From the NCBI RefSeq assembly GCF_000150275.1, contig NW_002060945.1, positions 8,014,011 through 8,078,010 on the forward strand: a DNA stretch of 64,000 bases, written 5' to 3'. Below the pieces are notes generated by a model. That model did not search any database. It was not told the DNA's origin and saw nothing but the letters and a program-made list of their open reading frames with translations. Positions within the stretch are counted from its first letter, which is position 1. Every line of letters begins with the position of its first letter. The DNA comes from Trichoplax adhaerens. Lineage: Eukaryota; Animalia; Placozoa. The translations under genes and the position numbers were made by a program. This document shows positions 1 to 64,000 of the stretch, piece by piece.

Positions 1-1252
1 ATATATCCTTGACATCGCTAGGCCGTTCGGTCTAGCGCGGCTATCTTATTTATTTATAACTGTCACAGAGCGATGTCTGTGATACTGTATTGATTTTGTT
101 TACCATTAGTTGCTAATGATTTAGCCTAATAAAATTATTTTACTATTTTTACTAGAACTGCTTTATACTTACGTGGTTGTATCTTACAGTAGATCTCCAT
201 CAGAAAAAGGGAAGTATAACTATTCTCGTAGAGTAGTATCGCTCACAAAGTTACAAAAGAAATTGTGATAATAACGTAATTATCAAGATTTCGCCATAAA
301 ACCTACTTTCCAACATGTGCGTATAATGGAGGGGGCATGTAAGGCATAGAGGATATACCGTAGGATGATTTATATGAAATAGGAGTTACATCTATAAATA
401 CTTGAATACTGTATTACAAAGATTACCTACGCAACACTTGATGCAGTTTATCGATATCTTTAATGTAATAGCAGACGTATCAATCAAATTGCATGTATCC
501 ACATATCGTTAGTTACAACTTACAAGTCACAAAGTAAAAATCTTATGTGTCTTGTGAAATCGATCTTGGATATAGTGTGTATGCGTATGTTATTCGTTCC
601 GTCTAGCTCACGAAATCGTAGGATGTAATAAGTTACGCGTATGACAGAATTTAGATCTATACAACGTTAGAGTTTATGCTGATAACGTCATAAATTAAAT
701 AACCGATAGATATCATATGATTCCTCTCAATGAGAATGAACAATGTGCACAAAGGTATAGAAGCAATAGTAAGGACGAAGCGATGAAGAATTGAAATGTC
801 TAAGCAAGTTCATAGCAATATATTCACACGGGTAAATTAAGTGGGTAATCATCACAAATCATGAACAATATAGCAATGTAGAACTGAACGTAACAATGAT
901 ACTTTGACACCACGAATGCTATCTATCGCATTCAATTAACGTCCTGAATTAACTTCACTTCAATCGCATTGAAAATTTTGGGTAGTTACCGCTATTTTAG
1001 TATGAGTACTCAAAGAAGCGAAGTACAATTAAATTGGTTAGTTACCATGACTCCTCCATATAGGTCTGCTGATTGATTAAAGAATTTATGACCCCTTACT
1101 GAGACACCTAGTAAGACATTTCTTGATAAAAGTACGATTAAAACGACAACGAAACATTTCGATACGCTAGCAACCAGCCGTCGCTCTGCTGTTAAGTTCT
1201 TTATTGGCCTAATTTTCTTTTCTTGATCTTCATTAATCAATCATCATCTAAA

Positions 1253-3072
<1,820 letters not shown>

Positions 3073-5263
3073 CTATTATCATCTTTTAAATAATTCGACT
3101 TAAAAGATATTATTTTGGGGGTAGTATATAAAGTCTGAACAGTGTCGCCTTCATAATGTAATGTCTTACATGTCGGAATAAGATATCCTTAAAGTATACC
3201 TATATCGACATAATACTCGTATACTACTCTTCATGCGAATTAATATTATTAAAGCCTTTGGTATATTATCGGTCACCTTCAATATACGGTAATTCTTCGT
3301 AAAATTAAAACGCTCTATGATTTAGAAATCATAGTCTGGATCGGCTAAGCTCATCGTGATTTGATTCTTAAGACTCTTGAGAATTCTAGTTTTACAACTT
3401 AAATATTAGTAATTTCGTTGTTTTATTTATTCTGTATTTATCAATTTCTACTTAAAAAGTAAAATATTCGCATATGCACTATACGATATAAATCACTAAA
3501 TACGTATACCATCTGACTTGTTTATTATCTATTTTGTTAATATAATCCATTCTATCTTTCATTAATCCATATCAAATAAAATTTTCGCTGATACACGTAC
3601 TCTAAAAGTCTAATTACATGTTAAATCTGTGAGTGCCTCGATAGAAACTAGAGCTAAGCCTGGTTAAGGACAGAGTTACAAACATCATTACACGTTCAGG
3701 TATTCACATACGCTTGTATAACATCACAAACAAGGCGTAAAAGTATTAACTCCACTCTATGTAATATTTTCTTTCAGTAGTTATATCCGAGCACCAAGCT
3801 GTACTAATTTATCATATAAAGTAGCGACAAAGTGGAACAAACTTATAATGCGTAACAACTATAGTAATGCAACTCTCTAGCTTATAGGATATTCAAGTTT
3901 CGTATCTGATATCACGAGCTTCTCAGCGGCTTTTAGGATAATATAACTGAGAAGTCCTTCCTAATCTACCAGATCTTATACGCATACACATACTACAACA
4001 TGAGCTACAGAATCCTACGTAGAATTTGTAGTTTATAGCTTTAAGGAAATTTTGAATATAAAGAAAAGTAGCATAAAATACTGGGCAGATTAGCCACTCG
4101 ATGTTGTAATCATATACTGTATGTTTCTTTCATGGTTGGCATAATTCTGTATCTACAGTGAAAATAGATATACTGTATACAGTATGTACTGTTTGTGCGG
4201 CATCGTCGTCTCGACCTTAGATGTACGCATAAAAGTAAAAAGCTCTTTCTATTACCTGTATAGTCTCTTCTACTAGTTCCACTCTCACTTTAGGTACAAT
4301 AATTTTTGAAGGCCATACAATCAATAGTATAATCGAATTAATCATTTTATGCAGCATACTGCAAATAGTACGGGCCAATACGCGTATTGGCCGGATATTA
4401 GGTTTCGGATGTAATTTCATCAATTTCATCAATATCAATAATTCCAATCTGATATTGCCTACTATACAGTACAGTACCGTATGGTAATTATGTAATCAGT
4501 CAGGCTAAAGATCTTGCGATCCAAAGGCTTTAAGAGTACGTCAACGTAAATTAGTGAGAAAGATTTATGTTACATCATAAACGCACGCTGAAATAATTAT
4601 TTTCACATAAGATTACTGGAATTCCTGCCTACTCACAGCAGTATACTGTACGGTACAGTGTCCACGTATATTGGATATACAGTAAAGTATAATTACAATC
4701 AACTAGTACTGTATACTATACTGTACATCATAGGAGATTTTTCGTATTTATAGTTCCATGAGGATATAAGAGTAGATCTCGAAAATCAAGACGGTTCACA
4801 AGAAGGTGAAGTAACTTCTAGCTGACTAGTGGTTATTGATTTGCCTCACGCTCAAGATTGCATCAATATTAGTACTGTACGTCTGTTTATTCCTTGCTGT
4901 TCTGTAACTCCTGTAGCGATAGAGACTGTATCAAGTATACGAGTATTGTAGCACTGTGCCATAAAGTACGTATGCACCATGAACCTGCGTTCAGATAATT
5001 TTCTCAAAGATTTTTCGGACGATTTTCAGAACGAAGAGAGACGTTAGCTCGATGTCCTGATCCCCCCTGAAACAAAAGATAACTCGGGCAAATCGTGAGG
5101 ATCAGGCCAATGAACAAACGTTGCCTCTCATCTGGAAACACTGGGCAGATTTTTCTCTTCGTAACTGCGAGTATTGTACTATCAATGTGTGAGTGTCAAT
5201 ACGGTGCTTGTGCTTATAACAGCTGCAATTCTGTGCGCTAACAGATCAAGATTATGGCTACAG

Positions 5264-5639
5264 NNNNNNNNNNNNNNNNNNNNNNNNNNNNNNNNNNNNN
5301 NNNNNNNNNNNNNNNNNNNNNNNNNNNNNNNNNNNNNNNNNNNNNNNNNNNNNNNNNNNNNNNNNNNNNNNNNNNNNNNNNNNNNNNNNNNNNNNNNNNN
5401 NNNNNNNNNNNNNNNNNNNNNNNNNNNNNNNNNNNNNNNNNNNNNNNNNNNNNNNNNNNNNNNNNNNNNNNNNNNNNNNNNNNNNNNNNNNNNNNNNNNN
5501 NNNNNNNNNNNNNNNNNNNNNNNNNNNNNNNNNNNNNNNNNNNNNNNNNNNNNNNNNNNNNNNNNNNNNNNNNNNNNNNNNNNNNNNNNNNNNNNNNNNN
5601 NNNNNNNNNNNNNNNNNNNNNNNNNNNNNNNNNNNNNNN
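5264..5639. other. Assembly gap (run of N)
   Basis: Continuous N bases. The X-rich ORFs in the track that cross it are artefacts. Confidence 1.
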
Positions 5640-5830
5640 GTAAAAAGTTAGAGTACTGTACAGTACAGTACTGTAAGCCAACTACAGTACATACTGTACA
5701 GTACTGTACACACTGTGAGTACAGTACACTACAGTATACTGTACTGTACTGTACAGTACTGTAGTATTGTACTGTACCGTACCATATGTACAGTACCGCC
5801 GGAACGCCTATACGGTACTGGTTCAGTACC
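5640..5830. repeat. Degenerate palindromic TACAG/CTGTA pentamer array upstream of tubulin copy 2
   Basis: Reads gtactgtacagtacagtactgta...tactgtactgtactgtacagtactgtag. It ends about 190 bp before the ATG at 6019 and abuts the gap. Confidence 0.9.
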
Positions 5831-6018
5831 GTATTTCTATCGGTGAGGTGATTAGTGGTTACATCGGTCAAATCACAGTCATTTAGCTTCGCTTTGGCCC
5901 GTCGCTCGCCGATACCTGTAGCGGGAAAATCTAGGACTCATTTTTGGATTTTCTTCACTTTCCTAATTGAATTCATTAATCTAATTAGTGACAATCTTGC
6001 TACCATAAACACTTCAAA

Positions 6019-8792
<2,774 letters not shown>

Positions 8793-11700
8793 TTGTGTAT
8801 CTTATGCGTTTTACATATACAGAATTGTAGCTGTTTGATTCTTGATATTTACTGTGCTACGTATCGTACGGTGTGACGTTATCGATTAATCTACTTCGTG
8901 CTCAGATTATAATTGAAATCGGGACTTGCTAAGAATGGCTTACTTGGCAACAAGTGTTATGCTAATAATATATAGTCGATGATTAGTGTTTCCGGAAAAG
9001 GTTCAATTCTTGCTTTTATCAACAATTATAATTATTTACTTGCTTGACAGTAATTTGCCTTTGTCATATAATTCAAATAGATTGTACCCTTGATATGTAC
9101 CCGATTTTGTGCCTTTCTTGCATCATTTTATATTAGATCGACCTTAAGAGATAATTTCAAAGTGCGATTATGCTTCATGCTCTCGTAAATTAGAAAATTT
9201 TTTGATTTGAATGGTTTTTATATGCTTTACGTCATAGCTATCATGGTACTGATCATCATGAATAATCTATGTTTTGTTTCATCTTCATTTGTTTAACTGG
9301 AATTGTATATTACTGCTTAATTGTATAAGATTGAATACTTTATGACAAATGCCCAACCTGTTTTACAAATAAATAGAGATTTATTTAGTGCGAGAATGTG
9401 ATGGGATGAGTGATTGACCTGATATCCCTATAGCTTGCTATTTGGAAGGATTAATTAATGCAAATTTAAAATTTTGTAGCGTACTTAATATATTCACTAT
9501 CTATGCAAGTAATTATGTACGTACATACAACTATTGAAATCCGTAATCTGCCAGTATCCAAAATCGCCAGATTTAAAATATCAACAGTATTTAAGTACGG
9601 TACTGTAGTTATAGCCATTGAAAAGGGTTTAGGTAAAATTCACAGGTCAACTCGATCATTTGTTTTTACAGTGTAGACGTTCGGTGTTACGGTAGTAATA
9701 TATTCTAATTTTCATGCTTATGTGTATATCGCAGTCTTACAATCAAAATCAATACTCTACGTTGGTGGTATGCCTCACACAGATACACTGGGATGCAATA
9801 TATTATTATCTATAATATGCAATATATAGCTACGTAATACAGTACTAGTAAACGCATAATTTAAATACCGTACAAAGTGCCTCGCCGGTTATCAATGAGA
9901 ATTGGTGAAGACCATGAAGTACAAAATCGTAGAAGCATCTGTATTTTCCATACTCATTACAGATAATTTTATGTCATCGGTAGAAAGTCTAGATATCATT
10001 AAAAGAAGGAATGAAATAAATTGCCAATCGAATTTTGAATTCTCAGGAAAACCGAACTACTGTGCTATATTAACTTAACGTAAAACCTTGTACGCGTTTA
10101 CAATGTTATGATTAATAGGAAATTAATATTTCCCTTGCTAGAATTTACCGATGCAGGTAGTCTTCGTTTGATCCACGATCGTAAGTGTTCCGAGATACCG
10201 ATTTAATACGCAATATTTACCACGGTGTACGTACACACGTTCTCTATACCGAAAACAATTTACTGTAAAGTGTAATCACATATTTGCCAGCAATCATACA
10301 TATAATTAATCAAGAAGACAGTATCACATAGTTACAGTATTGATAAAGCAAACTGTTATGCAGTAGCACTTCTATAAATTGCTTTTCGTACGCACTGTAC
10401 ACTGTGTACGGTACAGTAGTATCTGAAACATGCCAGTATACGCATATTAATTTTATTTTATATCACGTTAGAGATTTGCTCAATTTTAATAGCTCAGATT
10501 TTGAGTTAGATGATTGCGAACCTAAAAGGTTGTAAAACCCAAGCACTACAATTAAATTGCAACAAATTTGAGCAATATCAAGCGCTGGAACATAACATTT
10601 CTACCTTACCCCTAGACACGCCCAAGAATTCGCTTTTTATAATTCAATTATACCATGCATACCGTTTTATTAACCGTGTAATGATTATCTATGGAATAAC
10701 ATTCAATTTCAACTATGGTCCCACTCTCCGTTTGGCCGTGATGGTATTACCAAAAATATCGGCTCCTACTTATGTATATAGATGTATAATGGGTCATTTC
10801 ACTCATTTTTTTTATCAGTCGCATTAAATACAGTACAGGTTACAATATATTACACGTATTTACGATTGATTTATTACGATAGCTACTAGATAAGGACTAC
10901 ATTAATGTAAGCTATGTATACTGTATATCTGATAATGCATTTGCGCTATATTTGTACGACATTGTGCCAAATACGGTGTATAGGATTCTGACAGAAGCAA
11001 TTATATTGCAACATTTACATTGTTTATATTTGTTGTCAATAGCATGCGAGTATTTAAGACTATTTTATTAGCGTATGCCGTCCTGTATACTAATGTAGTC
11101 ATTGAAGCCACAATGTAGACCGCCTTATTTCACTGTCAAGTTACTGTTTAAGTTAATTGACTAAAAGGGGTAGAAGCGCCAGGACCTATGTTTATGGATG
11201 AAAACTTTATGATGATGCTTTATTTTTTTAGTCTACGTACCATATACGAGTAAATAATTTTCGATTTCCGTAATATTAAACTCTAGCAGCAAAGGCTATA
11301 CTAGTATTCTATGGCTGATTTTAGTATGAAGCATACGTAAACTGTAGCTATGGGTCCTCACTTGCACTGCACAGAATGTACGAGTTATATCAGGCATGCG
11401 AATATTAAGCGTACAGCAAGTGCCGATTAAAATTATGCTTAATAAAATTGCCACACTTCAAACTCTTTAATATTGTCTAATTTTGTTTTTATTTTTTGAA
11501 TTGAATAATGTTTATTGAATTGTTTACAGTTGAATAATCGGATTGGCTTCCGGGTACTGATTGCAATGCTGCTATATCACTACACTACTAACCAACTCCA
11601 ACTTTTAACCTATCCAATTTCATAGGCAGCTAAGTACAGTATTAAAAAACTGCAGATTTAATGCACTCGTGATTATAATAATACTGTCACTTCGCACTGA

Positions 11701-12500
11701 ATATACTGTATTCCGCCATTATATATGCATACAGTATGACTGATCTGAAAAATTAATTCTTACACGACGATGAATGGATTGATTACTGGTTAAAGTACAG
11801 TACATAGTACAGTTAAATTGAGATTTATAGTTCATACTTTGCATAAAGTAGTATCAGTCAATATATTTTTCTGTAGGTACAGTACAGTTACTACTGCATA
11901 TTGTTCCAGTTTCAAGCAGTATGGATGGCATGGGCATAGTCAGTGATCACATGGTGGGGAAGTAGGTAATGTCTTAAAACTGATCGAAGTTCAAGCGTTG
12001 GAACTTAACTTCAAATCTGAAGCTGGTTCAGTCCAAGGGCAATATTATTATTAAAAGTTAAACCGGCGTAATGTAAAAAGTACAAGTAGTCAAGTACAGT
12101 ATAATATTAACGATGATACAATAAAATCGATCCTATTACGAAATATTATATAAACACAGTAGACTGAGTCATTGATTGAAGGACTTAAGAACTTAGTGCT
12201 AAACATAACAGTTATTAGCACAGCACATAACTGAAAATACTGATCGTTTGTACCTTGGAAACGCTTGGCGTTTCCAATTTTCTGGAGAAGAATCAAAGCA
12301 ATTAAACGCCGCCATGGACTTCTAAATCTATGATTCCATAGTGTATCAGTGTTTTTTGGGACAGGTACGGGCATCTAGTATACCGTAGTTTTTCTTTTAT
12401 GCACGATTTGAACTTTGAACACTTTGGCCACTTCCTTTCTAAGTACGCATGTGTATTGGACTCCTGTCCTGTTGTCCAATGTCTGGCGTCGGTCATCACG

Positions 12501-12507
12501 TATAAAA
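12501..12507 (+). promoter_or_regulatory. Candidate TATA box of PHGDH
   Basis: TATAAAA in a relatively GC-rich context about 170 bp upstream of the ATG at 12676. The transcription start site is unknown. Confidence 0.35.
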
Positions 12508-12675
12508 AGAACGGCCCCTTCCTATTATTGGCCATTCATAGTGTCCCTTCTGGCTCGGCACGTGCGTACAATTGATTGTTCGATTTTGTTATCGAGAAAA
12601 GATTGCAGCCACCATTTGACATTTCTTTGGTAACTTTTGAAGAAATTGATTGCGATTTTGACGTCTATATTAATC

Positions 12676-15600
12676 ATGGGTGATATTCGTAAGGTCCTTA
12701 TTAGCGATAGCGTAGATCCGAAATGCAAAAGCGTCTTGGAAGCAAAGGGTATTGAAGTGACACTCAATACTAAGCTATCACCGGCTGAATTAGTTGCTGA
12801 AATCCCGGTAAGAGTCTACTGTTATCGTGTTTTTGGACAGTGTGATGGATGTATTTGGTGTTGCCTAGTGGAGTGATATGGTGGATATTGATCCTCCAAC
12901 GATACTAGGGATCACTCAACACAAATTGCTTCTCACCTTAATAAAACTCTCGTTTTTCCCCCAGTTCCCCTTGCTTCGTAGAACAACTTCTCTTAGTCTC
13001 AGGTCAAGCTTTAAATAGCAGAAGGCCCTCCCCTTTTTCTGATGTTTTCATTAAATTAATGCATCATAGTACACTTGTCGATTAAAAAAACGTTGAGAGA
13101 AATATTTCTCGATCGCTTGGTGTACTTGTTGATAGTTCAGTTCGAAACTAGTTAGTGTACATCGACGAGCCAATATAGGGTATTACTTGAGCTAAGCGGA
13201 TATACTGTACTGATCTGCAATTATAATTACAAAGTACTGTATGTACCGGGTAGTTCACTTCCTGAGGATTTTCGCAGTGCATTTTTCTTGAAAGCTCGAA
13301 AAATGACCTTTTTCGACCTTTTATACCAAATCTTCGTACTTGACACTTTATTGCAAGTATTTACTACGCTTTTGCTGTACTTTGCATAATTTTCAGTCTT
13401 ATCTACAAATACCATCATAATATTGTACAGACAGACAATCATTACATCTAAAGTACAATACATTATTGGAAACAAGTGTAGCAGTTGTCATGTTGAGCGT
13501 AAATACCATGTGCTCAACTGCTTGCTCACCTTCGGTCTTATGTTGATTCGTTTTTCTCCTACTGCCAATCATAACCAACAACATAGCAATCATCTGACTC
13601 GAATTTTGTATTGACGATGTTGTAGAAAAGAAAGAGTACTGCACTTTACATTCTCAATGACCACAACTCTCGTAGGTAACAAAAGTAGACTAAAATTAGA
13701 TGATCTGAAATTACAAGTATATAAGCCCTGTATACGTGAAAGATCAGCTCATATCCAATATAGTTACCCCTTCTATTCACCGTCAATACTGAACTGTACT
13801 ACAATGTCTTAATAAAATTAAATTATAGTACTATATAATTCTTTGAACGCTGTTGTTATGCTCCTAGAACTATGACGGTCTGATTGTAAGGTCGGCAACC
13901 AAAGTTACTGCTGAAGTTATCAAGGCTGGCAAAAATTTGAAGATAATTGGTCGAGCAGGTACCGGCGTGGATAACATTGATATTAAAGCAGCAACTGAAT
14001 GTGGTGTTATTGTAATGAAGTACGTATTAATGTTATGAAAGAGTGATATCTTTGCTATATCATTATACAAATTAAATTCCTAAGGCAATCCTGATCTAAT
14101 ATCTTCCCCTGGTATCATTTAGTACTCCTGGAGGAAATACTCTTAGTGCTGCAGAGCATACATGCACTTTGATGGTTTGTCTTGCTAGGTTAGTGATAAT
14201 AATTTCTGACTCATTAAATATTTGATAATCTTTTATGGCCATTGCTTTGCTTCGAAAGTTTTCAAAAATCATTGCAGAATCAATGAGACTTAATAAATAT
14301 CGCTGTGTTAACGACGGTGTTCTTGGATATTTGTATCAACGATCCTATTCGATTAAAATATCATAAAAAAATCGACAGACGATACCGTTTTAGAAATCTT
14401 GTCTACTGTCTTCATACTTATAACTGTCAATAACAACGTGAAGTAAAGTACCTTACTGTACTGCTTGCTAGATACTTTACGGTGTAGAAAGGACTGTATT
14501 GTTATTAATGTTAACAAATACACAATTTTATCTTTGAAATTTCAGACAAGTTCCTCAGGCTGCTGCTTCTATGCGTGAAGGACGGTGGGACAGGAAGAAA
14601 GTAAGTAAATTACTTAAATTAAAGTATAATAATATAATTATTAATAGCCGAGTCATCGCTTTATATTGCAAATCTGCCACACACTTGAGAAAATCACTTA
14701 AAGCATCCTTGATTTCATTTGTAATCAATATTAATACTGAAGTTTTCGTTAGATCGCAGAATATCTGTATATTATTGTAAAATAGTAATCTGCCACATTC
14801 GTATTTTAGTACATGGGTATCGAGCTAATGGGTAAGACGTTGGGCATTATTGGTTTAGGAAGAATCGGCCGAGAAGTTGCAACACGTATGCAGAGTTTTG
14901 GTGTCAGAGTAAGTATGATTAGGTTGCCAGGTCGTAAATCAATCTTACCGAATTTTCGTTAACTTTTTGTAGACTGTTGGCTATGATCCCATTGTACCGG
15001 CAGAGGCCGCTAAAGGTTAAGAATAAATAACATCTCTGTTCGGATTAATTACAAAATCTTCGCTTGTAGGATTGCTAGCAAACTAAATTGTTGCTCTTAT
15101 TCAACAATTGCGTCTCATTTTTGATCTTTTGTTGGTTGATAGAATTCGATGTTGAATTCTTTGAACTAAATGATCTGTGGCCTGAATGTGATTTTATTAC
15201 CGTGCATACACCTCTGATCCCGCAAACAAGAGGTACATTTAGTTGTTGGTCTTTAGTAAGACTGTGAGGCCTTTTATAGTAGTAGATACACTGCTTATGC
15301 ATGCAATTTTCCTCATTCTAGGCCTTCTAGGTGATGAAACTTTTGCTAAGTGTAAGAAAGGCGTTCGCGTTATCAACTGTGCCAGAGGAGGTATCATTGA
15401 TGAAGCGGCGTTATTGCGTGCTTTACAGTCTGGCCAGTGCGCTGGTGCTGCCCTTGACGTATTTGAGCAAGAACCACCTCAAAATACCGAATTAGTACAA
15501 CATCCTAATGTTATTCCCGTATGTCATTTGGGAGCTAGCACTGTTGAAGCTCAATCGCGTGTTGCTGTCGAAATCGCAGAACAATTTGTCGATTTCAATG

Positions 15601-16247
15601 AAGGAAAGAGTTTATTTGGAGCGATAAATGCTAATGCCATGGTGAAGGCTCTCTCGCCCAGTGCCAAGTCATTAGTCAAATTGGGAGAACGTCTTGGTCG
15701 TCTAGTTGAAGTATTGTATGGGCTTGAAGCCTGTAAGGAATTATCAATTGTGGCTCAGGGTCCCGATTACAGCGAAGCTCCATCATTTTTACCGGCAGCG
15801 ATCTTGAGCGGTGTTTTAGCCCGTGATGCTTCTGGTGTCACTCTCAACTTAGTGAATGCCCCTGATTTTGCGAAGAAGAAGGGAATCACTGCGAAAGCTA
15901 CGTATTCTGCTACACCAGATGCCAGGCATAGCAATAGCATCACCGTCAGTGTGGGAGGACACGTCTTTGGAGGTACGGTGATTGGAAATTTTTCTCCTGT
16001 CTTCACTGAGCTAGATGGGAAACAATTGCATTCTCCTATTAATGCTACTGGCAACATCGTCATCGGCCAAGGCCCGGCAGGAAGTGCTCCAAAATTTATG
16101 GTCACTATGGCTGAGCATGGCATTTCGACTTATGCGTGTAGTGGATCTGATGGTATTGGTATGCTCGATGTGTCGGCGGTTGTACCAGAAGAAGTCTTCA
16201 ATAAAATACGATCCTTGCCTGATGTAAAATCAGCTGACATGTTATAA
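12676..16247 (+). CDS. PHGDH: D-3-phosphoglycerate dehydrogenase (exons 12676-12807, 13868-14019, 14123-14188, 14546-14600, 14810-14908, 14973-15015, 15143-15232, 15322-16247)
   Basis: Spliced protein has [43 protein letters not shown], Rossmann [22 protein letters not shown] and [14 protein letters not shown]. All junctions are GT-AG and phase-consistent. Confidence 0.97.
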
Positions 16248-17694
16248 AAGCACGGCATTTTAATGTTTGCTTTTAAGTTTATATACTGTTAATTAACAAA
16301 CTGATGTAGACCTTAATCCGAATAGCAGCTACCTGTGTTACTGTTTTCGCAGAATCATTTTAACTGATGACTCTGTTGTGATCGCGTTAAGAAGTCGTTC
16401 AGTTGCACTGCTATAAAAACTGTAGCTACGTTTTAGCTATACTTTATTCGCCAGAAGTTGCAGGTGGAGTTACATAACCCATTGAATTACAGGTCGCATG
16501 ATGCGCATATTTGCAAATATCTGTTGCTGGTTTTGTAACAATGATGTTTATTATGATACCGATTCTTAAATAGGATTTCATTAAAGCGCTTTAATGATAA
16601 TTGAATTTGATATTATCTTGTCCAATGAGATTACCGTAGTTAGTTAATAATAGCTTTACTTGATCGAAGTCGGATTATAACTAATTGCGTGTGTTTTATG
16701 ATCTGGTACCGTACTGTATTGTGCCTAAGTTAACGGACATACGGTAGAATACGGTATGTCCATGGTAATATGTTCAAAGGAGAAGGTCTTATCGCAGTAG
16801 GGTGATCGTAAATCATGATCTGCTAAAGTTATCTAGTGGGTAGTTGTAAATAATTGCATACGCGGCGCGAATGATCGGTTAAATCATCCATTTGTCAAGT
16901 TCATAAGCTGGAAATAATGGAAAGGTGTCCTGCAATAATATGTCCACTTAATCCCTATATACTTTAATGTATGCATGCAAGTCCTAGAATACAAGAGCAA
17001 ATTTGTCACCTATGTACTAAGTAGCGATGCGTATTTGCATACTACCAAGGTATGAAAGTTATTGATGTAATTTAAATACAAAAAATTGCAAAGAATAATG
17101 TACATTCTGATTGCACTTATATCCCGCAAGTAATAATACTAAATGCAAATACAGTACGTACTGCCGTGATTGTTCATCAAATTTACCGATGTATCTTGGA
17201 CTAATAATCGGGATAAGCTAAAACAAAAAGTTTCTATACTGCATGAGCATGCATTATAAGTTTACACTTGGTGGTGGCTATGTACTAACTACGATTTCCT
17301 AATATCATCTAATAAAATCAACCAGGTTAATATTTATACATCTACCATCTAGCCCGATATACGTTGATTGAAATGAAGTAGTTGTATATCTTGTTTTATT
17401 AAGCGGTAGTTATACCTTAAGAATATACAATAAGCACTGTTGCATATTAAACTACAATAATTTAATATTTTATTAATTGGCTTGGCTATTGTATTAGCAT
17501 TACTGTGAGCTATAGCTCTACTGCCGCTACAAGATTCAATATCGATTATGGTATTACATCTAGAGATATCTTGTTTTCGACTAGTATGATATGCTATTAC
17601 AGTTATCAGTCAGTCAAATTGCAGCAGCTTCAAGTCCTTCGACGTTAACTAGTTACTATACTTTATGTAATACGTATTATCATCGCAATGCTGA

Positions 17695-20600
17695 TTACAA
17701 TATGGATGTAAAAGACTCAAGTGAGCCAATAACGTCATCCTTTTTGCCTAAACTACCGTCACTGAGGCCCTTGTCAAAGTATGCACCATCATTTTTCAGT
17801 TTCAGGATGTCCGTAAATGATAATTCTCGAGGAAAGAAGGCAATGTCATCTATAATTCATTAGGTAGTTATTGTAATAGTAAAAATTTAAACCGTGATTA
17901 ATAGCAGTACAATATCTAAGTGTATTATTAAATGATTTGCAATCAATATGAAGTAAATTAGTTAGAATTATGAAATGACCACATACCAATCCAGAAATCG
18001 ATATATTGATCTTCAGGTAACGTTGGTGAAAGGCCAACTGTTAAGCTTGGATTTATGTCTGGGATATTGGTACTAAATATGGAACAAGGTATGGCTGGGG
18101 CTAGGCTATCTTTAAATCCGTTGACGTAAATATCAATATCTTGAGTTATTACGAGTTGATGACAGACAATAGTAAAAGAAATTTAGAAAGGTCAACATTG
18201 CAATGAAAAGATTTACTAGCGCTCTAAAGTATCAAAGAAAATTAATCCAAATTACGTAAGCTAAACCCTGTCTAAATTGTATTCTTGTTGCCATGCATCA
18301 ACAGCTAGAATGATTTTTTTCTACTCACGTATTGCTAGAATACTTTAGGCAAATGTTTCAATAATAACTTACCATTGCCCAAATAGCCGCTATTGGGTTC
18401 ATAAATTACAACAATATGGTTCCAATCGTTCTGAACGGTATCAAAAGAACTGCCAATAATGCATTTCGATTTCCTTTGCATTGTCACACTTAGTAAACGA
18501 TATCCACTTGGATCTTTGTTAATTACGATCTCGATGCCGCGATCTTTAGCAAAGGGACCAGTTTGAGGTTCATAACTTGATAATAAACGAATTGACATAT
18601 CGTTTGCTGAACTCTTATCTTTATACCACATTCCAAACGTAAATCCATCATGGCATTTTTCGGGATCAACAAGACATTGATCAGGAAACGAACCTAGAGC
18701 GTAGAACGTTAGAAAATAGATAATACCTGTTAATTCTTATACTGTATAACCAGATTCTCTTCCCTTGCGATACTATGGTTATTGTTCTGATATTAAAATA
18801 TTCATCAGAGTACTTGGATCGTTGTTTAATATCATTTCAAAATAGGATCGTATTGACACAGAATATTATTTCTCTAATTAAATATTAGATAATTTTTGAT
18901 ATGAAATGTATTTCATATTCTATTCTTAATAACCTAAGTTTGCATAAGCTTTAGTGCCTCTTATTCGCAAAGCATTAAGGAATTTGCCATTATCAAGACC
19001 AACAAGAAAGTTAGGTGGTAGAGGAGAAGTTGGATTAGACGGCGTAATAGAGGTAGATCCGACGACATTTTTGTCAAACATGTCGATTTCGTCCATTGGC
19101 CAATAATACGGGGTTTTATCTAATTAAAATAACATTATAAAATTTGTGAATTATTTTAAATTGAAGGTGCATAATCCATCACAAAAATCTCAGTAATGAT
19201 TGCTGGGTTATGCCGACGATTGATCTTTTATTTTTCATGAGAAAATTGAGTTAAAACTAGAAATAATACGTATTAATTAGATATTCTATAGTCTTGTCGC
19301 AATATTACGTTTACGCATGTTTTATATAGAATACTCTTCCATAATAATTATCCTGTGGTATACAGATATTAGATACACAAAAAAGAATTCGCAGAGACTA
19401 TGTACTTTTCTAAGATTCTTCTATAAAGTAATTTAAATCGTTTACAATAAAATAATACGATAGACAAGATATTATCAGAGTTGATTATCTTACGCATGGC
19501 AATAATTAAAAATTGATGCTTACCATAGCAGCCGTACATTTGATTGATAGTAACATAATCGAAGTAACTCATGCCCAAACGCTGTCCAATTAATGCAGTA
19601 CCTATAATAGGAGTTATAACGTCTGTTCCATCTGTACTGAAATCAGTCCTTCCGTAATGCATCACGGAATTGTAATCGTATTCCACTGCAAAATCATCAT
19701 TATGAGGATTGGCATATGTATTGAAATTATGTTGATATTCTATAATAGTTGAAACATTATAGCAATTTGTTAAACATCAGAAAAGTTCTTTAATAAACTG
19801 TTTTCTTACAAAACAATGTTTGCAATTCTACTAAAAGAAATAACTCTTATTTTTTAGAAACCATACATGTAAATATGCAAATAAGTAAAGGTTACAATAT
19901 AGGAAATTACAAAACGATTTATTCCATTACCACATAAAAATAGTAAATCAAAATTTCTACCGAAAATAATTCTGTATGAGTGATGAAAGGCAGGTAATAG
20001 TAAAAATTGGAATTATTTACAGCAATATTAAAGTACTCATGTTGGTATAAGCCTAGTGATACAATATAAATTTAATTTATGTCAGTGAATATATTTTGTG
20101 TTCAAGCTATACCTGGAGCAACTTTCGATAAGTCAATGTTAATGTAATTATCTCTGTCTAATCTTGATTGGGTATGATGTAAGCCTAATACATGGCCAAG
20201 TTCATGGGCAATAATGCCCTCCGTGTTTGTACAAGAACCAGATTCTAGTGAAACGATGTGCATGGCTGCGTGCTTGCCAACAGGCGCTGAACAGCTAATA
20301 GAATTATAAATTCGTACCAAAATCGATTAGTGTCTTAATCTGTATAATGCATAATGAATTAGTAATTTGCTTGCTAATTAATAGCATAAAGATGTCTACA
20401 AGTAATCTGTAACCTGTTGGTTTAGATAGCGTTAAATTGATGAGAACTATCTTACCCCAAACCAGATAAAATATGAACATAGTCGACTTCGGTGGTACGT
20501 TGAACGAACTTTATGCAAGTTTCATCTTCAATATCCTCCATAACCTTTTCTATTTTAGACCTATGTTTCGCAGCTATAGATAAAAGAGAAGTAAGTATTA

Positions 20601-23600
20601 GCTTAAGAGTAAAATGATGTAGCTAATTGTGCTATCCATTTTCTCTGAGTAGAGTTTAAGATAGATTTCACTCTATACTATTAACGTTAGAGCAGAAGCA
20701 AGGAATTGAGTATTATACAATATTAGCAAAATATAGGTACTGTAGATATTCGTTTAGCGTTACTGTGGACAACACCAAGTAGTTAACATGACCATAATAC
20801 GAGCAGAATTAGTACCGTAATAGAACTACTTAACCAATGATAATTGGTAATATAATATAACTATAGCTATATGGTGGAAATCTTTTCGGGTAATTAATTA
20901 ATTAAATAATTAACTATTTGCTTATAAAAGTTACTTATATTATCGAGGTCTTAAATGATGTTGCTAACAATCTTTTATTGCAGCGATTACGTCGACCATT
21001 GATAATTACAGATATAACAAGGATAGCAATACTAAATATATAATTTTCCGATATTAAAATTACTATATTGTACCTTTAAATTTGAAACTAAAAATTTAAA
21101 TTTTATTACCTACCACATAAAAATATGATTATGAATATTCTACAACAGAAACGAAATAGATATATTTTTACTATAGGGTTTTGTAATCGTACATTGACAA
21201 TATCACAAATGTAAAATATTTATATCCCAGCTGAAGTTTTATGGAAAAATAATTTGAGGGTAGATGGTCTGAGGGCAGATGGCATATATGCATATTATAT
21301 TTTATTAAATTAATTATATACACTTTTAATTGGGTATGAGTTAAATTAGTTTAACTTCGATCTATATCAACATTTTAAGCTTATTCTACTAAGTACCGTG
21401 CATAAACCTCGAAATGTAATATTCGGAGGATTAGTTTAATAAGTGACATAATTAAATAATCGACTAACTGATCTGTAACTCATACGCATATCGCGCTAAA
21501 TACAGTATTCAATTCAGGTGATAATGCGCTACCTTATGAAAGATAAAAAACGAAATATATGGTAGAGTAGCCTAAGTAGATCAATGCTGCACTTGCTACT
21601 TATAGCCATCTGTATTCATTTTCGATAACAATAAATAACTTTTTTTGCAGTTATCAAAAATTTCAATTAATATCAAACATACATCTACAAAAGTATCTGA
21701 AAATTGAAGTAGTAAACATAAATATAAAATAGAATGGTAGTTAATAATTAAACAAACAAGACCATCAGGCGATTGATTAATTCTGTTATAACTATCATTA
21801 CAATAGCCTTGTTTTTACTACTTTCTAGCAGTTTAATTTCTTCACAATATACTAATTCAATTCCCGTATCAAAACTGCAGAAAAATTATTTAAAACTTAC
21901 GGTAGTTCTGATCGAAGACGTAGGGTACCCTAGCACCACTCCAGATATTGCTACCAATTCCAGATTGTGCTTGAGATGTTGTCCGCTCGTTAGTAGTGCT
22001 ACTGAAACCATTCTTTAGGTTACTTTTAACGCTTTCTGCTGATACTTCAGTATCAGCTTCAATCACTGTATCTGGTACAATAATATCACCTTCCCATAAG
22101 TTACGAGTTAAATTTAAAGCTGTAAGAGAAAAGAGATAAGTACAGCTTTCAGTTTGAATCAAGGCAGATTCATCAATCAATAAAGTTAAAATTAATAAAT
22201 CTTTATTTGAACTTATCCTTAATTATAGCATTTTCTCTTTTTCTTTTAATAACATGGTAATGTTTAGCTTACAGTGCTACATATATATGTAAGGTGATGA
22301 TGTACGATCAATAATTAATTAAACTCACTCATTTTGTATTGCCACAATAGCATAAGACAGCAAAGACAATTATGCTTATCCTATAAGGTTAAGAGCGATT
22401 TGAGCTTTAATCTATAAACCGCTTAGCGACTACAGTATGTTGTTTTAAAAATTATTAACTTCATTCTGAATTCTGATATTGATATCTTCTTATCCGAGTA
22501 TAATACTTGACTTGGGCATATTAAGAAAAAAATTGTAGCAATGCAGGGCAACTTAATTAATTCACATACGATTGCCTTATAATCCAAAATAAAGATGACT
22601 TCCACATTGGCTATAAGCCGCTTTGGGTTTCAATTTTAGCTGTTTGTATTTAGCCATGATATACGTAAATAAGAGTGTAGATAGAGTTTAGCCGAATTTA
22701 AAACACTATTTTATTTAAAGTTTATAAAATGGATTAATACTTAAGTACTAATAAAGGAGTCGATAATTTAGGGTAAAACTAAAGGTTACTTGTTACTTGC
22801 AAGTAAAGAGTAGACAAAAAACTTAGAATACGATATTCACAAACTTCGGAAGTGATGAAAAAAATGATGGGAGAGGTAAAATTTGATAGCTCAAATACAA
22901 TTTCATTTGTCAGATCAATCTATTCCGAAAATCTTACATAGCTTTCTAATAGTTATTTACCAGTATTTAATGCGAACTCTCATGACGCTACATCGTAGCA
23001 CTGAACATAAAATTCTTCGTTAACGGAAATAGTTTCTTTGAATATAGGTCAAGTATGCCTAATTATAATACTGATAATGATATTGCTACATTAGCGCTTA
23101 TTTAATTACGGTAGTTTATTGTTATTCCCACGTAGATCAATAAAAAATTTTATTGAAAATTTATTTTAACCGCATTTCCTACTAGAAAAAGTTATATTTT
23201 GACTTTCGATCGAGTTGTAAATCAAAATGGTCACAAAATATTACACTATTCGACAGTATAATAATAACTTGCAGCAAAATTCCGACAAGACTTGAAAAAA
23301 ATCGTAATTTGAGGTAAGACAACCAATAAAAGTTATATATAAAGTGTATTAGTTTAGCGATCTTTTTAGCTATCTTTTATAATAGCCCGATTATGTTACA
23401 ATAAGGATCATGAGTAAATTTATCATATTTCTGGCAATCTTATTCAATTTATTTTTAGATCTTTCTATCCCCAAGAAGCGTTAAATTCATGTAAAATTAT
23501 AGCTATCAGTAGGGTAATTTGGTATTATGTTGAGAAAAATATTGTGCTATCCTATTGCATCATCGTATTTCAACTACTAAATTTTAACTTTACTCGTTTT

Positions 23601-24835
23601 TATTACGGGATTAACTCGGTATTCCAATGCCCTTTAAGTAAGATGATTTTAAATGTACCAAATTAGCCTATATAAGTCAGCCGTTGATTTGAAACAAAGA
23701 GATCGAAGTGGTATTGTGTTAAACTCGCAGCTGTATCTCCAATAGACGCCAATATTTCAGAGAGCTGAGTACGAAAACGAAATATTCTATTTCAACAGTT
23801 CATTTCTGCATGTAGCTTCATATCATCAGTGTTTCTAACTATCAAAAATGAAATACTAAAGGGTGATACAGGAGAAGAGAGTATTATTTACAAACAATAT
23901 CATTATATTATGTATCGCTACTGTATCTTGTTTTATATTAGTCCTGTCATTATTTACTTTATCGGTTAGTTTTTTCTCTCACAATACTAATCAATTTTCT
24001 CACATTTTGAAATAAGGTATTTCTTAATATTATAACTCGTCATTTTCAATTATTAATTTACTTTTGATATTGCATGTCGTTGATGATGCCTTAATCATTT
24101 CATTTTTCGAAAAGAGATAAGTTCTCTATGCTATAAGCTAAGCTTTTGAACTTGTAAGGAATGAATGGAAACAACTCTCTTATTCAAGCGCTTCTATCAT
24201 TGTGAAGTAAATTAAGGTGAAATTTTGCATAGTATTAACAGATCATGTGTGCGGTTAATGATGGTCTTGAGATCGAAGCTACTATAGTAAATATATGTTT
24301 ATAATATTAAACTATCAATTTGAATTAAGAATAATAATTTGATCTTACCTTCGTTAACCTGAAGAATTAAACTGCTCGCCGATAAGCTGCTATTGGTATT
24401 TTTATCCTTGAGTTTCTTATTTTTTCGATTTTTTCGAGCTTGTTTTCGTAACATTCTTAACACCTGCTTGCGATATTTTTTATCCTGTTTCAATTGTCTT
24501 TGACGAAAAAACTTCAATCTATCTTCTTCATCCAACTTGAGTAATTTATCATTAAATTTTTTCTTATTATCATCCGTACTATAAAGTCTATTCAATTCTT
24601 TCAGAGACTTATTGCCTTTGCGTTTTTTTGAAAGCTTCTTTTGATCACGAGAAGTAATACTTGCAACACCTGCATTCTCACTGTCATCATCATCTCGTTC
24701 TGTAGCTCTTTTAAACAATTTATGGAGAGTTAATTTATCATCAAATTCATTTTCATCCGCTTGGACCATCAAGGCGATGTAGCAGATGGAAAATGTTAAG
24801 ACAAAGTAAAGAGAAATAGCACTGTGCAATTTCAT
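17695..24835 (-). CDS. Secreted astacin-family (M12A) zinc metalloprotease with C-terminal LamG/pentraxin-like domain (exons 24835-24349, 22119-21901, 20573-20456, 20294-20113, 19739-19524, 19119-18934, 18693-18373, 18139-17987, 17849-17695)
   Basis: Signal peptide MKLHSAISLYFVLTFSICYIALMVQA, propeptide WEGDI motif, VPYVFD, TCIKF, zinc motif HELGHVLGLHHTQSRLDRD and Met-turn YDYNSVMHY. Then LamG-like motifs YYWPMDE, CLVDPEKCHDGFTFGMW, WNHIVVIY, IYVNG and DDIAFFPRELSFTDI. Exon phases are consistent. Linkage of the first exon rests on phase and the signal peptide. Confidence 0.88.
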
Positions 24836-26689
24836 CGCTAGTCAGTGGTAATCTGCTGTTGAATCAGATCGATGAGAATAAAATTTTATTAGTGGAGATG
24901 ACTTTAATTTGGTCAGTTATCGACGATAACTTGGAGTTATAATGAAATTGATACGTCAATTGATTAATCCAATTGGAGTAAATACATCGACTAGGATTAA
25001 TATTTACCAGTAAAACTTAATTTCGGTTTCCAATAATTCTTTTCTACTTCTTAATTTACTGCCCCTTTGACTTGCTAACTGTTAATTCCTTTACCATACT
25101 ATGCGCCGATAGTTTAACACAGCAGATGTATGTGCAACGTAATTTTATAGGCGAACGCAAAGTAACCTATTCAATTATTCAATTAACTACGGTATTTGTT
25201 TGGCTAATTCAAAATAGGATTGTTTGTAGGTTTACCTTAATGGATATTTGTAACGTTGCATTAACGCATAATTAATAGAAAAATACATTAATATACATCC
25301 GTTGACAGGAAGGTCTATATGAAATAAGATTTAAAAATAAGTCAATGCAGTAGAAAGCTTTTCATTTTATTTCATTTATTATTAAACAAGCTATTCCTTG
25401 ACGTCAATGAATAAGAATGACTAAATAGAAAGACGTAGACCAACATTGTATAATCAACAACGAAAACTATATTCGTTACGACAAATGTCATAGAATCATT
25501 GTAGAATGGCCACTGTTTACTATTTGCTCTGGAAGTAAACGAGGAGACAATCTAACATGCAGTAGATCAGTTTATTGTTATCCAAACTCAGTCAGTGTAA
25601 CCTACGCAGGATAATTTATCAAGATTAAACGATGAAAGTTTTATGATTTCGATCATCATTGTTAAGTATAATAATCTCAAGGATAACCTATGGTAAGGTA
25701 GCAATAGAACACTAGTTTACACTGAACTACCTAATAACAACAACATAACTATCTCGATATGCAAATGAATAATAGAAAAGTATCTATAATAACAATATAA
25801 CAATCCAGCCAAGTGGTAAATGTAAAGACCTAAATAATTACCGATAATTTCATTTACAGGCAATATTTTCTAGTAATTGAGCCGCTAAAGAACTGGATAA
25901 CTTGCGATTATTACATCATTTAACAAGATTGAATAGTAGAAGGAATAATCCTATTTACTCTTTTAATACTGATTTATCCAGCATCCTGTAATTAAAATAT
26001 TCATTTTGCTTCATTAATTTTGTACAATTACGTTCAATTCGAGTTTCACAGAAATAGCACAGGATATAATGTAAAGAGATGGTTAATAGATACTTATCTG
26101 CTACCATAGAGTTAAAATTGATATCCTTTTTTTACGCATATATGGTAATTAATGACGTAGTATAGGATACAGTTTGCCTTTTCCTTTTGGAGAGGCTGAT
26201 GTATCCGAGTACTACATCTCCATACAACTAACCCAATTATTATTCCTTTTATCTAATAGTTTACAATTAGTTTATTACCCAACTTCTTTAGCCAAGTCAT
26301 TTTTAATTTAAATTATTGAAATAGATAAATCGATTGAAGTACAGCGCATTCAATTAATCTAATAGCGTGTGAAATTATTTAGATGTTAATATTGCTAATA
26401 TTGCAGGCACAATTACCTTTTATAACACCGTCCTCTAGCTCAGTGGTGTGTAGGTCTACAGTATAAGGATAAGAATCACTTTTTTAATCGACTAATAAAT
26501 GCTAATAAATAATTTGGATGTTATTTTATCTAATTTGAGCCTTACATCCAAGCCGAATTTTGAACAGTTATTAATTGTACCTTAAGTACCGTTATTGAGT
26601 TTCGCCAAGGCATTGCAAAAGAATCACTTATGGATGCGACGCCTGTTAGTGTAAATTTAGGATATTGTAATGATAATTTTTAATACTAT

Positions 26690-27590
26690 TATAGAAAGCT
26701 CGGTAAAGCATCTTTTTATCATAAATAATTTATTAGAGAAAAAGTATATGGATGGTAATACTTTCATGCGAATGATAATAGTAAAGTCTATCAATGAATA
26801 ATTTTTAAATACTATAATATAACTTTATGCAAAGACTTGTTATCCAGGTACTTATTTCGGTCAAGAATCTTGCTAATAATAACCTTTATAAGGTATTCGA
26901 TCTGAGTGGCCTATAAGTTCATGATCGATTCGAAACGAATATAACTTATTGATAGAGTAATGAGAATTCTATAGCTATCTTATTAATATTATTATTGACT
27001 TAATTATATTGGTATTTTTAAGCAGTAGTGATAGCGATAGAACGATTGCTAGAAGATACGTGCTTTAAAATTCTATTATTGAAACGGACGTGTTAGAGAG
27101 GTAATGGTAAAGGAATAAAACGGTAAATTGCAGGAGTAAAATTATAGCATTCCAATCATTGTTGAACTGACAAATTATTTCAATTGATGATCGCCGTTCA
27201 TATTAATGAGGTAACAATGCGATTGATCGTTAACATTAACAGTGCTATGGAATGTAATAAACAAAGATGATTTAGAATCCTATTTACTTATTAGTATAAA
27301 GAACGTGATAAAAGAAGTAATTTTTATGAAAGATGGTATTAAATGCGATGAGTAATAAATGATAGCCATTAATATTTAAGATGTTATTCTCTGTAAATAT
27401 GATCAAGATTCTTAAAGGGTACGAGGATCATCGGCTATAATAACAGGATAGGAATAACAATTGGAAGCCTTTATGACTATATAGTTCAATAGCAATGATA
27501 AACTGACTTCAAATATGAATGCAATAATTCAATACTTAACCATTTCTAGAGACATTATCGATACAGCTGTGCTATTCCTAGCTGATACTA
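26690..27590 (-). pseudogene. Possible decayed intronless rhodopsin-like GPCR
   Basis: Stop-interrupted fragments occur in GPCR order: NST sequon plus IIAFIFEVSLSLLLNYIVI (TM1-like), LHSIALLMLTINRIVT (TM3-like) and LPSIYFFSNKLF (TM7/helix-8-like). AT-rich DNA can mimic such fragments. Confidence 0.3.
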
Positions 27591-30500
27591 GTAACTCTAT
27601 ACATATTAAATATTAGCGCAGAATTATACTGGTGGATAATTAATTGTCTAGCCCAGATATCCTATTTCAATAATTTACTTTGAAGTCGGATTGTATTTGC
27701 GGTATTGTAATCGACGCTGTCAACGTTATGCACATATATAGAAGTTGAAAGTATTTAGAATTTGGTTATGGTCAATTACTATTGGAATGTTTATTATATA
27801 TTAATTACAGTTTATTCTTAATGGAGGAATACATACTAATCGGTTAATAAAGAATATCACTTTCTTATTAAATAATTAGAGGTTTTCCGATAGAGGATAC
27901 TACTAATAATTCCTGTTTGCATAGTATAAGAATTAAAAATTTTTAAATCAAGTACAAAACTTGAAATTTTATCTTCATAGTAAGTTCATCGAATTGATTT
28001 AATTTTTATGGTGATTAGTAATGTCAGTATCACGATTTTAGATCCATTCAGTAAAATATCTCAATCATTTACATTGAGTGATAAATTACTATAGGTATTA
28101 AATAAGATACATAGAAAGTTCATGATAACAATTGCAGCCAATTCTCTGAAAGTTATTAATTTAGCGAGAAAAATATTTCTAGATACATTTTGATCAATGA
28201 CTTACTTTTCCCGCGTGATAACAGTCGTTAACTAAATTTTGATACTTTGTCAGTCAGCCTTATACAATTAAAGCGACTCTGTACAAAACGCCTTCGTCTA
28301 ATTAGAATTAGGACCTGAAATGATAGAATATATAGTAATAACGATTTACTTCTCTCTGTTGGTTGTATTGTATCAAAGATTTCTAGAACGGAAAACAGAA
28401 ACTGAAATTCATAGATTTCTTATGTAATTCTAGTCAACGTAAATCTATAGTTATCGTTTTGGTTGATCAGTCATAGAAGTCCAAATCATTGAAATTTGTT
28501 ATTGCACGCCAATAATTTAGTATTCCACCGTGCGATAAAGGTGCAACTGCTTTACTAATTTATACGGTGTACGTAGATTGATAGGATAATTCTTTTATTC
28601 CTTTCATGTGAATACGGAAATATTTGCTATTATTTTAATCTTCAGGGATAAAAATGGCGGATAACTCTTTATTATTTTACAGAATAACATACTCTTAGTC
28701 CAGATACTCGTGCAAAATAGATGATTGCGAATAAGAGTGTAGGGCGGAGATAAATTAGGAATATAATTAAATATCAAAGTACTATATAAGGTCTATGTAG
28801 CTGGATATTCCGCTATTTGGGACGGTTCACGATAAATTGCTATCTTAGACAGTATTGAGTTATTTTCTGTTGTTGGGGTTTCCAAAGTTCAGCTCGGAGT
28901 TGCTGTTACTCTCGTAATAATTTTCCACTAGATATACTATCATACAATAACTATATGAAATACTGCAGTCATAACGTTAGAATCACAAAATCCGCCCTTT
29001 CTTCAATAGAAAGATCGAGGTCGGACTATATAACCGAAAATAATCATGCAACTATGAAACGTATGTAACTCTTAATAGTTGCAGGCACAGTATCTATGGT
29101 ACTGCATATTGAATATAACACTGTGCTACAAAATCGCATATATTGGCAGTAAAGCTTCTGGTAGTAGAATTATTAGCCATCATAAGTAGATAGATTTATA
29201 CTCGTATGATAGAATACATAAATTACTATCTATTTAAGGGAAAGTGTTCCATTAGTTATTCAAGTGTGATTTTACACGACTATGTTGTCATCAATAGATT
29301 AATCTAGACTATTTAAGTACTGTCGATGGGAGCTCGTATTCCATTCAAGCTCATGATATCTTACTTCAGATTCTTATTAAGAGTTAATTATTATTTTACT
29401 TTATTAAAACCGTGTAATAGAAAACTTTTTTAAATTCCATTTGGGCCGTTCACTTGATGAGAATTAGATCTCTTTAGATTAGACGAGTTGCATACTTTTA
29501 TTTCAAAGTTATAAAATATTCAATTTTATTAGTTCTCAAGCCAATACCAATTTGTTACTATATCATATCTATTTTAATTATTAATATCTCCTCAGTCGTT
29601 TAGATATCATAATTAATTAATTGCTTAATAATAAATCAACAATATAATATTTTTGATAAAAAAAGACCTGGATACAGTAATTGTTGAATGAAAATAGTAT
29701 TGACATATTGCATGACAGCAACATAATTGACATAGTTTATTACTCGAATATATAGGCAATGTATAATTTATCTTCCGGATTTATTTATGCAGTAGATTGC
29801 AAAATTAATTAGGTTACCAACATTTAGGATATTATATAACCTAAAAGCTAATTTTATTTTTAAAACCACATTCATGCGTTGATTTTGACCTTTTAAGACT
29901 TTTGGGTTTGTGCTAAGATGCAATAGCGTCTATATAGAACCATGTGATGAATTGAATTTATTACCTTGCTTTGTTGATTTAAAAACATTATATAATAAAT
30001 ATTTAAAAATATTGAGCGCTTTACTGAGCTAAATGGGATAAAATACAAAGCTTTTAGTGCTTTAATTCCGTAATATTATACTTTTAAAATAATTTCAATA
30101 TAATCGTCGATACAATTCTACTTCACGCGATTAAAATTTGAGTCATGATAAATCACTCAATCAATTAATTAATAATATCTGGTTAATTAATATAATATAT
30201 GCATTTAGTAAGTAACTGTTAAAAGCTATTATCCTAGTGAGTATTTGCTACGGCTACAATTGGAGTAGCTTGATATTCGTAGCTCACATGGCAAAGTTCA
30301 TTATTGTAATGCTTGCTGCGATAGTAAATGACTTACCATAACTGCTATTTAAGGTCGCTGTTATATTTTTGGCAGCGATTGTTATTATGCGTAGAATATA
30401 ATGAAAAGGTTAAATCTTAGTTCAGGTCAGTTAAATTAGGCAACAATCTTGCGTAAATTAGGATTACGTATGAGTAGTTGGTTAAAAATATTTACCGTAG

Positions 30501-33500
30501 GAAAGCTATGTTAGGAATGTTGTAGTTAAAGAAGTATGTAATAGTAAAGGATGGTAAATAGATTAGAGTATGTTTACAAGTAAGATGTTTCCTATAAAAC
30601 GGAAGCAATTCGAATAATGCAGTCTGTGCTAATTAAAGTGTTGTCCTTACTACTTCTAGTCGTATGTATTTTACGTGATATAAAAGGGGCATTTAATTCA
30701 GTAGATTTCTTAAAGACTTTGTATTCTCTTGTTCTAGAGATTAATTTGTGACAGCATATTCTAAACTTGAGCCATAGCAACAGATATACCTACCGAACTA
30801 ACTTCTTCTGGATATTTAAACATACTACAGACGACCATGACTGGTCAATAGCTGATACAATACTACGATTGAAAATGACATTAACATAACAACACAAGTT
30901 CTTTGCATGTGAATTAATGCTATACTCGATTATGTGTGCAAATACACTTTTGGGTATTGCAAAGTCTTCTGTTTTTCATTAATAAAGAGATTTATGATAA
31001 TAAGTTTGAACTTTATGAAGTCCTTCAATATCTTGTTGATTGCAGTAAAACTAAATCGGTCGGAGCATATCAATTTTATACAATTATATATGAGATTATG
31101 GTTCTAGTAGTTATATAAAGTATATGTAGCATGTTAAGTCCCTAGTAAATCCTCATCAATCAAAATTATAGAGCCTTTACTGTGTTATTATGCCTAAGAT
31201 CTGTAAAATCAGTTACTTTTTCTCATACATAAGCGTATAGTATATGATTCAAGATATATAATTACCCTATGCGTATCATGGCTCAATTATATAAATGTAA
31301 GGCCTTATTATATCTTTGTTTCTTGCTGTAACTTTAAAATAATTTCAGTAATCATTTATCTTGAAACTACTATCGATATGATAATTTCATACAAGGATTG
31401 TCGACGAGAAATTTCTATGATATTCAAATCCTCATCATGAAGTAACAGTTTTATTTATATTAACTCTTAATGTCCATATTATATTTTATAGCGGTTATTG
31501 ATAATGAGAGTGTTATTTTTGATCGTTCAAAATACGGATTACTTTACTTAATTTCAACGCAGTATTTTTTGTGTATCAAATGATCCCTTTTAACGATCGT
31601 TTCTTTGCCAACGAAATGATACACTATATCGCCTTACTCCTTTAATATACGGCCGAAACAAATAAGTGGTATACTAAATTAAATATAAATGATATCGATT
31701 CCATGCTGCATAGTACTATTTAAGAACTAATTTTAACGTAAATAAATTTCGTTTCATAAGCTTCAAAATGGGAAGATTTATAAAGCAGTTTCAGATAGTG
31801 GTGAGCACCCACAATATCATAAATTTCCAGTTAATAGTTGTGAATTTGTATATGATTATAATATTAGACGTAAATTGAATAGTATAAATCATTACTATTT
31901 GTAAGCATTATCATAAAGAAGTTCTTATTCCGTGGGGCCTTTTCACGGCATTAAAGACTCTTGTAGTTCTCAATTATACCGCGTTATTTATTAGCAAAAT
32001 GTAAATGCTATGCATAAAAGTTGTTAAAAGCTAATCATTTGGAGAGCTTCTAATTAATTTTCTTAAAGACGTTACTTTGTCATAGAATTAACTACAGTTA
32101 AAACGGATGTGAATGAGTTAGCGTTGCAATTGGATAGTAATATGAATATGCACAGTGGATTTTACCACCTGAATAGTAGACACAATAACATAGCCTGGCT
32201 GTAATCATAGTAATAAAACTCTTCTAACTTCTGCTCTAAAATTGTCTGTTCGATCACTGTGAAATCATATCGCTAGGCCATATAGTCATTTAATTTTATG
32301 ATTTTTAAAGATGATACGAATGGACAAATAAGGCTCTTGTATTACTTCATGAAAAAAATAAATAACTGAATCTGGGCTTGCTAGCCATGCAAACTTCTCC
32401 AAGAACAGTATTAACTGATATAGCTTATACCTAGATATTATCTTTATAGCAGTATCAAAACCTCATCAGATAATTATAGTCCACTTTAAGTTTGCAAAAT
32501 CAGGTGCCTGCGATAATTTTGTTTTACGAAAAAATATTTACCTAAATGTTCTTATAGATATTTTTTCTTAAAAACATGAAGACTTTATGTTTTGATAAAA
32601 TATACGGAAACTAGTTAGTTATCTAATTAATTAACGATTTATAACAAAATTTTAGGCTCAAGTCGTGCTCTTGTTACCAATCGTATGATATACGGTACTT
32701 TCGGAGGCACGCTCCGATGAACTCTAAATGTTCGTTTTGAGATATTCACATTTAGACCTTCTAATTTCGGGAATAAGTTTTGTTAATACATATTCACGTA
32801 GATACTCAGAAATAAAGTTAAAGATAGACAAGTGAGCGACTTTTTTTATCTGTATAATAAATCTCGAAGTAGCTTTTTGTGTAATTAAACACGAATAAAT
32901 CTACGTGCTAATAGGTCGACGGATTGTGCCACCTTACACGTAGTTCTCGTTTTTAATACCTAGATGTTAAGTATATTGATATTAATATTCAAGTTAAAAA
33001 GATGGCTCAAACTTGGCATGATCCAATATTCAAATCGGCATGAACCTTTTTCATATATCTTCTTTCTAATTACATTTAGAAACGAGTTGAATGGCTTAAA
33101 ATTTACTAAGGGGAATTCAATGCTACAGGATTAAAGCAATATAAGATACGCATAGTTATGCAGCAGAGAATGAGATAAGTCATGCATATATTTGATTAAA
33201 ACTCCTTTTGAGATTCGGTTAAACCGTAATCCTATCAAGTGGCTTCTATCAGAGTAAGGGAAAAGGTTATCCAATTTAGATAATAAGTACGATTAATTAA
33301 AAATTTTGTTACCACATCTGTTGATTTATCGTTGACTACGGTTGATATTTGAATTCAGAGTATATCATACGAATATCGAAATTTTCTGATTTAATTATAG
33401 GTTATTGATAAAGCTATCGATAGAACATAACATTTGCCCAATCGCCATACAATCAAGCATATCCATAGCAAATTTGATTAACAGTGTTGTTCCTAAGAGC

Positions 33501-34030
33501 AAGATTCCAATCGTAATATTGAAGGTGGGGTATAGCAGCTTTCAGGTCGTATTGGTATGTAGAAGGCTTGATAAATTTTGCCTTACAGAAATTTGGGCGT
33601 TTTACCTGAATGCTTTTAATTCTTCCAGTATTACCGAAATATAAAATATTGTAAGTGCAACCAAATTATGCATGGACATATGCTATATTGATCCAAATAT
33701 CTAATTTAATTAATATATCTGCCAATCAGTCCTGGCAAGGTAGTAGCTAAAAAAGGCTGGCATTAATATTTTGCTACGATGCTAATTCAATCAAACACAG
33801 ATATGTCCAGCTCTCTTAATTCTATCATTATTAAATATTGATGATGTATCTAAATTTAAATGATATTAACTACAAATAAAAATATCGCATGATACGGAAA
33901 ATTATCTAGATACTCCCGCTGTTGACGTAAAATGATAGAAAATATTCTCTGCAGTAACTTTTCACAGTAATATTCTAGAACGATATAATAATAGCTTTAC
34001 CTCGCTTTAATTTCAAGGTATAATTATTCT

Positions 34031-37000
34031 ATGAGTAATTTTTCAACCATGACTGCACATCTAAATTTACCATTCGCAAAAAGTAGCTATCGAAAGGTAG
34101 TTTACGATCATGAAGACTTTCTAATTAAAAATTTACCAACGTATGAAATTATTGAAAAAATGTATACAAACCATCTACTTCAAGAGATCTTTTTCCTCAG
34201 TATCACAAATGTCGAACCTTCTGCGGTGGTTATTGAAAAAAATAAAGAAATTATAAACTTAATCTATGATAAAAATGTCGGTGAATTTTTTCAGTTTTAT
34301 GAGATTCTGGTTAATTTAAACGATAAAACTTGTGGCAGTCTATTGAAGGTCAAGTTAATAGATTTATATCATGGACAATATCAAAATAACCATCTAAAAG
34401 GTAAACATTTTTAAACAGTAAGAAATATCTGTGCTTGTTTTGATAGGCTATTTCCCTTTCGAAGTTAATCTTGTAACATATTTCTTTCCTTATAACATTT
34501 ATTTGGATCAGTAAATTAAATTCCTTACATATACTGCTATACAAATCCATACTTAAAATAATATAGAATATTAATGTAGCCGTGTCTTGTTGTTTCGATT
34601 TTTTTCAAGAAATTTTACTGCTTGTAAAAATCTTTATCTACAGATGACATTGCGATTTATTTTCTGTTTATTTTATCTTTATCTATTAAATATTAGAAAG
34701 ATTAATCTTACTACTTTCTATATTTTCAAAATCGTTGAAACTGTTGTGATAAATTGCTAGAAAGTACATTTTACTCGTGATATGCGCTTTTGAAAATTCT
34801 ATGCAATGTCTTATTGAAATACCATAACCGCTGGTGTGTAAATCTGCAAAAAGTAATCCTAATTGATATTCTTTTGAAAGAGAGTGGTTTAATTCACGAA
34901 TTAAGATACTCTACTAATATCAACCAAGTAGCTTATCAGTGCTTATGATGATTTATCCACAGGCATATTTGATTATTTTAATTATTTCCACCCAATTCAA
35001 GTAATTTTTAGTTTCCGATTTATGTGCAAGCTTTGAAATGCTCGTATAATTGTAACAGATAGTATCTAAGAAAATATTAGCATCAAATACTGGATATTTT
35101 GTATATTCTTGCAATAGTATAAATTTAATATTGGCATTATAGCTATAAAAGTCTTACTACGGTACTTCATGTTATTTTAAATAGATTTGGATTATGGACC
35201 TTCTGTGGAAATTTTACATAAGCAATCGTCATCAACATCTTCCTTTAAGTGTTTTGCAAAAGTGCCCGAAGGTTATTTGAATTCAATAAGTTTTAGAATA
35301 GGATATTTTATTTAATTCTTATCTGATATAATGGATTAAGGGGCGCTGCGCTGCTCTTATAGCTATCTATATTCGATATCGTAGTAATATTGCAAAATGA
35401 GCTTATACATATGAGATCATATTAAATATTTTATTATCAATTCATTATTTGTATTCACGTGCTATTTTTAGAGAAAAGTTATGCTTAGTTTATAGCGATA
35501 ATTCTGAAACAGAATTAGACTATAGTAGTGTAAGGCGTATAAATAATATCGATCTACTATTCTAAAACATAGTATTTTGTATAGGTTACAACATGCGTAT
35601 AGAATAATGAATAGTTTGTGTAATATCATCTTTACCAACTCAAGTTTTGCTATTTTATAGTTATTATCCCTTCATTTTCTTCGACAACCATCACTTATTC
35701 AAAGACTCGTGTTTATATGACCAGCGGTAATTACTCTGGCTTAGAATTACAATTTGCTGCTAATCCTTCCAGTGAGATACGTAATATTAAAGCCGAAGTA
35801 GTTCCAGTTATTCCATCCACACCCGCATCGCTTTCTGCTGCATCATTAGGGATCAGGTTATCAGCCAATGCAAAGTTGGATAGCCATTTAAAAGAGATGA
35901 TCAATATTCGCTTTCAGCTACCGGATTATTATTGCATCAATAAGGAGAATCGAATGTTAAAGCGTTCGTTAGTAATAGTAGGCCAAAAGAGTTCTAAAAA
36001 AGGCAACAATGAATTTATAGACTCCCATCAGGAATGTCGATTAAATCGACATGACGATGGCTTGGTCTCTACTCAAGTACAAGCAACATCTTTTGGTGTC
36101 GTTTGCTGTTTTTGGAAAATACCGCAGTTTATCTTAGATGCTGCTCGTTTAGGTCCGAAATTTTATTATCCCTATTTTATGTATGTAGTAGATTGTCTAG
36201 TCGCCATCCAGCCATGGAATAGTAGTTACGATATACAAGGATTCAATTTATTAATTATCCTTACCAGTCGACAATTAGATGTTACAGCTAAGCTTAAGGA
36301 CTATCAAACTGTTGGTAATTTAAATAAAATCGACTTATGCTGCGGCAAATTTAAGCTTCAAGTTACTGGTAATATCATACCAAATCAGCATGTCTTTTGG
36401 CTTGAAAGTTTAGAAAAAATAGTTTATTTTACGGGTGGTTATACTTGCACTAAAATAGCCTGCGCTTTTGAGACTAATGAAGTTTCTCACCTGGAAGGCA
36501 AAATGACGATATCCTATCTAGGATTACCTGATAATTTGGATGATGCTGATCCACGTCGTAATCGAAGCTTATTCTGTGAAAGGATGCAAGCAGATATCGT
36601 AGTTGAGCTAAAATCGGACCAAAGTAAGTTATTGCTTAACAAAATTAGTATCTTAGATTGTGTAATACATTTCAGTCTCCTGTAAGTATTGATCTATAAT
36701 TAGATCCTCGTATCACAGATGCTCCTAAAGATTTTTACACTTTAGAAAGTAGATGTTTGCTTAGTATTAAAACTTTTCGGAAATCAGGTCATGATATTGT
36801 CTTTGAAGATTTTATTCTATAAATTTTTATATTGATCAACATCAGTAGAGGTATCCCCTATGCCAGTAATTTCACAAACATCAATTATATCTACGTTGTC
36901 AAGTGAAATATCCGCAACAGGTAATTGTAATGTAGATTTAGTTTTATCATTTGTAAAATGAAGTAATTAACTGCGAACCAAAATGGTTATTGCAAATTTA

Positions 37001-40000
37001 TTACACTCTCCCAAGATAAATTTTCGTACATCAATATGCTAACATTGTCTGTATTTCAAGTTTCGCAGCTTTAACTCTGATCTTGTCTTAACATTATCAT
37101 TACAGAATCTATTGCATCGACACAAAGTTCAAAGATAGAGATTGGCATGTTAAAAAGAGGTCAGTAAGATATTGACTTAAGTTGGCAGTCCGAGTATTAG
37201 CGCCAAGACCCACGTTCTTGTAAATCTTTGTATCAACAGTAAAGATTTAATATTAGAGATTTGAAATTGTATCACTTTAAAGTTGTTTCTCATAGCAAGA
37301 GCTGTTCTAACAACGATAGTCTTAACTATATATTACGAACTGTGAGTCTGTTCTATTTATTTTCCTCCATTCAATTATAGAGCTTGAAACATACCACGCG
37401 AACTGTTTACTCATCGAATCACTGATAGAGAATATTGCTAATTTACAGCAATTGCATACGATACTTTCAAGCAATGGAATTGGAGATGATAGTATCGATG
37501 TACTAGAGGCTGGTAAAGATCGTCTACTCTTATATACTAAGCAAGAAACGGTAGAAAAAGTAAGTTACGCTTTAATTTATTAAGCTATCTTCGAAAAGAA
37601 TAGTAATATTGGCCATATTGCGGAGACATTGTTATCAGGAAATTTTATTGAGATTTTCCTATTTTCATGGGGTTTAAAGATTTATCATCCAATATTAAAT
37701 TCTCTGGAACAACGTATCAAAATGCAAAAAGAATCATTTGCGAAATTAGCTTCTTGTCAAGATATGCTTGAAGAGATTATCAATGCCCTACCTCCTCAAA
37801 TTGCCGAATATGTTGCTGCATATTTTCCAAATTACTCACGAGGATTGCCGTATCTACGAAAGCAAGTAAATAGTAGCGATAGCAGCACCATTTTTGTAAC
37901 AGGTATCTACTAATTAAAGAAATTGTTCGATTGATAACTTTTAGCGGTAGTCAACTATAAATATAAAATTATTTTTCTATTTTTAAATCTTCTACATCTT
38001 TATAGGTGATAATCAAGCTGGAAAGAGTACATTAATAAATTTCTTACTAGGCAAAGACATACTAACATCAAGCAATCTCAAATCATATCATAGCTATCAA
38101 TTTCGCTATTCAACAGAAATTTCGGTCGAAATTATTATTAATAAATCTTCTATAAAGAATAGAGAAGTTTTACGTAGACGAAGTTTGGGAGATAGTTTAT
38201 CTACATTTTTGACTGAACAAACCTCTAAAAATTCCGATAAGAAAGAAAAGAAAATCTTTAAAATCTTCTATCCATCCGCTTTGCTAAAGGTAATTTCATG
38301 AAAACATAACACTAATGTACAGTGCAAACGATTGATATTGCGATAGGATACCGTAATGAATCTTCAGTGATCTCGCTAGTTTCTGATCTTTCCAAGAACA
38401 CTTTACCATTGCAAAATACGATGTTTAATAACAATTTAGATCGAATTAATAGACACCAATCTATTTTTAAGCAATCGTAACCTTGATAGTTTTATATTAG
38501 AAACACGTGGATATTATGATATAATCAGGAGTAATGATGGCAATTAATTGATGATCTATTTTGCACTAGAGTGTTAAACCACTTAAGGTTGCAATTCTTG
38601 TCATTACAAGTTAGTAATTTCTCTTGTCCTCGCTGATCACATAATAATGCATGCAAGCATAGCTGAATTGAATATACAGTCTTACGTATAGCTTAATTGA
38701 GAGCTATTGCTAGTTTACCAATGCAAGTTTATAATATATAGAATATATACTTGAACTTTTCTTACAAGTGAGATTATGCATTCTGAAGCTACTGCAGGTC
38801 AGTAACATTTTATTATCAATTATTGCATTTCATAAATTGGTGTACGATACTTTATCAATATAATATTAGAAAACTCCGTTAAAAAATTAGCAATATAGTG
38901 AGATTACAACAATAGCAATTATAATATCCCTTACCTATGAATGCATACTTTACCAAAAGTGAAACAATCATGTTGCTTTGATCAATTGTATACAGATGAT
39001 ACAATATTAGAGGATTCAATTCGGAATATTAATACCATAGTGATATTATAACAAAAGTAATTATAACATTCCTTACTTATTAATTAATACTTTGCCAAAT
39101 TTACAAAATTGAAGCAATCCTGTCGCCTTGACCAACTATACACAGATGATATAATATTAGAAAATTTAATTGGAATATTACCAATATGATATTATAGCAA
39201 AAGTAGTTGCAATATTCCTTACCTATGAATTGGTGTTTTACTAAAACTGAAGCAATCATGTTGCCATCGCCAACTGCACACAAGATTTTTGCCATTGAGT
39301 ACCTATCTATTCCTCTATTTAAGCTAGAATAGTGCAAAATTAGAATACCGTAATTCACCGGTATAGACGAAAAATTTCGAAGGATATTAATCTTTGTGAC
39401 ATTTAGGCTGGTATTACTATAATCGAAGATGATACAGAGTTTACTGGCATTCATGATGAAACTGCAATGTTGATGACAGGAGCTGCGGTAATCATTTACG
39501 TGATTGACTCTGATAAAAGGACGGGAGCACAAATTGATAAAGTAAGTTAAAGTAGACTACTATCGAACTGCTTATATAGATCAGATGGGGAATATCATGT
39601 CAATAAGTAGACAAAAATGTCATTCTTTAAGTCTATCTTAAAATAGGCTTGCCTATACGTCTTATAGACTGCAATTTCATTCTCACTACTATACTTGATA
39701 GCTATGTGAAATAATGAATATAAATTTGGATAACTATTTACACTGTAATCAGGGAAGAATTCGTTTTTTATTCTGATTCTTGTTTGCAACAAGGTTGCAA
39801 AATTTTTAAGAATTGTACGAGATAAAACACCAGATACTCTGGGCTTTCCAGCCGGCTCTATCCTATTCGCTTGTAATAAGTGGGAGGGTGTTGAATTAGA
39901 TGAAAGACCTCATGTAAGCCATCGAATAACTCAAGAAATTAAAGATATCTGGCCACAATTTGATGACTGGCAAATAGCTTGGACTTCCTTCAAAAATGGC

Positions 40001-41450
40001 CTACAGCATTTTAAAGGTGGTTTCGTAGCTTCTGATATGAAAAACTTATTACAAACGATTCAAAAGCAATTGAGCTCTTGTTTTTGGTTCAGATTTGTTA
40101 CCCATATTCGGTATGTCTAAAGTATTAATACGAAATTTTGCCTCAAATGATTCATTTTTGAAAACTATAGCTCGGGTACTAAAGGGATTTTTTCTGTAGT
40201 ATGCTAGACATGTGTTTCTGGATGTAAAACTGACCCATAAATATCATACCTAACTTAATTAATTTTTAGAATTTGCTACATATAAATATACGTATATCCT
40301 ATATTATAATCTACATGGATAATTCCTGTTAAAAAGGGGTTTCATTAATACTTGCTACACGATTTATTTATTTACCTAAAGCAGATGTTTCTATGTAGTG
40401 CATTTAAGCCAGCCTTTATTTTCTTCATTCAGATATTTAGAGCGATTTTTGCGGATGATTCAAATACCATATAAATTTTACTTAAAGAACTGTACCCTTC
40501 CATCCAATCAATTACGCAATCATCTCAAAACTATTAAGCAGGCGCAAGTAAAAATTTTAGCTCATCTACAGACAGCGAACGAAAAAGTCAATCAAATTTT
40601 AGAAGAATTTTACCGAGGTTGGTCTAGCGAATTGACAGAATCGTTGCAGAAGATGATCGATTCAGTAGAATTTGAAAGTGAAATGTCGAGGTGGAATCCG
40701 AAGTGTACAATTTTATACCGAAATACAAATGATACTACAGCAATTCTTAAGAAATTATTAAAAGACCGGATTATGCATTTATTGATCAAGTGGGAAAATG
40801 TAAGCTGTATTTTCAAGGATATGGAATTTGAGACAGAACGCATCATTACCCAACATTACGAATTTCCGCCATTAAGCAGAGATAGAAGTAACAGGTTACT
40901 ACCACTTATTGGGCCATTATTTTTAAATGGAAAATTCAATTTAATTTTTCCTAAAATAGCAGAACAATCATTAAAGGATAAAGATGGTTTATCTATAGCC
41001 AAATTGGCATCGAAACCGCGCATAAATTGCGAATATGTCGATGCACTCTTAACATCCTTAATTGACACTATTCGATTTCCTCCTATCAACTCTGTTTTTA
41101 CTCAGTCATTGATGTCGGTAAGATCCCCGCAATCGATCTTAGCATCACGAAAACAAGGAAATTGTAGTAATATATTACGACAAATAGCCATACAACTTGT
41201 TGATAAACTGCGCAAACAACAATATCATTGTAAGATTATTACTCATTTAATGATTACCTTTCGAAATGATGTAGCTAAATTTCAAGAACAAAACATGATT
41301 CAGATCAACGCATGTAAGAGAGTTTTACAGGAAGCACATCATATATACCGCAATAAAAGTACCGAATTAACAAATAGGCTGGACAGTATTCATAGAATTC
41401 AGGAAGAATTACGTCTTCTCTACGGAACTTATCGGCATTTGTTAAAATGA
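34031..41450 (+). CDS. Multi-exon protein: CARD-like death fold + ZU5/UPA-like region + S/T linker + dynamin/mitofusin/BDLP-like GTPase + helical stalk (approx. exons 34031-34400, 35184-35271, 35661-36623, 36704-36787, 36846-36920, 37105-37163, 37296-37341, 37449-37559, ~37653-37902, 38006-38289, 39407-39541, 39794-40110, 40433-41450)
   Basis: Exon 1 has a CARD-like helix pattern (YRKVVYDHEDFLIKNL...EIIEKMYTNHLL...EKNKEIINLIYDKNVGEFFQFYEIL). The spliced P-loop reads IFVT|GDNQAGKSTLINFLLG, followed by FYPSALLK|AGITII, AVIIYVID, LFACNKWE and a long helical last exon. All junctions chain in frame; the acceptor near 37650-37680 is weak. Confidence 0.7.
38855..39285. repeat. Degenerate tandem repeat, about 3 copies of a ~144-bp unit, inside an intron
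   Basis: ccttac(c/t)tat recurs at about 38929, 39071 and 39217, each followed by tgaa(a/g)caatc(a/c)tgt(t/c)gc. The acagatgat..attag..gatattata.caaaagta block links the copies. Periods are 142 and 146 bp. Confidence 0.85.
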
Positions 41451-43269
41451 AGAGTCTTCTTTGCGGCTTCTAGATTTTATATTGCTCCAACACAGTCTCT
41501 TTTTCTATACTGTTACTCGATCACATTATCGATTTTTAGTCCATCCGGTGATTACATTAAATTAGATGAGTGTATTCTTTTGACTATTTTGATTCTTGTG
41601 ACCTATTAACTTCGGTATTGCCATTTACTATTTTAATTTTAATTCTATTACCATATTCTTATTTTATACCAATTAATGAAGCCACTTTGGCCTTGATAGT
41701 TGATTATTTAGTATCTACTTACTTGTCAGTATAGTAAGCTACAAGTCTAATCATAGCATATCACCTTTACTTCATTCCCGTTTTATTCTACGGATTTTAA
41801 CTCACTGTTAATTATTTTTGAGTTTACATATTGCTATCTAGAAAGGCTGGATTAAGAAAATATTGTTAATAAATGAAGTTTACTCATTTCATTCACTGCA
41901 ATTGGTGATACAACGACCCAGAAATTTCCATGGTTCGCTGAATATAATGGGCAGATGCTTACTACAATTTCACTAAATAACGATGGCGTTGGAGGCAAGA
42001 AAAGGTTTGCTATGAGAAAGAGCAGACTAGAGAAGAAGACTCAATTTAGCAATCCTACTTACAATCATAAAGAGGCGGGAGCTAAGAATGACTTAATTCC
42101 TGGCGAATGGATACCAATTGTATAGAATTTACTTTACTGAAATATAAGTTTAGACATATGCACAATAAGTAAGAGTGTTTAAAATGATATCTACAAGTAT
42201 ATAAAGATCATCTCAACAATAAATGTCACCGGTCTGTGCTCATATAAAGTTGCTATTTAGGCATGGCGTTTTAACGAAGTGACCATCATACGTAAAACTA
42301 TCATATGGTATCAGTCTCGCAACTATTCGTATATCAGCAGTAGTTATGCAATTTCTGTTGCATGTCCATAGCAGTTATCTACTGTATCTTCATTAGTTGG
42401 ACGTAGATTCTAAGGGCTTAGAGCTTCGTTGGTGTCCATGAAGTTGTGTAGTATTTGCGAATATTGAAATCCCTGTTGTGCGCGTCTACTTTTGTGCGGA
42501 AATAGAGCAAAATATGGCAAGTAGTAATGATGCTAATTCTGTCTCTCTACTGCAGTTTACAAGCTCACAATTCCTTACTGTATACAGTATTTATTTTGTT
42601 TATTATTTTTAAAATTAATACGCTATCGCGGTCCATGTCTTTACTTCACTTAATTGTAGCATGTAACACTTCAGTATTTCGCTGATAGTTTCCGAAATAA
42701 TTGAACGCTTTTCCTACAAGAGTCTTTTGTGTAATCATTTCATTTACGGACGATTTCAAACTTGAGCTAAGTATTCTATTCATGCTACGCAAATGCTTCT
42801 ATTCTAGACTAAACTTGCAGAATTGCAATGCTTTACTATACAAGTCCATGAGTTAGCTATAGCATGGATTACTAAAGGTTTCCTTGTAGTAGTCCATTGC
42901 TACAGCAATCCGCAGATTGATGCAGTACTACAATTGTCCTTGGACTAACATCATCTTTGCACGTATAAGTACTGATATAAACATTTTCAATCAATAAAGA
43001 GAGTAGGAGTTAGTCGTTAGTTTTACCAGGGACTACTAAAAAGATTTTACATTAAGTTTACTTAAACTACATGTCCACCACACTTGCTCCCATGCTAGTT
43101 TAGCCATTTTTTGCTAGCCGTATCCATTACAACCCGAGGGTTACCCGTCCTGCCTTCCGTAGGTCTGAACTGAATTTTACAGGGTACTGCCTAATACAAC
43201 TCATCCTGCATCTACTGTACCTTACACCATTATTATACAATCCAGTCATCGGCATTTAGTTATCCTATA

Positions 43270-43490
43270 TAGTACTGTACTGTACCGTACCGTACCAGTC
43301 CCAGATCGTACGTTACGGTACTGTCCGATGCTATGGTTTACTATAAGCTTTACTGCCGTACTGTACAGTACTGTACCGTAAAGAGCTGGTTTACAATCAA
43401 TAGTAAAGCTGTATTAAAGTTTTCGTACACACGTGTACCGTACCGCACCATACCATACCGTTCCGCACCGGACCGTAACGTACTGTTATG
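43270..43490. repeat. TACTG/TACCG/TACAG pentamer cluster upstream of ACL4
   Basis: agtactgtactgtaccgtaccgtacc, gtactgtacagtactgtaccgta and gtaccgtaccgcaccataccataccg, about 215-435 bp before the ATG at 43705. Confidence 0.8.
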
Positions 43491-43704
43491 GTGCTGTGCA
43501 AGCTGAACAGGAGCAACTTCGCAACGGCCTCATTGTCCAGGAGCAGGAAGCAAAGGCAAAAACTCTGCAAATCTCAAACATCTCCAGCGATTCTGGCCTG
43601 CCTAGTGATCAATTCAACTAATTCGATCACTTTTAATTTCTCTTCCAGTGTTGGATGGAGCCAGGGAATAACCAGTATACCAAGTCATACATCATTTAAA
43701 TAAT

Positions 43705-46237
43705 ATGCCTAATTCAAAGAAGCGTAAGCATCGCACGAAACCAGGTACTTTCTATGCTACTGCTTGCAAAGCAATTGCTGTAAGAAGTACATTTTGCAGT
43801 AAATTTTAGTCCATGAAATTGGACTTGATCTGAGCTATAGATACCTTTTTTATCATGATTGTGCAGTACGTCATAGCATAAAACTAACATAACGTGGATG
43901 ATAAGCCCGTGCTAAGTTTCTAACTCACTCAATTCAGTATAGATATGTACTGTAGGAGTATTATAATAGGTGCTATTCATGATGATTAATTCGTTCAGTA
44001 TAGCTAAATTCATCCCATAGCTTTGTAAAGAGAAATTTTCGACATGGGCTTACGAGTTATAGTCATGCAGTATGTATTTGACACACAGTTAGCATACGAA
44101 CAGCATACTGAAGGTAAAACTTATGACAATGGTTCATGGATGCAACCCTTTTTTAGCTAATAGTTTCAAATCACTACTGTATGGCAATTGCCTTCTACGA
44201 TTGGATTCACTAGCAGGACTATCAATGCACAAGACTAAAATAATGCTCGCGTAACATCGCTTTACAATTGACTAGACGCTTAGTGCTCGTCTTAGTTAGC
44301 TGAGATAGTGTACGTAGATGCTTTAAAGATGCGGTCATCATCAGCTTACTATGATTCTTTGTCATTGTAAATGATTAGGCCATAAAGAGCAGGTAAAGCC
44401 GACGAGCAAGTACAGTGTAGAAGATTTACTGGAAAGGGTAAGAGATTGCGTTATGTGGTAGAATTTCTGTACTGACTGATAACCCTGACATGTAAGAAAT
44501 TGTTTTTAGGCTACCCAATGTCTGGAGCAATTTCAGTTCGAATTAGCATGTAAGTTCTGTGAGCGTGCATTGGAATCGCAACCTCAGAGTCTGCAGGCTT
44601 TAGAAACTTATGCGCCTATTTTACTGGAATTAGGAGATGTAGAGAAAGCTCACGATGTAAGATCCTATTATAATACGTACATATGTATACTATTTCTTGA
44701 TAGATTTCTACCTTTTAAATCAACTAGCAATGACGAGTTTTTACCTACTCTCGAATCGCTAATTATAATAAAGTAAAATTTTCTTTTTATATGTGTAGTG
44801 TTTTCAGCAACTGATTAAATTGTCTCCTGATACTGGCCATGAAAAGTACATGTATTTAGGCCAGATGTGTGGCGGAGCTGACGCAGTGGGCTACTTCAAG
44901 AAAGGAATCGATATTTTAAAAGTGGAGGTTGATTTCATATCAGTCTACTCCTTTTATTATTAACTATGATATAATTAGTTTATCTCATTGATCAACAGTT
45001 ACAACAAAGTAGTTCAGGGGCATCCAGCGTCAATCAGTTAAATCACTCACGGGAAATTTCTAGAGCTTATTGCTCTTTGGCTGAGATATACCTTACAGAC
45101 TGCTGGTAAAATTTAAAATTTAATTTTAATTTTATGCCTTATCTCTAGTCATATTTTTAAAATTAGTAAATGCTGGCTCTGACTAAGTAACCCCAATTTT
45201 ACTAGCTTTGATGACAATGCTGCGGAACTGTGTGAGAGTTATTGTCGTAGCGCCATTGAATATGATACTAAGAATGCAGAAGCTTACCAACTTCTGGCAA
45301 GTTGTCTTCTAAGTCAAGACCAAACCGATGTAAGGTTCTATCACCTACGGTATTGCCGTGATGTATTATATAGTAGATGCCTGACTTTATTGTAAACTCT
45401 TTATTGCATTTTACAAATGATCTTTATATAGAACGCTAAAGAATACATGCAAAAGAGCATAGCTTTATGGCTGCCCGCTTGTAAGGATATTGAGAACGAT
45501 AATGAAGATATTGAGGTATCATAATATCGTATAAATTGAAGGGCTTTTTAGGAGTCGTTTTTAAGCCAATTAATCATTAATACTATACTTGCCAGGAGAA
45601 CTGCCTGATTCCAAATTACGATTCGCGTATTTCTAGCGCAAAGCTCTTAATAGAACTAGAACAATATGAAGTATGTAGAATTATGTACCAAGTTCTTTGC
45701 CTTGTCCTTACTTTGTCAACTAGCCAGTAACTGTAAGTGTACTTTTCACTTAATTAGCAAGCTGGTGAAATCTTAGATAGATTATTACAAGAAGACGATG
45801 AAGTAGTCCAGGTAATACGATACTAGATATGGAATATGTTGATTAGTACTGATTAGATTACTGCTACAACGTTCAACAATGCTTTTATGTCTGTAAAATC
45901 AGGTTTGGTACCTACTAGGATGGTTACATTATTTAGAAAATGACACTGTAGCTGCTAGACAACATCTAGAAATGGCTCAGAAGGTTATTAGAGCACATTA
46001 TTCTAATGTTATGCTCTTGACTATTTGAATAATATAATAGATATCTATGATTTCCTCTCTTTAACTTAATAGCTCAGCGAAAAGTTTCAGTGCGACGATA
46101 GTAAGGTGAATGAACATATTCAAGAACTTTTACAAGAGATACCAGATCATGACGTTGTAGCAGACCGCGACTTAGAAAGTGAAGATGATGAACATCCAAT
46201 GGAAATGGATGATTCACCAGTTGGTGATACTGCGTAG
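43705..46237 (+). CDS. ACL4: TPR protein, probable assembly chaperone of ribosomal protein uL4 (about 11 exons)
   Basis: Spliced peptide includes YSVEDLLER|ATQCLEQFQFELACKFCERALE, SPDTGHEKYMYLGQM, AYCSLAEIYLTDCC|FDDNA, YDSRISSAKLLIELE, LLQEDDEVVQ|VWYLLGW and an acidic tail. These motifs are characteristic of the Acl4 family. Confidence 0.88.
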
Positions 46238-47232
46238 TGTACAATATGTATATATATACTTACATATACAGTATAATGACTGCTGCAGTTGCGCAAGGTT
46301 AGGCTTTTATGGTTTATTACTCTGCAGGTTACCGATAAACAAATACTATCGGGTTATGCAGACAAGTTAAAGATAAAATTTTTCAATAATGTCTATTATG
46401 TAGCTACTTTTAATAATACTGGAGAAATAGTGCTCTTGGTTTTTACATATAATATACTTTAATTTTGTATTATCGCGACAGCTCTATGTAATAAATAAAA
46501 CAATCCAGTATCCTTCCATATGGATCAATAAAATTTCAGCAAGATTCTATATAGATCAACTATGGCAGAATGTGCCACATTAAATTAACTCTATTTTAAA
46601 GCAAGTCAAGCCTTTGTCTGCACTTAAATATTTGATTTCGATGTGCCATATTAATTAAAAAAATATATAATTGTATTTGTTGACTTTGTGTGCCTAAGCG
46701 TTGTGCTTAAATGATCTATATATCGTGTTACTGAATTTCGCAAGTCTGGCATACCTACCGTCATTTTGTGTTTCTTGCCTACGTTTGCTTGCATAAGGCA
46801 AAAGTGTATAAGTCTTTTTTAACATGTAGTAACTGGCGCCTTATGAAACACCGTATGATATTTCATATTTTGAAATCCTTCACAAAATAAGGAAAGCAAG
46901 CTACTAAACAAGCAAACTAGGATTCCTAGATTATGATATTATAATACATTTAGGAATACGCGTACAGTAAACCGCCGCATCTAACCCGTCGATACGGTTT
47001 GATAGTATCCAAGTTGACAGATCAAGCAATTCTATCGAAAATATGCGTACAACTTGGCAATGGTCGCTCTTCAAGTCATGTTACGGCGTTAATCCTTAAT
47101 ATTTATAAAATAAATTAATGGTTGCCGTTATGCTATAACAATTTTCTTGAATAATCATAGCTTCGCATAGTGAAGGATGCTGAAATACGGCGTCTTATTT
47201 GAAATATACTCGTATAATTCACCCGGTGACGT

Positions 47233-49235
47233 TTACACTGCATTCGCAGCCAAAGCAGATATCTCTGATAATTTTTCCACAACCTTGTAAAATGAGAGAA
47301 GGAATAAAGAAAATATATTTTTTGTTATCGATGGAACACTATTGGATAATAATATTAGTAAATTATGTATACCTCGTTTATTTCAGGTCGATCATTAGGA
47401 TTGACAACCAATAAGAATTTGATCAAATTTAACAGATGATCAGAGTAGCTATGGTAAAACATTGGATAGATATTTTTTATACGTTTATCTTGAGTCATTG
47501 CATATTTCATTGAATATATGACGTCGAAAAAGCCACGAAAAATTGTGAAATTGATCAAATACCTCGGATTGGGAGGAATTTCATATTTTCCGGACACTAT
47601 GGCAAGCGATAGGCTACCACCTCTTTCGTTAACTTGAAATTCAAACGGTGATTGCAAAAAGGCCATAGAGTATAGTAAACAACCTAGAGACTATGATGAG
47701 CAAAATTCAAATGAGGTGCATCTTTTACAGTTCAAGAGACTGCAGAAGATGAGCAAAGATTACGTCAGCGCCTACTAACCCACACATCTATTTTCTCATC
47801 TATTCCACATACATCGCTGGATATATTGAATAGCTCGGGTGCTCTGTAAGCTATGGTGCACTTTTGAGCGGCTGTGTCCTACAATACGGGTATAGTCAAT
47901 GTTAACATTTTCATTAGAAGGATACCTCTGACCCTATGGTTTTCACTGCGTCTGATAAAAATACCTCCATCTTCATGGCGTCCATATGAGTCTTAATTTC
48001 AATTCGAGCTGCCTCCATAGAGCCAAAGTCCATTAGCATAGGATTGTCATTTTCATCAATTAATATATTACCAGGTTTAATGTCTCTGTGTGCATAAGGT
48101 ATAGCTCTTGATTTGTGTAAATGTTGAACAGCAAGGCAGACATCATAGAATATACGAAATATATAATCTTCGCTGAAGTAACTTTTGGTGGTCGAGGCCT
48201 TGTTAATTATATCATAAAGGTTACCTCCCTACACCAGCAATACATCGGTACAAAAAAATGCGGATTTAAAGATTGACTCTTCAACGTATACTCTATCAAA
48301 ATGAATACTTTATCATGTCATAACACATGAATGCTAGATGATTATGGAACAACTTACCGTCAATAATGGTAGAAGCATTAATATTTCAACAGGCTTTCCC
48401 ACAGACATTGGTCTTATAACCGATGAATCAATAATGCTAATTAAATTGGGATGATTAAACATCTTGTAGAAATCGATTTCTTTCGACGCAGCACGTTCTG
48501 CGCATTTATCATGGCATTTGATCCTCTTCAGGGCAAATTTTTGACCAGTTTCGACATCAACAGCCAAATCGACAAAACTGTAGCCTCTGTTCAAGAACAA
48601 TTATAATTTAATCGGCCATGAATGGAAACTTGTATTATAAACAAGACAGTGGTTGTAGACCTATCGATAGCAATTGCAGTTCAACCTAAACCTTATGATA
48701 AATACACTTTACTGCGATATAATCTCATTTACTTCAGTTTATCAAGTACATTCTAAGTTATAAGAAGTCATCGATTGAATTGAGCTATCCTTTGAGCAGT
48801 GACTAAGTAGCATCCGATGTTATAAAGTGGCAGCGGCAACGTATATTGAGTCATTCGATCAATTTCAAATCGAAGACTAAGCTTGAAAATCATACACAGG
48901 AAACGATAGTAATTAACCTACATCGCCATGTCAAATTGTAGCGTTATTTTCTGCTAATTATCACTTCGACATGAACACTAGCTAGTCATGAATTTGCATC
49001 GTACTACTTGTATAAACACGTAGATATGCAATATTCTGCCGTCAAGTATGTCGATGAAAGATGGGTGATAACGGCCCATCTGGTATCCGACATGATTGAA
49101 TTACAATGGATTATTTCAAGTTTTCTTATATAAGAAACAACAAAATTGATGCAATTACCCTTCTCCTATACGATTTTTGACCCTGACAAGGTGGTTGTTC
49201 ACTTGCAGTCGCCCAGTAGTTTGATAGCATCCCAT
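47233..49235 (-). CDS. STK16: Serine/threonine kinase 16 (NAK family), 7 exons
   Basis: MGC N-terminus (myristoylation/palmitoylation type), IGEG|GYSFVDL, FALKRIKCH, AHRDIKPGN, LMDFGSM, AAQKCTIAYRAPELF, DVW|SLGCLLY and GGSLSLAIVSG. Confidence 0.93.
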
Positions 49236-49431
49236 GATAGCTCATTCCGAAGGTGGTGGTAGAAATGAAAATTGCCAAGATTTCACTTGAGTCGGAGACG
49301 AAGAAAGTGACACGATAGCCAGCCCAGGGAAACTGCTGTTACACTGACAAACTGTGCGTCCGGTCCGGTACAGTGACTACCGTCCGTAGGATACCAGTTG
49401 AGACTAGTTGGGACTAGTTGCGACAGCCTTT

Positions 49432-49588
49432 CACCTACAGTACAGTACTGTAGAGTTGAAGCTTTTCACCTTACGGTGATACAGTACTGTACTGTACTGT
49501 ACTGTACTGTATATCTCGACTTGAGACCGTTCCAGTACTACTGTACTGTACAGTACCTGTATACTGTACTGTACTGTACTGTACAGTA
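49432..49588. repeat. TACAG/CTGTA array in the STK16-YBEY divergent promoter
   Basis: ctacagtacagtactgtag, tacagtactgtactgtactgtactgtactgtat and tactgtactgtactgtactgtacagta lie in the 783-bp head-to-head interval. Confidence 0.9.
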
Positions 49589-50018
49589 ATTAAAGGATCT
49601 TTTAGGTCCGAATATAGGCAATTCACTGGCCTCAACACTCAGTCAACAGTCGTGTACTCAGTCCTGCTCCAGTCCAAAGTACTGTATTGTAAATGAAAAG
49701 CTTTGTATTGTAGGGAGACTACGGACATTGACTGGACTTATGACACGGATCGACTGAGTGCCTGGACCCTCCGATTAGCCCACATAGGGAACGCAGCCTG
49801 AACTATTTTACTCATCGTTTCTAATACGGAACAAGGCATCGAATAATTCTAACTAGCTTTTGACTTGATAGACTGAGTTGTTAGGGATACTATACTGATC
49901 ATAGAGCGCGTCAGACAACCATCCAAGTACCATGGTGATAGACAGATGCATGCTGAGACTTTTGCAATGGACCTGGAATGATTGGCAATGGTAGCTTCCA
50001 TACCTGGCTAGAAATGAA

Positions 50019-51993
50019 ATGGTCACTTTCTCTACCTTCAAGCTTGCCACTGTTTTAATAAGAAATACTCAAAGAGCTGTTCGACTCGATGTCAAGCTAT
50101 TCGATCAACATGTTCAACAGTTAATGAGATTATTTGAGCTACAACAATTCGACGTAGCTGTTCTTCTAATTGGACAAGCCAAAATGGCTGAAATAAATAC
50201 ACGATTTAATCCTGATGCAAAAGGTGCCACAGATATTTTATCATTCCCATTTCATGAAGTAAGTCGTCCAATTTGGATAGAAGAGATTCAATTCAGTGAC
50301 GGTTGTGCTGTGTTGAAAAATCAAACCATTACTTTTGTAAACATGCTATTGCATTTACTACTCGGTTTACACAGTCTCTTGCATTCCTAAAATACGCTCA
50401 TTTTCTGGTCCTTGCTAGCGTACAGTATGCAGCGCCTATTTGTTGGAATGATTTATTCTACAGCCTAAGTGGAGAGTAATGGAGGATAAAATTTCTAGTC
50501 AACAGTCTCCTTCAGTAAATCACAATCTCGATTCTTTGTCTCTATTGTACAGCCATGATAGACAATCTTTGCACAAGTAGTACTGAACTTGCATTAGGTT
50601 TTCGTAATGCTTAGCATTAAACGGATGTAGCTAGGCCATAAGTAGCATAATCGTGAAAATGTTACAACCTATAGTGCAATGATTACATCAATGTGTTGAT
50701 GCAAATTGACGCATTAACGATCTGCAATGGCCTCCTCATAATACAAGTCATTGCTATGATAGAACTGTACCAAGACGTTTATTGTCGTAAATTATAATTT
50801 TATCCTTAATAGAATCTACGAGCTAGTCTTTCTTCGAAGTCAATATTACCTTGGGAGTGTGATTTAGGTGATATTTTCATTTGTCCAAAAATGATTTGTC
50901 AAAGATTTGATAAAAGTATACTGCAGGAACAGTTACCGGTAAGTTGGAAATTAAACGATATCATCATGATTTCATCACGATTTTAATTTAAGCCAGCACT
51001 ATAAACAACTCAAAACGGGACGAGTCTTGCAGGATCCGTTCATTCATATTGTAATTAGAAAATTTCCTGTCAATCGCTGGAGTATTAGTCTCGATAAAAT
51101 AATGTTGAAATGTTCATTAACTTACTATAAATTCATGACATTATGCAAAAATATACTTTCCTGCAGCAGTCAGTAATCTAGATTTGTAACAGTGAAGAAG
51201 TTGCTTACTTGCTGAATTACAGCGGTAATCTATAAGTCAAGCACGCCTTACTGTAATAGTTTAATTTCAGGGATTAATATTTTCATTACTCTCTTTATCC
51301 ACGTAAATCACGCCAATAAAAACAGATAAGAATGCAATATTGTACAAGCACTACAGTTGCTAAACATACTTTCCATCGACTTAATAACGCAAGACATAAA
51401 TATATACGTGTACATGAGTTTCACGACGATAACTAGAGGCTAAACCATCATACAGTATATATATTATGCTTTTTATTAATAGTTTTATTTGTAGACCTGC
51501 ATAGGAAATAGCATACACATATAGATACACTGTACAGTATATGGTTGTTAAAATATTTATCAATTTAAAGTTTCGAGTAGATTTTTACCAACAATTCGTT
51601 GATTAATTATATGATAGGTTTACGTTACTCATGGGATATGTCACTTGCTAGGCTATATACATGATGACGAAAAATCACAAATTGAGGTACAATTATTAAA
51701 TTTCCATCTTGTATTTTCTAGTCGTTAGCACTTAAATAGAATACTTGTATGGCAATTGGAAAGATAAATGATAAGCCTGAATTTAATGTAGGCAATGGTT
51801 ATCAAACTATGAATTAATACACTATGATGTATTATGTTTGACTACAATCAATAATATCATGATTTTGCACTCGTTTGTAATGTGGCTTTGTTACAATTAA
51901 TAGATGCATATTAAAGAAAGGGATATCTTGGAGAAGTTTAACCGTGCTAATGGATATTATTGTCTTCCTTTAACACCGCCTTCAAATAAATGA
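50019..51993 (+). CDS. YBEY: YbeY endoribonuclease / rRNA maturation factor (exons ~50019-50258, 50813-50938, 51618-51686, 51904-51993)
   Basis: ATDILSFPFHE, DLGDIFIC, metal motif THGICHLLGYIH and MHIKERDIL. Confidence 0.93.
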
Positions 51994-53223
51994 GAGCTAA
52001 CAAGCATACTGAAACGAAAACGACTTCAATAAAGTATAACTATTAAATTGACATATATAAGGAAGTGAAAATCTGTAATATACTACTGCATCTAGTGTAT
52101 GACTAACAATGTTTATTCACATGGTTGCTGTGCGGTGTTTAGAAGTGTTTTAACACTATTCCGATATTGTCCGTTCATTCGCGAGATTATATCAATGCCA
52201 CTAATTTTAAATATTGACCATGTATGATAACTTTATTAGTAGGTTCATCCAATATTGTACTAAGTAATATGTAGAATTACTCCGGTTGCTGGTCTAAAAA
52301 TGTTTTTCAAATAACATCTTTTTACAAAAAATGCTTGTGAAAAAATACTTGCAATACTTGGCTTCTTTATGTATGTGTATTGTTCAAGAGTTGTATTAGA
52401 GCGTGGTGGTAAGACATTTTATACTTTACTTTTGTTGTAATATAATAACCCTACCATTGAAAATTATTTTATTGCCCTATTTTCTATCTTTTTTAATTTC
52501 ATATTGTTTTCATTATGACTGCTATTACGTAGCAATAAAAAAACATCCTGGAATAATAGCATCTTTATCAATTACAAAATGTAGCAGTAATTATATCTTA
52601 GTAAACACTAACTGGCAGTCAAATATGGAAACAACCACAATTGCAAGATTAATTTTATTTTTAATATCAAAATAAGAGAACTTTATTTAGTTTTTGTATA
52701 TAAAGGTTGGTTTTGCAATAACTTAGCAGTAGAAATAATACACAGTTACTTCCACTTGTCACATAGAAATTATATAGCAGGATAAAGACTAGCACAATGA
52801 ATAATAGGTACAATACTATTAAAAGAGTCTTGTACAGTTGGGTTTAAAGACAAATTGCTAATGTCTGACCTTTTAAGTTATCTAGAAAGACTTTAATAAC
52901 GTCAAGAGCAAAAAAAAAAGATTACTTATAAATCGACTAGAACTTTACATCTATTAATGTATTATTATTATGATTATGCGACAAAATTCTCTCTCATGCA
53001 GTCAAATCATCAACAATTTTTCTGTTTATATTCATACGAGTAACTTATACACATCGATATGAATAAATCACAGTCTAGTTAAAAAGTTACACGTAATAAA
53101 AGTTGGCTTCAAGTTAATTCTATATCGTCATATTGTTATTTAACAGCAAGCCCTGCAGTGATTCAATCAGTTGCATGCATAATTTGATCTTATGATTTAC
53201 TTCATGATTTTTATGACAATGAG

Positions 53224-55746
53224 TTAATTATTGTCAACGTCAACGACGTTGTTTTGAAATTCGCCTTCAACGTTACCTTTAGGGCTGTAATATGCGACAA
53301 CAACGGTTTTACTATTCTTTTTCGACACTCCAATTCCAATTTCTTTGCTACCAGACCAAATCATTTGCGTGAATTTGGCAGCTTTGCTTTTGTAGCCAGG
53401 GAGTGTAAAGTCGTACTCTTCCTTTTGGTTATAGAAATCGTCAGCTACTTTCTTGCCTGAAATCTCAGGGACAGTTTTCTTAAAGGAAAATATTCCCATA
53501 CTATCTCCAACATCATTATCTTCATCATTTCGAATAACCTTGCCTTCCTGGGCAATATTATCAGTCCACGTCTTCGCTTTGTCTGCTAAGTCATTACACC
53601 AAGATAATGCTGACGATCCATGCATACGACGATATTTGTTATGTGCTTTGAAACAATCTTTTTGTAACTTGTCCAATTCACCATCTAATTTAAAATGAAT
53701 ACGAGAAGGCGATTAGGGAAGTTTAGATTCGAATAAAAAAGAGTAAAAAATGGTCATTTTAATGATATTTCTATTGTAATGAAGAACAGTAAGCATCTAT
53801 CTAGCTTGAACTATTAACAGATGTGATTTTAAATGAACTAAATTAAGTTACTACAGATTAATGACATAAGTCATACCATCTATCTCATTTCTATCACATT
53901 ACTACATAGGTGAAAGAAAAAAAGAATGACATCTCGTCAAGGTAGTAACAATTATCGCCATTTACCTGGATCGGCTACTTCTTCGTCAGTTATGCTCTCA
54001 TCAACAACTTTTACATTCGTTTCAAATTCTCCTTCCTTGTTGCCGCGAGGTGAATACAGTGCTACAATGATCGATTGACCATCAGGGGTACATTGATGTG
54101 CGATACCGATCTTTTCTGTAGATGCCCAAACAAGCTGACTAAAGTGTTGAGCACTATTAATAAATCCAGGTAATTCAAAGTTGTAGAGGTCTTTTTCATT
54201 GTACCACATTCTCGCTATCATATCTCCTGAAACGCCATCATCATTGCCATCACTTTCAACTAAGTACATGGCTAAGCTTTCACCGTATTCATCTACGGGA
54301 GTAGTTTTGATGCTTTCTTCATCAATAAGGTCGTTAGCTTTTTGTTGAGCTTTGGCCGCCAACTCGGTCGACCAAGCTAATGGTTCAGACTTATGTTTGG
54401 TACGATACTCATTTATTTCTATCAAGAAATCGTTCTTGAATCCTGTCAATTCGGTATCTAAACAAAATAGATAGCAATTCCCGGAGTTAATTTAAGAGAT
54501 GATTAAATCCGTATACTAGCGCTACCAGCAGCAACAAGAGTATTGCAATGGATCAATTTTGTATTGTATAATATATATGTATAACTATCAGTATAATACT
54601 CAGTTACCAAATAAATAGATCATAAGATTTTGTTAATATTATTATAAAAGTGAAAATGATATAAAAGTATATTATGATTGTGTACTACGTAGTAGAAAGA
54701 TGATTTTCGCTACCAGCATTATTATTACAACTAGTAAGTCTACAAAAGATATTGTAACTACGCTAATAAATAACAAGCAAAACAGTTAATAAAAATTTCA
54801 CTAAGCATTCAAATAATATGAAAACGCGTTTTTCACTCCATTAATTTGATCAGCTGTATATCTACCTAAATTTCAGTTTACAGTCAATTAGCCGCAAGCG
54901 CGTATCTTAACAATTTATATTATTCAACGTGCCTAAACTTACTATCTATACAGCGCTGTAAATATATTTATTATTTATTTTTTTTCCCCCAATAGCTTAC
55001 GAAATTACTACAATTGTTTTCGTCATTATTGATGAAGAAATCTTACCTGGTACATTAAGCGTGGCTGCGATAACGCCTGCTTCTGATTGACTATCAGCTT
55101 TATCGGCTTCATTAGATACTTCTTGCTCGTTACTTTCTGCAGCTGCAACCGATCCTTTTCCTACAGATTTTACTTCTTCCGCAGCCTCATTACTTTGTTC
55201 TTGGGCTGTCTCTTGCGCTGTGTCTTGGGCCGTCTCTAGGGCCGTCTCTTGGGCTGCCTCTTGCGTTGTCTCTTGTGTCGTCTCTGGTGTTGCTTCTTCT
55301 TTCACACTAACAGAATCTTGTTTTTCAGAAGTTGCTACAGATTCTTCTGCGGCAGGAGCGTCTGTAGTTGACTTATTATCGGTAGTATCTTCCTTGGCCT
55401 GTTCTGTCGGTACTTCGTTGGTTTCTTCTTCCTTTACCTCTTCCTTGACTTCTTCTGCAATAGTCGGTTCTGCTGTTGTTTCTACCGGCTCTTCTTTCTG
55501 TTCTTCAGGTGATTGCTGTTGAGTTTCGGCTACCTCTTCTTTTTTCTCTTCAGGAGGAGGAGGAGGTGATTCCGCTTTCTTAACTTCTTCCACCGGTTTA
55601 ACTTCTTCTTTAGGTGGTTCTTTAACGGGTACTGAATTGGATGCCTGTGGCTTGACTGGCTCTTCAGTTTTTTTCGGTGCCGCTTGTGGCTGGCGCCCTT
55701 GTTGAGCAGCCGATACATTGGTCGCTTTGGAATCGCCACAACCCAT
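53224..55746 (-). CDS. Lipid-anchored acidic protein with two GLIPR2/GAPR-1-like CAP (SCP) domains (exons 55746-55047, ~54458-53966, ~53686-53224)
   Basis: MGCGDSK N-terminus and about 230 aa of E/A/K/P/T-rich low complexity. CAP domain 1: INEYRTKH..GESLA..WYNE..HFSQLVW..YSPRGN. CAP domain 2: HNKYRRMH..FTQMIW..YSPKGN. No signal peptide is visible. Confidence 0.9.
55198..55285 (-). repeat. 12-nt coding tandem repeat encoding (E/D)(T/A)(T/A)Q
   Basis: Translation ETTQETTQEAAQETALETAQDTAQETAQE. Confidence 0.8.
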
Positions 55747-58700
55747 ATTTACCTGTGTATAATCAGACAAGCAAAAACTACATCAGTTAGGGGCCGGTTG
55801 ATACTGTATGGAAAATATCAACAATGTGATACAGGCTCATCAGGGGAAAGTATACAAAATTAGCTAGACTAAATAGCCGATGACTGATGGACTCCAATAT
55901 CACTTTGAAATCATTCACTATCAAAATCGAATTTATTTTTCTTTAAATGATAGAATTTATGATGGAAATTTGATATACTGTACGTGTCATGAACAGATTC
56001 AAGTCTAACTCAAGTTTCCACAATATCGGTTAGAAAGAAAACGTTTCATGACTTCAAATGAATGCCAGACAAATCATTCTAAACTTCTAGACTTCATTGA
56101 TTACATAGGGTTACTGTATAATCAATTCTTTTTTTTTTTTAACTGTAATGATCGATTTTGGGGGTATTTCTTTCTTCAAGTCGTTGCTATTTTATTAAAA
56201 GTATCTATACTACGAGATAAGTATAGTTGAATATCCATTATCAATTATCACTGACGACTTGCTATCTAAAACTTCGAGATGATCACGTATTTTATTCTAC
56301 CAATGGATCGATATTGATCCATGTTCATCTACAAGTATAACTCGCTATCAGACTATCTAATGAAGTGGATCAAAAATGGGGAAAAATCCATTAAATACTA
56401 TCTACCGTTAGTAGAAGTCAATCTCTAGTCAATAAGTATGCTAGTAGCGCATTTTTATCATGCAGGCATCGAGTAAATTACAAATCAGGTTATCACGCTA
56501 ATGTCGACTGGATGTTGACGATAAAATCCATTCCCTTCAAAAAAGACGGCCTGACTTTTTCATCATCGTTATCATCGGCCCAATAAACAAACTATCGTAT
56601 CTAATCTAGTTTCAATGTGCATTTTTAGCCTTTTATCCTCCACTTACTGTTATCAATTTTCAAATAGGCCACTAGTAACTTCCAAGATGGAACAAATTGC
56701 AATTTAAGCAAAGTCTTTTTCCACTTTTTTTTTTTTCTAGACGTCTTGCTAGTGATGCTTCTTCTTTTTAATATGGAAAAGTAGCTGTGTCACTGATCTA
56801 AATTCAATGGTTTCATCAAGTGTTTGTATTCCTATCACTCGGTTGCTATGCTAGCAACAAACAAACTATTGTCTAACTTGGTTGGTCAAGTTTCACGTGA
56901 TTGACCGACGTTAACAACGCATAGAGTGGTTGGAAAGGGAGGAAAGATGATTTGCATTTTGTCTAAGCCTTGTTACTATACAATAATCTCTTGCTTTTCG
57001 CTAAGCATGGAGGCCTATTCGATCCATTTTAAATCAATTATTGACGCATCAGTGAGTCAATGGATATGATCAACAGTAATGACTCCTTCTATAGCCTATT
57101 ATGATAGCCGTAATTATTATTTTAACTACTTATTGTTATCGTTTTCTTCGATGCCATTGCTCTCCACTTGATACAACAGTTGTAAGCCAATAGTGGGGGT
57201 AAGTCTTCTACACTAGGATAGTAGTCAATGGCGATGGCTTAGATTTCGTTGGGGTCTGGCCTATACAAATACAACCTCTTCGATGAGCCCTACCCCTGCG
57301 GCAAATAGATGACGAACAGAGTTATTTTTATATCATCGACGTAAAAGGCAAGACAATCACCTCCTCAATTGGATTGCATTCTGTAGACTACTAGGTAGAA
57401 AATGACTCTACAGATGAGGCAAACAATCCATTTACAACTTCATAAATTCATCGTAATCAGCGAGAAAATGCGCAATAGAATGGATCACATTCAACGACTT
57501 ATTTCCTATCTTGACATACAGATAGCAACAGACATTTTTGCGGGAGAATCATGCCGTATAATAACTCATACAGTATAGCGTTCTGTTTTTCAATCAACAT
57601 AAACAAGGTTGTCTTTTTTTTTTCCATCATTCGTGGATACCGTTTGTCATGAGACAACGATTCTTTCTATAAAAATTGATCAAAACTTGAAAGAACATCA
57701 AAAATTAATCCTTTTTCAACCTTGACAATCATTTAATTTTTAAACTGTATAATTTCTCTTCGGAACAGAATGCTCAATCAATTAAAATGGCCGTTATGTT
57801 GAAACCATTTTATCCCACGATAGAAATAATCAATACAATCCATAATATATATTGTTGGTCATTGTATATTCCTGAGAATCTACGTCGACGTAGTAATCTC
57901 GATTATCTTTGAAGCAGAATGATAAAATACGATGATCCATCATGTAATCATTTGGATAACAACAACGACAAAAGAGTTTCCATGTATCTTTCTGAAACAA
58001 ATTAATTAAAATTGTAATTAACTGATTAAAGGGCATACTGTAATTAATAATGAGTCATTTCTTCTTCATTATAACACGATATTTCAGTCAGTTAATTCAC
58101 CGGTCTATTTACCATCACTAAAAAATAGCCAACAATAATTTCCTATCAATCCATCCGCTACTTTTGATTAATTACTCAAAGTAATAAACCTTGATACTAC
58201 AATATAAGGGCATTCAATAAAATGATGATTTATTATCCATATATGTGACGTATGAATTCATCTTGGAAAGGTCGAAGACATCGATTAGGTTCGATTAGAC
58301 CACAAAGCTTACACTATAGCAAACTGTGTGAACAATTTCACACCAAAAGGAATTATAAAAATTGACACTCTACTACACCGGATAGACAGAACTCGTATCG
58401 CTATTTCGTACGACTTGCTTTTACGTTAGTTGATATTTGCTTCTAATGATACATACTAATACCGTTGATAATTGATCGATTCTATGCAAACTGACACTGA
58501 TTTGGGTCTAGTAGCAAATAAAATGTCTTATAAGAATGGCTATTGCTTCATGGTTACATTTCCAGCCTTAATCGTAATGTAGCTCCTTCATTTCTATATT
58601 AATGATTAATAACTCCATAACTATTAATATTCCAAGTACAACTATCCTAATGCTAATTCACAATCACTGTATACACTTAGGGAATGATATGATGACTAAC

Positions 58701-61700
58701 CTATTAGTTAGCCTACTGCTAATGCATCACTAGGGATCTCCGCCAAATACGTAACTAGGTATCACTATAGCAACGGATAATTTATAGCACCCCCTTAAAA
58801 AGTAAATAATAGACAACTTGATTGCTTTGGTAATTTTGCCATACTGAACTACGAATTTTTAAGGTCATCCAAAATAAGTTTACGACAGATTATAAACTTG
58901 TAGTAAATAAAAAGCAATCGACAACGGTAAGTTTTTCACAAGACTTCAAGTACTGTACATCGTAGCCTATTGCATTCATTATGATGAATGGCTTAAAGCT
59001 ATATTAAATTTGTTACTACAAGTAGCTATTTCAATACATTGCCCTGTTCTAATGGATAAATAATAATAAAACATAAAGATCATATCCTATCGAGTTATAG
59101 TATTACTAAAAAAAGTTATCATAAATCGATCTAGCACATTTATGACTGCTCGTAATACCATAATCTTCTCGTAGAAACCTGGATACAATTTTAAACACAT
59201 GCATGTGGATATTGGTCATGTGTAAAAACATTCTTGTCATGGCAGGCCGTTTACGTTATATAAGCAAGTGAAAAGATTATAATCCCTTCATCATGTTGCA
59301 TTCCCTTCTTAACTACTCATTATTTATCGCATCAGTTCTTCATAACAAATAATAGCGAGAATAGGACATTGCGTATTCTGTGAGTGGAGAGATTATATTG
59401 CAAATAAGTTGGCTGGTATGGCCTCACTACATATTCAAAATTACTTACGCTTAGATATTATATGATGTACAGAAATACTTTTGTCGAAAAATATTACAGG
59501 GCAGCGTTGCATCTAATTTTATTAAGAGATTTAAATTAGCCGAGAGTACATACTGGCTTCTTCTCTCAGGCGTTAAAAGTTATTACTATTGGAGAAGGCT
59601 TATATTTATTATCGGCATGTAACGACAATTCATTATATTCTAACTCAAAAATTAAATCACAACTTTATTTAGAAAGTATTCTATAACAATGTTATGTTAA
59701 ATACTATACTTATAGGAAGGTTAGTTTGGTATGTAGCTATGAGGACTTTCATCAATGGTTCCGCAAAATACTATATAATCAATTGTAATCTAGTCGACTC
59801 GCAATTTATGATTTTCAGTTTTGTTGTCATTAGTCCATAATTAATACAGATTAAGGCTAGAAAAATATAAATGAGAATAAAAGTAAATTCTAGGAGTCAC
59901 AATGACTAAGCATAGCAACATATTCACTATATTTATTTAAGAAGGTATAACATCAACATGATAATATAACTGGTAACAATTTATCAATCAATTCCTTAGC
60001 ACCATCATTATTGGTTGTTTTATAACAGTTATTAAATGCAAACAGTAATACAATAATTTCACCATTGATGATTTGATTCATTAAGCTGTAGACAATGCAA
60101 CCATTAATATTCTACTAACCTAAGCAAGCACCGTGAGTAGTATAACTATTATAGATTATCATTTCGCTCTGAAATTTTTCCTATACTGTATTATACCGGG
60201 GTAGGCAATGTATAATGCCGAACTGCAAACCTTAAACTACCAAAACTCATACACAAAATAGTAATATTCTATAAAATTGGTTAATGCTTAATTTGTTATT
60301 TCAAGTAATAGCTTTACCGATCTATAGCATACTATTGTACCTAATTCTAGCAATTTGACATCGTAATTGACCTTCTATTAGTCTATAATACCTGAAAGTT
60401 AATAATCAAATAACGATTGATTTTAATAATCGAAATTGGGTTTCCTATTGTGTTACTATGGTGACCAATTATTTACTCTATTACAGTAATGCAGATCGAT
60501 TGCCTGCTAGAAGTTTGTGTCGAAATTGTTAATTATGTCAATTAAGTAATAGTTAACTAGAAGAAAAGGTACCATGTTGCAAATCTATCACTGTTCTTTC
60601 AATTACTGTAAAATTGATCCAACTATGATATGTACTGTATAGTCTAATTGATTCTTGATTAGTTACTCATTCTCCATATTCTGCGCTGCATAAACGATAT
60701 GCTAATAACTCTAATAACCAGTTATACTATATAATTAATAACTTATGTGTACTTTAAGCATATAATGATAACAGGTAAGACGATGATCACTGTTACATCC
60801 TACTCAACAAAGTAATCATAGTTTTTGAGCTCATATTTTCATTTCAGTAAATCTCAATAGTAAATTTAGCCGAATCTAAAATGCAATATTCATATCAAGT
60901 ACAAAAACTAAACAGCAAGAGCTTCAATCCAAGAAATACAATTATCAGCGTTTACTTTTATTTCTTCAGCATGATTTTCTAAAGTTAATTGGCTATTAAG
61001 ACTTTTGAACTTACCGTACGAAAAAGTGATCTTATTCAGCTAGTTTGCCTAAAAGCTTAACGAGAAATATCGTACAGTTAAGAACTATCGATAATAGCTA
61101 TGATATTTAGTAAAAATGAAGAGAGTAAATGTCAAATAGTGACCAATCTGCAGGTGAATAAAATCAATGAATAAGGATAATTAAGAAGTTACTATGTGTT
61201 ACAGTTCGTTTTTAAAATCTGACCTAATAACTCCGCCATTCGGCAATTAGAAGAAACGATATGCGAGTTAATAACAAGATTTATCTAATTTTTGAATAAT
61301 ATTATCTTAAATCTAAGTGCAGGCAAATCCAGTCTAAATCTGATGAGATCATTTTAAATACATAGCAGCGTCTTAGATTCTAAGATTATAAGGAAAATGA
61401 TAGTAAGATTAGTACCGTAGGAAGGAAGATTAGTTAAAGTTGCGTTGTGAAGAAATTAACAACATAGTCCAACATATTTCTGTTCAAAATAAACCATTGT
61501 TGATTATTCATTTTATAACTCTGGTATAATTGCAGCTACTATTGCTATGAACTATTTTACTAATCAACCTGTCTATCAAGCAGTTATCTAGGTAAAGTAG
61601 TTTGCTAGTTATGGATTATCAGTCAATACTTACATTATGTAATTAATCACTAATATCAAATCTTATTGAGCATACAATTTAGGATCATTAATGAATACGT

Positions 61701-63764
61701 ACGTATACATACGATACCCTATTTAATTTCTGTTGGCGAAGCTATATTTAAGAACACTTGTTACAATGTTTATAAGTATTCAATAATTCGAGAAATAGAG
61801 TTGAGTTCATCTTAAAATTTATTCACTTTCTAGGTAATGATGGATTCCAATATTTCATCTTTGAATACTGCATCGTTATTTACATTTACATTATTAATTA
61901 TTAACACATGAGTGTCTTGTCGATACATACTTTATGCATTTACATAAACCTGTTTCGTTGATACAGTTATACTGTATGATGTAGCTAATTCTTATCGCTG
62001 TGTGCGGTTACATTTTTACAAGATAACATGTACTAATGTACAAATATATAGTAAGGTCACCACATTCGAAATTTATTACAATTACTGCCCATATATATAT
62101 ATTACAAATGACAAATGAATAACTAAAATTTGCATGACAGGCAGTCAATTTACATGGAACTTAAACACTAATGCACGCACGCCATGTAGCATGGTCTAGT
62201 AAACATACAATACATATACGTATATATATCAAGATAGTGTAAGTTTTACATTTAGTGAACGAGATTCATGTAATCTTGTGTTGATTTGTACAAATGTTAA
62301 ACGCAAAAAGTTAACGGACGATTAAACAGCTATGTAAAGGTGATTACAAAAGTTTTTAGAACAAAAAGCAAACATTATCCAAATATTTATATGGGGAAAC
62401 GATCGAATAAGTTGAAATCACTGAGGTTCAGTTGAACAAATCTGAAATGATAGCCGTTGTATTTACAGAAATTGGTATCATAATTTTATACAGTATTTGC
62501 GAATATCCTAAATAATATAATCGCAATGTACGAAACATGCAAATACTGGATCCCTTGATTTGTATTCCATTTGCATATCGCTATATCGTCTATACTGGCA
62601 TATGCATAATTCCGAAAATACAGTATACATTTTATATGAATACACATATTCCTTGTTATAGTTAACTAAATATAGGAGAATACTGCCGCACAAGTAATAC
62701 TTTTTCACTATTTACAGGTCTTAATCGTGGCAAGGTCTACGCAATTCGATATCATATTCAGTTTTACGTATTCCGTATTAAATGCAAGAAAAGATTTATA
62801 AAACGAACATTTAATAACTTACCTTATGGTAAATAATATGCTATATACAATAACTCAAGTAAAATCAACACAACATAACGAATTATCTTCAATACAGTTA
62901 TCTTCTTGCCTATCTTTCACCTGAATTGCAACAATTTCTAGTACAGTTTCTATAATGCAGTAATATGCTATGGACTTTCACGCTTTACATCGAGAAACTT
63001 TAAACGTGTACAGAGACATTCAAAGAAGGCATTATTATACACACACGTCATTCATCAACATTAATGTCGAATGGAAATCATATAAAATTACAGATCTCAT
63101 GTGCCACATGATATTCAGGGGCATAATTTTCGACCATTTGCAAGTCCAGTTACGCTAGAAATCGAATACTGTACTGTATGTACTTTTATGCATCATATCT
63201 CTAATCTGGATACTTTTCTGACAGGATGACATAATGAAAGATCAAACTATACGTAAGAAACCCTTCACCATGCGCAACGTTGGAAACAATTGTTTGCAAG
63301 ACAATTTCTATACCCCGAAATTCATTACTGAGGAAGGAATTAAGACTTTGATCTTGGCACTTTATATAAAAAGAATGCCCATAAATTGTCGTGTTTCTCA
63401 GTAAAAGTTACATATATTTGCAACAATGAAGAGCACTAACGTGCGCAAATATTTCGTATCATTGGTGAAGTGTTATACTGTACACTTTGAGATTAATTCT
63501 ATTTAGCTATATATATTTATATTAACAGGTACTGCATACAAAACAGATTTCGGCGATAACAAAAAGTCTTGATACAACCAATAATACATTGAAATATATA
63601 TTTTACATCAGTCTGGTGGTATTTCTTATAATTTTTCTAGTATCTCAGAGTATACGATGTCGACATTGCCTTATCATCCCCCAATTGATAAAATCTTACA
63701 GACATGTAAGTGAACATGTAACGGAATAGGAAACCACATCAAGAAAATATCATTCATTTAGCAA

Positions 63765-64000
63765 TCAAAATTGACTGCCAGCTGAGCTCAAGTTGCTTCC
63801 GTAAGAAGAACTATGGCGAATGGTAGGACGTACTTGTTTATCCTAAATAGTGAAATGACATTAAATATATTTCAATTTTGAGCTGAAGCTACTACAAAAG
63901 CCATTTTCTCTTCATGAATATTACACATACCGTACCATGTGGTGGAGGAGATTTAGGAACAGTAATACCTGAAGAAGGTATACCTCCTGGATTAGCTGGC
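63765..64000 (-). CDS. 3' end of an unidentified gene running off the window (exons >64000-63931 and 63842-63765)
   Basis: PANPGGIPSSGITVPKSPPPHGT|GTATGT...TTTAG|DKQVRPTIRHSSSYGSNLSSAGSQF-stop. A phase-0 intron of 88 nt joins two open, more GC-rich segments. Confidence 0.55.

What the first reader, a model, noticed from the sequence alone, without database searches (positions are those of the whole stretch)
34031..41450. CARD-ZU5/UPA-dynamin-like GTPase fusion: candidate innate-immune or cell-death platform
The ORF track shows four unrelated-looking ORFs, but hand splicing chains 13 exons in frame. The product has an N-terminal CARD-like death fold, then a region resembling the ZU5-UPA module of PIDD, UNC5, ankyrin and DTHD1 (INIRFQLP...VQATSFGVVCCFW followed by a beta-rich domain). 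After a Ser/Thr linker comes a mitofusin/bacterial-dynamin-like G domain with a helical stalk. Established: CARDs nucleate caspase or RIPK signalling, and large GTPases such as Mx, GBPs and RNF213 act as immune sensors on membranes. I do not know a characterised protein with this combination. Inference: a membrane-sensing oligomeric scaffold that plays the role of an NLR with a dynamin-like core.
Basis: partly seen in the sequence, partly recalled or inferred. Interest (0 to 1): 0.85.

Follow-up and report, generated by a model that had tools for sequence, protein, structure and literature searches.

The report
CARD, ZU5-UPA and dynamin-like GTPase gene
This placozoan locus encodes a caspase-recruitment (CARD) domain and a ZU5-UPA module. 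It very probably continues in the same reading frame into a bacterial-dynamin/mitofusin-type GTPase whose catalytic motifs are altered and whose membrane anchor is lost, a combination no searched paper describes, and RNA has not yet shown the join between the two halves.

Summary
Exon 1 matches the genome's own CARD profile (hhalign 95.8%, E 8e-9). Reversed and shuffled controls stay at or below 8%, and true CARDs score 87-99.6% in a leave-one-out test. Pfam CARD does not hit it, and its AlphaFold model is poor (pLDDT 44). The 322-aa exon folds as ZU5 plus UPA (ankyrin-B ZU5-ZU5-UPA-DD, Foldseek E 8e-7, VIA Z 13.1; also UNC5b and the NLRP1 FIIND). Its self-cleavage motif reads SFG, not HFS/SFS. 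The 3' half belongs to a local family of bacterial-dynamin/mitofusin-type GTPases. This copy keeps the P-loop, but G3 DSPG has become EDDTEFTG, G4 NKWD has become NKWE, and the paralogs' transmembrane hairpin is gone.

An 11-exon GT..AG chain (3705 nt, 1234 codons, no internal stop) joins everything. RNA contigs prove three junctions: E1-E2, E2-E3 and E9-E10. The key join, from ZU5-UPA to the GTPase, is inferred only.

Orthologous pieces of all three modules occur in two other sources at 61-68% identity. Across 1.8 billion representative proteins the ZU5-UPA profile found only four proteins.

The closest known analog is zebrafish Gbp3/4 (GBP-FIIND-CARD), which has the reverse domain order. Earlier notes of this scan describe the paralog families on other DNA, not this gene.

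The parts
34031..34400 (+). Exon 1: start codon and CARD-like domain (about residues 21-101)
   Evidence: An RNA contig covers 34000-34398 and splices at 34400. hhalign against 19 CARDs of the same genome gives 95.8%, E 8e-9, with controls. Orthologs P0005 and P0006 are 61-68% identical. There is no Pfam hit, and the AF2 model has pLDDT 44.
35185..35271 (+). Exon 2: 29-codon linker mini-exon
   Evidence: Both junctions (34400|35185 and 35271|35661) lie in one RNA contig of run X7, GT..AG and in frame (frame read).
35661..36623 (+). Exon 3: ZU5 (about model residues 5-158) plus UPA (172-322). SFG stands at the autocleavage position.
   Evidence: AF2 pLDDT 70. Foldseek: 4d8o at 8e-7, 3g5b, 7crw. 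VIA Z 13.1 over the whole model, ZU5 half Z 8-9, UPA half Z 8.6 to the NLRP1 FIIND. Paralog alignment A1. Orthologs P0002 and P0003. Consensus donor AAA|GTAAGT.
36846..36920 (+). Predicted exon 4: Ser/Thr-rich linker, phase 1 to 1
   Evidence: Splice-site scan and open frame only. No RNA or homology support. Skipping it keeps the frame.
37106..37159 (+). Predicted exon 5: Ser/Thr-rich linker, phase 1 to 1
   Evidence: Splice-site scan and open frame only. No RNA or homology support. Skipping it keeps the frame.
37381..37559 (+). Exon 6: first helical exon of the GTPase module. It has no Met and a strong acceptor.
   Evidence: The open frame contains no ATG. The acceptor phase matches the exon 3 donor. 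By eye it resembles the first coding exon of paralog A, which starts with Met. A weak tblastn hit, E 0.18, lies beside another paralog's P-loop exon.
37680..37902 (+). Exon 7: second pre-G helical exon. It ends one base into the glycine codon that opens the P-loop (...VTG|DNQAGKS).
   Evidence: Frame and splice sites. The intron sits at the same position as in paralog A. A faint Pfam hint to the bacterial dynamin-like helical domain, E 0.19.
38006..38289 (+). Exon 8: G1 P-loop (GDNQAGKST) and switch I region
   Evidence: Dynamin_N E 5e-5, 23.7 bits against a cut-off of 27, on a partial domain. Alignment A7 with paralogs. The family profile hits C. jejuni DLP 5owv at 1e-5, then MFN2, MFN1 and BDLP.
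39407..39541 (+). Exon 9: G3 region, non-canonical (EDDTEFTG where paralog A has DSPG)
   Evidence: Donor junction 39541|39794 is in an RNA contig. Paralog A's G3 exon appears and hits Dynamin_N positions 102-141.
39794..40110 (+). Exon 10: G4 region with NKWE (all five aligned paralogs have NKWD)
   Evidence: The RNA junction gives the acceptor. Paralog matches E 2e-15 to 4e-11. Alignment A6.
40433..41450 (+). Exon 11: helical stalk and stop codon, with no transmembrane hairpin. An alternative in-frame acceptor lies at 40382.
   Evidence: BLASTP to paralog A's stalk exon, E 5e-8. Orthologs P0007 and P0008 are 62-64% identical and end at the same stop. Maximum hydropathy over 19 residues is 1.25, against 2.52 in paralog A.

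Best explanation
One expressed, lineage-restricted placozoan gene (about 7.4 kb, 11 exons, about 1234 codons) encodes these modules, from N- to C-terminus:
- a divergent CARD;
- a short linker;
- a ZU5-UPA module that cannot self-cleave (SFG in place of HFS/SFS);
- a Ser/Thr-rich linker;
- a bacterial-dynamin/mitofusin-type large GTPase module (pre-G helices, G domain, helical stalk).

The GTPase half is a diverged copy of a local paralog family. It keeps the P-loop, has non-canonical G3 and G4 motifs, and lacks the family's transmembrane hairpin.

Inferred mechanism: a soluble signalling scaffold. The dynamin-like half probably binds nucleotide but is a poor hydrolase or none. It supplies regulated self-association, or association with the membrane-anchored paralogs. 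The N-terminal CARD then recruits CARD-bearing partners (caspases or adaptors, of which the genome has at least 24 CARD matches). The ZU5-UPA module acts as an intramolecular clamp or docking surface, as in UNC5/ankyrin/PIDD-type supramodules.

Shown: the domain identities, the E1-E2-E3 and E9-E10 splicing, and conservation of the modules. Inferred: the E3-to-E6 join and every functional step.
For: Gene continuity:
- An 11-exon GT..AG chain of 3705 nt has no internal stop.
- RNA contigs prove three junctions.
- Exon 3 ends at a consensus donor, and the orthologous ORF fragment P0002 follows it up to that donor, then diverges and stops within 7 codons.
- In the paralog P0001 the equivalent exon is internal and is followed by exons that encode an SH2 domain.
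- The first GTPase-module exon (E6) has no ATG and a strong acceptor in the phase that matches the exon 3 donor. The equivalent exon of stand-alone paralog A begins with Met.

CARD: hhalign 95.8%, E 8e-9. Reversed control 8%, and 60 column shuffles at most 4.9%. The single sequence gives 95.3%. True CARDs in leave-one-out give 87-99.6%. There is no match to death domains.

ZU5-UPA. The autocleavage column is, and the motif's function is documented in PMC3210808.

GTPase family. Motif deviations. Loss of the transmembrane hairpin.

Not a pseudogene: open-reading-frame orthologs of E1, E3 and E11 exist at 61-68% identity in the same two sources.
Against: - No RNA contig spans 36.6-38.0 kb, so the join between the head and the GTPase half is unobserved.
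- Exons 4 and 5 are predictions without support. Each holds an in-frame Met that could start a separate GTPase transcript.
- No public protein model of this locus turned up for E1, E3 or E11 within the length ranges the searches allow, so no independent annotation supports the fusion.
- Exon 1 gets no Pfam CARD hit, either directly or in the six-frame genome scan. Its AF2 model is unreliable and Foldseek found nothing.
- No binding, GTPase or expression-response data exist.
Confidence: 0.6

Rival explanations
1. Two adjacent genes on the same strand. One is a small CARD-ZU5-UPA adaptor (exons 1-3, perhaps ending in retained intron sequence after 36623 or after exon 4). The other is a separate soluble dynamin-like (pseudo)GTPase that starts at a Met in exon 4 or 5 or at an undetected 5' exon.
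For: No RNA joint was seen between 36623 and 38006. The exon 3 frame reads on to a stop at 36683-36685 if left unspliced. Predicted exons 4 and 5 each hold an in-frame Met. The other paralog GTPases have no such head nearby.
Against: Exon 3 carries a consensus donor where ortholog conservation ends. Exon 6 lacks any ATG and has an acceptor in the matching phase, while the stand-alone paralog starts with Met at the equivalent place. Only about 750 bases separate the two halves, with no stop in the spliced frame. The paralogous head (P0001) is always followed by an effector module.
Confidence: 0.25
2. The GTPase half is a decaying duplicate (pseudogene) of the neighbouring family, and its altered motifs and lost anchor are simply damage.
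For: G3 and G4 deviate, switch I differs, and the transmembrane hairpin is absent.
Against: Six exons and about 700 codons stay open with intact splice sites. The E9-E10 junction is spliced in RNA. The stalk exon is conserved as a full-length ORF at 62-64% identity in two other sources, with the same stop and the same missing hairpin.
Confidence: 0.05
3. Exon 1 is a helical domain of another kind, not a CARD, and the profile match reflects shared helical composition.
For: No Pfam CARD hit. AF2 pLDDT 44 and no Foldseek match. The Atlas search gave nothing. Only three sequences stand behind the query profile.
Against: The hhalign match covers 78 of 83 CARD columns end to end and scores within the range of true CARDs. 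Reversed, shuffled, death-domain and paralog-head controls all fail, at or below 8%.
Confidence: 0.15

Closest known systems
Zebrafish Gbp3/Gbp4 (GBP GTPase - FIIND - CARD), PMC4932187
   Same: A dynamin-superfamily large GTPase sits in one polypeptide with a ZU5-UPA-type module and a CARD. In Gbp4 the GTPase drives inflammasome assembly.
   Different: The order is reversed (GTPase first, CARD last). The GTPase is of the GBP family, not the bacterial-dynamin/mitofusin family. The window protein shows no Pfam GBP match and its G3/G4 motifs are non-canonical. The resemblance is therefore convergent, not homologous.
NLRP1 / CARD8 FIIND-CARD
   Same: A ZU5-UPA fold next to a CARD. The UPA half matches the rat NLRP1 FIIND (7crv_B, Z 8.6, rmsd 3.0).
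   Different: The CARD lies N-terminal to ZU5-UPA, not C-terminal. The nucleophilic Ser of the SFS motif is Gly (SFG; SLG in the orthologs), so self-cleavage and 'functional degradation' release of a UPA-CARD fragment cannot work as in NLRP1. There is no NACHT or LRR.
Ankyrin / UNC5 / PIDD ZU5-UPA-death domain supramodule
   Same: These are the best structural matches (4d8o, Z 13.1; 3g5b, Z 9.1). The same genome has canonical ZU5-UPA-death domain paralogs (L004, L006).
   Different: The death-fold partner is a CARD and precedes the module. No C-terminal death domain follows; a GTPase does.
Bacterial dynamin-like proteins and mitofusins (C. jejuni DLP1/2, Nostoc BDLP, MFN1/2), and the placozoan paralog cluster about 130-200 kb downstream
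   Same: The family profile of the P-loop exon hits these structures. The exon layout and intron positions match paralog A. The stalk exon is homologous.
   Different: This copy has EDDTEFTG for DSPG, NKWE for NKWD and no transmembrane hairpin, and it alone carries the CARD-ZU5-UPA head.
Same-genome paralogs on another contig (P0001: N-terminal helical domain, ZU5-UPA-like, SH2)
   Same: They are the closest relatives of the ZU5-UPA exon (E 1e-22). The layout is similar: an N-terminal domain exon, mini-exon(s), then one large ZU5-UPA exon followed by effector exons.
   Different: The effector is an SH2 domain, not a GTPase. Their N-terminal domain does not match CARD or window exon 1.

Membership tests
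CARD (PF00619, death-fold superfamily) | Match to the Pfam CARD model above its gathering score | tested here: not met
   No CARD hit for exon 1 or its orthologs even at E 10. The six-frame scan of the genome with PF00619 lists 24 places, and this locus is not among them.
CARD (PF00619, death-fold superfamily) | Profile-level homology to bona fide CARDs over the whole domain | tested here: met
   hhalign of A3 against A4 gives 95.8%, E 8e-9, over 78 of 83 columns. Controls stay at or below 8%. True CARDs score 87-99.6% in leave-one-out.
CARD (PF00619, death-fold superfamily) | Six-helix antiparallel bundle | tested here: inconclusive
   The AF2 model is all-helical (seven helices) but has pLDDT 44. 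Foldseek found no match.
CARD (PF00619, death-fold superfamily) | Homotypic CARD-CARD binding or filament nucleation | not testable with these tools
   Needs pull-down or filament assays with the genome's CARD-bearing caspases and adaptors.
ZU5-UPA module | Two consecutive beta-sandwich domains that superpose on solved ZU5 and UPA domains | tested here: met
   Foldseek: 4d8o at 8e-7, 3g5b at 3e-6, 7crw at 2e-3. VIA: Z 13.1 over 248 residues; the ZU5 half matches 3ud2/3kbu at Z 8-8.7; the UPA half matches 7crv_B at Z 8.6.
ZU5-UPA module | Sequence match to Pfam ZU5 / UPA / FIIND models | tested here: not met
   No Pfam hit for the exon. Only paralog L004 gives a marginal ZU5 hit, E 6e-4.
FIIND (self-cleaving ZU5-UPA of NLRP1, CARD8, PIDD) | HFS/SFS motif with a nucleophilic Ser at the ZU5-UPA border | tested here: not met
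   The aligned column reads SFG in the window and SLG in the orthologs, against HFS/KFS/RFS in the canonical paralogs. The Ser is essential for cleavage (PMC3210808).
Dynamin superfamily, bacterial-dynamin/mitofusin branch | Dynamin_N-type G domain | tested here: inconclusive
The window P-loop exon scores 23.7 bits against a cut-off of 27, because only part of the domain is in one exon. Paralog A's exon scores 52 bits. The family profile hits DLP, MFN and BDLP structures.
Dynamin superfamily, bacterial-dynamin/mitofusin branch | G1 P-loop GxxxxGK[ST] | tested here: met
   GDNQAGKST spans the E7|E8 junction.
Dynamin superfamily, bacterial-dynamin/mitofusin branch | Canonical G3 (DxxG) and G4 (N/TKxD) motifs | tested here: not met
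   G3 is EDDTEFTG where paralog A has DSPG. G4 is NKWE where all five aligned paralogs have NKWD.
Dynamin superfamily, bacterial-dynamin/mitofusin branch | Membrane anchor (transmembrane hairpin or paddle) in the stalk | tested here: not met
   Maximum 19-residue hydropathy is 1.25, with no window at or above 1.6. Paralog A reaches 2.52 with 24 such windows. The orthologs also lack the hairpin.
NLR (NACHT-LRR) receptors | NACHT/NB-ARC ATPase domain | tested here: not met
   No NACHT or LRR hit in any exon. 'Plays the role of an NLR' is analogy only.
Guanylate-binding proteins (GBP-FIIND-CARD of teleosts) | GBP N- and C-terminal domains (PF02263, PF02841) | tested here: not met
   No GBP hit in any exon. 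The G domain groups with Dynamin_N / BDLP / mitofusin.

The most novel reading that the evidence does not exclude
Placozoans independently built an inflammasome- or PIDDosome-like death-fold platform. In it, a soluble, catalytically altered bacterial-dynamin/mitofusin-type GTPase plays the part that NACHT plays in NLRs or GBP plays in fish Gbp4. Nucleotide-dependent assembly, possibly on the membrane-anchored paralogs, would bring N-terminal CARDs together and activate CARD-caspases. That would be convergent with the teleost GBP-FIIND-CARD proteins.
Probability: 0.2. Interest if true: 0.8.

Novelty: new variant of a known kind. Interest (0 to 1): 0.55.

Why it matters
If the fusion holds, a large dynamin-type GTPase has been wired to a ZU5-UPA plus CARD signalling head at least twice in animals: in teleost GBPs and in placozoans. 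The GTPase families and the domain orders differ.

It would give a simple animal, with a very large death-fold repertoire (at least 91 death-domain and 24 CARD matches), a testable candidate for how cell-death or immune signalling is coupled to a nucleotide switch without NLRs.

It is also a natural example of a dynamin-like protein that kept its P-loop but lost canonical G3/G4 motifs and its membrane anchor. That bears on how pseudo-GTPases become scaffolds.

The locus seems absent from the public protein sets that were searched, so the gene model itself may be new.

Tried and rejected
- Pfam scans of every exon gave no CARD, ZU5, UPA, FIIND, GBP or NACHT hit. Only a sub-threshold Dynamin_N hit appeared.
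- PDB sequence searches with exon 1, the P-loop exon and the G4 exon alone gave nothing useful. Only the paralog profile of the P-loop exon reached DLP, mitofusin and BDLP.
- AF2 of exon 1 with 3 sequences failed (pLDDT 44), and Foldseek on that model found nothing. No further fold job was available.
- The ESM Atlas search for exon 1 gave no usable hit.
Only two death domains were therefore available as a control profile, and no further paralog loci could be fetched.
- Runs X4, X5 and X8 cover intron sequence and look like DNA or unspliced material. They say nothing about splicing.
- A downstream kinase at 47.3-48.6 kb is on the minus strand and is a separate gene, so this copy is not a GTPase-kinase fusion like some paralogs.
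- The idea that the N-terminal domain of the SH2 paralogs is also a CARD got no support.
- Literature searches found no description of this architecture.
- The only joined step was a local script that counted length and stop codons.
Full report
**Setting**

The window is AT-rich (about 31% G+C) and lies on a 9.66-Mb contig of a 105.6-Mb assembly with 1414 contigs. Earlier notes of this scan name the genome Trichoplax adhaerens.

The gene sits alone. Upstream there is no long ORF for about 9 kb. Downstream come an unrelated + strand gene at 44.5-45.4 kb and a minus-strand kinase at 47.3-48.6 kb.

**Observation and gene model**

The four long ORFs are present. Reading the three + frames and scanning for splice sites gives this chain:
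- 34031-34400
- 35185-35271
- 35661-36623
- 36846-36920
- 37106-37159
- 37381-37559
- 37680-37902
- 38006-38289
- 39407-39541
- 39794-40110
- 40433-41450

All introns are GT..AG. The total is 3705 nt, which is 1234 codons plus the stop, with no internal stop. That call was a local count of length and stops only.

An alternative in-frame acceptor at 40382 would add 17 codons.

**RNA evidence**

Of the runs that hold part of the stretch, only X7 is on record as RNA. Its contigs carry three joints: 34400|35185 and 35271|35661 on one contig, and 39541|39794.
- Exon 1, the mini-exon and the large exon are therefore one mRNA. By the sequence they are in frame, because each junction splits a codon after its first base.
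- The G3 and G4 exons are spliced as modelled.
- Runs X4, X5 and X8 cover introns and are uninformative.
- Nothing spliced covers 36.6-38.0 kb, so the join between the head and the GTPase half is not observed.

**Exon 1 as a CARD**

Evidence against, or missing:
- Pfam gives no CARD hit.
- The six-frame scan of the genome with PF00619 finds 24 CARDs but not this locus.
- Exon 1 has no paralog in the genome.
- An AF2 model built on the three-sequence alignment is all-helical but unreliable (pLDDT 44), and Foldseek finds nothing.

Evidence for:
- Two orthologous ORF fragments exist, P0005 and P0006, at 61-68% identity.
- A profile of the three sequences, compared with a profile of 19 CARDs from the same genome, gives 95.8% probability and E 8e-9 over 78 of 83 CARD columns.
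- Exon 1 alone scores 95.3%.

Controls:

| Comparison | hhalign probability |
|---|---|
| Reversed exon 1 alignment against the CARD profile | 8% |
| 60 column shuffles against the CARD profile | at most 4.9% |
| Exon 1 profile against two death domains | 0.3% |
| N-terminal domain of the SH2 paralogs against the CARD profile | 0.5% |
| True CARDs, leave-one-out | 87-99.6% (scores 32-115; exon 1 scores 45-48) |

I take exon 1 as a divergent CARD with about 85% confidence. The fold itself is not shown.

**Exon 3 as ZU5-UPA**

- The exon has five paralogs in the genome. Two are close (E 1e-22) and three are canonical ZU5-UPA genes. Of the canonical ones, L006 has a death domain downstream and L004 gives a marginal Pfam ZU5 hit.
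- With the six-sequence alignment, AF2 gives pLDDT 70.
- Foldseek ranks ankyrin-B ZU5-ZU5-UPA-DD first (8e-7), followed by the ankyrin-B/G complexes with spectrin, UNC5b and the NLRP1 FIIND.
- VIA-align gives Z 13.1 over 248 residues for ankyrin-B. The first half matches ZU5 domains at Z 8-9, and the second half matches the rat NLRP1 UPA at Z 8.6, rmsd 3.0.
- At the ZU5-UPA border the canonical paralogs read HFS, KFS or RFS. The window reads SFG and its orthologs SLG.
- The third-position Ser is the nucleophile of FIIND/PIDD self-cleavage (PMC3210808), so this module should not cleave itself.

**The GTPase half**

- The P-loop exon gives Dynamin_N at E 5e-5, below the cut-off because only part of the domain lies in one exon.
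- The G4 exon has paralogs 130-200 kb downstream on the same contig.
- Paralog A's P-loop exon passes Dynamin_N at 1e-13, and its G3 exon matches profile positions 102-141.
- A profile of the P-loop exons hits C. jejuni DLP (1e-5), mitofusin-2, Synechocystis Slr0869, mitofusin-1 and Nostoc BDLP.
- The introns after '...G' before the P-loop and after '...LK' before G3 sit at the same places as in paralog A, and the stalk exons are homologous (E 5e-8).

The window copy differs from its relatives in four ways:

| Feature | Paralogs | Window copy |
|---|---|---|
| G3 | DSPG (paralog A) | EDDTEFTG |
| G4 | NKWD (all five aligned) | NKWE |
| Switch I | HTT | KSY |
| Glycine-rich transmembrane hairpin in the stalk | hydropathy 2.52 (paralog A) | replaced by a short stretch, hydropathy 1.25 |

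No window of the whole model reaches 1.6 on the hydropathy scale. The stalk exon is nevertheless conserved as a full-length ORF with the same stop in two other sources, at 62-64% identity and with the same missing hairpin. I read this as a maintained, soluble, probably hydrolysis-impaired variant, not a pseudogene.

**Is it one gene?**

Arguments for:
1. Exon 3 ends in AAA|GTAAGT. The orthologous fragment P0002 follows the window up to that point and then diverges and stops.
2. In the annotated paralog P0001, which maps at 97-100% identity, exon by exon, onto this genome, the equivalent exon is internal and is followed by exons for an SH2 domain.
3. Exon 6 corresponds to the Met-initiated first coding exon of paralog A. 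Here it has no ATG at all, and a strong acceptor in the phase left by exon 3.
4. The predicted linker exons 4 and 5 both start and end in phase 1, so the frame holds whether or not they are used.
5. The three modules diverge from their orthologs to the same degree and appear in the same two sources.

Arguments against:
- There is no RNA joint.
- There is no public protein model of the locus in the ranges searched.
- An in-frame Met in exon 4 or 5 could start a separate transcript.

I put the full fusion at about 70%.

**Distribution**

A profile of the ZU5-UPA exon with its two closest paralogs, run against 1.84 billion representative proteins, found four proteins in all: the SH2 paralog, two orthologous fragments and one canonical ZU5-UPA. 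This head subfamily looks restricted to placozoans. None of the paralog GTPases in the 80 kb examined has a head exon nearby, so the fusion is unique to this copy among those paralogs.

**Mechanism (inference)**

The likely role is a soluble scaffold.
- The dynamin-like half offers nucleotide-dependent dimerisation or oligomerisation, or docking on the membrane-anchored paralogs.
- The CARD offers homotypic recruitment of CARD-bearing caspases or adaptors.
- The uncleavable ZU5-UPA may clamp the CARD, as ZU5-UPA clamps the death domain in UNC5b and ankyrin. That clamp rests on established structural knowledge of those proteins and was not tested here.

**Comparison with known systems**

The nearest known architecture is zebrafish Gbp3/Gbp4: a GBP GTPase, then FIIND, then CARD. 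In Gbp4 the GTPase activity is needed for inflammasome assembly (PMC4932187). The order is reversed and the GTPase family differs, so the likeness is convergent. NLRP1 and CARD8 share ZU5-UPA plus CARD, but they depend on self-cleavage and have the CARD at the C-terminus (PMC8679799). No searched paper describes a CARD-ZU5-UPA-dynamin-like protein.

**Verdict**

The gene is real, expressed and conserved. It is a new variant, by domain shuffling, of known death-fold and large-GTPase signalling parts, in a genome that shuffles such parts freely. Interest is moderate to high.

Earlier notes of this scan describe the GTPase paralog family and the SH2 paralogs on other DNA. None describes this gene.

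Noticed in passing
window:38858-39330: Three tandem copies of a repeat of about 145 bp (64-81% alike) lie inside the intron between the P-loop and G3 exons. An RNA-library contig (X7, 39014-39197) lies on it on the minus strand, perhaps from a related copy elsewhere.
   Followed up: partly
G000:C1412:8200000-8279999 (L017-L019, L022-L026): At least nine P-loop and/or G4 exon matches of the same dynamin-like family lie on both strands within 80 kb, 122-202 kb beyond the window's end. Paralog A (about 8274.3-8277.9 kb, minus strand) has canonical DSPG and NKWD motifs and a glycine-rich transmembrane hairpin.
   Followed up: partly
L016:4440 to L021:5560 (G000:C1383, about 291.4-302.6 kb), and its tandem twin at L015: The closest paralogs of the ZU5-UPA exon belong to a 700-aa protein (P0001): an N-terminal helical domain, a ZU5-UPA-like module (QSV at the cleavage position) and a C-terminal SH2 domain. 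Their N-terminal domain does not match CARD in my test.
   Followed up: partly
L004:1393-2421 (minus), L006:199-2346 (minus): Canonical ZU5-UPA genes of the same genome. L004 keeps an HFS self-cleavage motif, and L006 (RFS) is followed by a Pfam death domain.
   Followed up: partly
whole genome G000: The death-fold repertoire is very large: at least 91 six-frame matches to the Pfam death domain at E 1e-5 or better, and 24 to CARD at E 1e-3 or better, many in tandem clusters such as C1398, C1404 and C1392.
   Followed up: no
window:47358-48600 (minus): A protein kinase gene with an intact HRDIKPGN catalytic loop and a DFG motif, on the opposite strand. It is unrelated to the finding.
   Followed up: no
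window:34000-34260 and 35734-35805: One X7 contig joins these two stretches on opposite strands. It is most likely an assembly chimera, not a real RNA.
   Followed up: no
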